From contig JAGMDF010000082.1 of the NCBI GenBank assembly GCA_023128825.1, positions 8,626-72,625 of the forward strand: a stretch of DNA of 64,000 bases, written 5' to 3'. This DNA comes from a candidate division WOR-3 bacterium (GTDB taxonomy: Bacteria > Hydrothermota > Tepidihabitantia > B3-TA06). The position numbers were made by a program, and so were the translations under genes. Below, piece by piece: positions 1 through 64,000 of this stretch. Position 1 is the stretch's first letter; every line of letters starts with the position of its first letter. Below the pieces are notes generated by a model, which was given only the letters and a program-made list of their open reading frames with translations, did not search any database and had not been told where the DNA came from.

Positions 1-1
1 G

Positions 2-463
2 CATCTTGTAAAAGCGGAGGACGTACCGCAGGTTATCCGCAAGACTCTGGGGACAAACAACGGGCGGATAATCGGGACGCTTGTGGAGGATCTGATCGAA
101 AGCAACCGGGAGCATCTGCGCTCGATAGGGTTCAGCCCCAAGATCAACACGGCGGTGCGTGCGCTTTACGGGTTCAACTACGACCGTGTCTACCTGCACC
201 CTCGTGTGAGGCGCTACAGCGAGAACGCGCACCGGATACTCAAGCTTTTGTTCGAGCGGCTTTACGAGTACCTGGTGGGGGGTGGGGAGACCCAGGAGCC
301 TAAGCCGGACGTTTTCACGCAGCTGGATTACTTCGTTCGCTACACCTCCTGCGAGCAGGGTGCTGACCCGGCACAGGTGGTGATGGACTTTGTTGCCGGC
401 ATGACCGACAACTACGCGGTCCGCTGTTTCGAAGAGCTTTATATTCCCAGAGGAATTAGGTAG
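2..463 (+). CDS. dGTP triphosphohydrolase-like HD-domain phosphohydrolase, C-terminal part (5' end lies outside window)
   Basis: Frame is open from window edge to TAG at 461-463; C-terminal 'VMDFVAGMTDNYAVRCFEEL' matches the HD-associated C-terminal motif of dGTPase-family proteins. Confidence 0.6.
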   Translation, partial: HLVKAEDVPQVIRKTLGTNNGRIIGTLVEDLIESNREHLRSIGFSPKINTAVRALYGFNYDRVYLHPRVRRYSENAHRILKLLFERLYEYLVGGGETQEPKPDVFTQLDYFVRYTSCEQGADPAQVVMDFVAGMTDNYAVRCFEELYIPRGIR

Positions 464-802
464 AAGGAAAATCCTTTTCCTTAAACCTCCCTGTTGCGAA
501 TCAGGAGAGCCGAATCCCAATCAAGCGCCGAAGATTGCTTCGCGGAACACGAAAAACACCAGGATGGCGAAGAAGATAAGCACCACGCTCACCACCACAG
601 CTATGATGCCTATGCGGAAACTGCGGGCGTGACTGACCCTTGGAACCTTTTTAATCATCGTATAAGTATAACGACTCTGACCCGGTCGTCAAGGGAACGA
701 TGCTCCTTTTCTCATGCGGAGACACTTGTGAACCGATAGGTTAAGAGATCGCAGCGCGATTCAATCACAGGACAGTTTACTCCGTGGTTCACGTGGGGTG
801 CA

Positions 803-1243
803 TCATCTCTCCACGATGGTGACCGGGAAACTCATTGTACCCAAGGGCGTGTCGAAGTAGACAGTGCCCACTATCTTGTATTTCGCTCCAAGGTTCTTGA
901 TCGTGGAGATGATTGCGGTACCCACCTGGGCGTAGTCAAGGGTTACCACCGGCGATATCTTGACCGACCCCCCAGAAGGGATGCGAGTCTTAAGGTTGGA
1001 AACACCGTTGGCCACATGCTCGTCGTTGACGTAGAGGTCGAAGCGCATCCGGTCAAGCACAACGTCTATCCTGTTCGGGTTGGTGACGTCTATGTTGATA
1101 GCGAGCCGCAGGTAGGTGAGGGCGATCTCCTTGATTGAGGTTCCTGCCAGCCGGAACTCACAGTTTTGAAGCTGGGTGCGCCGGAGTATAAAGCAGCCCC
1201 CAAGTACTGAGGCCAGCAAGGCCGCAAGGAGAAACTTCTTCAT
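803..1243 (-). CDS. LEA_2 / NDR1-HIN1-like (late embryogenesis abundant type 2) lipoprotein
   Basis: Signal peptide with lipobox 'LGGC'; 'DVTNPNRIDVVLDRMRFDLYVN...GTVYFDTPLG' beta-sandwich LEA_2 signature; 146 aa. Confidence 0.65.
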   Translation of the reverse strand: MKKFLLAALLASVLGGCFILRRTQLQNCEFRLAGTSIKEIALTYLRLAINIDVTNPNRIDVVLDRMRFDLYVNDEHVANGVSNLKTRIPSGGSVKISPVVTLDYAQVGTAIISTIKNLGAKYKIVGTVYFDTPLGTMSFPVTIVER

Positions 1244-1708
1244 CTATAAGAGCGGCAGGTAAAGGCTGGAGATGGTCGTCCAGGAGTGGTATGCGCCGAG
1301 CGGGGTCTCGTAGTAAACCTTGGCCCTGATGCTGTAGGAAGCGGAATGCGATTTGATCATATTGAATATGGCCAAGCCTGCGCTGAGGTAGTCGAGAGCA
1401 ATATTGGCCTTGAATTTTACCGACTCGCCGGGCGGGATGGGCTTATCCTTAAAGCTTGCCGCCCCACCGCCTATCTCCTGGCCGTTGGCGTAGACACTGA
1501 ATTGCATGCGGTCGACTATTACCCCAACCCCGTTCGGGTTGGTAACGTCCATCTCAAGCTCGAGCTTGGCGTAGGTGAGGGCCTTTTCAACGGTCTCTAC
1601 GTCGGCCAGCCGGAACTCGCAGTCCTTGATACCCTTGGGCCGCATGCCCACGCAGCCTGCAAGAAAGATCGATGTCAAGACTGCAATCACGGATAATGTC
1701 TTTCTCAT
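1244..1708 (-). CDS. LEA_2 / NDR1-HIN1-like lipoprotein (paralog of the downstream gene)
   Basis: ATG at 1708 preceded by GGAGG SD; 'MRKTLSVIAVLTSIFLAGC' lipoprotein signal; 'DVTNPNGVGVIVDRMQFSVYAN...AKVYYETPLG' parallels the neighbouring gene. The rest of the 338-aa track ORF is antisense to the nitroreductase gene. Confidence 0.65.
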   Translation of the reverse strand: MRKTLSVIAVLTSIFLAGCVGMRPKGIKDCEFRLADVETVEKALTYAKLELEMDVTNPNGVGVIVDRMQFSVYANGQEIGGGAASFKDKPIPPGESVKFKANIALDYLSAGLAIFNMIKSHSASYSIRAKVYYETPLGAYHSWTTISSLYLPLL

Positions 1709-1820
1709 AACTCCTCCATGTGAAAGACTACGTTCTAAAACCTGCTTGTCAAGTAGTTCCTTCAATCGAAGGAAGGGACGGGTGGTGTTGACTTGAGGTT
1801 CGAGGGAGGTATTCTTAGTC

Positions 1821-2396
1821 ATGGATAGATGGAGCGCATTTTTTGAATTGGTTGAAACCAGACGAAGCATCCGCCGCTTCGAGGATAAGGAGGTCGAGGA
1901 AGAAAAGATCCGAAAGATACTTGAGGCTCTCAGGCTTGCTCCCTCGTCATCCAACTCCCAGCCCTGGCACGTGGTAGTGGTGAGAGACAAGGAGGTAATC
2001 TCAGCACTCTCAAAGGCCGCACCTGTGGGTTCGCGATTCGTGATCTCGTGGATGTCCGGGGCTCCGCTGGTGTTCGTGCTCACCGTCCGACGCAAGCTGA
2101 CCCACCGTGTGGCGCGGGCCTTCGGACATGCAAACCTCTGGCTTGACGCGGGGATAGCTGGTGAGCATCTTGTACTGGCAGCACAAGCCCTTGGTTTTGG
2201 AACCTGCTGGATAGGCTGGTTCAGTGAAAGGAAGGTTCGCAAGCTTGTTGGACTTACCAAGGCGCATGAGGTGGTCGCCTTGATACCGTGCGGTTATCCG
2301 GCTGAGGAACCCGAACCCCGGCCAAGGAAGAGCCTGGAAGAGATATTCTCCGTGGAGCGATTCGGCGGCTCAGGGGGCATGGATGAGATATCCTAA
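1821..2396 (+). CDS. nitroreductase family protein (NAD(P)H:FMN oxidoreductase)
   Basis: 'RRSIRRF' N-terminal nitroreductase motif, 'SSNSQPWHVVVV'; 191 aa. Confidence 0.8.
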   Translation: MDRWSAFFELVETRRSIRRFEDKEVEEEKIRKILEALRLAPSSSNSQPWHVVVVRDKEVISALSKAAPVGSRFVISWMSGAPLVFVLTVRRKLTHRVARAFGHANLWLDAGIAGEHLVLAAQALGFGTCWIGWFSERKVRKLVGLTKAHEVVALIPCGYPAEEPEPRPRKSLEEIFSVERFGGSGGMDEIS

Positions 2397-2693
2397 GGAA
2401 CTTATCCTGGGGTATTGACAAGTGGCGTTACTTCCTTATTATTGTGATAGTGAAAACTGCATGTGGGAGTACAGGTGATTTTGAGTATTTACGATCGTGC
2501 TGAGGATTATCTCGGCACGCGGGTCGAGGATCACAGCGATAGGGCTAATGGACAGTTTGAGCCATGCAATGATCTTAACCCTCAAACCGATCAGGCAGGC
2601 GGTTATGCCTTATAGCTTTAAGTGCATCCCCGACAGTTATGGACGTAAACCAAGAAACTTAGTTAAAAAAGCACTCTGTCAAGGAGGGAATTT

Positions 2694-4544
2694 ATGAAGA
2701 AAGCCCTTCTCGTTTTCTTGCTTGTGGCAGTAGCGGCGCCTGCTCAGTTCAGCGACGCCGTAGGAACTACTGCACACCCCCTTTTGAAGATAGGATTCGG
2801 GCCGCGTGCGGCGGCGATGGGTAACGCCTATGTAGGACTTGCACCGGACATCACCGCCCTCTGGTGGAATCCCGCAGGTCTCAACCAGCTCAACACCTAC
2901 GAAGCCCTGATCTCGCATCACGAATGGCTGCGGGGCATAAGAGACGAGTTTGCGGCCCTCATATGGCCGCAATCGGCCAACAACACCTTCGGTTTCGCCA
3001 TGAACTTTACAAGTGCTTCAGGCATCGAACGCTGGGATGCAGATAACAATCCGGGAACCGGGGCAGATTCCCTGGTCATGGCCTACGAGGCTATGCTTGT
3101 GGGCTCATACACTCGTCTCTTGGGTGAAAGATTCGGCGTAGGGGCGAGCTTTAAGGGTCTTTATGAGAATCTCGCCGGTCCTGCAGGCTACGGCGGAGCG
3201 GTTGATCTCTCGCTCCACTGGAAGGCTTCCCCGGTCTTCGCTCTGGGCCTTGCCCTGCAGAATCTTGGTCCCGGGATGTTCTATACAGGCGGCATGTATC
3301 TGTTTCCAATGCAGGCTCAGTTAGGTGCGGCACTTACGTTCGAGAATGTCCTCTACGGGTTGAACTTGTTAACCGACGTCCGGGTGCCCTTTGACAACAA
3401 TGTGAGCGTGCATGCCGGTGCCGAGGTTTGGCCGCTTGAGATCCTGGCCGCGCGCGTAGGGTTCCAGTCAGGTCCTCAGACATTGGGAGAGCTCAACTTC
3501 CTTGCCGGTCTGACCGGAGGCGTAGGACTTGTGTTGAACAACTATCGTGTTGATTACGCGATTGCCCCCTACGCCCACCTTGGATTGACTCATCGACTGG
3601 CTCTTATCGCGGCCTTCGGCGAGAGGCCGCGTTACGGCGGCGTCATAGTTCGCGTGATCGATGCGGAGACGAAGAAATCCCTTGCGGCCCATCTTAAGGT
3701 CGAGGGGGTTACCAGGGCAGAGAATGATCTGGTCGAGAATGAAACCTGGGAGCGCAAAGGACTCGCTCCAGGAAGGGTCTCTGCAACCGCCAGCAAGGAA
3801 GACTACTACCCATCCTCCGGTCAGGCCCAGATCAAAGCCGGCCAGACAGCCCAACTCGTCATCGCCCTCTCAAAGATCCCGCCTGGAGGAATAACAGGTC
3901 GTGTCTTCGACGTGAAGACTAACGATCCCCTTGTGGCCACGATTACCTACGAAGGACCCGAAGGGATCAAGGGCGAGGTCAAAACCGACGAAGAGGGCAA
4001 CTACACCATACCTGGACTCTACAGAGGCGACTATGCACTGTTTGCCGAGCCACAGCATCCCAAGTACTTCCCACAGGATGCCGAGGTTAAGGTAGAGGCG
4101 GCAAAAGGCGCCAGGAAGGACTTTGCGCTGCTGCGTGAGAAAGAGCTAATCGTCTTCTACAACGTGAACTTCGAGACCGGCGAGGCCAGGGTCCTTCCCG
4201 ATTTCTACGACGTGCTAGATGAGATCGGCCAGATATTTGCGGATAACCCCACGATCGTGGTGGAGCTGGGTGGACACACCGATTCACGTCCCATAAAGAC
4301 CCCGGAGTTCGCAGACAACGTGGAGCTCTCCCAGGCGCGTGTAGAAGCGGTCCGTGAGTATCTCATAGACAAGTTCCAAATCGATGAAGAACGACTCTCA
4401 GCCAAAGGATACGGCGACACACAACCTATTGCCTCCAATGAGACCGAAGAAGGTATGGCGAAGAACCGCCGCGTGGAGTTCAAGGTACTAACCGGTATTG
4501 AATACTTCCACGAGATCCGCAACATCAGACCAGAGGAAGACTAG
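2694..4544 (+). CDS. outer-membrane protein: N-terminal PorV/FadL-like beta-barrel fused to two carboxypeptidase-regulatory-like domains and a C-terminal OmpA peptidoglycan-binding domain
   Basis: Signal peptide; N-terminal 'RAAAMGNAYVGLAPDITALWWNPAGL' motif shared with ORF 52574..53656; 'GGVIVRVIDAETKK' / 'GITGRVFDVKTNDPLV...EGNYTIPGLYRGDY' CarboxypepD_reg-like; 'ELGGHTDSRP...NRRVEFKV' OmpA_C. Confidence 0.6.
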   Translation: MKKALLVFLLVAVAAPAQFSDAVGTTAHPLLKIGFGPRAAAMGNAYVGLAPDITALWWNPAGLNQLNTYEALISHHEWLRGIRDEFAALIWPQSANNTFGFAMNFTSASGIERWDADNNPGTGADSLVMAYEAMLVGSYTRLLGERFGVGASFKGLYENLAGPAGYGGAVDLSLHWKASPVFALGLALQNLGPGMFYTGGMYLFPMQAQLGAALTFENVLYGLNLLTDVRVPFDNNVSVHAGAEVWPLEILAARVGFQSGPQTLGELNFLAGLTGGVGLVLNNYRVDYAIAPYAHLGLTHRLALIAAFGERPRYGGVIVRVIDAETKKSLAAHLKVEGVTRAENDLVENETWERKGLAPGRVSATASKEDYYPSSGQAQIKAGQTAQLVIALSKIPPGGITGRVFDVKTNDPLVATITYEGPEGIKGEVKTDEEGNYTIPGLYRGDYALFAEPQHPKYFPQDAEVKVEAAKGARKDFALLREKELIVFYNVNFETGEARVLPDFYDVLDEIGQIFADNPTIVVELGGHTDSRPIKTPEFADNVELSQARVEAVREYLIDKFQIDEERLSAKGYGDTQPIASNETEEGMAKNRRVEFKVLTGIEYFHEIRNIRPEED

Positions 4545-4576
4545 AAGAAACCCTATAAGCAACACAGAACTTTCGA

Positions 4577-4610
4577 CCCCCGTGAGGAGAACCTCACGGG
4601 GGTTGTTATT
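4577..4610 (+). terminator. rho-independent terminator (11-bp stem CCCCCGTGAGG/CCTCACGGGGG, then TTGTTATT)
   Basis: Perfect hairpin plus T-run directly after the 2694..4544 stop; a second hairpin (AAGCCCC/GGGGCTT at about 4630-4650) serves the convergent minus-strand gene. Confidence 0.7.
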
Positions 4611-4678
4611 AGACCCCCCAAGCATCAAAAGCAAGCCCCGGTTAGGGGGCTTTGGCTTTTAAACGATGGATCTTTCAG

Positions 4679-4918
4679 TTAATCAGCGCCCAGATAATCG
4701 TCAATATCGTCAACATGTGCCCATATCTCATAATCAACGTCTGGGATAACGCAGCCGCATAACTGCTCAAGGACAGAGATAAGTGCGGGGGCATCCTCGG
4801 GCCAAGACTTGCCTCCCAACCCGTTAAGGGGCGTTTGTGCACTCACCTGATCTATCCCTACACCTGCCCATGCAGCCACCGCCTGATGAACCTGTTCTTT
4901 AGAACAAGAGCTACGCAT
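4679..4918 (-). CDS. small acidic hypothetical protein (79 aa) co-directional with the upstream TPR gene
   Basis: ATG preceded by AAGGAG SD (rc of 4919-4935); no recognisable family. Confidence 0.35.
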   Translation of the reverse strand: MRSSCSKEQVHQAVAAWAGVGIDQVSAQTPLNGLGGKSWPEDAPALISVLEQLCGCVIPDVDYEIWAHVDDIDDYLGAD

Positions 4919-4947
4919 AATTTGCTCCTTAACTATATGTTTTTATC

Positions 4948-6114
4948 CTACTCAACATCTGAGCTGGGCACTTGCTTAAGCCACTCGTCCAGCTTGACGA
5001 GCTCATTCTTCAACCCCACAGAGTGATACCCCCGACGAGCTTGCTTAAGAAGCTGCTCCAAACCAGTGACCTTAAACCCTAGTTCCTTCACCATTTCACC
5101 AAGCCTTCCGTGAAGCGACAGAAATCGCTCCACATCATCCGCTTTCTCAGCATAGGACAAAGCCTCGGTAAAGTAACGTATCGCCCTATCCACGGCCCCC
5201 TCGTAGACGGCCATCTCACCACGAACCATCTGAATATTACTCATCAGCGAAGCCGAGTCAACCCCTTTTGCCAGTCCTATAGCCTCCCTCAGGAAAGGAC
5301 CAACCTTATCGAGTTGCTCCAACCCTATGTGAACACGGGCAAGATTGCACAAAATAATGGCCAGGTTCTTGCGATCCCCTAACCCCTTAAAAAGTCCATA
5401 TGCCCCTTTCAGAGGTTCCAACGCCTCGGTAAACTCGTCTTGCTTAAGGTGCAGGGCACCACGCCGGAAGTGGGTGATTGCATCGAGTCTCTTATCGTCA
5501 AGTTGTCGAGCGAGTTCCTCAAGTTTCTCGAAACTCTGTATGGCGAGCTTCGGTTCATCCTTTTCCATATAGGAGGAAGCGATGCAGCCATAGCACCCGG
5601 CAAGCCCGCGCAGATCGCCAACATTCTCCAATCGCTTCTTCGCGTCTTCAAGAATCACAATGGCTTGACCGTGATCCCCGTAACGTTGACTGAGGACTGC
5701 CCTGTTTACGAGGATACGTCCCTGAAGACGCACATCCCCGGTGATGTTTGCAAGTGTCAAAGCCTCGCTCCACGCCTTATCAGCCAGGGCGTATCGGTTC
5801 ATGCGCGCGTACACATTCCCTAAGGCCAAAATACTCTTGCAGAGGACCTCAGAATCGCCACAGGTAAGGGCATACCTGCGTGCAATTGTAACGTAATCGA
5901 AGGCCTCGTTCAGTTGACCACGGTTAAGAAGCGCCTCTCCGGCTATCCGATTCAACTCTGCGCTCTCTACAGCCGTAGGGGTATGTTTAAGCCCCTGGAC
6001 AGCACAACGCAATGCATCCTCCGATTTGTCCTTCTTGATACACTCACGAGCCTCGGCAAGGAGCTTCGCGCTTTTACTCCTTCCCTCAGCTAATTCACTT
6101 GTGTTGTTGTTCAA
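4948..6114 (-). CDS. tetratricopeptide-repeat (TPR) protein
   Basis: 388 aa of repeated 34-residue TPR-like helices (for example 'ALGNVYARMNRYALADKAWSEAL'). Confidence 0.6.
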   Translation of the reverse strand: MNNNTSELAEGRSKSAKLLAEARECIKKDKSEDALRCAVQGLKHTPTAVESAELNRIAGEALLNRGQLNEAFDYVTIARRYALTCGDSEVLCKSILALGNVYARMNRYALADKAWSEALTLANITGDVRLQGRILVNRAVLSQRYGDHGQAIVILEDAKKRLENVGDLRGLAGCYGCIASSYMEKDEPKLAIQSFEKLEELARQLDDKRLDAITHFRRGALHLKQDEFTEALEPLKGAYGLFKGLGDRKNLAIILCNLARVHIGLEQLDKVGPFLREAIGLAKGVDSASLMSNIQMVRGEMAVYEGAVDRAIRYFTEALSYAEKADDVERFLSLHGRLGEMVKELGFKVTGLEQLLKQARRGYHSVGLKNELVKLDEWLKQVPSSDVE

Positions 6115-6291
6115 CCTATCCTCTTCTCCATACCTGATTTGAGATTCATCCCATTATTTATATACTCAAAGTCTACTGAAAACGAGCCCCTTGTCAAGCC
6201 TCGCCCGCTAATTGGAGAAAATAGATACTGATTTTTTTTTAAATATTTATATCATTATGCTCAAATCCGTACCCTTGCTACACTCTTCCTC

Positions 6292-6319
6292 TTGACAGAC
6301 CCGCTTTCTGGCCTATACT
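6292..6319 (+). promoter_or_regulatory. sigma70-type promoter of tRNA-Gly (TTGACA-16-TATACT)
   Basis: -35 at 6292-6297, -10 at 6314-6319, tRNA 5' end at 6333. Confidence 0.65.
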
Positions 6320-6332
6320 TTTCTTACTAGAT

Positions 6333-6405
6333 GCGGATGTAGCTCAGTTGGTAGAGCACAGGCTTCCCAAGCCTGTGGTCGCGGGTTCGAGTCCCGTCGT
6401 CCGCT
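6333..6405 (+). tRNA. tRNA-Gly (anticodon CCC)
   Basis: Cloverleaf: acceptor GCGGATG/CGTCCGC, D-arm GCTC..GAGC, anticodon stem CAGGC/GCCTG with loop TTCCCAA, T-arm GCGGG-TTCGAGT-CCCGT; no encoded CCA. Confidence 0.9.
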
Positions 6406-6430
6406 TAAGGCGTATTATACTGGAGGCTGA

Positions 6431-7198
6431 ATGGTTCAGTTCGTGTTAGCAGTTCTCTTGATGACAGGTGTGGAGTTGGAGGTGGATTGGAGTGAACTCT
6501 CGGTTCACTTCTATGGACCGGTTGATCTCGCTGGCGACACGCTATATAAGGGGGAGCTCAAGGCGAGTCTCGATTCACTGCTTGCAACCATACCACTCTA
6601 CGCGGAGTTGAGTCTAGGGGATGCAGTGGCTCGTTCACAAGACGCTCAGAATTACTTCCAAACCGTGCTCTCATATCCACAAGTCGTTTCTACTCGCTAC
6701 TCTACCGCGGGAGAGGTTCAGAACGAGTATGTAATAAGTCTGGTTGGACCCTTTCTCGATGAACTCATCCCACGCCTCACGCAACCTGCTTCTTTGCATG
6801 AGCAAGAATCGGATGCCTCAGCCGACGCCGGAGAGAACAACCTGAGCTTCATCCCCAGCACCGGCTTCATTATAGATACGCGAGGAACAGGTTTTCAGCC
6901 GGGTATCTTTCCGCGATTCCTTGATCCACAAGGTAACGTAATCCTTGATGCGGGTAACGTGGATAGGAACGTTTTGTTGGAACGTGGTTATGTGCATTAC
7001 GCATACTCGCCGCGGGCCGCGCTCCAGACACGGGAGCTTGGACTCAACCCCTTGAGGTTGATAGCCGAACGTGCCGCAGGGCGTGATCGCTGCGACATCG
7101 TTCTTTCCGATGCAGATGCAGAACGTATTCTGAGTTCACCGCTTAACCTGCGTTTGCTCTCCGAGTGCCGGGTAACCATCATCATCGACCGGCAATAG
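6431..7198 (+). CDS. hypothetical protein (255 aa), first gene of a low-GC islet
   Basis: Long ORF directly after tRNA-Gly; no recognisable motif; start position uncertain. Confidence 0.4.
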   Translation: MVQFVLAVLLMTGVELEVDWSELSVHFYGPVDLAGDTLYKGELKASLDSLLATIPLYAELSLGDAVARSQDAQNYFQTVLSYPQVVSTRYSTAGEVQNEYVISLVGPFLDELIPRLTQPASLHEQESDASADAGENNLSFIPSTGFIIDTRGTGFQPGIFPRFLDPQGNVILDAGNVDRNVLLERGYVHYAYSPRAALQTRELGLNPLRLIAERAAGRDRCDIVLSDADAERILSSPLNLRLLSECRVTIIIDRQ

Positions 7199-7320
7199 AA
7201 CGCCGAGCGCTGGAGGGAAAAGGGTATGGGAAAGGCAGGATGGGGATTTGGTGAGATCTAGTTAAGCATTTTCCAGTTTTTCCTATTTGTATCTATGTAA
7301 GAACAACAAGGAGGAACAAA

Positions 7321-7953
7321 ATGAAAAAAGCTCTAACAATCATAGCCTTAATGGCACTAGGGGTGTCAACAGCATTCGGAGGCTCCATCCTATACGAGAC
7401 CCATATTGAGGATAGCCTCGATTTCGCTGGGGAGGGAATCGTAACGGTACTGGAACTAGAATTCACAACAGACCAGCCCAGCATCGTTTCTATTACATAC
7501 GGCGTGTCCAATGGGCATGGGTCAACTTATGGGCTTTCCTATTGGCTAACATGCAATGGAGATTCATTAGGAATGTCGACTTCGTGGAACCGGGGCACAA
7601 GCACTTACATGACCGAACTAGAATCGGGCACTTATACTTTAGGACTAGTGGGTAAGTTTTCCTCTGCAGGAGCTTACGTAGCCAACCCAAGGCTACAAGT
7701 GCTCGTATTTTACAACGACGCTCCCAGTGTCTCAGAAACTCCGCCTAACATCACTCTAACTGAAACCCATTCTATAATATCCTGCGGCCCTTCTGTAACT
7801 GTTCCAGGATGCAGTGAGGTTGTAGACATCTCAGGAAGAAAGGTTGATTGCGAAATCAACGGAGACCGAATCATGGTAAACAGTCTTTCAAGCGGGACCT
7901 ACATTGCAAGAGGTAGTGAAGGAAGAACCACCAAGATAGTGAAGCTGCAGTAG
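7321..7953 (+). CDS. secreted protein with T9SS (Por) C-terminal sorting domain
   Basis: Signal peptide 'MKKALTIIALMALGVSTAFG'; C-terminus 'VDISGRKVDCEINGDRIMVNSLSSGTYIARGSEGRTTKIVKLQ' matches the Por_Secre_tail pattern; AGGAGG SD; AT-rich codon usage unlike neighbours. Confidence 0.7.
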   Translation: MKKALTIIALMALGVSTAFGGSILYETHIEDSLDFAGEGIVTVLELEFTTDQPSIVSITYGVSNGHGSTYGLSYWLTCNGDSLGMSTSWNRGTSTYMTELESGTYTLGLVGKFSSAGAYVANPRLQVLVFYNDAPSVSETPPNITLTETHSIISCGPSVTVPGCSEVVDISGRKVDCEINGDRIMVNSLSSGTYIARGSEGRTTKIVKLQ

Positions 7954-8083
7954 TAAGGCTTTCTAGCTTTCAAGAATTTACCCCGTGTAATCAACGTAAA
8001 GTGGCCTGGATTGGGTTTGATAGCCCAGTCGGCTACTCTTTTTTACCTAAGTATTGAGTTGTAATTATTCGTAGGAGGATCAG

Positions 8084-8284
8084 ATGGGTGTTACTCCAGA
8101 TAGACCCAAAAAGTTTGTTCACATAGTAAGAATAGGGCAGGAGGTATGGAATCTGACAGGACAGGTAAGAAATGTTTACCGTGTATATAGAAGTTCAGGG
8201 AGGTGGGTACAGACTCAGATTGACCCTGATCCTGAGTTGCCCTATAAGTATAAGGGGCTTGTGGTACGTAAAGACATGGCTTAA
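8084..8284 (+). CDS. small hypothetical protein (66 aa)
   Basis: GGAGGA SD before ATG; followed by a hairpin terminator at 8322..8355. Confidence 0.3.
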   Translation: MGVTPDRPKKFVHIVRIGQEVWNLTGQVRNVYRVYRSSGRWVQTQIDPDPELPYKYKGLVVRKDMA

Positions 8285-8321
8285 TCCGAGGTTGCGCTCC
8301 TGAACCAACCACAGATAGATC

Positions 8322-8355
8322 TAGCGAGTTCTCTTCCCTCGCTAAGAGCATTTTT
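8322..8355 (+). terminator. hairpin terminator TAGCGAG...CTCGCTA followed by AGAGCATTTTT
   Basis: 7-bp stem, 9-nt loop, T-run; tail shares 'GAGCATTTTT' with the family-1 repeat elements. Confidence 0.5.
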
Positions 8356-8364
8356 GGTTAAAGG

Positions 8365-8604
8365 TTAGGAGGACTTGTTTGTTTTGGAGTTCTTCGTTCT
8401 AGACAACTCGGATGCAGAATCCTTACGTTTATAGTCGGTTTCGTAAAAACCACTCCCCTTGAAGATAACCCCTATACCTGTACCTATGAGGCGTTTAACA
8501 GGACTGCCGCACTTCGGACAGCGGCGCAAAGGCTCAGCTGAGATCGGCTGCAGGCGCTCAAAGGCGTATCCGCATACCTTGCAACGGTACTCGTAGATCG
8601 GCAT
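8365..8604 (-). CDS. FmdB-family zinc-ribbon regulatory protein
   Basis: 'MPIYEYRCKVCGYAFE...CPKCGSP' is the canonical FmdB CxxC...CxxC signature; ATG at 8604. Confidence 0.8.
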   Translation of the reverse strand: MPIYEYRCKVCGYAFERLQPISAEPLRRCPKCGSPVKRLIGTGIGVIFKGSGFYETDYKRKDSASELSRTKNSKTNKSS

Positions 8605-8635
8605 ACAACTAAAATTATAGTCCGCACTCACCCCC

Positions 8636-8671
8636 TTGTCAAGTTGACAAATTCACATGATCGTGTAGAAT
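8636..8671 (+). promoter_or_regulatory. promoter of the HEAT-repeat gene (TTGACA-16-TAGAAT) overlapping the inverted repeat TTGTCAAGTTGACAA
   Basis: -35 at 8644-8649 embedded in a 7+1+7 palindrome at 8636-8650; -10 at 8666-8671. Confidence 0.55.
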
Positions 8672-8702
8672 ATATTAGATTAAAGGCAACTGGAGGAGTG
8701 TG

Positions 8703-10280
8703 ATGTTTGTCTGGCTTCTACTTTTCAGTGCCCCGCTTGACTGCGGAGCTTTTGATGTAATGGCGTTTCGTTCCATAGAAGAGCGTCACGAGTACATAGA
8801 CTCCCTTGCCGGGGAGGATCTTTATGGGACGATAAGTCTGTTGAGTGAAGTCTTGAACTGCCCCTCGGAGCAGACGCGTATGTTTGCTGCCGAAGCTCTT
8901 GGGTATCTGAGTGACCCTGGAGCCACACCTGCCCTTAGTGCTGCGCTAAAGTCGCCCTCTACCGGGGTTCGCTACGAGGCCGCATGGTCATTGGGATTGT
9001 TGGGTGATACCTCAGCGGTGACGTCTTTGATTGAGGCGCTTTCTGATCGTGCGGCACCGGTGCGAACCAACGCCGCCTGGGCGCTGGGGGAGATCGCAGA
9101 CGCGCGGGCGATCGGCGCGTTACTGAAGGCCCTTGACGATACCGACCATCGCGTCCGCAAGAACGCAACCGAGGCCTTGGGTAAGCTCGAATCCAAGGAG
9201 GCGGTTCCTATTTTCCTTGAGCGCCTTTCTTCCCTTTCAGGTCCAGAACGCAACAGTACACTCGCCGCACTGACGAAGATCGCCGACCCCCGAGCCACCG
9301 AGGTTCTCGCCCAAGCCGCCACTAACCCCTCCGTTCCTGACCGCCACCTCATAGCACAGGCACTCGGTCGAATGGGCGACACCACCGCTGTAGAGACCTT
9401 GATAAAGCTCTTGGATGATCCCCGGTGGGCCGTTCGTGCGAAGGCGGCGTGGTCGTTGGGAATGCTTAAAGATAAACGCGCGGTAAAACCACTCCAGACA
9501 AAAGCTACAGACAAGAAATCCGAGGTAAGACAGGCGGTGTTCGAGGCGCTCGGACGCTTAGGCGAGATCTCGGCTGAGGACGTCCTGATCGAAGGTCTTG
9601 CGGATGAGAGCGACCTTTGCGTGATGGCCTCAGCACACGCCCTCGGGCTTCTGGGAAGCAGGAAGGCGCTAGAGCCTCTGATCGAGTTAATGTCCAACCC
9701 GGAACCACCGGTGAGGGAGCAGGTGGCCTTTGCCCTGGGCGCGATTGGAGATCCAGCCGCGGCTGCCTCACTGCGCGCGCGACTCAACGACGCCTCATGG
9801 GAGGTCCAACAGGCCTCCGTGACCGCTATCGGAAGGCTCAAGGACGCATCATCCCTCGAATCGCTGCGTCCGGTTTTGTTCCACAAGTTCTGGAGCATTC
9901 GCCTTGCAGGGGTACAGGCTCTGGGCGCAATCGGTGCTTCGGAAGGACTGCCCCTGCTCCAACAGCGCTTCAAGGACGAGCACCCGGACGTGCGGCGCTG
10001 GTCACATCTGGTGGCCTTGAAGCTGGGAGCCGATCCGGGGAAAGCCCTTACCGGTCTCAAAGAAGAAAACCCTTCCTCTGAGATGCTGGAGGCCGCAACC
10101 TACATGGCAGGAGAGGAGGAGTCGTTAGGACCATGGCAAGGAGAGCTGACAGAGGAACGCTTAAAGCTTCTTGAACTGGTTCATACCGATGAAGCCCGAG
10201 CATTACTTGAGTCGCTCTCCATCCCAGCGGACAACCCGGAGCTCGGCGAGCTGCGCTTGATTATCCTAAGGAGCTGGTAG
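8703..10280 (+). CDS. HEAT-repeat (PBS-lyase-type) protein
   Basis: Many tandem repeats of the type 'VRxxAAWALGxIGDxRAIxxLxxAL'; GTG at 8700 or ATG at 8703. Confidence 0.75.
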   Translation: MFVWLLLFSAPLDCGAFDVMAFRSIEERHEYIDSLAGEDLYGTISLLSEVLNCPSEQTRMFAAEALGYLSDPGATPALSAALKSPSTGVRYEAAWSLGLLGDTSAVTSLIEALSDRAAPVRTNAAWALGEIADARAIGALLKALDDTDHRVRKNATEALGKLESKEAVPIFLERLSSLSGPERNSTLAALTKIADPRATEVLAQAATNPSVPDRHLIAQALGRMGDTTAVETLIKLLDDPRWAVRAKAAWSLGMLKDKRAVKPLQTKATDKKSEVRQAVFEALGRLGEISAEDVLIEGLADESDLCVMASAHALGLLGSRKALEPLIELMSNPEPPVREQVAFALGAIGDPAAAASLRARLNDASWEVQQASVTAIGRLKDASSLESLRPVLFHKFWSIRLAGVQALGAIGASEGLPLLQQRFKDEHPDVRRWSHLVALKLGADPGKALTGLKEENPSSEMLEAATYMAGEEESLGPWQGELTEERLKLLELVHTDEARALLESLSIPADNPELGELRLIILRSW

Positions 10281-10478
10281 AAGGACACCAGGATAAGAGC
10301 CGCAGGGTTAACCGTCAATGCCGAAAGTAGGGGGGACAGCGATGATGACTCTCGCAGGTCGCCATCCTTATGGTGCAGCTCCCTTACGGTCGCTACCCTT
10401 CGGACGAACCGCCGATTAGCTTTTTTAAGGAAGACTCTGGATCAGCTAGGAACGCCAATCCACTCTTAAGTGTAAAAT

Positions 10479-10566
10479 GGGGTCCCCGCGAGAATGCGAA
10501 GCAGGCTTGCGGGGTAAAAAAACGGGGTCCCCGCAAGGAGGCGAAGCATCCTTGTGGGGTAAAAAA
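10479..10566 (+). repeat. tandem pair of family-2 structured repeats (GGGGTCCCCGC - hairpin with CGAAGCA loop - GYGGGGTAAAAAA)
   Basis: Units at 10479..10522 and 10524..10566 are about 80% identical; inner stems differ but stay complementary (AAGGA/TCCTT in unit 2); abuts the 3' end of tRNA-Gln. Confidence 0.7.
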
Positions 10567-10637
10567 CTGGGGGACAGGGACTCGAACCCCGATTAACTGA
10601 TCCAGAGTCAGCCGTCCTGCCATTAGACGATCCCCCA
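10567..10637 (-). tRNA. tRNA-Gln (anticodon CTG)
   Basis: rc reads TGGGGGA...anticodon stem GCTGA/TCAGT with loop CTCTGGA...T-arm CGGGG-TTCGAGT-CCCTG...TCCCCCA-G. Confidence 0.85.
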
Positions 10638-10650
10638 ATAGTCAAGATTG

Positions 10651-10678
10651 ATTATAAGGGCCAGGCTAATAATGTCAA
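10651..10678 (-). promoter_or_regulatory. promoter of tRNA-Gln (TTGACA-16-TATAAT on the minus strand)
   Basis: rc -35 at 10673-10678 and -10 at 10651-10656; -10 ends 13 nt upstream of the tRNA 5' end. Confidence 0.6.
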
Positions 10679-10684
10679 GCAGGC

Positions 10685-11956
10685 GTGGCTTTTCTTGATC
10701 TATACAATTCCCAGCGGTTGACTTCCGATCATCACACGATAGAATTCCGTGTGAAGCAAGGTCTAAGGCTTGGAATCTATCTTCATGATCGCTACCGCGG
10801 CGGCGGAAACTTTACTGTTTCCAACTCCGAATCGTTGAACTTCATCAAAAGGTTAAAACTCGCCGAGCAAATCTCCTTGGCCGTCTCGGTCACCCCCATT
10901 CAAGATATAGATCGTGGCAACTATCGAGTCGTTGCAGAAGAACTCGGTATAAACCTGCTGCCTTTGCCTGGCTGGCGTAGCCTTGCAGAGAGCTTAACTT
11001 CAATACCCTTTTCCTTGAGTCGAATTCTGAAGACTGCCCGTAACCTGCTGGCAAAAAGCGACATCCTTTGGTTACGTCTGCCTTCCGGGGTTGCTTTTTT
11101 CTTCTGGTGGCTTGCCAAAAAGCAAAACAAGCCGGTAATCATGCACGTATCGGGCAACGTATTAATCGTAGCCCGGTCACAGAAGTATAAAGGCCTGCGT
11201 CGTCTCACGGCTCGATTGGCTTCCTTTACGCTACACCTGTTGACTCGGTGGATGAGTCGTTATGGAATAACTTTGGTAAGCGGAGGAGAGCTGGAGAAGC
11301 TTTTCTCGACCCCATTACACCCTGTATACCAGCTTGACGATATATTACTTTCTGAAAAGAAGCTACTACCCCCCAAGAGAACCAAGGGAGAGGCAAAGGA
11401 TCTACTCTTCGTCGGGCGATTTGACCACGGCAAGGGCATAGAATTGCTGATTCAAGCTATCGAGGATTTGCGAGTTGATTTCCCAGGGATCAGGTTAAGG
11501 ATGGCGGGTGACGGTCCGCTACTTGAGCCTATGCAAAGATTCGTTGCGGAGCGCAACCTTGAAAAGAACGTAAGGATTCTAGGGTTCGTCCCCGCAACCG
11601 GGCCGCTCGAGCGGCTTTACAAGGAGGCGGATATATTTGTATTACCCTCCGACAAAGGTGAGGGTTTCCCAAGGGTTATTCTTGAGGCATGGGGGTCAGG
11701 ATTGCCTGTTCTGGCAACTCGCTTGGGCGGAATCCCTTACAAGATACACCACGACAAAAACGGCCTGCTTGTCACACCGGGCTCCCGCAAGGAATTATTC
11801 AACGCCCTGCACAGGCTTATTCAGGACGGCAACCTGCGCTATCGTTTGGCTAAAGGTGGATACGAGACGATACGTTCCTTGACCTTTGAACATCAGGCTC
11901 GGCGCATCAGAGAGCTGTTGCATCGGTATTACCCCCACCTTGGGGTCCATCCCTGA
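10685..11956 (+). CDS. glycosyltransferase family 4 (GT-B, group 1)
   Basis: 'EGFPRVILEAWGSGLPVLATRLGGIPYKIHHDKNGLLV' is the GT1/GT4 EX7E-type motif; GTG start, true start uncertain. Confidence 0.7.
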   Translation: MAFLDLYNSQRLTSDHHTIEFRVKQGLRLGIYLHDRYRGGGNFTVSNSESLNFIKRLKLAEQISLAVSVTPIQDIDRGNYRVVAEELGINLLPLPGWRSLAESLTSIPFSLSRILKTARNLLAKSDILWLRLPSGVAFFFWWLAKKQNKPVIMHVSGNVLIVARSQKYKGLRRLTARLASFTLHLLTRWMSRYGITLVSGGELEKLFSTPLHPVYQLDDILLSEKKLLPPKRTKGEAKDLLFVGRFDHGKGIELLIQAIEDLRVDFPGIRLRMAGDGPLLEPMQRFVAERNLEKNVRILGFVPATGPLERLYKEADIFVLPSDKGEGFPRVILEAWGSGLPVLATRLGGIPYKIHHDKNGLLVTPGSRKELFNALHRLIQDGNLRYRLAKGGYETIRSLTFEHQARRIRELLHRYYPHLGVHP

Positions 11957-12014
11957 TCTGAACCTTGTGATTGCTGTCCCATTGATGAGGGGAATCGCAG
12001 CAGGCCCTCATGTA

Positions 12015-12042
12015 TTGACAGTTGCACGGCAATCAATAGACT
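12015..12042 (+). promoter_or_regulatory. promoter TTGACA-16-TAGACT, putting the TSS at about the ATG of the 12048 gene (leaderless)
   Basis: -35 at 12015-12020, -10 at 12037-12042, ATG at 12048. Confidence 0.5.
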
Positions 12043-12047
12043 AGCGG

Positions 12048-12722
12048 ATGAGGAAAATCCCGTCATATCTTAAAGAAACCGACGCCTGGAGCACGGTTCT
12101 CTTTGCCGATCCCCTGGGCATCCCTCTGGCAAGGCTGCTTTCGCATACATCCATCCATCCCAATGTGGTCACGATAGCAAGCCTGGTGCCTGCCTTGGCT
12201 TGTACCTATTTCTTCTGGCGCGGCGATTCCCTCTCGCTTCTATGGGGAGCACTTTTGTTCCAGCTCGCGTGGATTCTCGATTGTACCGACGGCAAGCTTG
12301 CCAAGATGACGGGCAAACAGACGGAGTTTGGAACAAAGCTTGATCCTAAAGTCGACTTCGTGCGCAAACTTCTTACACTGGCAGCCCTGACGTGGGGTAT
12401 ATACCGTCAATTCGGAATCATATGGCTTTTTGTCACCCTGGGTGGCGTTATGTTCCACTACGGTATCCACTTTGTTATTCATCACACTCCGCCACGCATC
12501 AGACAGAAGGAGATACCTCAGGCTCCGGCTGAGGTGAGACTGATCCGCCGGGTAGGACAGCTCTACACAGCCTACGACGAGCAGTTCTTTATCCTTTTCC
12601 TGGGTCCGGCATTGGCCTGGCTTACGCCCCATCTGCCCACCTACGTGATATGGGGTGCAAGCCTCCTTTATGCAATAACCATCCTGATTATCAAGATTCA
12701 GATGAAGCAGAGGGGAAGATGA
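12048..12722 (+). CDS. CDP-alcohol phosphatidyltransferase family membrane protein
   Basis: 'DCTDGKLAKMTGKQTEFGTKLDPKVD' fits D(x)2DG(x)2A[RK](x)8G(x)3D(x)3D; multiple TM helices; 224 aa (the size of DIPPS-like enzymes). Confidence 0.75.
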   Translation: MRKIPSYLKETDAWSTVLFADPLGIPLARLLSHTSIHPNVVTIASLVPALACTYFFWRGDSLSLLWGALLFQLAWILDCTDGKLAKMTGKQTEFGTKLDPKVDFVRKLLTLAALTWGIYRQFGIIWLFVTLGGVMFHYGIHFVIHHTPPRIRQKEIPQAPAEVRLIRRVGQLYTAYDEQFFILFLGPALAWLTPHLPTYVIWGASLLYAITILIIKIQMKQRGR

Positions 12723-13444
12723 AGGCCATCATCCTGGCCGCAGGCGAAGGTCGCAGGCTTCATCCCCTTACCATCGACCGTCCCAAGGCAATACTCGAGG
12801 TTGGTGGAAGGATGTTGATCGAAAGAGCGCTGTCTGCATTGCGGGGCGCGGGGATTGAAAGATCAGAGGTGATCATCCTGTCCGGACACAAGGTCGAGAA
12901 GTTGAAAGAGGCAGCGCCGGATTGCCGGTTCATTCACAACGAAATCTATGATACAACCAACAACATCTACTCCCTGTGGCTGGCCAGGGGTGAGCTTGTC
13001 GGTCAAGAGTTTTTCCTGCTCAACAGCGACGTCCTTTTTGCTTCGCAGATGGTCAAGGACATACTCCAGGATGCCAGAAGTAGCCTGATGATGGTGGATG
13101 ACGTAAATCCTCTGGTTAAGGAAGAGATGAGGGTGATGGTGAACGGGGAGCAAAGAATCACCGCTATCGCTAAGATCCTTGATCGGGAGCAAAGCGCGGG
13201 CGAATACATCGGACTTGCAAGATTCGGAAAAGACTTCTCTAAAGCGTTCTTTGATAAGATGGACGAGATGATTAAAGCAGGTGAAACCGGTGTGTGGTAC
13301 GAGAACGCCATCGCCGAGATCCTTGGTGAATACCCGATTTATTCCCTCAGTACACGGGGACTGCCCTGGATAGAGGTAGACACCCACGAGGATCTGGCAA
13401 AGGCTCAGGTTATTGCAAAAAAAATTGACAACCTGGAGGCCTAG
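12719..13444 (+). CDS. sugar/alcohol-phosphate nucleotidyltransferase (LicC / IPCT-like cytidylyltransferase)
   Basis: 'MKAIILAAGEGRRLHPLTIDRPKAILEVGG' NTP_transferase N-terminus; ATG 12719 overlaps the upstream stop (ATGA). Confidence 0.7.
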   Translation: MKAIILAAGEGRRLHPLTIDRPKAILEVGGRMLIERALSALRGAGIERSEVIILSGHKVEKLKEAAPDCRFIHNEIYDTTNNIYSLWLARGELVGQEFFLLNSDVLFASQMVKDILQDARSSLMMVDDVNPLVKEEMRVMVNGEQRITAIAKILDREQSAGEYIGLARFGKDFSKAFFDKMDEMIKAGETGVWYENAIAEILGEYPIYSLSTRGLPWIEVDTHEDLAKAQVIAKKIDNLEA

Positions 13445-14482
13445 ATGCCCATATTCGGAAGCAGCGTATCACTGCCCATACTGGTGAGGATCGAGGGTAA
13501 CCTGCTGGATAGGGTGAACGAACTCCTTCGCGAGTCCAACCTGCTCTTCACCAAGCCTTTGATAGTTACCATGAAAGAAATTCGATCTATGGCGGATGAG
13601 GTGTCGGCTGGATTCAAAGAACCGCACATCCACGAGATCACCGACAACTCCTACCCTCAGGTGGAGGAGATAGAGGAGGTCATTGATGAGGTCAGACCTG
13701 ACGTGCTCTTAGGTGTAGGAGGCGGCCGGGTGATAGACGTAGCCAAGTTCGCCGGCTCGCGGCGGATTCTTCCTGTGGTCAGCATCCCTACCTCGCTCTC
13801 CAACGATGGCATCTCATCGCCGGTAGCGGTGATTCGTTTCCGCAAAGGCACCCGCAGCGTGGGGGTAAACATGCCTACCGCGGTGCTCGTGGACCTGGGG
13901 GCGATTACCTCCGCGCCCCTCAAAAATCTCAAGGCAGGGGTGGGGGATCTTGTGTCCAACATCTCCGCAACCAACGACTGGCTGATCGCTTATCGCAAGA
14001 CCCACGAACACTACGATACGGTGGCCGCGCTCCTGGCTCGCAAATCAGCGTTCGAGATGCTTGATGCCAGGCGGATCAATCTTACAGACACCTCGTTTTT
14101 AAAGATCCTGGCCGAGGGGCTTATGCTCTCCGGCATCGCCATGGGTATTGCTGGAACCAGCAGGCCCTGCAGTGGTTCGGAGCATCTTTTGAGCCATGCC
14201 TATGACGAGCTTTATCCGGATAAAGTAACGTTGCACGGCGAGCAGGTGGCGATGTTTGCGGTATTTACATCCTATCTTCAGGACGAGCCCTCCGCCTCGG
14301 CCCAAGCCGAGTTCCTTAAGCGAAACGAGTTGATTGCCACCCCCAAGGATATCGGATTAGGGTTCGAGGATTTCAAGAGGATTGTCAAACACGCCCCTTC
14401 CACCCGCCCAGGACGCTACACTATCCTGGAAGAGGTTGACGAGGTGGATAGCGAGAAGGCCTTTCGCAAGGCTTACGGATAA
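13445..14482 (+). CDS. Fe-ADH/DHQS-superfamily dehydrogenase, best match sn-glycerol-1-phosphate dehydrogenase (EgsA/AraM-like)
   Basis: 'LLGVGGGRVIDVAKFAG' glycine-rich NAD(P) loop and 'CSGSEHLLSHA' metal-binding His motif; 345 aa; start abuts the upstream stop. Confidence 0.5.
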   Translation: MPIFGSSVSLPILVRIEGNLLDRVNELLRESNLLFTKPLIVTMKEIRSMADEVSAGFKEPHIHEITDNSYPQVEEIEEVIDEVRPDVLLGVGGGRVIDVAKFAGSRRILPVVSIPTSLSNDGISSPVAVIRFRKGTRSVGVNMPTAVLVDLGAITSAPLKNLKAGVGDLVSNISATNDWLIAYRKTHEHYDTVAALLARKSAFEMLDARRINLTDTSFLKILAEGLMLSGIAMGIAGTSRPCSGSEHLLSHAYDELYPDKVTLHGEQVAMFAVFTSYLQDEPSASAQAEFLKRNELIATPKDIGLGFEDFKRIVKHAPSTRPGRYTILEEVDEVDSEKAFRKAYG

Positions 14483-14645
14483 TCTTCTTTTCGCAACCCC
14501 TGGGGTAAAGGCTCTAATAAGTTACGTACAATGAGGAACTTATTAACAACATGCGGCAGGGTCCCGTTCTTTGATCTGTTATTCTGCAATCTTTTGTCCC
14601 CTGGACAAAAAGGAGCATTCGATTTTTTTGGGGGCTTCGGGGGGG

Positions 14646-14673
14646 TTGACATCAAGATTTTGCGTCCTAATAT
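14646..14673 (+). promoter_or_regulatory. promoter TTGACA-16-TAATAT of the FBP aldolase/phosphatase gene
   Basis: -35 at 14646-14651, -10 at 14668-14673. Confidence 0.55.
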
Positions 14674-14725
14674 TCATAGAAATAGTCAAAATCTATCGTT
14701 CTCTTTGAATGATTAAGGAGGATTC

Positions 14726-15814
14726 ATGAGTAAGATAACGCTTTCCGTCATCAAGGCCGACGTCGGCGGTTACGTGGGACACTCGGCCTCGCATCCTGAG
14801 GTGATGGCCAAGGCAGAGGTGATGCTTGACGCAGCCAAGAGGGAGGGAAAGCTCATAGACTTCGAGGTCCTCGCCTGCGGTGACGATCTTGAATTGATCA
14901 TGACCCACACCCACGGCACCGACGCCGAGGTTATTCACAAGCTGGCCTGGGATACCTTTGTTGAAGGCACAGAGGTTGCCAAGAAATTAAAGCTGTACGG
15001 AGCCGGTCAGGATCTTTTAGCCGATGCCTTCTCGGGCAACGTGAAGGGCATGGGTCCGGGTTGTGCGGAGATGGAGTTCGAAGAGCGCAAGAGCGAACCG
15101 GTAATAATCTTCATGGCCGACAAGACCTCGCCCGGCGCGTGGAACTACCCGCTGTACAAGATATTCGCCGATCCGTTCAACACCGCCGGCCTGGTTATCG
15201 ATTCTTCAATGCATGAGGGCTTCACCTTCTTGATCAACGACCCGATGAAGAACAAACGGGTCAAGCTCAATACACCTGAAGAGATGTATGATCTGCTGGC
15301 GCTGATCGGCAGCCACGAGCAGTACGTGGTGGATACGGTGTACCGCAAGGACGGCCTCGTCGCGGCCAAGGCGTCCACACAGAAGCTGGCGCTGATTGCG
15401 GGCAAGTACGTGGGCAAGGACGACCCGGTGATGATCGTTCGCGCCCAGGCGGGCCTGCCAGCTGTGGGCGAGGTGCTGGAGCCGTTCAGCTTCCCCCACG
15501 TGGTCTCAGGCTGGATGCGCGGCTCTCACAACGGGCCCCTGATGCCGGTAAGCTTCAAACAGGCCACTCCGACCCGGTTTGACGGCCCTCCGCGCGTAAT
15601 CGCTGCCGGATTCCAGCTGGCAGACGGAAAACTGATCGGTCCGAGGGACATGTTCGACGATCCGTCGTATGACAGATCGCGAGCCATAGCTAATGAGGTA
15701 GCCGACTACCTGCGCCGCCACGGACCGTTCGAGCCGGGCAGGCTGCCCCACGGTGATATGGAGTACACCACCCTCCCGCAGGTGCTTGAGAAACTTGAAG
15801 ACAGGTTCTCCTAG
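14726..15814 (+). CDS. fbp: bifunctional fructose-1,6-bisphosphate aldolase/phosphatase (archaeal-type class V FBPase)
   Basis: Near-collinear conservation with characterised FBPA/P: 'SVIKADVGG...HS', 'GDDLELIMTHTHG', 'AGQDLLADAFSGNVKGMGPGCAEMEFEER', 'IFMADKTSPGAWNYPLYKIFADPFNTAGLVID', 'LIAGKYVGKDDPVMIVR', 'GWMRGSHNGPLMPVS', 'TRFDGPPR', 'MEYTTLPQVLEKLEDRF'. Confidence 0.9.
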   Translation: MSKITLSVIKADVGGYVGHSASHPEVMAKAEVMLDAAKREGKLIDFEVLACGDDLELIMTHTHGTDAEVIHKLAWDTFVEGTEVAKKLKLYGAGQDLLADAFSGNVKGMGPGCAEMEFEERKSEPVIIFMADKTSPGAWNYPLYKIFADPFNTAGLVIDSSMHEGFTFLINDPMKNKRVKLNTPEEMYDLLALIGSHEQYVVDTVYRKDGLVAAKASTQKLALIAGKYVGKDDPVMIVRAQAGLPAVGEVLEPFSFPHVVSGWMRGSHNGPLMPVSFKQATPTRFDGPPRVIAAGFQLADGKLIGPRDMFDDPSYDRSRAIANEVADYLRRHGPFEPGRLPHGDMEYTTLPQVLEKLEDRFS

Positions 15815-16674
15815 TGTTCTTGCGCAAGAATCTGCGCCCCGCCCGCGAAGCGCGCAAGAAGCTCGACCTTAAAGACGGATTGTGGCTTAAATGCGAAAGC
15901 TGCGGCGAGATCCTCTACCGCCGCGAGCTCGATCAATCATGCTGGATCTGCCCCAAGTGCGGTTTCCACTTCCGTGTAGGTCACAAAACCTACATCAAGC
16001 TGCTTCTGGATGAGGGCAAACTGGAAGAGATAGACAGGGGACTCGTGTCTGTTGATCCTTTGCGTTTTCCCAAGTACAAGGAGAAGTACAAAACCTCACG
16101 CAAGAAGACCGGAATGGAAGAGGGGATAGTCTCGGGCAGAGCCGAGATCAATGGTATGCCGGTTATTTTTGCGGCTACGGACTTCGCGTTCATGGGCGGA
16201 AGCATGGGTTCTGTGGTGGGCGAGAAGGTGGCTCGTGCGGCTCGATTGGCTCTGGCCGAACGCAAACCGTTCGTGATGCTTACCGCCTCAGGCGGAGGGG
16301 CACGAATGCAGGAAGGAATCTTCTCCCTCATGCAGATGGCCAAGACCTCAGCCGAGGTTGGCCTGCTCAAACAGGCTCAGATTCCATACATCAACATCCT
16401 GACTCACCCGACGATGGCCGGGGTAATGGCCTCCTTCGCCTCCCTGGGCGACGTGATCATCGCCGAGCCTGGAGCGCTTCTGGGATTTACCGGCCCACGG
16501 GTCATAGAGCAGACCATAGGCGAGAAGCTTCCGCCCGGATTCCAGCGCTCCGAGTTCCTCCTGGAGCACGGCTTCGTGGATATCGTGTGCTCCCGCCGCG
16601 AGCTCAGGGAGACCGTGGCCAGGATACTGAGCATCCTTACCGAACCTCATAAGGAGCCGTCATCTCAGACATAG
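15814..16674 (+). CDS. accD: acetyl-CoA carboxylase carboxyltransferase beta subunit
   Basis: N-terminal zinc ribbon 'CESCGEILYRRELDQSCWICPKCGFHFR' plus carboxyltransferase domain 'GGSMGSVVGEKV...ASGGARMQEG'. Confidence 0.9.
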   Translation: MFLRKNLRPAREARKKLDLKDGLWLKCESCGEILYRRELDQSCWICPKCGFHFRVGHKTYIKLLLDEGKLEEIDRGLVSVDPLRFPKYKEKYKTSRKKTGMEEGIVSGRAEINGMPVIFAATDFAFMGGSMGSVVGEKVARAARLALAERKPFVMLTASGGGARMQEGIFSLMQMAKTSAEVGLLKQAQIPYINILTHPTMAGVMASFASLGDVIIAEPGALLGFTGPRVIEQTIGEKLPPGFQRSEFLLEHGFVDIVCSRRELRETVARILSILTEPHKEPSSQT

Positions 16675-16758
16675 CCTATACAAAAGAAATCATTAAAGGC
16701 GACCCAAAAGGGTTACCCTTTTGCTCGCCTCGCACCGATCTACCTAAGCAGAGGTAAT

Positions 16759-17400
16759 ATGAAGAGCAAAGCTTTGATTGCGACCCTTTTGGCGGGACTC
16801 ATTATTGCGTCCCCCCTTTTCGGTCTTTCACTCAAGTTCGCCCCGGGCTGGGGTGCAGTATGGGCAATCGGTGATGAGATCGAGGAATCGGACATCGGAT
16901 ACAACTTCTCCGGTGCCGTCGAGATCGAGGTCTGGAAAGGATTCGACTACGGCTTTAAATACTACTACTCGGATGTCTCCGCCACGGTTCCCAACACCTT
17001 CAATACCGACACCACCATCACCTCCTATGACGCGGAGTTCGTCCATCACGCGTTTGCGCTCACCAACACCTGGTCTCCAGGCTGGAAATGGGTTGACCCT
17101 TACGTGCGCGGCGCGGTAGGACTATACTCATGGCAGCAGTTGGACGAGGACGGTAATATCTTTGAGGTTATAAATCCTCAGGACACTGCTAAGACAGTAG
17201 AGCTCGCGGCCACCTCTTTCGGAATAAGCGTTGGCGGCGGTATCAAGATATGGCCCATCAAGTACGTGGGGTTCCGGCTCGGAGCAGATTACGACTTTAT
17301 ATTCTCCGAGAACCGGGAACGCTTCGGCTCACAGGACGCAAATGAGAATCTGTTACGGATTGGCGTAGAGGCGATTTTCCGATTGCCAATAAAGGAGTAA
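16759..17400 (+). CDS. outer-membrane beta-barrel protein (OmpW/Omp-beta-barrel-like)
   Basis: Signal peptide, alternating amphipathic strands, C-terminal aromatic-rich end. Confidence 0.5.
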   Translation: MKSKALIATLLAGLIIASPLFGLSLKFAPGWGAVWAIGDEIEESDIGYNFSGAVEIEVWKGFDYGFKYYYSDVSATVPNTFNTDTTITSYDAEFVHHAFALTNTWSPGWKWVDPYVRGAVGLYSWQQLDEDGNIFEVINPQDTAKTVELAATSFGISVGGGIKIWPIKYVGFRLGADYDFIFSENRERFGSQDANENLLRIGVEAIFRLPIKE

Positions 17401-17458
17401 TGTTCTATCGGGGTTCCCGCTCAGCAGAATGTAAAGGTGAGAAACACAATACGCTCCC

Positions 17459-17493
17459 TGTAGGGGTACGGCATGCCGTGCCCCTAGATTTTT
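17459..17493 (+). terminator. palindromic terminator element, copy 1 (TGTAGGGGTACGGCATGCCGTGCCCCTA then GATTTTTAT)
   Basis: 26-nt near-perfect palindrome (one G.U) followed by a T-run; identical 28-mer recurs at 19967..19994. Confidence 0.7.
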
Positions 17494-17672
17494 ATGCGGC
17501 TTTACCGGGAAGGAATCGTGTCTTGTCCAATTTGTGGGCGACCGAGTCGGTGTTCATAAAGAGCGCCGCTTATCACTCACTATGACTACGATGGTGGAAA
17601 CCACCTTGCTCGCCATGAGTCAGGGCATCGAGTATGGGTAATCGAAAGGCCGTCTGTTTTTATTAACTCATC

Positions 17673-17735
17673 TTGACATCACACATTTTTCTCCTATAAT
17701 TGAGTTATGTAATTAACTGACTAGTCAGTTAATTA
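17673..17735 (+). promoter_or_regulatory. consensus promoter (TTGACA-16-TATAAT) of the radical-SAM gene with a downstream perfect 26-bp palindromic operator TAATTAACTGACTAGTCAGTTAATTA
   Basis: -35 at 17673-17678, -10 at 17695-17700, palindrome at 17710-17735 covers the predicted TSS; TetR gene lies downstream. Confidence 0.65.
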
Positions 17736-17789
17736 TCGAAAAACGTTGCGGAGCTTTTATCTAAAGGAACTAAGGAAAGGAGACAAAAG

Positions 17790-19235
17790 ATGAATCCTCT
17801 TCAAAAAAGGTTGACCGCTCAAGCAATCAAGGCGGCAGTAAAAAACCCCGGCCTCGCCAGTACACTTCTAAAACCACTCAGGGCAAGAATCAAAAAGGGA
17901 ATTATGGATGCCCAACCCACGAACATACCCTACCTCACTGAAATAAAAACACAGTTTCTTGTGAATCTACTTGAGCAGTCTTTCAAAAACATCCAAAAGG
18001 GGTACTTTTCCACTGAGTATGCTGAAAGGGTACGCGAGACCTTTGTAATGAATGGGTTCCTCGACGAAAGGCGACCCAAAGTCCAGAAAAAGTACAAGGA
18101 TAAGTACGGAATAGAACCCCCCAGCTTCTGTTTGATCTCTCCCACCAAGCACTGCAACCTTAGATGCATAGGATGTTACGCGGCCTCGGAAGCAACTAGC
18201 GCAGCCACACTGGACTATGAGGTGTTCACCAAGCTGCTCCATGAGATGCGCGATCTGATCGGGTCGAACTTCATCGTGATCTCCGGCGGCGAGCCCTTTA
18301 TGTACAACTCCCAGGGCAAGACCCTGCTTGACGCCGTGGAAGAATTCTCCGACATGGTTTTCCTTGTTTACACCAACGGGACACTACTCACCGACGAAAC
18401 GGTGGAAAGGATGGCCGGACTGGGAAACATAACCCCGGCGATATCCGTTGAAGGCTACGAGAAAGAAACCGACGCAAGACGGGGAAAAGGCGTCTATGCG
18501 AAGATTATGGATTCAATGGAGAGGCTTAGACACCGCGGGGTTCCCTTCGGGACATCCGTTACCGCAACCAAGAACAACGTTGAAATCCTGCTGACCGACG
18601 AATTCTACGAGCACTACTTCGAGGAGCTGGGTGCGGTGTATATGTGGATGTTCCACCTGATGCCTATCGGAAGGGCCAGGGACACCATGGATCTGATGAT
18701 TTCTCCTGAGCAGCGCGTTGCGCTTTACAACCAGTGGGAAAGGATGCTCTTCGATAAGAAATACTTTGTCGGAGACTTCTGGAATAGTGGTGCGGCATCG
18801 GATGGCTGCATTGCCTATGGCAGAGAGAGGGGATACTTCTACGTCGACTGGAACGGGAACATCATGCCTTGCGGGTTCGTGCCATACTACAAAGACAATC
18901 TCTACGATCTTTACAGGGATGGTAAGTCAATCGCAGACGGGCTGATGTCGGATCTGTTTGTAAAGGGAAGGAACTGGCAGCACGAATACGGATACGGTCA
19001 ACTGAAGTTCTGTAATAATATACTTACCCCTTGCTCTATCCGCGACCACCACAAATACTTCAGGGAGAATATCCTGGACAACAGCGCGAAGCCTGAGGAT
19101 GAAAATGCAAAGGCAGCGCTCGAAGATCCTGAGTACTACGAGAGACTGGTGGAGTTCGATGAAGAACTTGAGAAGCTCACCCAACCCATCTGGCAGGAGC
19201 GCTACCTTAAAGACCTGAAACGAACCTCACGATGA
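17790..19235 (+). CDS. radical SAM / SPASM-domain protein with about 120-aa N-terminal extension
   Basis: 'CNLRCIGCYA' CxxxCxxC at residues about 122-129; C-terminal Cys-rich 'GCIAYG...NIMPCGFVP...KFCNNILTPCSIRD' SPASM-like auxiliary cluster region; AAGGAG SD. Confidence 0.8.
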   Translation: MNPLQKRLTAQAIKAAVKNPGLASTLLKPLRARIKKGIMDAQPTNIPYLTEIKTQFLVNLLEQSFKNIQKGYFSTEYAERVRETFVMNGFLDERRPKVQKKYKDKYGIEPPSFCLISPTKHCNLRCIGCYAASEATSAATLDYEVFTKLLHEMRDLIGSNFIVISGGEPFMYNSQGKTLLDAVEEFSDMVFLVYTNGTLLTDETVERMAGLGNITPAISVEGYEKETDARRGKGVYAKIMDSMERLRHRGVPFGTSVTATKNNVEILLTDEFYEHYFEELGAVYMWMFHLMPIGRARDTMDLMISPEQRVALYNQWERMLFDKKYFVGDFWNSGAASDGCIAYGRERGYFYVDWNGNIMPCGFVPYYKDNLYDLYRDGKSIADGLMSDLFVKGRNWQHEYGYGQLKFCNNILTPCSIRDHHKYFRENILDNSAKPEDENAKAALEDPEYYERLVEFDEELEKLTQPIWQERYLKDLKRTSR

Positions 19236-19271
19236 TGCCGCACCTCTATACAGTACAACCCGGGGGGCAGC

Positions 19272-19299
19272 TTGACAGAACTGCCTTTTCTACTATAAT
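19272..19299 (+). promoter_or_regulatory. consensus promoter (TTGACA-16-TATAAT) of the TetR gene, -35 flanked by inverted repeat GGCAG...CTGCC
   Basis: -35 at 19272-19277, -10 at 19294-19299, ATG at 19311. Confidence 0.6.
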
Positions 19300-19310
19300 G
19301 GCAGGTTATT

Positions 19311-19913
19311 ATGTCTGAACGTTCGCCAAGAAAACCAGGAGAGATGCGCCGCCGTGAGATCCTTTCCGCGGCAAGAGAACTCTTTTGCGAATACGGCTTC
19401 GATCAAGTCGGTATGGAGGATGTGGCGAAGAAGGTAGGAATCTCAAAAGCGGCAATCTACTTCTACTACAAGAGTAAGCTTGAGCTTTTCATAGCGATGA
19501 TTAAATCATCACTTGACCAACTAGTGTCGGATCTCAAGGCTGACCTTAAGGATGAATCGAAAAAAGGCATTAAAAACCGCCTTGATGCGGTACTCCACTC
19601 GCTCAGCCGGTATGTCCCTCTGATTTCAAGCATGCGCAGGCTTTTCGAAACCGGAGGAATTCCAGTCGTTCCTGCACGCCACATGACGCTCTTTACGAAA
19701 CGCATCACTCCCAGCATCGAGGAGGTAAAAGAGGTGCTGGCATCTGTTTTCTTCAGTGCACAGAAGACAGGTGAGGTAAGAAAAAATCTAACTCCCCAAA
19801 CGCTGGCAAATGTTTTTCTGGGGCTTGCGTCTTCGCTGGCTGGAATCGAGACGGGCTTCGCGACAGTGAGAGAGATTTTCCTTAAAGGAATCCTCGTAGA
19901 GGAGGCAGGGTAA
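19311..19913 (+). CDS. TetR/AcrR-family transcriptional regulator
   Basis: 'ILSAARELFCEYGFDQVGMEDVAKKVGISKAAIYFYYKSKLELF' TetR HTH. Confidence 0.85.
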   Translation: MSERSPRKPGEMRRREILSAARELFCEYGFDQVGMEDVAKKVGISKAAIYFYYKSKLELFIAMIKSSLDQLVSDLKADLKDESKKGIKNRLDAVLHSLSRYVPLISSMRRLFETGGIPVVPARHMTLFTKRITPSIEEVKEVLASVFFSAQKTGEVRKNLTPQTLANVFLGLASSLAGIETGFATVREIFLKGILVEEAG

Positions 19914-19966
19914 GAAAAAACCCAGGTGGGCGTTGCCGTCGTGAGCTTTGCGAAACCTTAAGATAT

Positions 19967-20000
19967 TGTAGGGGTACGGCATGCCGTGCCCCTACTTTTA
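19967..20000 (+). terminator. palindromic terminator element, copy 2 (identical 28-mer TGTAGGGGTACGGCATGCCGTGCCCCTA then CTTTTA)
   Basis: Identical to 17459..17486. Confidence 0.7.
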
Positions 20001-20051
20001 TTGCAACCACGCATCTTTAATCCAAGGGATCTTCCCATATAACGAGCAAGA

Positions 20052-20080
20052 TTGACTCGCCAAAGGATACTCATTATAAT
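20052..20080 (+). promoter_or_regulatory. promoter TTGACT-17-TATAAT, 8 nt before the ATG of the 20089 gene (near-leaderless)
   Basis: -35 at 20052-20057, -10 at 20075-20080. Confidence 0.55.
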
Positions 20081-20088
20081 GTACGTCC

Positions 20089-21720
20089 ATGGTCAAGATC
20101 AAGCTGGGACGAAGTGCGGTGCGTGAAGTAAAAGAAGGCACCCCTATATCGAAGCTGATCCCTGCGGGTCAGCCCATCATCGCGGCCAAGCTGGAGGGTG
20201 AGCTGGTCGGACTCAACACCTCGCTTACCAAGGACGCGAAGATCGAGTTCGTTCTCGCCACCGATCCCGAAGGCCTGAAGATTCATCAGGAGAGTCTTAT
20301 CTTTGTCCTCACCATGGCCGCCAAACGCGCCTTTCCCGAAGCGAGGCTGGTGGTTGAACATTCAACCTCTAAGGGCTTCTACTGCACCCTAAGAATGGAG
20401 CGTATCATGGAGAAGCGCGACGTTGAGCTTCTTGAGGCTGAGATGCTCGGGCTTCTGGCCGACGATCTGCCCGTCACCATGCGGGAGGTGGATCGGAAGG
20501 AGGCAACCGCCATCTGTAAACGCAACAACAACACCTCAAAGCTGGCGTTATTGGAGTACGCGGATAAGGACGAGTACATTATCCACCGGTGCGGCGATTT
20601 CGCCGACTGGGCAAGAGGGCCGTTGGTTCCTTCAACCGGCTCCTTGTGCGCGTTTGAGCTTCTGCACTATCCACCCGGCTTTATTCTGCGCTACCCCACA
20701 CCTGAATCGTTCCCTGAGCTTCCCACCTTCGTGGAGCAGCCAAAACTCTTCCTTATCTTCCATCACTACGAGCGGTGGAGTGAAGCCTTGGGTATCTCCG
20801 ATATCGGCCACCTCAACCGTCTCATAAGGGAAGATAAAGGCCTTGAATTGGTCAACGTTGCCGAGGCTTTGCACGAGAAGGCCATCGCCCGAATTGCAGA
20901 CCGCATCGCCGCCACCACCATACTCCCCCGCATCGTGCTCATCGCCGGCCCCTCATCTGCCGGGAAAACAACCTTTTCCAAACGACTGGCGGTGCATCTG
21001 CGGGTTAACGGTCTGCGACCCCTGCCGTTGTCGGTGGACGACTACTTCTTCGACCGCTCCAGTACCCCGCTTGACGAGGAGGAAAAGCCCGATTTCGAGG
21101 GAATCGACGCCATTGATTTGGAGTTCTTCAACCAGCAGTTGGTGCTCCTTCTGGAAGGCAAAAGGGTGGATAGACCCCGCTTCGATTTCGAGAGAGGCAG
21201 GCGCTGTTTCGACGGCACCACCATGATCCTGAAGCCAAACGAGATACTTATCGTGGAGGGAATCCACGCGCTCAACCCGCGCCTGACTTCTGCCGTACCC
21301 AAACATCTCAAGTTCAAGATATACGTATCCGCGCTGACCCAGCTCAACTACCACGACCAGCGCATCGTTTCCACCTCTGACACCAGGATGCTGAGACGAA
21401 TGCTGCGCGACTACTCCTACCGCGCTCATACACCCACCAGAACCATGAAGCGGTGGGCTAAGGTGCGCAGGGGCGAGGAGCGCAACGTCTTCCCTTACCA
21501 GGAGTCGGCGGATGAGATGTTTAACTCGGCTCTTATCTATGAACTTGCAGTGATGCGCAACAGGGCAATGAAACTTCTGCGCACTGTCCGAAGCAAGGGC
21601 CTGCGCTCGGAGGCCGAACGCATGATCTCCCTCTTGGAACTGGTCACCCCTATGGACGACGGCGCGGTACCACCTGCATCCATCCTCCGCGAGTTCATCG
21701 GAGGAAGCGTCTTCCGGTAG
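20089..21720 (+). CDS. uridine kinase / phosphoribulokinase-family P-loop kinase with N-terminal TGS domain
   Basis: N-terminal 'MVKIKLGRSAVREVKEGTPISKL' TGS-like; 'LIAGPSSAGKTTFSKRLAVHL' Walker A with PRK/UDK-type downstream motifs. Confidence 0.6.
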   Translation: MVKIKLGRSAVREVKEGTPISKLIPAGQPIIAAKLEGELVGLNTSLTKDAKIEFVLATDPEGLKIHQESLIFVLTMAAKRAFPEARLVVEHSTSKGFYCTLRMERIMEKRDVELLEAEMLGLLADDLPVTMREVDRKEATAICKRNNNTSKLALLEYADKDEYIIHRCGDFADWARGPLVPSTGSLCAFELLHYPPGFILRYPTPESFPELPTFVEQPKLFLIFHHYERWSEALGISDIGHLNRLIREDKGLELVNVAEALHEKAIARIADRIAATTILPRIVLIAGPSSAGKTTFSKRLAVHLRVNGLRPLPLSVDDYFFDRSSTPLDEEEKPDFEGIDAIDLEFFNQQLVLLLEGKRVDRPRFDFERGRRCFDGTTMILKPNEILIVEGIHALNPRLTSAVPKHLKFKIYVSALTQLNYHDQRIVSTSDTRMLRRMLRDYSYRAHTPTRTMKRWAKVRRGEERNVFPYQESADEMFNSALIYELAVMRNRAMKLLRTVRSKGLRSEAERMISLLELVTPMDDGAVPPASILREFIGGSVFR

Positions 21721-21866
21721 GAAAACAAAAACAAATCCTCCCGCTCTAAGAGCAACTCGAAGACAAAGCACACCCATTAACTAATTGATCCCCCCTCCTG
21801 GGAAGCGAAAAATCGAAAACTAAGATATGCAGCTCAGCTGAAAGGGTGATCTTGCATTCTACTCCC

Positions 21867-21906
21867 CTGCGATCCTTTGCCCGTGGGGCAAGGAGCATTT
21901 ATTTCG
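21867..21906 (+). repeat. family-1 hairpin repeat, copy 1 (CTGCGATC-CTTTGCCC-GTG-GGGCAAGG-AGCATTTATTT), acts as terminator
   Basis: Conserved flanks CTGCGAYC / GGAGCAT with a variable complementary stem; T-rich tail; see the family-1 finding. Confidence 0.65.
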
Positions 21907-21929
21907 GAGCCATCGACTGAGGTGGATGT

Positions 21930-21957
21930 TTGACTTCCAATTGTTTCGCACTATAAT
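21930..21957 (+). promoter_or_regulatory. rpmH promoter (TTGACT-16-TATAAT)
   Basis: -35 at 21930-21935, -10 at 21952-21957. Confidence 0.6.
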
Positions 21958-21989
21958 CTTAATCGCAGTCTGGCGAAAGGAGAATGTTC

Positions 21990-22127
21990 ATGCCGAAAAG
22001 AACTTATCAACCAAGCAACCTCAAGCGTAAACGCACACATGGCTTTCGTAAACGTAACTCAACCCCTACAGGTAGAGCAATACTGAAGCGTCGCCGTGCC
22101 AAGGGGCGCAAACGCTTATCGGCATAG
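21990..22127 (+). CDS. rpmH: 50S ribosomal protein L34
   Basis: '[45 protein letters not shown]'; GGAG SD. Confidence 0.9.
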
Positions 22128-22129
22128 GG

Positions 22130-22477
22130 TTGAAGTTGAATACCGTTCGCTCTGAAAATCTGCCGCGCTCTGAGATTCTTCGTGGTGATAGAAATATAAG
22201 GGCCGTATTGGCCGCCCCGCCGGTATCCAGCGGAGCCCTCATGGCTCATTTCATTGAGGAACCACGCCGCAGGGTGGCGTTCTTTGTCCCGAGAACTATC
22301 GGAAAGGCGGTGGTTCGAAATCGTTGTAAGCGGCGCATGCGTGAAATATACAGACGAATGAAGAGAAAATTCCCGGAGGGCAAAATCATTTTCAGGTTAA
22401 AAAATGAGGTTAATCAAGTTGAGCTTGGTCGGTCCTTTTCTCTATGCGCCCAAAAACTGAGAGGCATGGGTGCGTAA
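22130..22477 (+). CDS. rnpA: ribonuclease P protein component
   Basis: '[18 protein letters not shown]' RnpA signature; TTG start directly after rpmH. Confidence 0.8.
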
Positions 22478-22676
22478 GTTATTTATCTGGATCATTCGTG
22501 CGTATCAGATCGTATTTGCAGGAGCACCGCGTAGTTGCCGCTTCGAGCCCACATGTTCGCAGTACGCGGTCGAAGCGATCGAGCGCTACGGTGTGTTGAG
22601 AGGAATTGTTAAAGCCGCCTGGAGGGTTTTGCGCTGCAATCCCTGGAATCCGGGTGGATACGATCCTGTGAGGTAA
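22470..22676 (+). CDS. yidD: membrane protein insertion efficiency factor YidD
   Basis: '[37 protein letters not shown]' YidD signature; GTG start overlaps the rnpA end. Confidence 0.85.
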
Positions 22677-22678
22677 AT

Positions 22679-24403
22679 GTGAGCGACGGACAACAGCAAA
22701 GAGGAGGTATCTGGTCAACGATCCTGGTGGTGGTGCTGGTCGCGGGAATGCTGCTTATATTTAACTTTTTAAGGAAAGACTCCGGTGGCGGATGTATGGG
22801 TGAGCCGGCAGCTGAAAAATCAACGTCTGCTGCGGTTGGGATGCCCACCAAAGAACCTACCACTGGCAGGGGATCGGAGGAGCGAGCACAGGAGGGACCT
22901 GAAGCGGATTCAATAACCCTTGAGAACGAATATCTCAAGCTCTCATTCCTGGCCTGGCCGTATCATCCCGGCTTTAGAATCACGATGGCGGAACTCAAAG
23001 ATTTCACCCGGAAGAAAGAAGCCACAAGCACTGAACGAATACCGGTCAATCTGCTTGAAGAGTCGGGTTTTGAGATTCTCGGCAAGATGGACTCAAGCCT
23101 TTCGGCCCTCAAACTCGCCGATCGCAGCGACACCTCGGTGACCTTCGTATGGGAAGATACACTGGGTGAGGAGAGATACATTGCAGTGGTTTTGACTGGT
23201 TACGAGCTGCACATTCTCCACTCCGATTCTCTTGAGCCGCTCCTTTTCCACTGCGCAGCAGGGCTTGTGCCTACCGAGCCGGGCGATAAAACTGAACTTA
23301 CCCTTTATCAGCTTTACTATCGTGACGGGGAGAAGAAGGTTCAATACCTTAACGCCAAGCGGATCGGCCAACTAAAGAAAGGCAACCGCGAGATCGAGCC
23401 CGGCCCTTACGAATGGGTGGCGCTTCGTTCCAAGTACTTTACCGCAATCATATTGCCATCAGAACCTGTGGTTGGAAAGATAATCCCCAGCGCAACCAAG
23501 AAGCAACGTATCGGTCTCTCATTCGACATTGAAGGAGGCCGCGAGTTCAGGCTTTACTTCGGTCCCCAGGATTACGAGATCCTGGCAAAGATGGGGCACA
23601 AACTGAGCCGGATTGTTGAACTGGGGGGGTCTGCATTTCGCTGGCTGGGTGTCATCATGCTCAAGATATTCCAGTTCTTTTACCGCATCATCGGCAACTA
23701 TGGAATAGCAATAATTGTATTCTCGATACTTATCAAGCTCGTCTTCCTGCCGCTTTCCCAGGTTCAGCAGCGTTCGATGCAGAAGATGCAGATGCTGCAG
23801 CCCAAGCTCAAGGAACTGCAGGAGCGCTTCAAGGACGATAAGCAACGCCTGAACGAGGAAACCATGAAGCTGTACAAACTTCATGGGGCATCACCGTTCA
23901 AGGGCTGCCTGCCCATGCTTATCCAGCTGCCTGTATTCTTCGGGCTTTACGCGGTGCTGCGCAACGCCATTAGCTTGCGCGGCGCACCGTTTGTCAAGCT
24001 GTTCACGGTAACTATTGTCAAGAACCCCGAAAAGGCCATCAACATCTTTAACTTCATTAGAATCCCCGCCGGCGAATTAACCTGGCTGGCGGATCTGTCC
24101 CAGCACGACCCATTCTACATACTCCCCATTCTCATGGGCGTAGCCTCTGTATTCCAGAGTCTGATGACCAACCCCAATCCACAGCAACGCCTGATGACCT
24201 TCATGATGCCGATTTTTATTACTGTAATCTTCCTTAACTTCCCTTCAGGATTACAGCTATACTGGTTTCTTTTCAATCTCCTCTCCATACTGGAGTTTGC
24301 GATTTTCAGGAGAGGAATGAAAGCTGGAGGAGATCAATGGCAGAGCAAGAGGCCCAAAGAGATAGCTTCGGCGAGGAGCTTGCCGAAATCCTCTCGCAGA
24401 TAG
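22679..24403 (+). CDS. yidC: membrane protein insertase YidC
   Basis: 'QMLQPKLKELQERFKDDKQRLNEETMKLYKLHGASPFKGCLPMLIQLPVFFGLY' 60-kDa inner-membrane protein core. Confidence 0.9.
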   Translation: MSDGQQQRGGIWSTILVVVLVAGMLLIFNFLRKDSGGGCMGEPAAEKSTSAAVGMPTKEPTTGRGSEERAQEGPEADSITLENEYLKLSFLAWPYHPGFRITMAELKDFTRKKEATSTERIPVNLLEESGFEILGKMDSSLSALKLADRSDTSVTFVWEDTLGEERYIAVVLTGYELHILHSDSLEPLLFHCAAGLVPTEPGDKTELTLYQLYYRDGEKKVQYLNAKRIGQLKKGNREIEPGPYEWVALRSKYFTAIILPSEPVVGKIIPSATKKQRIGLSFDIEGGREFRLYFGPQDYEILAKMGHKLSRIVELGGSAFRWLGVIMLKIFQFFYRIIGNYGIAIIVFSILIKLVFLPLSQVQQRSMQKMQMLQPKLKELQERFKDDKQRLNEETMKLYKLHGASPFKGCLPMLIQLPVFFGLYAVLRNAISLRGAPFVKLFTVTIVKNPEKAINIFNFIRIPAGELTWLADLSQHDPFYILPILMGVASVFQSLMTNPNPQQRLMTFMMPIFITVIFLNFPSGLQLYWFLFNLLSILEFAIFRRGMKAGGDQWQSKRPKEIASARSLPKSSRR

Positions 24404-24822
24404 TCTCGCTTGCCGGTTTCCGCGCGCGCATAGAATGGCGTAAGCGCGACGATAGCGAATACTACGTCAACGCCCGTACGCGACGCTGGGATGGTCTGCT
24501 CATAGGCCGGGCGGGGGAAAACCTGAGAGCGCTTCAGCTCCTGGTGCACTCGATACTGCAGCACCGTCACGCGAAGATGCCCGCTGTTATAGTTGATGTG
24601 GGTAACTACAAGCAGCGACGCGAAAACTTCCTTCGAAAGAAATCCATGGCCATAGCCAAGGTAGTAAAGGAAACAGGCCGTGAGATGATGCTTGATCCAT
24701 TGACCGACAAGGAACGCAAACTGGTGGAGCAGACCCTGGCCGGTATAGACGGTGTGCGTTCCTATACCATAGGCACCGGCTACCGAAAGAACGTAATCAT
24801 AGCACTTATTGATGTTTCTTGA
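24337..24822 (+). CDS. jag: Jag/KhpB-like RNA-binding protein (KH + R3H domains)
   Basis: Position after yidC; 'DVGNYKQRREN...' and R3H-like 'DPLTDKERKLVEQTLAGIDGVRSYTIGTGYRKNVII'. Confidence 0.7.
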   Translation: MAEQEAQRDSFGEELAEILSQIVSLAGFRARIEWRKRDDSEYYVNARTRRWDGLLIGRAGENLRALQLLVHSILQHRHAKMPAVIVDVGNYKQRRENFLRKKSMAIAKVVKETGREMMLDPLTDKERKLVEQTLAGIDGVRSYTIGTGYRKNVIIALIDVS

Positions 24823-26146
24823 ACGCCTCCAGGATGTTATAGTTGCCCCAGCTACCCCTGGTGGCCGCAGCGCTTTGGCATTAGTGCGGGTCTCAGGCCC
24901 TCAGACGTTAAGGATGTGTGATCAGGTTTTCAGGGGGCGTAAGCCTTTGAGCGGGGCACGTGGGCATCAGGTGCTCACGGGATTCATAGTCGAGGGAGAA
25001 GAGATTATAGATGAGGCCCTGGCTGCTGTTTACCGATCGCCTCACAGCTACACTACCGAGGATCTGGTCGAGTTTTCGGTTCACGGCAACCCGCTTATAG
25101 TGGATCGTGTGACCGATCTTTTGATTGGGATAGGCGCCCGTCTGGCTCGTCCCGGGGAGTTCACCGAGCGGGCTTTTCTTCACGGCAGGCTGGATGTAAC
25201 CCAGGCTGAAGCGGTGCTTGCTACAATCCAGGCCCGAACCATGAAAGGTGTCAAGGCCGCACTGGCGCAACTGCGTGGGGGTCTTACAAAGGAACTGAAG
25301 GGTCTTTCAGACCGGGTGCGCTGGCTTGTAGCCCTTATTGAAGCTCAACTTGAGTTCCCTGAAGAAGACATCCCCGAGGAATCCCTTGCACCCATGTTGG
25401 AGGGAGCTATCGCGGACACCGAGAAGTTAAGGCAGGCGTTTCGCCGCGGGCGCAGCCAGCGCAAGGGCCTGGCGGTCATGATTCTCGGACGCCCCAATGT
25501 CGGCAAATCCACCCTCTTCAATGCCCTCTTGGACGAGGAACGTTCCATCGTAACACCCGTACCTGGAACAACGAGGGATCTGGTAACCGGAATCCTGCGT
25601 TTCTCAACAGGTCAGGTTCGCCTCTTCGACGGCGCAGGAATCGGAATTGCAGAATCGCTTCCCGACCGGATCGCAGTCAGGCGGGCAGTGGGAGCGGCCA
25701 ATCGTGCGGATTTTCTTCTGGTTATGCTTGATGCAACCTCAGGATTTGTCCCGGCCGACACCGAACTCCTAAAGCTCTTGAGGGAAAAACCCGGCATGAT
25801 CGTATGGAACAAGATAGACGCCGTGAAGGAGATCCCTTCCTTAGAAAACGTCGCCGGCGAGCCTGTAGCGGTCTCGGCATTGAAGAGAAAGAATCTCTCC
25901 CCTCTCCTGGATCGGTTAAAAGAAGAAGCCTCAAGCCAGGGAGAGACGTTCTTTGCCAACCGCTTTCAGGAAGAGTGCCTGGAGCGCCTGGCCGTGCATC
26001 TGCGGGCCGCTTTGGACGCGCAGTATCTGGATATGAGGGCAAAGGAACTGCGCGAGGCCATTGCCGATTTCGCAGGAACGGGCCGCCCGGCTCTTAACCA
26101 AAGCATACTTGAAGAGATCTTTTCGCGCTTCTGCGTAGGAAAGTAG
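24809..26146 (+). CDS. mnmE: tRNA modification GTPase MnmE (TrmE)
   Basis: N-terminal 'IVAPATPGGRSALALVRVSG', G-domain 'GRPNVGKSTLFNALL', C-terminal 'CVGK' motif. Confidence 0.9.
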   Translation: MMFLERLQDVIVAPATPGGRSALALVRVSGPQTLRMCDQVFRGRKPLSGARGHQVLTGFIVEGEEIIDEALAAVYRSPHSYTTEDLVEFSVHGNPLIVDRVTDLLIGIGARLARPGEFTERAFLHGRLDVTQAEAVLATIQARTMKGVKAALAQLRGGLTKELKGLSDRVRWLVALIEAQLEFPEEDIPEESLAPMLEGAIADTEKLRQAFRRGRSQRKGLAVMILGRPNVGKSTLFNALLDEERSIVTPVPGTTRDLVTGILRFSTGQVRLFDGAGIGIAESLPDRIAVRRAVGAANRADFLLVMLDATSGFVPADTELLKLLREKPGMIVWNKIDAVKEIPSLENVAGEPVAVSALKRKNLSPLLDRLKEEASSQGETFFANRFQEECLERLAVHLRAALDAQYLDMRAKELREAIADFAGTGRPALNQSILEEIFSRFCVGK

Positions 26147-26159
26147 GAGGTTATCTAAA

Positions 26160-26564
26160 GTGTATAGACGTTTGCTTTGCTATGTCGAGGCAGGCGAAAC
26201 CCGCCTCGAAGAACTGGAGGGGGTGTTGGATCTGGCTTCCCAACTGCAAAGCCGATTAATAGTATTGGCGGTCTTGCCCGAAGAATCGCCAGATCCATCG
26301 AAGGAAGAGAAGCAAGAACGGGATATTCTCGAAGACAGAACATGGAATTTCCTCTACGAGATCGAGGACGTGGCGTTCGGAAGGGAACTTAAGATCTCAC
26401 TGATGCTCGAGGAAGGCAAACCGGAAGAAACCATCGCCTCGGTGGTCAAGAGCTACGAGGTGGACCTATGCGCCACCTTCCTTTATAAAGGACTTGATGC
26501 CGAGCTTCTTTTGCAAAAACTTGGCTCAACTCCCCTGCTTTTTTTCAACCAGGAGGGACGATGA
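26160..26564 (+). CDS. hypothetical protein (134 aa), possibly universal-stress-like alpha/beta fold
   Basis: Translationally coupled to downstream ptsN-like gene; weak 'RLIVLAVLPEE' resemblance only. Confidence 0.4.
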   Translation: MYRRLLCYVEAGETRLEELEGVLDLASQLQSRLIVLAVLPEESPDPSKEEKQERDILEDRTWNFLYEIEDVAFGRELKISLMLEEGKPEETIASVVKSYEVDLCATFLYKGLDAELLLQKLGSTPLLFFNQEGR

Positions 26565-27016
26565 TTCGTATATCAGAGGCTATCCGCGAAGAAGGGATTG
26601 TGCTTAACCTTAAGGCACAGGAAAAGGTTGCCGTAATCAAGGAACTGGTCTCGGTCATGGTAGATCTGGGGTTAATTCAGGACGAAAAAACATTCCTTGC
26701 CGACATCCTTAAGCGGGAGAACCTGGAAAGCACAGGTATTGGTCTTGGTGTAGCAATACCCCATGCCAGAACAACCGCGACCAATGAACTTCTTCTCGCC
26801 TTTGGCCGCTCCGCCAAGGGGGTTGATTTCAACTCGCTCGACGGCAAACCCTCCCACCTTATCTTCCTCATAGCTGCACCCGAGGAGAAGAAATCCCACT
26901 ACATCATGGCGCTTGCCAGGCTCTCAAAGATGCTGCACAAGGAAGAGATGCGCACCAGGTTGTCAAAAGCGGCCACTCCGGCAGAGGTCATGGAAATCTT
27001 GAAAGAAGCAGAGTAA
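26561..27016 (+). CDS. ptsN: PTS EIIA type-2 domain protein (nitrogen-regulatory IIA-Ntr / PtsN-like)
   Basis: 'TGIGLGVAIPHARTTATNELLLAFGRS...SHLIFLIAAPEE' with phospho-acceptor His in 'AIPHAR'. Confidence 0.75.
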   Translation: MIRISEAIREEGIVLNLKAQEKVAVIKELVSVMVDLGLIQDEKTFLADILKRENLESTGIGLGVAIPHARTTATNELLLAFGRSAKGVDFNSLDGKPSHLIFLIAAPEEKKSHYIMALARLSKMLHKEEMRTRLSKAATPAEVMEILKEAE

Positions 27017-27076
27017 GACAATCACAACTCACGTGCTGAAAAGGAACGGTCTCTGGTGACCGTTTCTTTTTACAGC

Positions 27077-27664
27077 TCAGGGCTGAGGGCGAACGTCAAG
27101 CAGGACGCGCTTGGCAAGGACAGCTTCGGAACCGAATATCTCCTCGGCCTTGTCGTAGAGTGAAATGAACAACTGAAGAAAATACTCGCGAATCTCTTCC
27201 GGAGCAGGGAATGGCTCTGAGATATGAGGGATGATCCCTTCCCAGCTAAGTCCAGGCAAGGCATCCTTAAGCTCGTCAGCCTCTTGCAGGATGGAATCGA
27301 TCTCGTTCTCCCAAAACTCGGCGTCATGCTCGACGTCGCTGAAAAGATCCACAAAAAGCGCCAGGCGATCCGCCTGATGCTCTACGTACCTTTGCAGACT
27401 CTCGCCGCTGTATAAAAAACCGGTCTGCACAAGCCAGGCTATGGAGTGAAGTCCGACCTCGTAGTCCAGACCCGAGGCCAGGATCGCCTCGCGAGCACTA
27501 CGTTCGCCGTCAACCGCCTCAAGGATCAGTCTATCTTGCTCACGCAGAGCCTTGGGAGTCAGCTCGGTCTCCTGGCTGCTCCTGAATAACTTGGCCTCCA
27601 GGGAGCCTATGACAGCTAAAGCTTTCCGAGCACCGAAGGTCAACCTTCGTTTATCCATCCACAA
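27077..27664 (-). CDS. hypothetical protein (195 aa)
   Basis: Overlaps the end of the yceD-like gene; no recognisable family. Confidence 0.4.
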   Translation of the reverse strand: MWMDKRRLTFGARKALAVIGSLEAKLFRSSQETELTPKALREQDRLILEAVDGERSAREAILASGLDYEVGLHSIAWLVQTGFLYSGESLQRYVEHQADRLALFVDLFSDVEHDAEFWENEIDSILQEADELKDALPGLSWEGIIPHISEPFPAPEEIREYFLQLFISLYDKAEEIFGSEAVLAKRVLLDVRPQP

Positions 27665-28169
27665 GCCTCCTTAGCTTTTCAAAAGGAGAGGGTTTTAGGC
27701 GGGTGTTGCACTTGCAACTTTCACGATTCAGATTGGCACCGCACGAGGGACAAAGCCCCCGGCAATCCTCGCGGCACAGCGCAGCAACCGGCAAGGAGAG
27801 AAGAAACGTATCCCTGACCACGTCCCTGAGATCGACCTCGCCGGTGTAAAACTCCAGATCGGTCGCCTCCGCTTCCAAGTCCTCACCTTGCCCTTTAGCT
27901 TCAGGAAGGAAGGTCACGTTCGCTGAGGTGCCTACACTGTAATCGGTCGGTTCACCGCATCTTGAGCATTCAAGTTCGATACCCGTCTTAAGATCAAGGT
28001 GCAGATCTATCCGATCGCCGGTGCGGACGAGAACAATCGAGCAGTGCAATGGCTCACGGAAGTTGTATGCATCCAGATCGAGTTCCTCTACATTCGCCTC
28101 GATCTCAAAGCGGTTGGAGCCTTCTGCAAGCTGGCTGGGCAGGAATACAAGCGAGGAGTCGCGGCTCAT
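27651..28169 (-). CDS. yceD: YceD/DUF177-family protein (large-subunit rRNA accumulation protein)
   Basis: 'CREDCRGLCPSCGANLNRESCKC' DUF177 Cys motif; ATG 28169 overlaps the upstream stop (ATGA). The longer track ORF upstream has no SD. Confidence 0.75.
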   Translation of the reverse strand: MSRDSSLVFLPSQLAEGSNRFEIEANVEELDLDAYNFREPLHCSIVLVRTGDRIDLHLDLKTGIELECSRCGEPTDYSVGTSANVTFLPEAKGQGEDLEAEATDLEFYTGEVDLRDVVRDTFLLSLPVAALCREDCRGLCPSCGANLNRESCKCNTRLKPSPFEKLRRLVDG

Positions 28170-28576
28170 GAGTCCAGAGCCTCCATCATCCCGAGTACCA
28201 AAAGCTCCCTTGCGCGCTTGAAGTGCTCGAAGCCCTCCGGGCTGGAACCGCCAAGAAGCTTCTCGTAGGAGGCTTGTCCCAGATCGGAGATTTCCTCGCG
28301 ATCCTTGCCTGCCGCAAGACGACAGAGTATATCCGCTGCCACGAACATGTGCGGGTCGCACAGCGCACACATGAACTTAAGCAGAGAAAGACGGGAATCC
28401 TTGAGCCTGCCGTAAAGGAAAACCTGATCCTTGTTCCCCTTGCGAGGACAAAGCTCTCCCTTGATTTCCACCTCCGCACCATCTATCTTCCCCATAAGAC
28501 TCTCAGCCGGATTCGAAAACAGACCCTTAAAATAACGAATGATTACAGGCTCTTCCGCCAATTCAGCCTCCTGCAA
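28166..28576 (-). CDS. Cys-containing small protein co-transcribed with cysteine desulfurase (possible sulfur carrier/scaffold)
   Basis: 136 aa; 'ELCPRK', 'FMCALCDPH', 'ILCRL' cysteines; no clean IscU/SufU/TusA signature. Confidence 0.35.
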   Translation of the reverse strand: MQEAELAEEPVIIRYFKGLFSNPAESLMGKIDGAEVEIKGELCPRKGNKDQVFLYGRLKDSRLSLLKFMCALCDPHMFVAADILCRLAAGKDREEISDLGQASYEKLLGGSSPEGFEHFKRARELLVLGMMEALDS

Positions 28577-29891
28577 AGGTAGGCAGGTCGGCGATCTCTT
28601 CGAGTATCCGACTCATCGTAGAAGCAAAGAGCTCAACCTCTTCAAGCGTATTGTAGAGATAGAAGGAGGCGCGGAAGAGTGTGGGACGAAAACCTCCCCA
28701 GAACGCATCGAACTGCTCCTCGTGTGCGTGATACCAGGAGTGGACGCAGAAGGTTCCCTTGCGGATCATGATGTTTGCTCTCCCGTCAAGCTTCTCGTCA
28801 ATGTCAGGCTCGGAATCCGAGAACCGGGTCGCGGGCTTGAGGAGATAGAAGGTGCATATCCCTGAGCGTTCGTCCGGATCGCGCGGCCCCAGTATCTTAA
28901 TCTCAGGGAACCCCTGGAGTCTCTCGGTGAGTGCACGGTTCAGCACCCGTTCATGCTCGGCGATACGTTCAGGCCCGACCTCGGCAAGGAACCGCGCGGC
29001 CGCACCTGCGCCGATGATGCCCGCATAGTTCTGCAAGCCGGCCTCGAACTTGTACGGAGCCTTGAAGTAGCGAGGATGCCCAAAAAGATGGGTATCCTCC
29101 ACCGTGCCACCGCCAACGATAAAAGGCTGGATCACCGACTCGTCGTTTAGAAACTCCTTTCGTCCGTAAAGCACCCCTACCCCAGTGGGACCGCACATCT
29201 TGTGGATAGAGAAGGCGATAAAGTCAACACCCAGTCCCTGCACGTTCACCTGTTTGTGCGGCACGCTCTGTGCAGCATCAAGGAAAACAAAAGCGTCAGG
29301 GTTTTGAGCCCTGGTAAGCCTCACTACCTCCCTTATCACCTCATCAGGGATCGACGTACCGTCAAGATTCGATGAGTGGCACAAACTCACCATCCGCACC
29401 TTGCCCCCCTCTTCCTCCAGGACCTTACGGAACGCCTCCAGGTGGAATCTGTTTTGCTCATCTGCAGGTATGGCACGGTGCTTTGATACGATACCCCGTT
29501 CCACAAGCTCCTGCCATGGGCAGAGATTGGAGTTGTGCTCCTTGTCGGTGGTTAAAACAACGTCTTCAGGATTCCATCGCAGCGACTGGGCCACCAGATT
29601 GATCGCCTCGGTGGTGTTCTTGGTGAATACGATCTCCTTGATGCTCGATGCCCCGATAAGCTGTCTTATGGCTTCTCTGGACTCCTCAACCCCTTTATCC
29701 ACCTGGGCAGCGAACCAGTGGGTGCTGCGCTCGCCGCAAGCCGGATATCGGTTGTAGTAATCAAGGATAGCATCAATAACCGGCTGCGGCTTAAGCGTCA
29801 TGCATGCGTTGTCGAAATAGATCGGCGGGCGGCCTCCTCGCTCCTGATTTAAGGATGGGAACAAATTCCGATAATCTTTGAGTTCAGTCAT
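28563..29891 (-). CDS. cysteine desulfurase-family aminotransferase class V (SufS/CsdA-like)
   Basis: PLP lysine context 'FSIHKMCGPTGVGVLYG'; catalytic Cys loop 'RKGTFCVHSWYHA'; 442 aa. Confidence 0.75.
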   Translation of the reverse strand: MTELKDYRNLFPSLNQERGGRPPIYFDNACMTLKPQPVIDAILDYYNRYPACGERSTHWFAAQVDKGVEESREAIRQLIGASSIKEIVFTKNTTEAINLVAQSLRWNPEDVVLTTDKEHNSNLCPWQELVERGIVSKHRAIPADEQNRFHLEAFRKVLEEEGGKVRMVSLCHSSNLDGTSIPDEVIREVVRLTRAQNPDAFVFLDAAQSVPHKQVNVQGLGVDFIAFSIHKMCGPTGVGVLYGRKEFLNDESVIQPFIVGGGTVEDTHLFGHPRYFKAPYKFEAGLQNYAGIIGAGAAARFLAEVGPERIAEHERVLNRALTERLQGFPEIKILGPRDPDERSGICTFYLLKPATRFSDSEPDIDEKLDGRANIMIRKGTFCVHSWYHAHEEQFDAFWGGFRPTLFRASFYLYNTLEEVELFASTMSRILEEIADLPTFAGG

Positions 29892-29982
29892 TCCCTAATC
29901 ATAATAAAGATTAGCCGCCTGTCAATTGAGGAGACTTGACATCTTAGTGGGTTGAGTTAGGATAGAGCAAAGGAGGCGACTG

Positions 29983-31671
29983 ATGAAAAAAGTGGTGTTG
30001 ATTATGGGAGGGCTGATTTTATGCGGCTCACTTTGGGCTACCGCTCCGATGAGGGAAGGTCCATACCCCAGGGAAGCAATTCCCTCTCCTCTGATGCCGG
30101 ACACCATGAATCCATTGAAACTGCGCTTCAACTATCTTTACGAGTTTGCACAGATTGCCCAGTTCTGCGCCGAATGGCAGCTGGACGAGGCGGATTCTGC
30201 AGATCACGGCGGGATGATAGAGGCGGAAACAGGCCCTCTGCGCCCGGTAATCCAGACCGACAACACCCTGGAGGCGATCTGGGTGTGGGCGCGCTACGGG
30301 GAATTTACCGGAGATACGGCCAGGTTCCGGGAGAATATCGACAAAGCATGGTTTTACTGCAACAACTTCCCCGCCTGGCAGGAGGAGGGTGAGCCGGGTG
30401 CCCATTATTACCGCAACCACAACTGCGCGTGGGGCGTGGCGGCGGAGCAGCGCTACCGCGCGGTGTATGCTGACGACGCCTACAGGTGGTATGCCGATTC
30501 CTGTGCGGAGTTCATGAAGTTCCATCCCATGAACATCTGGAACATGGTCAACCGCTTCGTCACCGGCTGGTGCGCGGGTTGGCTGTACTCCTACGGGGTG
30601 GAGCGAGAAGACGGCGAGGCCCGGGACAGTGCGTGCTCGTTCGCCGACAGCCTGCTCAGCTTCATCGAACCCCAGATCGAGGCAAAGCTCGGGGACGAAA
30701 GGTGGGCGATGTCTGCAGGAACCATGGTGTGGGGCATCTGTAACTCCGCCTTTCAGCGAGATAGTCTCAGAGGCAAGGAATGGATCGAGGCAAACGGCCC
30801 CTACCTTGATACCTTCCAGACCTGGTATGCCAACGATTATTTCTCCTGGGATAACGCCTGGAACGTGGGGTTTGCCAACGGCCACGGCGCGATGTACGAT
30901 ATATCGCATGATCCTACTTATGCCCGCCACCACCGCTGGCTCACCCACAAGCTTCTTTCCTACGATACCGACTCGGACGGCGGGATAATGGCCACCACCC
31001 AGGACGTGGATACCACGGACATGACCTGGGTGTCATTATATCTCTGCATGATGGGTCTTGACCGGTTGATCGGAGAAGTTTATGACTACGACGCGGGCGC
31101 GCTGGAGATTGTGGGACTCCACGACGGTGATCAGATAGAGGAGGGAACCCGGATGGACCTGGTGGCGGTGGTTTCGAATTACGGTCGAGAGCCGCTCAGC
31201 AACGTAAAGGTGACACTTTCTGGCGACGCATCGGGTTCGGCTGAATCAGACCTTGCCTTCCTTGGGATGGACACGATAACGCTCGTATTTGATTGGCTTG
31301 TACCTGATTCGGCTGTGCTTACCCTGACGACATCACATCCACAGGACGAAGATCACGCTAACGACACATTGATCGTGCGGCTGAACAAAGCGGCAGGCAT
31401 AAATGAGGGGTCGAAAAAACCGTCGAGATTACATCTGGAGGTCGCCTCCCTGACAAAATCGATCTGCCGCATTACTTATGCCCTTCCTGAGGGGAATCAC
31501 GGTGAGCTTTCGCTCTACAACATCCTCGGCGCCAAAGTCAAAAGAGAAAACCTGAGGACTTCTGATGGAGTAGTGGATTGGGATCTTTCCGGGCTACCCG
31601 GCGGGGTTTACTTCGTCCGGCTCAACTCAGGAGATCATCACATCACAAGGCGGCTTACCTTGTTGCGTTAA
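29983..31671 (+). CDS. secreted protein with T9SS C-terminal sorting domain (N-terminal Trp-rich, possibly glycosidase-like alpha/alpha-toroid)
   Basis: Signal peptide; C-terminus 'ELSLYNILGAKVKRENLRTSDGVVDWDLSGLPGGVYFVRLNSGDHHITRRLTLLR' is a canonical Por_Secre_tail. Confidence 0.75.
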   Translation: MKKVVLIMGGLILCGSLWATAPMREGPYPREAIPSPLMPDTMNPLKLRFNYLYEFAQIAQFCAEWQLDEADSADHGGMIEAETGPLRPVIQTDNTLEAIWVWARYGEFTGDTARFRENIDKAWFYCNNFPAWQEEGEPGAHYYRNHNCAWGVAAEQRYRAVYADDAYRWYADSCAEFMKFHPMNIWNMVNRFVTGWCAGWLYSYGVEREDGEARDSACSFADSLLSFIEPQIEAKLGDERWAMSAGTMVWGICNSAFQRDSLRGKEWIEANGPYLDTFQTWYANDYFSWDNAWNVGFANGHGAMYDISHDPTYARHHRWLTHKLLSYDTDSDGGIMATTQDVDTTDMTWVSLYLCMMGLDRLIGEVYDYDAGALEIVGLHDGDQIEEGTRMDLVAVVSNYGREPLSNVKVTLSGDASGSAESDLAFLGMDTITLVFDWLVPDSAVLTLTTSHPQDEDHANDTLIVRLNKAAGINEGSKKPSRLHLEVASLTKSICRITYALPEGNHGELSLYNILGAKVKRENLRTSDGVVDWDLSGLPGGVYFVRLNSGDHHITRRLTLLR

Positions 31672-32851
31672 ACTCCTTCCAAGCGGGAAGTATAACCTTA
31701 TAGTAGTACTCCTCGGCAAGACGCTTGCGGTCGAAACGTTCGCCTACTTTTCTTGCTCGCTTTGACATCTTGCGTAATCGAGCGGGGTCCTTAAGTAATG
31801 CTGCGGTTTGTTCTGCCAAGAGCTGGGGGGATGAATCAAGGATACCTGCTTTGTTGTCTGTAATCAACCGCTTTGTCTCTATGTAGAAGTCAGGGTCAAG
31901 CAATCCGATAACCGGTAGACCAGCCGCCAGGTACTCATATTCTTTCGCGCCTATCGCTCCCCGGTAAGCGGGGCAGTTACCCAAAAGAGCGTTTAACCCT
32001 AAGCGAGCGCGACCCAAGAGTCCTGGGAGTTTCTCAGGAGGGTGAGGGAACTCAATGAACACATTCTTCCATAAACCGAGACGGTCTATTCCCTCAAGGA
32101 ATTCCCTGCCAATCGGATTATCCAGGTTTGAAATAAAAAGGGCGCGCAATGATGGGTAAAGGCCTGCAAGAAACCGTAGGTATTTCAATAGACCTGCCGG
32201 GTTTCTGATTGCTATGAAGGTGCCAGAGTAAACGATATCGAATTCCTTCTTTACAGAAAGTCCTCCCGCAGAGATGCTCGTTTCGCTGCCATTACGCACC
32301 ACGAATAGTCGATGAGATGGGTAGTCGAGAAACTCCACCAGCTCTTTCTTGAGCCAATCGGTAACCGTGGTTATCCGGGAGGCCCTTACCCCCAGACGTT
32401 TCAATGAATTGATCTGAAAGGTCTTAAATGCCGTATGTATCAGCGTTGTTTTAGCCCGGATACCTCCCTGAGGCAAATCCCTCACATCAAGTATAAAAGG
32501 AACCCCAAGTCGCTTAGCCAACAAGTAACCCTCCCACATAGGCCATGCCGGAGGAATACTTGCCACTACAGCATCAGGATTGAGAGTTTTAACCTTCCGT
32601 AACAATCTGGAGAATGTCCAAGGAAGGTGTAGGAAATCGAGACGCAACCTGGCGAGGGGGAAGACAAGCCTGTTATAGCCCGTTGGTTTGTTAACATGTT
32701 CGGGTGCCACCACAGTAACTTGAGTCAACGCGCTCCAGTATTTGGCAAATGAATGAAGCCGCGAAGCGGCTGCCCCTCTAAAGGGAGGAAAAAGTGGTGC
32801 AAGTATCAAAATGTGAGGTCTTGGGGTATCCATATCCTGATAATGCTTCAT
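31655..32851 (-). CDS. glycosyltransferase family 4-like (GT-B)
   Basis: 'ILILAPLFPP' N-terminal GT-B start, C-terminal 'EYLAAGLPVIGL' donor-binding motif. Confidence 0.6.
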   Translation of the reverse strand: MKHYQDMDTPRPHILILAPLFPPFRGAAASRLHSFAKYWSALTQVTVVAPEHVNKPTGYNRLVFPLARLRLDFLHLPWTFSRLLRKVKTLNPDAVVASIPPAWPMWEGYLLAKRLGVPFILDVRDLPQGGIRAKTTLIHTAFKTFQINSLKRLGVRASRITTVTDWLKKELVEFLDYPSHRLFVVRNGSETSISAGGLSVKKEFDIVYSGTFIAIRNPAGLLKYLRFLAGLYPSLRALFISNLDNPIGREFLEGIDRLGLWKNVFIEFPHPPEKLPGLLGRARLGLNALLGNCPAYRGAIGAKEYEYLAAGLPVIGLLDPDFYIETKRLITDNKAGILDSSPQLLAEQTAALLKDPARLRKMSKRARKVGERFDRKRLAEEYYYKVILPAWKEFNATR

Positions 32852-32873
32852 CTTTTTAACGCTTCAAATCGCA

Positions 32874-34346
32874 TCAATCTTGTTCTCTTCGCAGAAATAT
32901 CTTTCTGAGAAACTTACGTTCAGAGGGAAGGAGAAATCCTGAAAATGTCAAGCCGGCAAAATAAAGGGCACTGCCCCCACCCAGCTTGATCAGGGAACCC
33001 AGCAGCGGGGTAAGTGGATGCCAGAAGAAACTTCCGGCAGTAATACTCAAACTTACCAAGGCGATGAGCAGGATGCGCTTGATCTCGTAGGGTATCTTCA
33101 TAAGTCGGCGGCTAAAAAAGATCATTGCCAAAAGCATCGCAGTGTAAGAAACGAGTGAGGCAAGCGCAGCCGCCCAAAGTCCGATCTTAGGTAATAAGAT
33201 TACATTAATTAACACGACAACTGCCGCTCCAATTAACGAGGTCCACGTGAAGAATCCTGTTCTTCTCTTTATGTAGCAAGGGGTAGATATAATGCTGTAG
33301 GCGCCGTAAAGACAAATCCCTAGAAGGAGAACGGGAATAAGGGGGTAACCCTCCCAGTATTCCGGTTTTTTGGCGATAATCTGCACAAGCTCTTTTGCGC
33401 ACCCCCCGATCACAATTAGCGCCCAGCCGCCGATGAACAGCATGTAAGTAAGTACACGAGAGGTTATCCTGGGAAGATCATCTCTTTCCTTAATAGAAAA
33501 AGCGTAGGGGATCCAGGCCAGGTTAACCGTCGCAACCAAAAGAAAAGAAACCAGGTTAGCAATATTCACAGCGAACCCATACACCCCCACCGCAGCTTCG
33601 CCAAGAACAGGCTTTATGAGCCAGCGATCAAGCATGTTTCTGATCCAGAAAAAGGCCATATTGGGAACCAAAGGCAGTGCATACCGGAACATGCTGCCCA
33701 AACTCTTAAAAGAAAACTTGATTCCTCGAGTATAAACATATACGATTGCTGTCACTGGTAAGAAGAACACCAGCGCCATAATCACATCTACCTGGTATAG
33801 CCCCACAAGGTCTCTTTTCAAAACCACGAGGAAGATAACCATCAATCCCACTTTGACCAGAGACTTGGCTATTGTAAAGATAGTGTAGACGCCCGGACGT
33901 CTCTCGCAGCGCAGGAAGGAAAGGAAAATAAAGCTGGGTGGTGTCAGCGTAGTAAAGATTGCAAACAACCGAAGTATAGCTACTGCATCCGGGGTGTCCA
34001 AAGCCATGAGTCGTGCCAGTTGTGGGGCAAAGAGGAAAGTCAACCCACCTATTAAGAAGGAGGTTATAACACTGAAGGTGAACCCGGTGGAGATGACGGT
34101 TCGGCGTTCTTCAGGGGTCTTGACTTTGTAGAAATCGGCTATAACTGCCTGTTCGATTGAAAGCAGAATAATAATTTTAAGAATTTCGTAAAGGGGTATA
34201 GTCAAGTTGCGGATCCCGTAACTCGCGATGGGAAGATAGGCGGAGTAGAGGGGAAGCAACACAAATCGAATAAGACGGTCGCTGGCGTTGCCGATCCCGT
34301 ATATCAACGTATCTTTAGTAAGGCTCTTGAAATCCTTTAAGGCCAT
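32874..34346 (-). CDS. polysaccharide biosynthesis flippase (Wzx / MOP superfamily)
   Basis: 490 aa, about 12-14 TM helices, 'polysacc_synt'-type topology. Confidence 0.7.
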   Translation of the reverse strand: MALKDFKSLTKDTLIYGIGNASDRLIRFVLLPLYSAYLPIASYGIRNLTIPLYEILKIIILLSIEQAVIADFYKVKTPEERRTVISTGFTFSVITSFLIGGLTFLFAPQLARLMALDTPDAVAILRLFAIFTTLTPPSFIFLSFLRCERRPGVYTIFTIAKSLVKVGLMVIFLVVLKRDLVGLYQVDVIMALVFFLPVTAIVYVYTRGIKFSFKSLGSMFRYALPLVPNMAFFWIRNMLDRWLIKPVLGEAAVGVYGFAVNIANLVSFLLVATVNLAWIPYAFSIKERDDLPRITSRVLTYMLFIGGWALIVIGGCAKELVQIIAKKPEYWEGYPLIPVLLLGICLYGAYSIISTPCYIKRRTGFFTWTSLIGAAVVVLINVILLPKIGLWAAALASLVSYTAMLLAMIFFSRRLMKIPYEIKRILLIALVSLSITAGSFFWHPLTPLLGSLIKLGGGSALYFAGLTFSGFLLPSERKFLRKIFLRREQD

Positions 34347-34352
34347 AAGGTC

Positions 34353-35456
34353 TTATAAGCCCAGGGCCTTAAGTATCTCCTGCTGCATCCGCTCGACCGC
34401 CTTGCCGTTGCCAAACGCCTCTAGATCGGGCGGTTGATCCGGAAGCGTTAGTTGCGCGATTCCCTCCAGTATAGCTTTGGGATCTGTACCTACAATATGG
34501 TTCCATCCTTCCTCAAGCGTTTCCGGCCACTCGGTCTCCTCCCGAAGCGTAAGACAGGGACGGGAAAGGAAGTATGCTTCGCGCTGCACGCCGCCAGAAT
34601 CCGTAAGGATCAAGGAAGCATGTTCCTCCAGCACAAGCATGTCGAGATAAGATACCGGAGGGATTACGTCGATGTTATCCAGATCGTGAGAGGAAAGCTT
34701 ATCCAGTGTCTTGGCGGTTCGCGGATGACACGGAAAAATGATACGGGGGCGATCTTCGCGGATAAATGCTTTGATGATCATTCCAAGCTTGCTTTCGTCG
34801 TCAACGTTGGAAGGTCGATGCATGGTTAAAAGCCAGAAGGGCTGATCATTCAACGCCAAACGATCGAGCACATCCGAGGTTTCGTGAGCCCGCGGCAGGA
34901 AGTAATGAAGGGTATCCAAAAGAATGTCCCCGGTGTGAATCACTCCATCTTTGCGTCCTTCCTTTTTGAGGTTGTTAACCGAGGTCGGTGTAGGGCAAAA
35001 CAAAATTTCCGAAACCGCATCGGTTACTATACGATTTATTTCTTCCGGCATCCTGCGGTTGCCGCTGCGTAGCCCTGCCTCAACGTGAGCAACCGGGATG
35101 TGGAGCTTTACCGCGGCTAAGGCTCCGGCGAGCGTTGAGTTGGTGTCGCCGTAAACTATGACCAGATCAGGCTTCTCATCCATAAGCACCTTCTCGATCC
35201 CAATCATCGCATCGCCGGTCTGACGGGCGTGGGTTCCTGAACCTACACCAAGATCGAAGTCAGGACGGTAGTTGAGTTCGTCGAAAAAGACCTGTGCCAT
35301 GTCAGGGCTGTAGTGCTGACCGGTATGAAGATGAAGGTGGGTCAATCCCGGAGCTTCTCTGGCTAAAGTCCTAGAAAGCATCGCCGCCTTGATGAACTGG
35401 GGACGGGCACCGACTACTGAGAGGAGCTTTCTCTGCGCTCCAGGAACATCAAACAT
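34353..35456 (-). CDS. wecB: UDP-N-acetylglucosamine 2-epimerase (non-hydrolysing)
   Basis: 'VHVEAGLRSGNRRMPEEINRIVTDAVSEILFCPT' and 'HRPSN' epimerase_2 motifs. Confidence 0.85.
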   Translation of the reverse strand: MFDVPGAQRKLLSVVGARPQFIKAAMLSRTLAREAPGLTHLHLHTGQHYSPDMAQVFFDELNYRPDFDLGVGSGTHARQTGDAMIGIEKVLMDEKPDLVIVYGDTNSTLAGALAAVKLHIPVAHVEAGLRSGNRRMPEEINRIVTDAVSEILFCPTPTSVNNLKKEGRKDGVIHTGDILLDTLHYFLPRAHETSDVLDRLALNDQPFWLLTMHRPSNVDDESKLGMIIKAFIREDRPRIIFPCHPRTAKTLDKLSSHDLDNIDVIPPVSYLDMLVLEEHASLILTDSGGVQREAYFLSRPCLTLREETEWPETLEEGWNHIVGTDPKAILEGIAQLTLPDQPPDLEAFGNGKAVERMQQEILKALGL

Positions 35457-35546
35457 GCTGAATCATAAATGAGATTTTCCCTATGTCAATAAGCACAACC
35501 AGAGTGCCCTCATTGACAGAAGCCAGCAAGCGAGGTATTATTTGGT

Positions 35547-36752
35547 ATGTGGAGATTCCCGCGCTACGTTCTGCGGCAGTACCTCGTCCCTCTCGTTCTT
35601 GCATGGGCGGTGCTTACCGGCGTATTCCTTATGGACAGGCTCTTTCTGCTTGTAGATCTCATCGTCCGCAAAGGCCTGGCACTACAGCACGTTTTGGAGA
35701 TACTCCTCTACACCTTGCCATTTGTCATGGCCATGTCGGTTCCACTCGCATCACTTGCAGGTGCGATGATGACCTTCGGCAGGCTGGCTCAGGACAACGA
35801 GATACTTGCCTTGCGTTCTGCAGGAGTGAGACTCTTTTCGGTTTTTGTACCCATGCTTTGGTTTACCGCATTGCTTGCAGGAGTCATGGTCTACTTCAAT
35901 CTCTACGTGCTGCCTGAGGCCAACCACCGCGTAAGGAACATGCTCGCGGACGTCTCGAGCAAGAAGCCTACGGCGCGTATTGAGGAGGGACTCTTTAACG
36001 AAGATTTCCCAGGCTACACCATATACATCGCCCGAAAGGACGAGCGCCGCTCCAGGATCTACGATGTGATGGTATATGTAAAGAAGAGCACGGTTCCCAC
36101 GATGATCACGGCACCCGAGGGCAAACTTGAGGTCACCGCGGATGAACGCTACATGATAATGACTCTCTACGGGAGCGAGATCCACGAACAGGTGGGGGAT
36201 AACTACCGGCGCATCCAGTCGGACACGCAGGTAATCAACCTTGAGATGAACACCGAACTTATAAGGCGGGAACGCAGCAGGCGTTCGGAAAGGGAGATGA
36301 CCCTCCCAATGCTTGCGGCGGATATAGAGAAAAACAGAGAGAAGACAGGGGAATATGAAGCAGAACTCACAGAAGTGGGGAGCAACAAGATTAAACGTGA
36401 GGAGCTCGGTCGTCGCATCGAGAGCCTGGGGCGAAGGATCAACAGCCTGCGGGCCGAGATACACAAGTCTATTGCCTTTGCGATTGCTGGGATTATCTTC
36501 CTGTGTTTCGGAGCTGCCCTTGGAGGCAAGCTTCGTCGAGGTGGAATCGGGCTTGCGATTGTACTGAGCCTTATCTTCTTTGCGTTCTACTACATCCTTC
36601 TCATTGGCGGAGAGAACCTTGCCAAGTCAGGCAAATTGGTCGCATGGATCGCGATGTGGATGCCAAACCTCATCTTTCTCCCGTTCACAGTGGAGATCTT
36701 TGGGGAGGTATTTTTCGAGAACTCCCTCTTCCTGTGGAGACTGCGCCGATGA
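35547..36752 (+). CDS. LptF/LptG-family LPS export permease (YjgP/YjgQ)
   Basis: N-terminal TM triplet, large periplasmic beta-jellyroll insert, C-terminal TM triplet. Confidence 0.75.
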   Translation: MWRFPRYVLRQYLVPLVLAWAVLTGVFLMDRLFLLVDLIVRKGLALQHVLEILLYTLPFVMAMSVPLASLAGAMMTFGRLAQDNEILALRSAGVRLFSVFVPMLWFTALLAGVMVYFNLYVLPEANHRVRNMLADVSSKKPTARIEEGLFNEDFPGYTIYIARKDERRSRIYDVMVYVKKSTVPTMITAPEGKLEVTADERYMIMTLYGSEIHEQVGDNYRRIQSDTQVINLEMNTELIRRERSRRSEREMTLPMLAADIEKNREKTGEYEAELTEVGSNKIKREELGRRIESLGRRINSLRAEIHKSIAFAIAGIIFLCFGAALGGKLRRGGIGLAIVLSLIFFAFYYILLIGGENLAKSGKLVAWIAMWMPNLIFLPFTVEIFGEVFFENSLFLWRLRR

Positions 36753-37831
36753 GCCGCATCGATCGTTTCCTCGCACGTGAGTTCATCCTTTTTGCCCTGC
36801 TGGGGCTGGTGACGGTGGTGGTTATCTATGATCTGATCAACCTTATTGAACGAATGGGCTACTTCCTGCGCTATAAGGCCGCGGCAGTGGAGATATTGCT
36901 TTACTACGTCTACGATCTTCCAGCGACGGTTGAACTGCTCCTGCCGGTGGGTTTTGCATTGGGTGTGTTCATGGTGATCGGACGTCTTATTCGGTCGAAC
37001 GAGCTTGTACCCCTTTTCGCCTCCGGGGTAAATCTTTATCGCTTGTTTGCGGTGTTCCTTGCCGTATCTCTCTTCGTAGCCGCTCTTGCGTTCCTTGGAG
37101 GCGAGTTCCTCGCTCCCCGCGTAAAGACCCGTTTTGTGGAATACAAGACTGAAGCCATAGAAAAACGCAAAACGAAACGAATGAAAACAAAGAACCGGGT
37201 TTTCTATCTTTCGGAGAGTGGACGTGTTTACTACATCCGCCAGCTTCGCATCTCAGACAGCCTTGCCTTGGACCTCGTGATATGGGAACTTGACCCTGAA
37301 AGAAAGATCCAACGCAGTATTCGCGTAAAAAGCGCAAGATACTCATCAAAGCGGGGCTGGAATGGAGAGCGGGTTGAGATTCACGATTTCAGTAAGGAGG
37401 AAACAGGGTTCAAAAGTTACCCCAGCCGTTCGCTGCCTGAGATTACGGAGACCCCTGAAGAGCTTGGGGTTCGCACCAAGGGAACCGACGAGATGGGGGT
37501 TGGTGAACTCGGAGACTACATACAACGCATGAGAGCTGCAGGGTCAAACGTGGCGGTTGAGCTCGTCGAGCAGCACTTCCGCTTCTCATCCCCTCTGGTT
37601 GTTGTAATCGTAACGGTAATCTCGCTGGCTGCAGCTACCCTGCTCAGAAAGGGCAACATAGCCCTGGGGATCGGTCTGGGGCTTTTATTGAGTTTCCTTT
37701 ACTGGGGTGCGATCCAGGCGTCGCGAGCCTTCGGGTACGCAGGCGTTTTGCCGCCATGGCTTGCCGCCTGGCTCCCGAATGTCTTGTTTTTTGGTCTTTC
37801 AGGAGTATTATTGGCAAAAGTCAAACGTTAA
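36749..37831 (+). CDS. LptF/LptG-family LPS export permease (second subunit)
   Basis: ATG 36749 overlaps the upstream stop (ATGA); 'MSRIDRFLAREFILFALLGLVTVVV' start typical of YjgP/YjgQ. Confidence 0.75.
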   Translation: MSRIDRFLAREFILFALLGLVTVVVIYDLINLIERMGYFLRYKAAAVEILLYYVYDLPATVELLLPVGFALGVFMVIGRLIRSNELVPLFASGVNLYRLFAVFLAVSLFVAALAFLGGEFLAPRVKTRFVEYKTEAIEKRKTKRMKTKNRVFYLSESGRVYYIRQLRISDSLALDLVIWELDPERKIQRSIRVKSARYSSKRGWNGERVEIHDFSKEETGFKSYPSRSLPEITETPEELGVRTKGTDEMGVGELGDYIQRMRAAGSNVAVELVEQHFRFSSPLVVVIVTVISLAAATLLRKGNIALGIGLGLLLSFLYWGAIQASRAFGYAGVLPPWLAAWLPNVLFFGLSGVLLAKVKR

Positions 37832-37844
37832 GTTGGAGGTTTGT

Positions 37845-38906
37845 ATGAAGAGGTTACTGGTTTGCCTCACATTTGTCTTGGCCATTGCAGGCTGCGGCAA
37901 GAAACCGGTGCACATAATCTATGAAGGCGACCCTATTGTCACCGATACCTTCCCAGGCCGCATATTTATAATAGCCTCTGATCCTTCAAGCACGAATCTG
38001 GCCATAGGATTCTCAGACAGCCTTGTTATGATATGGGATCCGGTTGAGCGCGAACCCATAAAGAAGATTCGCCGACACCGCCACATCATCAACGACCTCG
38101 CCTTCTCACCCGACGGCATTCTCCTCGCGGTGGCCAGCGCAGACGAGGTGTTGACAGTCAACGACTTGCGCAGGGACCAACTCGTCGACTCGATAGTGCT
38201 CTTCAACGGTGCGGTCACCAGCGTAGACTTTTCCTCCGACGGACGCTTCATGGCCGCGGGTTTCACTGGCAGCGAGGTAGAAGTCTGGGACGTGGCTAAA
38301 CGCGAACGGTTCGGCAAGTTCAGTGGACACACCGGGGTGGTCACCGATCTGAAGTTCAGACCCGGAACGTCCGAGCTTTACACCACAGGACGCGACAGCC
38401 TGTTCTATATCGCGGATGTGGAGGACACCGTATCCTTCAAATCCAAACAGAGCTACGGCTACCTGACGGTGATAGCCTTTTCACCCGACGGGGAATACTT
38501 CGCCACCGGAGGCACCGATAAACTCGTTAAGGGATGGAGATGGGTAGGGGAAGAACTCCACTCCGTAGGCTGGTACCAGAGCGATCTTGGAAACGTGCTC
38601 GACCTTGTGTTCCTGCCGGACGGCTCAAGGATGGTGGCCGTGGACCAGGAGGGACAGGTTGTCTTCTTGAAGCGTACCGAGCCGGTTGATACAACCAAGG
38701 AGAAAGGTCTTGAAAGCGGCGGGGTATTCAGGCTGGGAATCGTTGAAGTCGGACGATTCAAGGCGCATGATGGAGCCATCCGTGCCTGTGCAATCTCAGC
38801 TGACGGCACCAGGCTTTATACAGGCGGAGATGACCGCACGCTCAAGGTGTGGGATACAGAAGCCATCCTTGCCCAACTGAAAGCCAAGGCACCCGAGGAG
38901 AAGTAA
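37845..38906 (+). CDS. WD40-repeat lipoprotein
   Basis: GGAGG SD; 'MKRLLVCLTFVLAIAGC' lipoprotein signal; repeated WD-like blades ('EVEVWDVA', 'LKVWDTEA'). Confidence 0.6.
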   Translation: MKRLLVCLTFVLAIAGCGKKPVHIIYEGDPIVTDTFPGRIFIIASDPSSTNLAIGFSDSLVMIWDPVEREPIKKIRRHRHIINDLAFSPDGILLAVASADEVLTVNDLRRDQLVDSIVLFNGAVTSVDFSSDGRFMAAGFTGSEVEVWDVAKRERFGKFSGHTGVVTDLKFRPGTSELYTTGRDSLFYIADVEDTVSFKSKQSYGYLTVIAFSPDGEYFATGGTDKLVKGWRWVGEELHSVGWYQSDLGNVLDLVFLPDGSRMVAVDQEGQVVFLKRTEPVDTTKEKGLESGGVFRLGIVEVGRFKAHDGAIRACAISADGTRLYTGGDDRTLKVWDTEAILAQLKAKAPEEK

Positions 38907-39044
38907 GCTCTTAAACTCACGAACCTAAAGACTGCAGGGAGCATCACAGATGGTTAGTGGTTGGCCGCTATCCAAGCAAAGAAAGAAAATACCCTAACCA
39001 GATTGAACTCCCCTCAAAAAGGCCCTGGATACGGCTGGTTTGAT

Positions 39045-39605
39045 CTAGCCTTTCTTCCCTTCGATCCGGCGCGCCAGGGAGCCAAGCTCATCTATTGTCG
39101 GTTTAATATTCTCTATCTCTTCACGAGGGATACCCTTTACTTCAAAATCCTTCACCGCACGCTTCAGGCTCCAGAGCTTCATCAGGAAAACATTAAGCGT
39201 CCGTTTGCGTTCAGCAGCGGCCTTTTCTACCTCCTTATCCCCCTCTTCGTCGCCACTGGCCGCCTCGATCTCCTCAAGCTCGGCGGTAACCGCATCCCCT
39301 AACGCCTCTATGTGACGCAGTAAGCGCTTGGCATCCCCACGGGAAAGATCGTGCTCCAACAGCACCACAGCCCCTGTAAGGCTCATGGTGCGAACGCCGC
39401 CCTCGCGCTTTAATAGGGTATCCGGAACGGCCACAGTATCCACCACAACCACCGTGTCTACTATAGTATCTACCGCGTGCTGCGCGGTGGTATCTTTCGA
39501 GGTCTCATCCTGGATTATGACCACTATCTTTTCTTCCTTCGCTTTCCGGCAAAAAATCGCTCCCCCAAGCACACATAAAGCAAGAAGCACCAATAACTTC
39601 CTCAT
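39045..39605 (-). CDS. secreted hypothetical protein (186 aa)
   Basis: Signal peptide 'MRKLLVLLALCVLGGAIFC'; charged coiled C-terminal half. Confidence 0.45.
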   Translation of the reverse strand: MRKLLVLLALCVLGGAIFCRKAKEEKIVVIIQDETSKDTTAQHAVDTIVDTVVVVDTVAVPDTLLKREGGVRTMSLTGAVVLLEHDLSRGDAKRLLRHIEALGDAVTAELEEIEAASGDEEGDKEVEKAAAERKRTLNVFLMKLWSLKRAVKDFEVKGIPREEIENIKPTIDELGSLARRIEGKKG

Positions 39606-40927
39606 GTCTTAACCTCCTTGGGTTGAAGTAGTTCAAATACCTCTATCTCGGCATCCCCGTAATCTTCTATCTTTAGACGCCGCTGGGCAAACATCAAACG
39701 CTCGCCCACAAGCTCACGAGTACGAACGGATACAAGTATCTCGCCCTGCATAGCCGCCTCCTGCAACCGCTCGGCGAAGTTAACGCTCTCCCCTATGATT
39801 GTATACTCCATCCTACGGGAAGAGCCGATGTTGCCTGCAATGGCCGTGCCCGTATGTATCCCCATCCCCATCTGTATCTGGACCTTGCCTTCGTTCTCAC
39901 GCTGGAAATTCAATCTGGCGATCACACGCTGTATACCAAGGGCTGCCTGGCATGTCCGCAAAGCGTAGTCCTTCTGCGACAGAGGCGCATTCCAAAAAGC
40001 GAGGAAGCCGTCGCCCATGAACTTATCCAGCACCCCTTCATTCTCGATTATTACGTCAATTACGGGAGCGAAGTAGTGGTTAAGCAAGGCGATGATCTCC
40101 TCGGGTGCCATGTGCTGGGAGAACTTAGTGAAGCCCCGGATGTCTGCAAAGAGAATCGAGACCTCACGCCGATCACCCTTAAGATTAACGAATTCCTTCT
40201 CGGAGAGTATCTTCTCAGCAACCTGGCGGGTGACGTAGCGTTTGAAGATGCGCTTAACGAATTCGCCTTCTTCCAGCCCGCGCATCATCCAGTTGAACGC
40301 CTCCCCCAGAACACCCACCTCGTCTCTTGATTTAACGGTGACGCGGGCAGCCAGATTCCCTTTACCAACCTCCTGCATCGCCGAGGCAAGTGTACGCAGT
40401 GGTTTTGTGCTTCTGCGTGCGAAGAGAAGAATCAGCACTATCCCTACCACGAACGCGGCTGCACCTACAACAACAATCCGCCAGACAAAATCCCATATCC
40501 CCCGCTCAAGATTGGCCAACGAGTAGACGAGATCTATGGTATAAGCCGCCTCCTCCGCTTGTGCGTTTCGTATCTCCGCATGGTAGCGCTGTCTGCGGCC
40601 GCCTTCCGGCGTCTGGCGCTTCTCGCTTAAAACCGTATCAGCTGAAGCTATTGTAATTTCAACAAGATCAAGATCGTAGCCCGCGGCACGAAAACGACTG
40701 GAGAAGATCTCGGAAAGATATGCACCAAATTCCGCATCAGGCATCTGGTTACGGGCAATACGGAGGGTATTGATAACATCAACCACCCTGTATTTAGCGT
40801 CACGTTCCTTGGCCTTGATAAAGAAGTTAGCCGACATCACCAGAACCCCCGCTAACAGCAGACCGTAGAGCGCACTAAAGATTATAACCAGCTTACCCGC
40901 AAGCCCCATACCCTGTCTTTTCATCAT
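39602..40927 (-). CDS. membrane-anchored adenylate/guanylate cyclase (HAMP + class III cyclase domain)
   Basis: Two TM helices, HAMP 'LASAMQEVGKGNLAARV', catalytic 'ILFADIRGFTKFSQ...GDGFLAFWNAP'. Confidence 0.8.
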   Translation of the reverse strand: MMKRQGMGLAGKLVIIFSALYGLLLAGVLVMSANFFIKAKERDAKYRVVDVINTLRIARNQMPDAEFGAYLSEIFSSRFRAAGYDLDLVEITIASADTVLSEKRQTPEGGRRQRYHAEIRNAQAEEAAYTIDLVYSLANLERGIWDFVWRIVVVGAAAFVVGIVLILLFARRSTKPLRTLASAMQEVGKGNLAARVTVKSRDEVGVLGEAFNWMMRGLEEGEFVKRIFKRYVTRQVAEKILSEKEFVNLKGDRREVSILFADIRGFTKFSQHMAPEEIIALLNHYFAPVIDVIIENEGVLDKFMGDGFLAFWNAPLSQKDYALRTCQAALGIQRVIARLNFQRENEGKVQIQMGMGIHTGTAIAGNIGSSRRMEYTIIGESVNFAERLQEAAMQGEILVSVRTRELVGERLMFAQRRLKIEDYGDAEIEVFELLQPKEVKT

Positions 40928-41046
40928 GATAGCATACTCCGCATTAAGAACTTGTCAAGGGTGCGCAACGAGCTAAAACTCATAAGTAAAACAATTGACA
41001 AATCCCCAGGTTGGATTATCCTTCAGGTATAAACGACGGAGGCAAG

Positions 41047-41520
41047 ATGAAGCATGTGCTTTTAGTGGTGTTGGTGTGTTCAACTGTCTTCTCAGGAGCA
41101 GCATTAGCCGCCCATTCAGGCCACGGGAATATAGGGGTAGGCGTTGCGTTGGGGGCGCCGATAGGGCTCTCCGGCAAATTCTGGATCTTTAACAGAAGCG
41201 CTATTGATGCCGTACTTGGTTGGGATTTTCAATACCAACGGTTCGCCTTTCAAGGGGGATACCTGTATCATTTCCCCATCGAGAACGTTTCAAAAGGTTA
41301 TCTGGCGGGCTATGCAGGAGTTGGTGGATTGCTCAAGCTCAGCCCCCCTTCTGATGAACGACCCGATGCATCAATTATCTTCTCTGGTCGACTTCCCATA
41401 GGACTGGAGTATATCTACAAGCCGATAAGTTTCTTTGCCGAAATCGATCCCCTTCTGGATTTCCACCCTAACCTGTACTTTGATTTCGCAGGCGGGGTGG
41501 GCTTCAGGTTCTATTTCTAA
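41047..41520 (+). CDS. small outer-membrane beta-barrel protein
   Basis: GGAGG SD; signal peptide; Gly/Tyr-rich amphipathic strands, C-terminal 'GFRFYF'. Confidence 0.5.
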   Translation: MKHVLLVVLVCSTVFSGAALAAHSGHGNIGVGVALGAPIGLSGKFWIFNRSAIDAVLGWDFQYQRFAFQGGYLYHFPIENVSKGYLAGYAGVGGLLKLSPPSDERPDASIIFSGRLPIGLEYIYKPISFFAEIDPLLDFHPNLYFDFAGGVGFRFYF

Positions 41521-41531
41521 CTCAAAAGGTG

Positions 41532-41557
41532 AAGGAGCGGCCCTCAGGCCGCTCCTT
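41532..41557. terminator. bidirectional hairpin (AAGGAGCGGCC-CTCA-GGCCGCTCCTT) between convergent genes
   Basis: Perfect 11-bp stem; weak T-run on both sides. Confidence 0.5.
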
Positions 41558-41634
41558 ACTTGTCTTGAATTCTCTATACGGAGAGTGTGGATTCCCTTTG
41601 ACTACCAGTGAAGCTACTTTCCACTGGAAGGAAA

Positions 41635-42723
41635 CTACTCTTCGCTGACGACAAAGCGCCAGGGCTTTAAGCCCGTCGTGTCTTTAGTTGCTCCCCATAA
41701 ATCCGTGGGAACCGGGTACCAGTAGTAGGTAACACCCGCCGATACCTCTACCGAATACTCCGCGGTCTCCAAACTATCTGCCACCGGGGCTCCCAGATCC
41801 GAAACGAAGACTGTATCCTTTTCCGGATCGGGCGCGAAGTAGAGATCGTAGATAAGTGGGTCACCGTCCAAATCATTGGGGCGCCAGAGCAGCTTTACAA
41901 AACCGCTGGCTGGAGGATCTATAGGAACGAAAGTGTCAGGGGGAGTTGGCGAATAGGCTGCCGGGACCCTGTTCTCGCCTCGCTCAAAGTGAAAGACCTC
42001 GCTTTCGGACTCCTGACCGTAGGGATCCCTTGTTAGAATCATCCAATAGTAATGCGTTTCAGGACGTAGATACGGAGGATCTTTGTCCCACTGAGAGGTT
42101 CCCCACGAGCCCGTATCAGGGACGGTGCCCTTATTAGTCTCGTATACCAACTTTATGTTGCCGGGACTCCCCTCGCCGAACCAAACCTCAAAGGTCAGTT
42201 CTTGTTTCGGGTACTTGTCAGGGTCACTACCCTGCCACTTCATAATCAGGGAAGCCAGTTGAAGTGTTTTATCGTTTTCTGGAGCCATCAAATTGGCCTT
42301 GTTGGGGGGATCGTTTGGGATCCTGATGAGGTAGGAAAGGGACTCCGAGACCCCTTCGTTTACAGCCGCATCGTATGCTTTCGCGCTGATGATGTATACC
42401 ACGCTGTCTTCAAGTTCCTGGGTTTGCCACTCGTAGACGTACTCGTTTTCACTTCCACCGGTGGGTTCGGTTAAGTATGATCCCACGTATTCATCGTTTA
42501 CAAAGAACTTGACCGTATCAACACCAACGTCGTCAGTAGCTGTTGCGATTACCTTCGCCACTCCTTTGATGACATCACCGTCTATCTCCGACCTGTAGTT
42601 ATCGGTTGACTGAACGACAATGCTTATCTCAGGGGGTTCGGTGTCTTCCGGTTTGCAGCCTACGAACGCTCCCATACCCACAACCAACACCAGTACAATC
42701 ACAGCCACAGAGACTTTCTTCAT
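41635..42723 (-). CDS. lipoprotein with Ig-like/fibronectin-III-like beta-sandwich domains
   Basis: 'MKKVSVAVIVLVLVVGMGAFVGC' lipobox; repeated beta-sandwich segments. Confidence 0.45.
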   Translation of the reverse strand: MKKVSVAVIVLVLVVGMGAFVGCKPEDTEPPEISIVVQSTDNYRSEIDGDVIKGVAKVIATATDDVGVDTVKFFVNDEYVGSYLTEPTGGSENEYVYEWQTQELEDSVVYIISAKAYDAAVNEGVSESLSYLIRIPNDPPNKANLMAPENDKTLQLASLIMKWQGSDPDKYPKQELTFEVWFGEGSPGNIKLVYETNKGTVPDTGSWGTSQWDKDPPYLRPETHYYWMILTRDPYGQESESEVFHFERGENRVPAAYSPTPPDTFVPIDPPASGFVKLLWRPNDLDGDPLIYDLYFAPDPEKDTVFVSDLGAPVADSLETAEYSVEVSAGVTYYWYPVPTDLWGATKDTTGLKPWRFVVSEE

Positions 42724-42840
42724 TGTGCACCTCCTAACGTGCTTTATTTCATCCTAATACAGAAGAATACCCCTGGAGTGAAGCTTGTCAAGACCTGCTG
42801 GCTTGACTTCCAGCTTTAATCAGTTATATTTATGATCGTT

Positions 42841-42922
42841 GCCGGGGTGGTGAAATTGGCAGACACGTACGTTTGAGGGGCGTATGGGTAACTCCGTGCG
42901 GGTTCAAGTCCCGCCCCCGGCA
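42841..42922 (+). tRNA. tRNA-Leu (anticodon GAG), type II with long variable arm
   Basis: Acceptor GCCGGGG/CCCCGGC, anticodon stem TACGT/GCGTA with loop TTGAGGG, 12-nt variable arm, T-arm GCGGG-TTCAAGT-CCCGC, discriminator A. Confidence 0.85.
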
Positions 42923-42971
42923 TTAAATCCTCCTTTCGTCCTGCGGACAAAAGATCGGAAAAAGATTTATT

Positions 42972-43000
42972 GAAGAGCTGGTAACGTCAGCTCTTTCGTT
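42972..43000 (+). terminator. rho-independent terminator after tRNA-Leu (GAAGAGCTG...CAGCTCTT then TCGTTTTT)
   Basis: 9-bp stem, 7-nt loop, T-run. Confidence 0.6.
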
Positions 43001-43003
43001 TTT

Positions 43004-43037
43004 CTGCGATCTTTCCTGCGTGGCAGGAAAGGAGCAT
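43004..43037 (+). repeat. family-1 hairpin repeat, copy 2 (CTGCGATC-CTTTCCTGC-GTG-GCAGGAAAG-GAGCAT)
   Basis: Perfect 9-bp stem with invariant flanks. Confidence 0.7.
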
Positions 43038-43041
43038 AAAT

Positions 43042-43413
43042 TTAGTAACCGAGGCGGCGCAGCTCGGCATCGGACAGCCCGAAGAAGTGGCCTATCTCGT
43101 GAAGAACCACACGGCGCAGGAGCGTCTTGATCTCGGAAGGTGCACTGGCGTAGCGCTCAATCAGAGATTTGTAGATAACGATCCGATCCGGCCAAAGACC
43201 GTAACCCGTTGCCCCTCTCCGACGAAGCGGAACGCCGTGGTAGAAACCCAGAACCCGACCACCCATAAACGAGGGCGGATCCGCGGCATCAGGGTAATCC
43301 TTGACCGCGATAACGATGTTGCGCTCGTCTAAAGCCTGCTTGAATTTTGCCGGCAGTCCCTCAATCGTCTCCCTCACGATCCGCTCGAACTCCTCGCGAC
43401 CAAGCTTGCTCAT
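43042..43413 (-). CDS. zincin-like metallopeptidase family protein (DUF1025-type, HEIGH motif)
   Basis: 'PDRIVIYKSLIERYASAPSEIKTLLRRVVLHEIGHFFGLSDAELRRLGY'; ATG 43413 overlaps the Xer stop (ATGA). Confidence 0.65.
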   Translation of the reverse strand: MSKLGREEFERIVRETIEGLPAKFKQALDERNIVIAVKDYPDAADPPSFMGGRVLGFYHGVPLRRRGATGYGLWPDRIVIYKSLIERYASAPSEIKTLLRRVVLHEIGHFFGLSDAELRRLGY

Positions 43414-44378
43414 GCGCGCGGGTGGAAGGTTTTGTAGACCTCGCGCAGGTAGGAACGGTCTACGTGGGTGTATATCTCGGTTGTGGAGATGTCCGCATGC
43501 CCCAGCATCTCCTGCACCGCACGCAGGTCGGCTCCGCCTTCCAGAAGATGCGTGGCAAAGGAGTGCCGGAAGGTGTGAGGGGTAACGTGGCCCTTGATGC
43601 CGGCGGCCTGGACGTAGGAATGAATGATCCTCCATGCGCCCATGCGAGAGAGCGGCCCCCCGCGAACGTTCAGGAACAAGACGTTCTTTGCCTGACCGCT
43701 TGTCCTAAGGAGGGTGGAGCGCCCCGGGACACCATCTCGGTAACGTCTCACCGCGTTTATCGCCGGTTCTCCCAGAGGAACTATTCGCTCCTTATCCCCT
43801 TTACCGATAATTCTCAAAAATTCCTCTTCCAGATATAGATCGCCCATCTTCAAGTTGATCAATTCCGATATCCTGAGGCCAGCTCCATATAGCACTTCAA
43901 GCATAGCATGATCTCGTAGGGCTAAAGCAATAGCACGTCTTATCTCTGTATCAGAACGCGGGGATTTCACCTTATCCATAGATGAGTGGGCTGCTTCCAG
44001 AACCCTCTCGACCTCCTCCACGGAAAGCACCTCGGGCAGCTTGCGAGGCAGCTTCGGTCCGGAGATATTCTCGCCAGGATCACCGGAGAGCCTGCCTGTA
44101 TCGTTGAGATAGCGCAAAAACATACGGATGGCGGAGAGTTTTCGTGCCCCCGAGCGGGGGGCAAGGCCCGCCTCGGCAAGTCTCGCAAGATAACCACGCA
44201 GTAGTCTGGAGGTCACATCCAATATCTCTTTGCCTCTCTCGCTGAGATAGGATACGAACTGATCGAGGTCACGCCCGTAAGCCTCTACCGAGTTTGCAGA
44301 AAGCCCCCGTTCTGCAACCAGGTAGTTCAAAAACTCCTCAAGCAGAGGGTCCTTTTGCTTCTCCTCAGCGTATATCAA
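43410..44378 (-). CDS. site-specific tyrosine recombinase, XerC/XerD family
   Basis: N-terminal SAM-like 'LEEFLNYLVAERGLSANSVEAYGRDLDQF'; catalytic 'HTFRHSFATHLLEGGADLRAVQEMLGHADISTTEIYTHV'. Confidence 0.9.
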   Translation of the reverse strand: MIYAEEKQKDPLLEEFLNYLVAERGLSANSVEAYGRDLDQFVSYLSERGKEILDVTSRLLRGYLARLAEAGLAPRSGARKLSAIRMFLRYLNDTGRLSGDPGENISGPKLPRKLPEVLSVEEVERVLEAAHSSMDKVKSPRSDTEIRRAIALALRDHAMLEVLYGAGLRISELINLKMGDLYLEEEFLRIIGKGDKERIVPLGEPAINAVRRYRDGVPGRSTLLRTSGQAKNVLFLNVRGGPLSRMGAWRIIHSYVQAAGIKGHVTPHTFRHSFATHLLEGGADLRAVQEMLGHADISTTEIYTHVDRSYLREVYKTFHPRA

Positions 44379-45756
44379 AGGTTTCTCCTACCTCCGGAAT
44401 CTGGACGTTCTCATAGCCCAACTCTGAAACAGCCTCGGCAAGCGCTTTAGATTGATCCTCATCGCCGTGCACAAGGAATACCTCTCTTACCTTCTTTGGG
44501 TTATAGCCGCGGAAGAAATCCAGAAGATCGTTTTTATCCGCATGTGCGGAGTACTCGTTGAGCACCTGGACCTGACAGTTTAAAGGATACTCCTCGCCGT
44601 AAAGTCTCACAACCTTGGCTCCTTCAACTATGCGCCGACCAAGGGTTCCTTGAGCCTGAAAGCCGGTGATCAAAACCAGGTTCTTCTCGTCAGGGACGAT
44701 GTTCTTTAGATGGTGGACAACACGTCCGCCTTCGCACATTCCGGAGGCGGCGATTATCATGCACGGACCCTTGACGGCGTTAAGCGCCTTAGACTCCTCA
44801 ACGGTCTTCACGTAGCGCAGGCGGAAGAAACCGAAGGGGTCTTTATCCTGCTCGAGATACTCGCGTGTCTCGGCATCAAAGCACTCAGGATGCTTGCGGA
44901 ATACCTGGGTAGCCTCAAGGGAGAGGGGGGAGTCGATCCAGATGGGCATCTGGGGCAGACGCCCCTCGTCCATAAGCTGATGCATGACGAAGACCAGAGC
45001 TTGTGTGCGTCCTACCGAGAAGGCGGGAACCAACATCTTGGCACTCCTATCGTATGCTTCTTGCAGGATCTTCTGCAGATGCTCCTTGCCTTCCTCAAGG
45101 GGAGGATGCACCCTGCCTCCGTAGGTTGATTCCGAGATGATGACGTCAGGATCAGGAATACGCTCAGGGTCACGTACCACAGGCAGATCAGGCTGCCCCA
45201 GATCGCCGGTAAAGAGTATGCGCCTGCCATCGATCTCATGGAGCACCTGGGCCGACCCCAGGATGTGCCCTGCGTCATACAGGGTAACGCTCAGCCTCCG
45301 GGCAAGCTCCTTGCGTTCATGATAGGGCAGTTTACGGAAATGCTGGGCCGCCGCCTGGGCCTCCTCTACAGTATAGAGAGGCTCTACCGCAGGCTCTCCT
45401 CGTTTTGCGTGCTTCTTGTTGACGTACTCCACGTCGCGCTCCTGAATCTCAGCCGAGTCAAGAAGAAGTATCTTGGTAAGATCAACCGTGGCAGGGGTGG
45501 CGTATATGGGTCTTGCGTAGCCTGCGGCCACGAGCCTTGGGATGTTGCCCGAATGATCGATATGGGCGTGTGAAAAAACCATAGCGTCTGCATTAAGGGC
45601 CGCCTGAGGCACTCGACTGTTGATCTCGAAGGCCTTTTTGCGATGGCCCTGGAACATTCCGAACTCGGTAAGAACTGAAGTTTTGCGCGTGTGCAGAACG
45701 AACTTGGAGCCGGTTACCGTCCTCACCGCACCGAAAAAGGTCAATTTTAAGGACAT
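44365..45756 (-). CDS. MBL-fold metallo-hydrolase of the beta-CASP family (CPSF/RNase J-like RNA-processing nuclease)
   Basis: 'SHAHIDHSGNIP' HxHxDH motif, beta-CASP and RNA-specificity segments; 463 aa. Confidence 0.75.
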   Translation of the reverse strand: MSLKLTFFGAVRTVTGSKFVLHTRKTSVLTEFGMFQGHRKKAFEINSRVPQAALNADAMVFSHAHIDHSGNIPRLVAAGYARPIYATPATVDLTKILLLDSAEIQERDVEYVNKKHAKRGEPAVEPLYTVEEAQAAAQHFRKLPYHERKELARRLSVTLYDAGHILGSAQVLHEIDGRRILFTGDLGQPDLPVVRDPERIPDPDVIISESTYGGRVHPPLEEGKEHLQKILQEAYDRSAKMLVPAFSVGRTQALVFVMHQLMDEGRLPQMPIWIDSPLSLEATQVFRKHPECFDAETREYLEQDKDPFGFFRLRYVKTVEESKALNAVKGPCMIIAASGMCEGGRVVHHLKNIVPDEKNLVLITGFQAQGTLGRRIVEGAKVVRLYGEEYPLNCQVQVLNEYSAHADKNDLLDFFRGYNPKKVREVFLVHGDEDQSKALAEAVSELGYENVQIPEVGETFDIR

Positions 45757-45830
45757 TGGCTAGTTTACAGAAAACCAGATCGGATGCAAGGTCCCCCTCC
45801 CGATAAAGATAACTGGAGCTGGCCGGTTCC

Positions 45831-46436
45831 TTAAATTCCCCTAAGCCTTTTCCCGGTAAACCCGAAAGACACAGTAACTCTGGGGGCAACTACCACAGTC
45901 CCGTCCGAGCGTACCTCTCCCGTCAACGAACCCTCCTCAAGATATTTCTTCATAACAGCCTTAACGTCGGTCTTGGTCATCCCTTCGAAATGCACCTCGA
46001 ATTTGGTCGCATACCAGAGTCTCTGCGCCAGAAAACAGTTCTTGAATTCCTCGCCTTCCTTTGTCTTGAGGAAATTCCTGATCGCCTGACGCTTCTTGGA
46101 CAGGATATTGGGGTCGTTAAACTCCTTTACCCTAACGTCTTCAACTTCGTAAGTGACTGAGCTAGCGTGCTGCAAACCTCCTGAGATGTTCAAACCGAAG
46201 TTCTTTGCGCTCACTTTACCCTTAAGACTTAATTTACGAGTGAAGGTACCCACTACGATGCTGGCGTCGTCCGAGGAAGCTGACCACTTCGTCTTCTCCA
46301 GCAGGTCATCCAACCTGCCCTCCTCAAAGAATCCCTTTTTACGTCTGCAGAGAATAGAAGCCGGGTGCAGCCTTCTGGTCGCCACCGGCAAGGAACGTAT
46401 CCCGTTGCGCTTCAAATATTGGACGTAGGTTGCCAT
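45831..46436 (-). CDS. hypothetical protein with gasdermin-N-like motifs (candidate bacterial gasdermin homolog)
   Basis: ATG 46436 with AGGAGG SD and consensus promoter; 'SLPVATRRLHPASILCRRKKGFFEEG' resembles the gasdermin N-terminal 'HPxCLVxRKRKxxxFW' region; Gly/Ser-rich strand segment 'KGKVSAKNFGLNISGGLQHASSVTYEV'. Confidence 0.4.
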   Translation of the reverse strand: MATYVQYLKRNGIRSLPVATRRLHPASILCRRKKGFFEEGRLDDLLEKTKWSASSDDASIVVGTFTRKLSLKGKVSAKNFGLNISGGLQHASSVTYEVEDVRVKEFNDPNILSKKRQAIRNFLKTKEGEEFKNCFLAQRLWYATKFEVHFEGMTKTDVKAVMKKYLEEGSLTGEVRSDGTVVVAPRVTVSFGFTGKRLRGI

Positions 46437-46458
46437 TATCTCCTCCTTTGTGGATAAA

Positions 46459-46486
46459 ATTATAAATAAATTTGTGCTTGTGTCAA
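46459..46486 (-). promoter_or_regulatory. consensus promoter (TTGACA-16-TATAAT, minus strand) of the gasdermin-like gene
   Basis: rc -35 at 46481-46486, -10 at 46459-46464; a TGTGGATAA (DnaA-box-like) 9-mer at 46449-46457 lies between -10 and SD. Confidence 0.6.
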
Positions 46487-56600: not shown

Positions 56601-57349
56601 TCGTTGGCCGGAATCCAGTCCCCGCCGCAGGCGTAGCTATCCTGCTCGGAGATGATGTCTCCGTTTCCAAAGGGACCAGGGCTGACCTCAGGCATCTGTA
56701 TTGCACGGCGATACTTGTTGATCGTGGTATCCGTAAACGGCCAGAGCACCTGGTAGTCAAGAGGGGTAGTTCCGGGAGTGGCAAAGAGCCTTCCGCCTTC
56801 ACCGTCATACCCGTAGCCTTGAGGGATGGTCATATCACTGAAGTAAAGCCCGAGGTTGCTGATGTCGCGCATGCCGCCTGCGATTTTCATCTCCGGAGCG
56901 GCCATAGCTCCAATGTCCGAGTTAAAGGCACCCTTGGAGACGTTATAGACCATCTCGTCTCCAACCGGGTAGTGGCTGCCGACCCACAGACCCCACGCAT
57001 AGGTGTAGAACTGCTCTGAGCCTTTGGGATACTCGGCGTTCCTGCCTCTCGTGTTAGGATAAAGCCTGCTAGACTCTATGGGGAATTCCCCTCTGTATTC
57101 GTGTTCGTCTGCCGGGTGGCGGGCGAATGTGCCGCCCTGAAGGGTATTGCTGACCAGGAAGTCTGAGATGTTTCCTGCGTCTACCCACCATATCATCCAC
57201 CAGGAGGCCGCCTCGTTTGTCGCCACGGTCAAGAGACGGTTTTGATTTTGGGGTGCAAGCTGAACGTCGCTATCCATTCTGGCAAGAACGGGTAAAGCCA
57301 GAAACACGAGGCTCGCTAAAACAAGGATTGTTTTTCTTTTCATCGTCAT
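53666..57349 (-). CDS. very large secreted protein (1227 aa) with T9SS C-terminal sorting domain
   Basis: Signal peptide; C-terminus 'VVPNPYYV...HVIFQRLPLKCSIRIFNSAGLLIRTIEHDG...EWDLLTEAGMDCTSGLYIWQVEAETSDGKKKTKVGKFAIIR' is a canonical Por_Secre_tail. Confidence 0.75.
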   Translation of the reverse strand: MTMKRKTILVLASLVFLALPVLARMDSDVQLAPQNQNRLLTVATNEAASWWMIWWVDAGNISDFLVSNTLQGGTFARHPADEHEYRGEFPIESSRLYPNTRGRNAEYPKGSEQFYTYAWGLWVGSHYPVGDEMVYNVSKGAFNSDIGAMAAPEMKIAGGMRDISNLGLYFSDMTIPQGYGYDGEGGRLFATPGTTPLDYQVLWPFTDTTINKYRRAIQMPEVSPGPFGNGDIISEQDSYACGGDWIPANDATCIWILSTGAYDLRGQGLRIEQRTYAWNYEYNNSYIFINYKIRNMNDFPLDSVYFSFFMDNDIGEGGTSAGDDGFWDDLIGFDQELNMGYTYDANGSEEGWVTPAGYIGAVFLDTPLDIGLTGFETWPNGYEIDNLGQDSLKYAYMAHTEFWTYDKPNDVRMLMNCGPYPHLKPDEEVELTIAVIVAYSFDELKEKAKSAKIQFENGYFGYAPPPNPSLSVIPGDSVVYLTWGSESEHYIDPMSGQPTFEGYRIYKSLSGLSETWQLLGDYDLKDSKNPDTAVVEHTSGPSKASIEFLEVYYNEFTRKEPAEYGFEPNTYTLTFQQDKKDTSYKYYIVYDVATQNILTYNPDALEESGYCVLDKLNGTPKAFPAAVKAKGKVTFTPGPGDTLIPKGTIVATDADNPVFGYVEFETTQNGTIDPPGTPVDVNIEARVAGTVGNVTAGQITTIVKPVLPGVTVTNADPITGGVDGPHYYPYESGDIIFIDGGQYCISDADSGATGDILEPIHGEVFTINTYTETQLGGQVGVRHYYVDEDVRNGQIYYYSVTSYSKPQPTEGVESLEGGKTGKTYWAVSRSNPMGWQDAMVGPVIRVAGDGSALVRDSLISPDEITGHEYEVGFRAVTRIDTIIEGSDVTIDTLDIIKYAYFKDVDADSLVLDSFLTHAGELSGPIIDGVLVQVASVPIDTLDVEELIDTLYTGWLERPSKTDMYWNMDWTNAIRGRPVPYTIDYLVTVVDSAQDGKDRWGPVVVNRYDNNEPVESFLWNKDGDPNIDRLDITGNTSVSIYWEEIKPGKEVFKLSFVDTATTRRPIVDTVTNDTIGWDTTRYVIPPEPGDKFLIKTLKATSEEDRFRYTTFAARLDEDDTTQTLDDVRVVPNPYYVRAPWDRSQYDRHVIFQRLPLKCSIRIFNSAGLLIRTIEHDGEGLYGAAGSEEWDLLTEAGMDCTSGLYIWQVEAETSDGKKKTKVGKFAIIR

Positions 57350-57361
57350 TTCTCCTCTGGC

Positions 57362-60300
57362 CTAAAAGCTCACACGGATGCCGAAGCGCAGCTCACGCGG
57401 AGCACCAAACATCGCCGGACTCTGAGCGTAGTAATGCTCCCAGTCAGCAACATCGGCCTGCCAGTTTTCGTATTCGTCTGCAAAGCCGTTGCTTGCGTAG
57501 TTGCGGTAGTTGGCCTCTTCGTAGACAGGGCGTCCACCGTTGTCGTCAGGGAGACCCGTATTGCTGTAAACATTCACCACGTTACGCCAGTCAAAGATGT
57601 TGCGAACATCGAAGTACGCTCCCAGCCTGAGTCTCTCTCCCAGAGGGAACCACTTCTCCAGCTTGGCATCCAGGGTCTTGGTGCCCGGCATACGCCGGGT
57701 GCCCATGGGTATTATGTTGCCGCGGGAGTCGGTTCCCCAGTAAGGCTGCCCGGAAGCGTAGTTGAACTGAACGTTCAGATTGGTCAGTCTCAAAGCTTTG
57801 ACTGAGAAGTCCGGGGCAAGATAGAAGTTCAAGTTGGCCTTGAGCGAGTGTGTAACGTCGAACTCCAACGGGTACTCGTGCTTCGGGGGCTCAAGAGCGG
57901 TGCCGCGATAGCGGTAGTAGAACTCACGCCCTGAAGAACCGGTACCCTTGGCATCCATGAAGGAGTAGGTTATATTCCAGGAAAGAAAGCGGGCTGCCCG
58001 ACGAACCAAACCCACATCGAAACCCGTGACCTTGGCAAAATCCTCGATTACGTACACGGTGTAGGTCGAAAGTTTACCCTTGTAGATTGTGTTTACGCTA
58101 CGGGTAGCCAGAAGATTCTCCTGATCCTTGTAGTAACCCTTAAGCTCAAACGCCATGTCATTGGATATGGCGTACTTGTATCCCGCCTGGTAGAAGATCG
58201 TCTTAAGAGGCGGCAGATTGGGGTTACCCAGCAGAGGTACGCCCACGGTGATGTCGGCTTCCAGATTCTCATAAAGATCCTGCAGGTTGACCGGCTGGAA
58301 GAAGTGACCGTAGGAAGCATACATCATGGATTTTTCAGACACCGCGAAGGAGATCGAAAGACGAGGGCTGAACTGGAATTTAGGCTTTGCAACTACCTTG
58401 CCGGAGTCGATGTTCTCAGGGTCAACAAAGTAGTCGGATGCAGGATGGAAGAAATCGAAGCGAACGCCCGCGTTAAGCTCCAAATCCTCGTACTTGATCT
58501 TGTCCTGAACGTAGGCCGCAGCGATGATCGGTTCCTTGTGGTAGGTATCGTTGTAGGGGTTCTCGTTGACAAACTGGATACTCTTGTAGTCGAGGAAATG
58601 ATAGTTTCCGCTCATGCCTGCCTTGAACCAGTGGACCTCGTTGGGGTTCCAGTCGAAGGAAGCGTCAGCTATGTACTTGGTGGTGTTGCGCTCCGCCCAG
58701 TAGGGGAAGAAGTAGTAACGGAAACGACGGAACAAGGGGTCGGTGTTGTAACGAACGTAATAGAGATTCCCTGAACTCTCAAGGCTGTCCTCGTAGGGAT
58801 TATCAACGGTGGTATCCTTCCAGTTCTGCCAGAGGTCGTAGTAGTGTTTGTAGAGGTCAAAATCGAAGAGGTGGTAGTGCACGCCTACGGTGTCAATTAT
58901 TGTATCCGTTCCTTCAATCCTGGTTTCAACCGTGGGCCGCCACTCGTTGACCTCGTACCAGCGCCAGTTGAGGGACTCAAGCTGCTCCTTACAGCCTACC
59001 CATCGGAATACGCTGTCGCCGTCTATAAGGTAGCCGTTCTTTTTGACGTACTCGTTGTGGAAGAACCAGACCGCGGAGTCCGGATCCTCAGTGATGGCTG
59101 AGTAGCGCTCAAGGATGTTGAAGTAAATAGAGTCCTGGGTGTTGTTGTCAACGTAGGCAAAGGTTGACTCTGGGATATAAAAGCTCATGGAGTCCGCGTT
59201 GTAGATGCGCTGTAAGGTCGAGTCTATTATGGTGTCTCCTTCTTCGGAGATGGTGGTATCATGTTCCCACCAGGTCCGACCGTAGGCCCAGGTTACCCAA
59301 TCCATCAGCATACGACCCACCATGCGGAAATCGTTGTAATGCGCGCCGTCCATGTAGGAGGTCTTGCTATGGGTGTTGAATGTACCTACGTTGACCGTGT
59401 ACGCTATCTTGTCAATACGCTGATTGACCTTGAGATTCAACTGATAGTTGTCCTGGTTAACCATAGGTCCATTCTGTAACCAGATGCCTTTCGAGTAGGC
59501 GTGGCTGTAGCCATGACGCCAGGTGTTGGAGTAGTTGCCTGAAAGGGTAAACTTAGCTCCACCCTCTGTCGGTCGCCAGGCAAGCTTAAGCGTTCCGTTC
59601 TTGCGGTGCTGATCGTTGAATGGGAGTCTGTTTTCGTGTTCGAGGATGTTCCCGGAGATGAAGAAGGAGGAACGCGGCAGACCCAGCGGCCCGCCAAAGG
59701 ACAAGGATCCCTTGTTATGCCACATATCCTTGTTCGGATATTTGATCGGATCCTTACTCAGCCTCAGGTGAGCGTCGGTTTCATACTCGGCTGTGCCCTC
59801 GAATCTCTGGCTACTGCCTTCACGGGTGACGATGTTGACCACCGCGGACATCGCATCGCCGTACTCGGCATTGAAGGTGCCGGTGTTAATGGTTATCTCC
59901 TGAATAGCCGTGTTGTCTATGTAGACGCCCGATTGACCGGTCACTGGATCGTTGGCGTTGATACCGTCAACCACGTAGACCACCTCGTTGGTTCGGCCGC
60001 CCTGGATGTGCAGACCTGACGAGTAGCCACTCGCAGTCTCGGTAGCTCCAGCTACAAGCCTTACAACGTCCTGGTAGTTATCCACCGGCATACGTATGAT
60101 CTCCCCACGCTCTATGGGATGTGGCTCCGTTGTGAGAAGCGGGCGGGTGGCCGTAATTATTTGCACCGGCATATCGATGCTTCCGGGCTTTAACCTTGCA
60201 TCCTGTTTGGTAACCTGGTCGGCCGTAACCTTGACACCGCTCACCACAACAACCTGGTAGCCAATCATCGAGAACTCAAGGGTGTATTCGCCGGCACGAA

Positions 60301-60514
60301 GGTTAGAGATCACGTAGGTTCCATCCATGCCGGTTGCAGCACCAGTGACGGACTCACCATTCTGTCGCACGATGACGTTTACAGAGGGCAGTGGATCTCC
60401 TGTTCCGGCGTCTCTTACCCGCCCGGTGATCTTCCCCATGATACCGGCCATTAAAAGACCTGGAATGAGAAGTAACACCATGGCGAGAAAGACGCCCCTT
60501 ACTTTTACTCTCAC
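57362..60514 (-). CDS. TonB-dependent outer-membrane receptor, SusC/RagA-like (N-terminal CarboxypepD_reg domain + plug + 22-strand barrel)
   Basis: 'GKITGRVRDAGTGDPLPSVNVIV...GTYVISNLRAGEYTLEFSMIGY' CarbopepD_reg; plug 'YVVDGINANDP'; C-terminal 'RELRFGIRVSF'. Confidence 0.75.
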   Translation of the reverse strand: MRVKVRGVFLAMVLLLIPGLLMAGIMGKITGRVRDAGTGDPLPSVNVIVRQNGESVTGAATGMDGTYVISNLRAGEYTLEFSMIGYQVVVVSGVKVTADQVTKQDARLKPGSIDMPVQIITATRPLLTTEPHPIERGEIIRMPVDNYQDVVRLVAGATETASGYSSGLHIQGGRTNEVVYVVDGINANDPVTGQSGVYIDNTAIQEITINTGTFNAEYGDAMSAVVNIVTREGSSQRFEGTAEYETDAHLRLSKDPIKYPNKDMWHNKGSLSFGGPLGLPRSSFFISGNILEHENRLPFNDQHRKNGTLKLAWRPTEGGAKFTLSGNYSNTWRHGYSHAYSKGIWLQNGPMVNQDNYQLNLKVNQRIDKIAYTVNVGTFNTHSKTSYMDGAHYNDFRMVGRMLMDWVTWAYGRTWWEHDTTISEEGDTIIDSTLQRIYNADSMSFYIPESTFAYVDNNTQDSIYFNILERYSAITEDPDSAVWFFHNEYVKKNGYLIDGDSVFRWVGCKEQLESLNWRWYEVNEWRPTVETRIEGTDTIIDTVGVHYHLFDFDLYKHYYDLWQNWKDTTVDNPYEDSLESSGNLYYVRYNTDPLFRRFRYYFFPYWAERNTTKYIADASFDWNPNEVHWFKAGMSGNYHFLDYKSIQFVNENPYNDTYHKEPIIAAAYVQDKIKYEDLELNAGVRFDFFHPASDYFVDPENIDSGKVVAKPKFQFSPRLSISFAVSEKSMMYASYGHFFQPVNLQDLYENLEADITVGVPLLGNPNLPPLKTIFYQAGYKYAISNDMAFELKGYYKDQENLLATRSVNTIYKGKLSTYTVYVIEDFAKVTGFDVGLVRRAARFLSWNITYSFMDAKGTGSSGREFYYRYRGTALEPPKHEYPLEFDVTHSLKANLNFYLAPDFSVKALRLTNLNVQFNYASGQPYWGTDSRGNIIPMGTRRMPGTKTLDAKLEKWFPLGERLRLGAYFDVRNIFDWRNVVNVYSNTGLPDDNGGRPVYEEANYRNYASNGFADEYENWQADVADWEHYYAQSPAMFGAPRELRFGIRVSF

Positions 60515-60850
60515 GTTAAACCTCCTAGCTCTAGCTGGATGGGTTTTTCAACATAACTCTATGTGAACTGGGGTCGGAATACTCCGATTACAAAGAATTG
60601 ACGCACCTCCTTTTCTTTCGTGGGAATTCACACTTTGACATTCACTCATAATAACCGTCCGTTTTTGCAGGCCGCCCTAGAAAGCCCAACATTAACTCAT
60701 CTGCTCAAGAGGGTTACACGGGGAGACAATCCAACTCCTTCGTGTATACCTTCGTATTTGAGTATAGGTTTCTTTCCTGACTTGTCAAGTGGTAGGAAAT
60801 CTGTGCGCCAGGAGATCATTGCCAGGGGGTGGGCCTACATTTAACAAACC

Positions 60851-60883
60851 GTGTGGAACGGGCTCTCTAGCCCGTTCTTTTAT
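60851..60883 (+). repeat. repeat A, copy 1: GTGTGGAACGGGCTCTCTAGCCCGTTCTTTTAT (9-bp stem, CTCT loop, U-run; terminator-like)
   Basis: Identical 33-mer at 61441..61473; followed by conserved ATTATGCACAGGCTGGAG. Confidence 0.7.
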
Positions 60884-60960
60884 ATTATGCACAGGCTGGA
60901 GCACCCGACGGGGGTACACTGGTATGGAGTGCGACAACGCGGTTGTCGCACTCCAAAGTT

Positions 60961-60997
60961 ATATGCTCCTTTTTACCTGGCGGTAAAAAGATCGCAG
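60961..60997 (-). repeat. family-1 hairpin repeat, copy 4 (inverted orientation: ATATGCTC-CTTTTTACC-TGGC-GGTAAAAAG-ATCGCAG)
   Basis: rc gives CTGCGAT...GAGCAT flanks; perfect 9-bp stem. Confidence 0.7.
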
Positions 60998-61012
60998 TAT
61001 AGAACTGTCCTA

Positions 61013-61052
61013 GGGGTCCCCGCGGCGTTACGAAGTAACGGCGTGGGGTAAA
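61013..61052 (+). repeat. family-2 structured repeat, copy 3 (GGGGTCCCCGCG-GCGTTAC-GAAG-GTAACGGC-GTGGGGTAAAG)
   Basis: Same conserved ends and GAAG loop as the 10479..10566 units, with a different complementary inner stem. Confidence 0.65.
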
Positions 61053-61359
61053 GTTACACCTCCCCCTTGACGGGGGAGAGTAGGGAGGGGGATTGTCATT
61101 GCGAGCGAACGAAGTGAGCGAAGCAATCTCGTAAAGATGACAAAGGCGTCTCAGTCATTATGAGGAGCGAGTGTTCGTGACGAGCGACATGACACCGAAG
61201 GACGACGCTTGCGGAGTAATCTCATTCTGCAAGGCGGTGCTATGAGATCGCCACACTTCCCCGCCTCTTACGAGGCGGACGGTCGGTCGCGATGACATTT
61301 AATCTTCCCCTCCCCTGGTGGGAGGGGTCGGAGACGAAGTCGACGGGGGAAGGGGAAAC

Positions 61360-61395
61360 ATATGCTCCTTTTCGCCTGTGGCGAAAAGATCGCAG
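61360..61395 (-). repeat. family-1 hairpin repeat, copy 5 (inverted orientation: ATATGCTC-CTTTTCGCC-TGT-GGCGAAAAG-ATCGCAG)
   Basis: Stem differs from copy 4 by compensatory TA>CG changes in both arms. Confidence 0.7.
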
Positions 61396-61440
61396 AGAAA
61401 GAATCGGTACATTCCCTTCGGGAATAGCTAGCGGCCCCGC

Positions 61441-61473
61441 GTGTGGAACGGGCTCTCTAGCCCGTTCTTTTAT
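61441..61473 (+). repeat. repeat A, copy 2 (identical 33-mer, followed by hairpin CACAGGC-TGGAGA-GCCTGTG)
   Basis: See 60851..60883. Confidence 0.7.
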
Positions 61474-61600
61474 GATTATCCACAGGCTGGAGAGCCTGTG
61501 CTACATTAAAGATATCCAATCTGTGTAAGTATTTTGAGGTTGAGTGCATAGATTTACTGGAATTCTTCCGTAGACAAAAGTGGGTTTTCAGGCATCAGGG

Positions 61601-62089
61601 TTAGAAATCTATTATCCTCCGTGCCCCTGCATATCTATGTTCGTAGTAGGGGTTGCCGACCCAGCGGACTACGATCACCCCATAGGTCGAAGATGCGTGC
61701 GCCATCTTGCCGTCCCAAAGATAGATGCCCACGTGGTTCACCTTGCCATGTCTGCCTTTACGAAAGAATACCAGATCGCCCATCTTCAGGGTGCACCTCG
61801 AAACCGACTTGCCCATTTTGAACTGTTTGCTTGCCGAGTGCGGCAGCTTTACCCCGAATCCCTTGAAAACCGTCATTGTAAATCCCGAGCAATCCGTACC
61901 TTTTGGGGTCGAGCCGCCGTAGACGTAGGGCGTTCCCTTGAAGCGGCGTATCTCCTCCACCAGGGCATCGCGCTGGGGTGTGCGCGTGGTCGCCCTCGGC
62001 ACACATCCTGCTACCGTAACACACCCCATCAAAATCAACACTACCCCCCCGATCCCAAGCACGCCCCGGATAAGGACACGTCTATTCAT
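61601..62089 (-). CDS. NlpC/P60 (C40) family peptidoglycan endopeptidase lipoprotein
   Basis: 'GGSTPKGTDCSGFTMTVFKGFGVKLPHSASKQ...KMGDLVFF...HVGIYL' Cys-His-His catalytic arrangement; lipobox 'LMGC'. Confidence 0.8.
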   Translation of the reverse strand: MNRRVLIRGVLGIGGVVLILMGCVTVAGCVPRATTRTPQRDALVEEIRRFKGTPYVYGGSTPKGTDCSGFTMTVFKGFGVKLPHSASKQFKMGKSVSRCTLKMGDLVFFRKGRHGKVNHVGIYLWDGKMAHASSTYGVIVVRWVGNPYYEHRYAGARRIIDF

Positions 62090-63998
62090 TAAGAAGGGAG
62101 TTGATCTCCATGGTCAGTAGCTTATCTATGTTGGGGATGGCCCCGACGTGGTGGAATTGAAGCACGCCCGTGGGGTCGATTACCGTGTGTGCGGGGACGG
62201 CCGAGACCTCAAACAGGCTGGAGAGCATGCCTGACGGGTCGATGTAAGCCTCGTAGAGGAAGGTGTTGGCGTCCAGGAAGCTATCTACCGTCTGCGGCTC
62301 CTCGCTGGAGATACCGATGAAGACCACATCGTCTCGGTCCTGATATGAGCGCACGAGCTGATTGAGTCTGGGTATCTCCTCCTTACACGGACCGCACCAG
62401 GTTGCCCAGAAGTTGATAACGACGACCTTCCCTGCAAATTCACTGGCGTATACGGTATCACCGGCAAGGGTGAGAAGCGGGAAGTTCGGCACCGGGACGT
62501 TCATCCTGCGCCGCAGCGCGATCTCGAGTTCTTCAGCCTGCAGCCACTCCTCGAAACCCTCGATGCTACCGTGATCCAGAAGATAGATATCCTGGAGGGC
62601 CTTCTGTATGGTGCGATCCTCAGGCTCAACGAGCATGATGTTCAGGAGCGCAATCTTGTGTGCGGCAAGATCTCCGGCCTTCTCGCTTACCGCGAGTAGA
62701 CGTCTGTAGACTTCTTCTTCGTAATCCGGGATGCTGGTGAGCAGAGAGTCCGCCAGTAGAAGTTCGCGGACTGCATCTTCGTATTTGCCGTATTTGAACG
62801 AGAGCCAGCCAAGGGTGGTGTAGAGGGTTGCCTGTGTTTCGAGGAGCATGGCGCGTCGTTCGCTGAGGTCGCGCCACCAGAAGAGCTCACGGTAACGGTC
62901 GGCGGTGATCCCCTTGATTGTCTGTTTCAGGTATTTTGAGGCTTCCGCGAAGTTTTTGCCCTTGACTGAAGCTGCTTCTGCAAAGCGCGCCGCGGCCATG
63001 GGGTCATCGGAGTTCTTTACGGCGCTGCGATAGTAGCCAAGTGCGGTTTTCCAGCTGCGGTCCCTGTAGTATTCGGCCAACTGGATGTTGAGTTCCAGGT
63101 CATCGGGATACTTTTCGAGCCACTTAATCATCTCTGCGGTCCAAAGGTCTGTCGGCTGTTCGTACTTAACCTGAAGCATGGTGATTATGAAGGCAGAGGC
63201 TAGCTCTGAAGACGGAAACTCGTTAAGGAAATCGGCGGCTATGTCCTCGATGCGTTGTTTGCGACGTCCGGCAAGCGCGTAGCTCATAAGTAGAAAGTAA
63301 GCGGTTTCCCTTGCATCTCCTTTAAGTAATGGGAATACCGCCCTTTCAAACTCACCCAGACGCTGTGGTGTCTCTGAAATGAAAGCGTAGATGCTATTCT
63401 GATAGTCTGTCCAGCTGGAACCCTCAGGATAGTTCTCAGCGCAGAGCGCCATAAGTGCCTCGCCCTTGTCCTTGAAGCCTTGCGATGCGATAAAGAACTC
63501 CATTGCGGCAAAGCGCAGGGCCTCCAGGGAGTCAGGTTCTGCGGCAAGGAGGGAGTCAAGCTCGGCTGCTATGGCGGCTTCAGTTGTCTCGCCCGCCTGG
63601 AGCTCTAACCTGTGCAAGAGCACAAGCGCTTGCCAGTTCATGGGGTAATACTCGAGCTCCAGCTTGACAAGCTCGCGCGCACGGTCCCAGCGATCCGCAA
63701 GAGGGTCAAGGTAAAGCGTTGCATAACTTCGGTTCGCGTCGTAGCGCGGCTTGCCACTCTCCTCGTACACCGGTGTGGCGAAGAACACTCCGTCATCGTC
63801 GGCAAGCGGTTTTTCGTCGTCCTCTATCTTATAGGTGAGGATGGTTGCTTCTCGAGGCACGGTATATGAGAAGTACCACTCGTCCTGGGAGGGCCTGCAG
63901 GGTATTATCTGGACCAATACCGTATCCGGCGTGTAGGCGGCCAGGAGCATGCGAGGGTTACTGGATTCGTAGGCGAACCCTTTAATCTTCCACGACAC
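62082..63998 (-). CDS. TPR-repeat protein with C-terminal TlpA-like thioredoxin domain (5' end outside window)
   Basis: C-terminal 'VVVINFWATWCGPCKEEIP' CGPC thioredoxin motif; upstream TPR helices; frame still open at window edge. Confidence 0.75.
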   Translation of the reverse strand: MSWKIKGFAYESSNPRMLLAAYTPDTVLVQIIPCRPSQDEWYFSYTVPREATILTYKIEDDEKPLADDDGVFFATPVYEESGKPRYDANRSYATLYLDPLADRWDRARELVKLELEYYPMNWQALVLLHRLELQAGETTEAAIAAELDSLLAAEPDSLEALRFAAMEFFIASQGFKDKGEALMALCAENYPEGSSWTDYQNSIYAFISETPQRLGEFERAVFPLLKGDARETAYFLLMSYALAGRRKQRIEDIAADFLNEFPSSELASAFIITMLQVKYEQPTDLWTAEMIKWLEKYPDDLELNIQLAEYYRDRSWKTALGYYRSAVKNSDDPMAAARFAEAASVKGKNFAEASKYLKQTIKGITADRYRELFWWRDLSERRAMLLETQATLYTTLGWLSFKYGKYEDAVRELLLADSLLTSIPDYEEEVYRRLLAVSEKAGDLAAHKIALLNIMLVEPEDRTIQKALQDIYLLDHGSIEGFEEWLQAEELEIALRRRMNVPVPNFPLLTLAGDTVYASEFAGKVVVINFWATWCGPCKEEIPRLNQLVRSYQDRDDVVFIGISSEEPQTVDSFLDANTFLYEAYIDPSGMLSSLFEVSAVPAHTVIDPTGVLQFHHVGAIPNIDKLLTMEINSLLNE

Positions 63999-64000
63999 CT

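Follow-up and report, generated by a model that had tools for sequence, protein, structure and literature searches.

In our reading, to which we assign a probability of about three in four, the interval at positions 60515–61600 of the window (64 kb of a MAG from WOR-3/Ca. Stahlbacteria, to which all coordinates refer) consists of two unrelated parts, a receptor promoter with its leader and a strain-variable insert at a recombination hotspot. Beside the promoter and leader (60515–60798), the segment 60850–61508 would be a decayed accessory islet built of REP/BIME-like 3'-end hairpins. Of the gap, about 250 bases belong to an ordinary receptor promoter and leader, and some 590 to an insert of small dispersed palindromic repeats that varies between strains. 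Our comparison covered the 64 kb and about 30 short loci from related genomes (designated by L numbers), so that genome-wide copy numbers are extrapolations.

The gap measures 1086 nt, from the start of the TonB-receptor gene (60514, minus strand) to the stop of the NlpC/P60 gene (61601, minus strand); the genes flanking it in the window encode NlpC/P60, a thioredoxin-like protein, the receptor and a Baseplate_J-like protein. As the preliminary description of this DNA had held, the gap contains no credible coding sequence: its ORFs reach at most 78 aa, and a Pfam search of six of them gave no match even at E ≤ 1. Nearly all of the hairpins listed in that description lie at the positions given there. 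The hairpin nest at 60850–61505 folds far more stably than shuffled sequences (z −9.2 on the plus strand and −7.1 on the minus strand). It is not an assembly artefact, because two further assemblies (L001 and L002) carry it at 99.9% identity and most of it is present at 96% in L007, which comes from a different sample.

The interval had been flagged as one nest, but its left 200 nt (60600–60798) are receptor promoter and leader sequence, which is conserved. A sigma-70-type promoter, TTGACA-16-TATACT (60761–60788, minus strand; 11 of 12 consensus matches), is the sole promoter-like site in 60400–61750 and is kept in L006. It is followed on the minus strand by a leader of about 240 nt (60515–60760), which we recognised by sequence conservation and which is part of the neighbouring TonB-dependent-receptor-like gene, not of the nest. 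The leader is 97–98.5% identical in L004, L007, L008 and L011–L013, and 84% identical in L006, a different species whose receptor shows 82% amino-acid identity. Across relatives, promoter and leader are the only conserved portion of the spacer between NlpC/P60 and the receptor. A riboswitch in the leader is unsupported at present depth (fold z 0.02, two covarying pairs among six sequences, no Rfam match).

The insert is bounded by two copies of a module that we call A. The full copy, on the NlpC side (61440–61508, 69 nt, type 1), consists of the hairpin GGAACGGGCTCTCTAGCCCGTTC with TTTTAT and then the hairpin CACAGGCTGGAGAGCCTGTG, while the copy on the TonB side, A' (60850–60901), is truncated to 52 nt and is a direct repeat of 61440–61492. 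The repeat had been noticed before as an identical 33-mer; the identical stretch is a 34-mer (60850–60883 and 61440–61473), with 0 matches expected by chance. The 18-nt tail described as conserved is present in both copies, with one mismatch and a 1-nt indel. The repeated hairpin folds at −16.5 kcal/mol (z −4.7), and both copies have the features of an intrinsic terminator, a 10-bp stem and TTTTAT, on the plus strand only; an alternative long hairpin of the full module reaches −34.6 kcal/mol (z −6.3). A' carries type-2 polymorphisms (GCATAAT-ATAAAAG) that are common to L008 and to the internal A copies of L032. Full A is 100% identical in L011–L013, L024 and L026 and still 98.5% identical in L022 and L032, where the genes next to it share only about 76% identity. 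Counting its copies, as had been proposed, gave two in the window, six stretches in JGI metagenomes, all at two loci, and none in viral contigs, so A itself is not a dispersed repeat.

Comparison with related genomes defined the insert boundaries. In L011, L012 and L013, whose NlpC/P60 is 88% identical to that of the window, the spacer between NlpC/P60 and the receptor is 489 nt long, contains one A copy and has nothing of the insert body (60902–61439). This short spacer aligns with that of the window on both sides of the insert, the identical outer flanks joining at the single A. Other relatives carry genes between the same junctions. L008 keeps both of them around a 2.9-kb insert with five ORFs, which encode two XRE HTH proteins, a 111-aa unknown protein, a 187-aa protein that matches SLT weakly and a membrane protein of 202 aa; only the nest ends and a 54-nt poly-C piece overlap with the nest. 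L024 has a version of about 1.1 kb with two ORFs, and in L007, whose NlpC is 98% identical, about 200 nt of the nest are replaced, A' included. The window junction 61358|61360 corresponds to the stop of the 111-aa gene and the stop of the HTH gene in L008, and the genes appear to have been lost from the window by a deletion that ends exactly at their stop codons. The junction does not strictly depend on A, because in L014–L017 the HTH gene adjoins NlpC/P60 without any A module. By NlpC identity, the relatives that bear an islet fall on both sides of L011, and the solo-A state could be either ancestral or a secondary deletion.

We propose that 60850–61508 is a recombination hotspot, in which the 69-nt, two-hairpin A module lies downstream of NlpC/P60, and that the 590-nt segment beside this module, which ends in A', is a small accessory islet decayed to a gene-less state. 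In related genomes the same two junctions hold units of an XRE-HTH gene and a 111-aa gene, with or without two further ORFs, and A modules separate the same units in arrays at another place in the chromosome, the YjeF-Aldedh locus. At this other locus A bounds HTH/114-aa units in L022 and L032, in the order A-unit-A-unit-A. The material left in the window may be the connective tissue of such arrays, that is, 3'-end hairpins that once stood after the lost genes (F1, a UUC hairpin, a poly-C segment and A), and the remnant also holds further dispersed palindromic modules (F1, F2, three F3 elements, a C-run hairpin and a 14-bp palindrome). Gain and loss of the segment probably occurred by recombination between A copies, which may have been homologous or driven in trans by some site-specific enzyme. 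The nest probably serves no function of its own in this strain, unless perhaps it keeps transcription of one flanking unit from running into the other.

Neither a recombinase nor a transposase was found in any islet version. Scans of all L008 islet ORFs with Pfam, PADLOC and PHROGs, and of the L022 islet ORFs and their neighbours with Pfam, revealed no integrase or recombinase and gave only matches to XRE HTH, SLT (weak), DUF5343, Hypoth_Ymh and YjeF. The 111-aa protein had given, by its motifs, the impression of a GIY-YIG nuclease, an idea that found no support in Pfam, PHROGs or PADLOC; its family comprises only 11 clusters, none of them named.

Two families of hairpins within the insert are dispersed and covary in their stems. 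F1, of the form ATGCTCCTTT-variable stem-AAAGATCGCAG, occurs at 60961–60999 (z −2.6) and 61360–61398 (z −3.2). Both elements are real as described; their supposed inverted orientation is not, as they lie on the plus strand in direct orientation to each other. The second one stands directly after the XRE-HTH stop codon in L008 and L022. Further F1 copies occur in L004, L006, L008, L014, L018 and L022, and in an alignment of 17 copies 94% of the cells were paired and 26 changes were double-sided, values reached by 0 of 500 shuffles. At four independent loci F1 lies in sense, 2–6 nt past a same-strand stop codon or tRNA end. F2 (61013–61048, plus strand; z −4.2) has a fixed length of 36 nt and the form GGGGTCCCCGCG-variable-CGTGGGG. 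This element, too, had been identified correctly, except that its presumed GAAG tetraloop folds as a C-GAA-G triloop. Among ten F2 copies, 91% of the cells were paired, with 22 double-sided changes, and the G.U pair at the base of the stem was conserved. F1 and F2 have further copies in seven related loci, and both are also found antisense to neighbouring genes. The covariation of the hairpins, which had already been suspected, is real, but it exists between dispersed copies of short repeats and not between orthologues of one RNA.

A perfect palindrome reported with a 13-bp stem proved to have one of 14 bp (TGGAGTGCGACAAC-GCG-GTTGTCGCACTCCA, 60925–60955; z −6.7); its arms are also found in L008, separated by a 77-nt piece that contains F2, and in L032, between gene units. 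The C-run hairpin CTCCCCC/GGGGGAG (CCTCCCCC-TTGAC-GGGGGAGAG, about 61058–61080; z −3.3) was confirmed, and follows A in L022 and L032. Three elements belong to a third family, F3. Elements a (61094–61131, plus strand; GTCATTGCGAG...GAAGCAATCTC) and b (61154–61224, plus strand, a long variant) were assigned by family match, the fold of a being no better than shuffles and that of b having a z of +0.7. Element c (61244–61296, minus strand; z −2.9) is inverted with respect to both, contains CCGCCTC-TTAC-GAGGCGG at 61262–61279, a hairpin that had been described accurately, and is paired with element a when the whole region is folded. Other F3 copies are found in L018, L020 and L029. In L008, L024 and L032 the sequence of a poly-C/poly-G hairpin segment (61303–61358) comes immediately after the stop of the 111-aa gene; it matches L008 10028–10081 at 94%, just past the 111-aa stop at 10023. 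The hairpin CCCCTCCCC/GGGAGGGG at about 61307–61327 does have an 8-bp stem, with a z of only −1.55. Finally, the sequence taken for a textbook UUCG tetraloop at 61411–61426 is ATTCCC-UUC-GGGAAT (61411–61425), 15 nt with a 6-bp stem and a triloop, and this hairpin is conserved at the same junction in L007, L008 and L024.

No T-run follows the F1, F2 or F3 hairpins on either strand. The hairpin families probably work as RNA, forming the 3' ends of transcripts, terminating them or stabilising them; in favour of this are the sense bias, the G.U pair conserved in F2 and, on the plus strand, the T-run that follows A. That F1 is phage-borne was rejected, as 2.9 million viral contigs contained eight pattern matches, only two or three of them hairpin-like. 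The reverse strand of F1 (AAAGGAGCAT) was likewise dismissed as a Shine-Dalgarno sequence after inspection by eye of two antisense copies, at 14586 and 21869, which lie at least 110 nt from the next downstream gene start. A literature search on the F3 core sequence and on repeats in WOR-3/Stahlbacteria found nothing relevant.

The preliminary description had also considered that REP/MITE-like elements cluster here as processing or terminator sites, and this idea comes close to what was found: the families are dispersed in the window and in relatives, and F1 often stands just past stop codons or tRNA ends. The insert is not a MITE, as 52-nt direct repeats bound its 590 nt and its ends are not mutual inverted repeats. 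Many short imperfect intergenic palindromes, as in REP sequences, are present (about nine F1 and five F2 copies in the 64 kb). The BIMEs of E. coli and the REP and REPIN clusters of Pseudomonas are similar in being intergenic mosaics of several such palindromes, with high copy number in both orientations, often just past gene ends, with strain-variable content and with stabilisation of mRNA 3' ends or termination as their proposed role. In contrast to RAYT-associated REPs, which have a 5' GTAG, the starts of F1 ((A)ATGCTCC), F2 (GGGGTCCCC) and F3 (GTCATTGCGAG) lack this motif beside the palindrome, and whereas REP families conserve the whole stem, F1, F2 and F3 conserve the stem base and flanks while the tip covaries freely. 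No RAYT was seen within the 64-kb window. GTAG-type REPs were observed elsewhere, at 17459 and 19967 of the window, at 11361 of L008 and in L018, where a Y1_Tnp fragment is flanked by these different, GGGCCGACC-type repeats.

Two other readings assign the nest a function as RNA. That the region is one large structured non-coding RNA, related to GOLLD, ROOL, HEARO or OLE or of a new class, had been suggested by features it does share with them, numerous stable hairpins in a long stretch free of ORFs, and by strongly negative z-scores of folding. Nevertheless, we consider it extremely improbable. A search with Rfam 15 (4227 models, these four families among them) matched only three tRNAs in the whole window at gathering score, and at E ≤ 10 the region 60400–61750 gave only miRNA and sRNA hairpins below threshold, which scored no more than 26 bits where the gathering scores are 38–100. 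Apart from the receptor promoter there is no promoter-like site, the region folds about equally on both strands, as DNA palindromes do, and its component parts are independent dispersed repeats. Nor is there whole-region conservation, the proposed check in related genomes having found the nest absent from L011–L013, gene-bearing in L008 and L024 and part-swapped in L007; these comparative data appear to refute the ornate RNA largely. Retention of the nest as an insulator, a stack of terminator and RNA-processing hairpins that would keep NlpC/P60 transcription from running on into the receptor operon and antisense transcription from entering NlpC/P60, would fit the canonical hairpin and T-run terminators of both A copies on the plus strand, the sense bias of F1 and F2 past gene ends and the strong folding of both strands. 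We nonetheless regard it as highly unlikely: relatives manage with one A in a 489-nt spacer, the content turns over between 98% identical strains, and on the minus strand, the direction of both flanking genes, no hairpin is followed by a U-run.

It is also conceivable, if rather unlikely, that the 590-nt segment represents a mobile element, intact but non-autonomous, inserted site-specifically into A by a recombinase encoded elsewhere, with A as attL and A' as attR, comparable to integrase-less IMEX or CIME-type elements or to integron cassettes. Direct repeats do flank the insert, L011–L013 have the exact single-copy site, the breakpoint is in every context the right edge of A (…CCACA(CG)), and A is 98–100% conserved against about 76% for adjacent genes. 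Moreover, A can fold around an AT-rich spacer into one imperfect inverted repeat of 22 nt, like recombinase core sites, and its outer and internal copies are of two sequence types both in L032 and in the window. Against this, no integrase, Xer-like or Y1 gene is encoded in or beside any version, and repeats of 52–69 nt suffice for RecA-dependent deletion. The window and L008 have the same truncated A', with no repeated integration seen; A would therefore have been duplicated once, in their ancestor. Read on both strands, the 69-nt A contains neither integron attC core site, R'' (RYYYAAC) nor R' (GTTRRRY), because GTTCCAC and GTGGAAC violate the R/Y pattern, and by reading it bears no resemblance to the dif consensus.

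The decayed islet that we favour resembles islets and remnants at att hotspots, in which direct target repeats flank variable cargo, relatives have a single-copy site, different cargo occupies the same junctions and gene-less decayed versions occur. It differs from them in that its target is a two-hairpin intergenic module and not a tRNA or tmRNA gene, that no version has an integrase and that the insert is only 0.6–2.9 kb long. The arrangement in L032 also recalls integron cassette arrays and CALINs, since an imperfect-palindrome site of about 69 nt is repeated between short gene units and the first site differs from the internal ones; unlike these, it lacks R''/R' core sites and IntI, the units contain divergent gene pairs with their own promoter, and only two or three units were seen. 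A bolder version, to which we give little credence, is that A is the recombination site of a hitherto undescribed, integrase-less cassette system of WOR-3/Stahlbacteria, in which XRE-HTH/111-aa units and other small cargo stand between A copies and move between at least two chromosomal loci, and that F1, F2 and F3 form a distinct class with conserved base and hypervariable tip that provides the phylum with U-tract-independent transcript 3' ends.

For annotation, the result removes one candidate ornate RNA, and it indicates that a hairpin-dense long spacer in a MAG of a candidate phylum can be what is left of an islet that palindromic repeats have overrun. Given transcriptomes or the genome of the cultured relative, a 69-nt module that is kept far better than the genes between its copies could offer a handle on small-scale gene mobility in WOR-3, and the architecture common to F1, F2 and F3 in this almost unstudied phylum, with fixed flanks and stem base and a covarying tip, may offer one on transcript 3'-end formation. 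A second long gap in the window (21720–22679), considered as a further nest, is not one, as it holds rpmH and more small ORFs, which look like rnpA and yidD. Palindromic repeats of the type found in the nest break short-read assemblies: the contigs of L003 and L009 end in or just past repeat A, that of L004 ends 202 nt upstream of the receptor start, and four contigs, L014–L017, terminate in the duplicated HTH gene.

The evidence that we regard as decisive for the nature of the nest, the hairpin-dense and gene-free segment at 60850-61505, comes from comparison of related loci. Homologous NlpC/P60-to-receptor loci were gathered via NlpC/P60 homologues, together with a metagenome scan for A, a 69-nt two-hairpin module (61440-61508) with a truncated 52-nt second copy, A' (60850-60901). 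The fetched loci carry L numbers; the A-scan stretches L021, L023 and L025 derive from the same two contigs as L008 and L010. Locus states are described in the direction of the genes (minus strand of the window). In L011, L012 and L013 (NlpC 88% identical at the amino acid level), the spacer is 489 nt long and aligns to window spacer positions 13-161 and 700-1086, and therefore the flanks meet there at a single A copy. In the window, L001 and L002, the first A (…GCCCGTTCCACACG) is followed by a 590-nt segment ending in the 52-nt A', beyond which the sequence common to the single-copy site resumes (GTTTGTTAAATG…). Both junction sequences are the same in L008 and L010 (NlpC 94%), as are the two polymorphisms of A'. 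The insert there is 2.9 kb long; of its five ORFs, two encode XRE-type HTH proteins of 117 aa, one a 202-aa membrane protein, one a 187-aa protein weakly matching SLT and one a 111-aa protein of unknown family. A recombinase was not found among them.

Other relatives show further forms of the spacer. In L024, the version is ~1.1 kb long and holds the 111-aa gene plus a single HTH gene. L007 (NlpC 98%) is window-like, but ~200 nt (including A', the 14-bp palindrome and a pair of the short dispersed hairpin repeats F1 and F2) are swapped for other hairpin modules. In L014-17 (NlpC 83%), the HTH gene adjoins NlpC/P60, and an A module is missing. L018, L020 and L006 have a different gene as downstream or upstream neighbour; L018 has a Y1 transposase fragment between GTAG-type REPs, and L020 has copies of F2 and of a third hairpin family, F3. 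Several short-read contigs break off in this spacer: within repeat A or just beyond it in L003 and L009, 202 nt upstream of the receptor start in L004 and inside the duplicated HTH gene in L014-17; the repeats evidently break assemblies of this locus.

The window insert and the L008 islet have both ends and one internal piece in common. The A-proximal 78 nt of the window insert (the UUC hairpin and an F1 copy) reach the HTH stop codon in L008, where the poly-C segment (61303-61358) corresponds to the 54 nt directly after the stop codon of the 111-aa gene. These two pieces adjoin at 61358/61360 in the window, and therefore the 1.3-kb 111-aa/HTH/HTH block is absent, with both limits exactly at stop codons. 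In place of the second gene block of L008, the window has three F3 elements, the C-run hairpin, F2 and F1. We conclude, with a probability of about three in four, that the nest is what is left of a small accessory islet at an A-module hotspot, now devoid of genes and in decay. Its REP/BIME-like modules would mostly have been 3'-end structures of genes since deleted. The limits of the insert, its alternative states and the dispersal of the repeats are seen directly in the sequences; the recombination route and an RNA-level role for the hairpins are inferred. Intergenic palindromic-repeat mosaics and decayed islets are both well known, here in a poorly studied phylum. At L008 11394-11500, the 14-bp palindrome arms found at window 60925-60955 are split by a 77-nt piece with an F2 hairpin and an 8-nt direct repeat (GTTGTCGC) at its borders; either F2 was inserted with duplication of its target, or the window has lost the piece through a deletion between the repeats.

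Modules of the insert reappear between gene units at another locus in L022 and L032, namely A, the C-run hairpin CCTCCCCCTTGACGGGGGAG, the TGGAGTGCGACAA…CACTCCA palindrome, the poly-C segment, F2 and a GTAG-type REP. The HTH/114-aa units are flanked there by an aldehyde dehydrogenase gene on one side and, on the other, by a 470-aa gene located downstream of YjeF. L032 reads A-[HTH, 114aa]-A-[HTH, 114aa]-A, repeating every ~1036 nt; the first of these A copies belongs to the same type as the window's A, the internal ones to the A' type. The tandem arrays span 5355-7466 in L032 and 886-3883 in L022, with the XRE-HTH gene divergent to the 111/114-aa gene; between the A copies of L022 there are also genes for DUF5343 and Hypoth_Ymh. 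With 11 clusters, none of them named, the family of the 111-aa protein is tiny. A is 98-100% identical across contexts, while adjacent genes are only ~76% identical. It is a canonical hairpin plus T-run terminator on the plus strand only, which in L008 is the direction of the HTH genes, pointing to NlpC/P60. Copy searches of the window, metagenomes and viral contigs led us to reject A as a dispersed repeat.

How A was duplicated, and the solo-A state produced, may be explained by site-specific recombination with an enzyme encoded elsewhere: the right edge of A is precise and constant, and its extreme conservation and inverted-repeat architecture favour a recognised site. However, the absence of a recombinase and of attC and dif motifs, with repeated integration not evidenced, argues against an active element, and homologous recombination between the 52-69-nt repeats may have given the same states. 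Ranked by NlpC identity, relatives with the islet are found both above and below L011, so that solo-A may well have arisen by secondary deletion instead of representing a naive site. A new cassette system without an integrase, marked by A, is in our view improbable. That HTH/111-aa units form A-bounded arrays in which no recombinase occurs would possibly be mildly surprising to a specialist.

The hairpin inventory of the preliminary description was right to 1-2 bases. The two copies of repeat A share an identical 34-mer, at 60850-60883 and 61440-61473 (0 expected by chance), followed by an 18-nt tail that differs by one substitution and one 1-nt indel. All 14 pairs of the palindrome at 60925-60955 are perfect. 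Folding was significantly beyond shuffles for A, F1 (60961-60999, 61360-61398), F2 (61013-61048), the C-run hairpin (~61058-61080) and CCGCCTC-TTAC-GAGGCGG (61262-61279). The listed poly-C hairpin (61307-61327) had no significant advantage (z -1.55), and the supposed textbook UUCG tetraloop exists as a 15-nt hairpin, ATTCCC-UUC-GGGAAT (61411-61425), but with a triloop; the F2 loop is C-GAA-G. Three GTCATTGCGAG-type (F3) elements at 61094-61296 had not been named, of which only the one with the CCGCCTC hairpin folds beyond shuffles. In agreement with the ORF-free claim, the biggest internal ORFs have 65-78 aa and no Pfam match.

A large ornate ncRNA had also been proposed. With Rfam 15 at gathering thresholds, the whole window gave three tRNAs only; permissive filters over 60400-61750 gave animal miRNA models as top matches (26 bits vs gathering scores of ~70), which simply reflect long hairpins. 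The whole 656-nt nest folds on both strands (z = -9.2 plus, -7.1 minus), as expected from a row of DNA palindromes. With no Rfam family and a spacer that takes differing forms in relatives, the proposal fails: the nest fits no described RNA family and is not a new RNA class.

F1 (aATGCTCCTTT-stem-loop-stem-AAAGATCGCAGa) occurs ~9 times in the 64-kb window, with further copies in L004, L006, L008, L014, L018 and L022. Across 17 copies, 94% of cells are paired and four stem positions carry 26 double-sided changes, values that no shuffle or slid register approached. At four independent loci, F1 lies 2-6 nt past a same-strand stop codon or tRNA 3' end; it is never equally near an opposite-strand stop, although antisense copies do occur. 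F2 (GGGGTCCCCGCG-…-CGTGGGG, always 36 nt) shows 91% pairing and 22 double-sided changes (10 copies). Since a G.U pair is kept at the fifth position of its stem base in 9/10 copies, the sequences argue for selection on one strand, which would act at the RNA level. F3 (GTCATTGCGAG-hairpin-GAAGCAATCTC, also in L018, L020 and L029) follows the same design of fixed flanks around a variable GC hairpin. All three families are missing a T-run, and their shared architecture of conserved base and covarying tip might be mildly surprising to a specialist.

Elsewhere in the window, two tandem F2 copies 45 nt apart (10479-10563) adjoin the 3' end of a minus-strand tRNA (10567-10637), and their upper stems differ through compensatory changes. 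Two convergent F1 copies (42925-43043) are each sense to their own gene, like paired 3'-end structures: one starts 3 nt past a plus-strand tRNA (42841-42922), the other ~6 nt past the stop of a minus-strand gene (43042-43635). A smaller nest (52336-52569), in the 418-nt spacer from an OEP gene to a 360-aa gene, holds F2(-), F1(+), a C-run segment and F1(-) 4 nt past a stop codon, an arrangement kept in L004, L006 and L023. Separate GTAG-type REP palindromes (GTAGGGGTACGGCATGCCGTGCCCCTAC and GTAGGGGCCGACC…GGTCGGCCC) occur at window 17459-17491 and 19967-19999, L008 11358-11392, and L018 8790-8810 and 9100-9160. As the GTAGGGGCCGACC…GGTCGGCCC REPs of L018 flank a 97-aa Y1_Tnp (RAYT/IS200-like) fragment directly downstream of NlpC/P60, they suggest that a REP-RAYT system is present in this lineage.

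The two genes that border the spacer are encoded on the minus strand. The NlpC/P60 gene (61601-62089) ends at 61601, 1086 nt from the start (60514) of the receptor gene; an identical NlpC/P60 protein is encoded on contigs of MAG GCA_030640845.1 and an ENA assembly, with spacers 99.9% identical to the window's. The receptor (1050 aa, CarboxypepD_reg + Plug, TonB-dependent-receptor type) has relatives labelled Candidatus Stahlbacteria/candidate division WOR-3. The sole spacer part kept wherever it is present is 60515-60798 (98% in close relatives, 84% in L006 with its 82% identical receptor). This part holds the only promoter-like site of the interval, a minus-strand sigma-70 promoter (TTGACA-16-TATACT, 60788-60761) kept in L006, and a ~240-nt leader with an internal AAGGAGG; therefore about one-fifth of the flagged interval simply belongs to the receptor operon. 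The leader's position is a typical riboswitch context; its fold is unexceptional (z 0.02), with 2 covarying pairs only among 6 mostly close sequences and no Rfam match. Directly downstream of the receptor gene, in the same operon, lies a gene for a 1227-aa protein with a Baseplate_J-like domain (53666-57349, minus strand), an unusual pairing that is kept in L007, L011 and L008.
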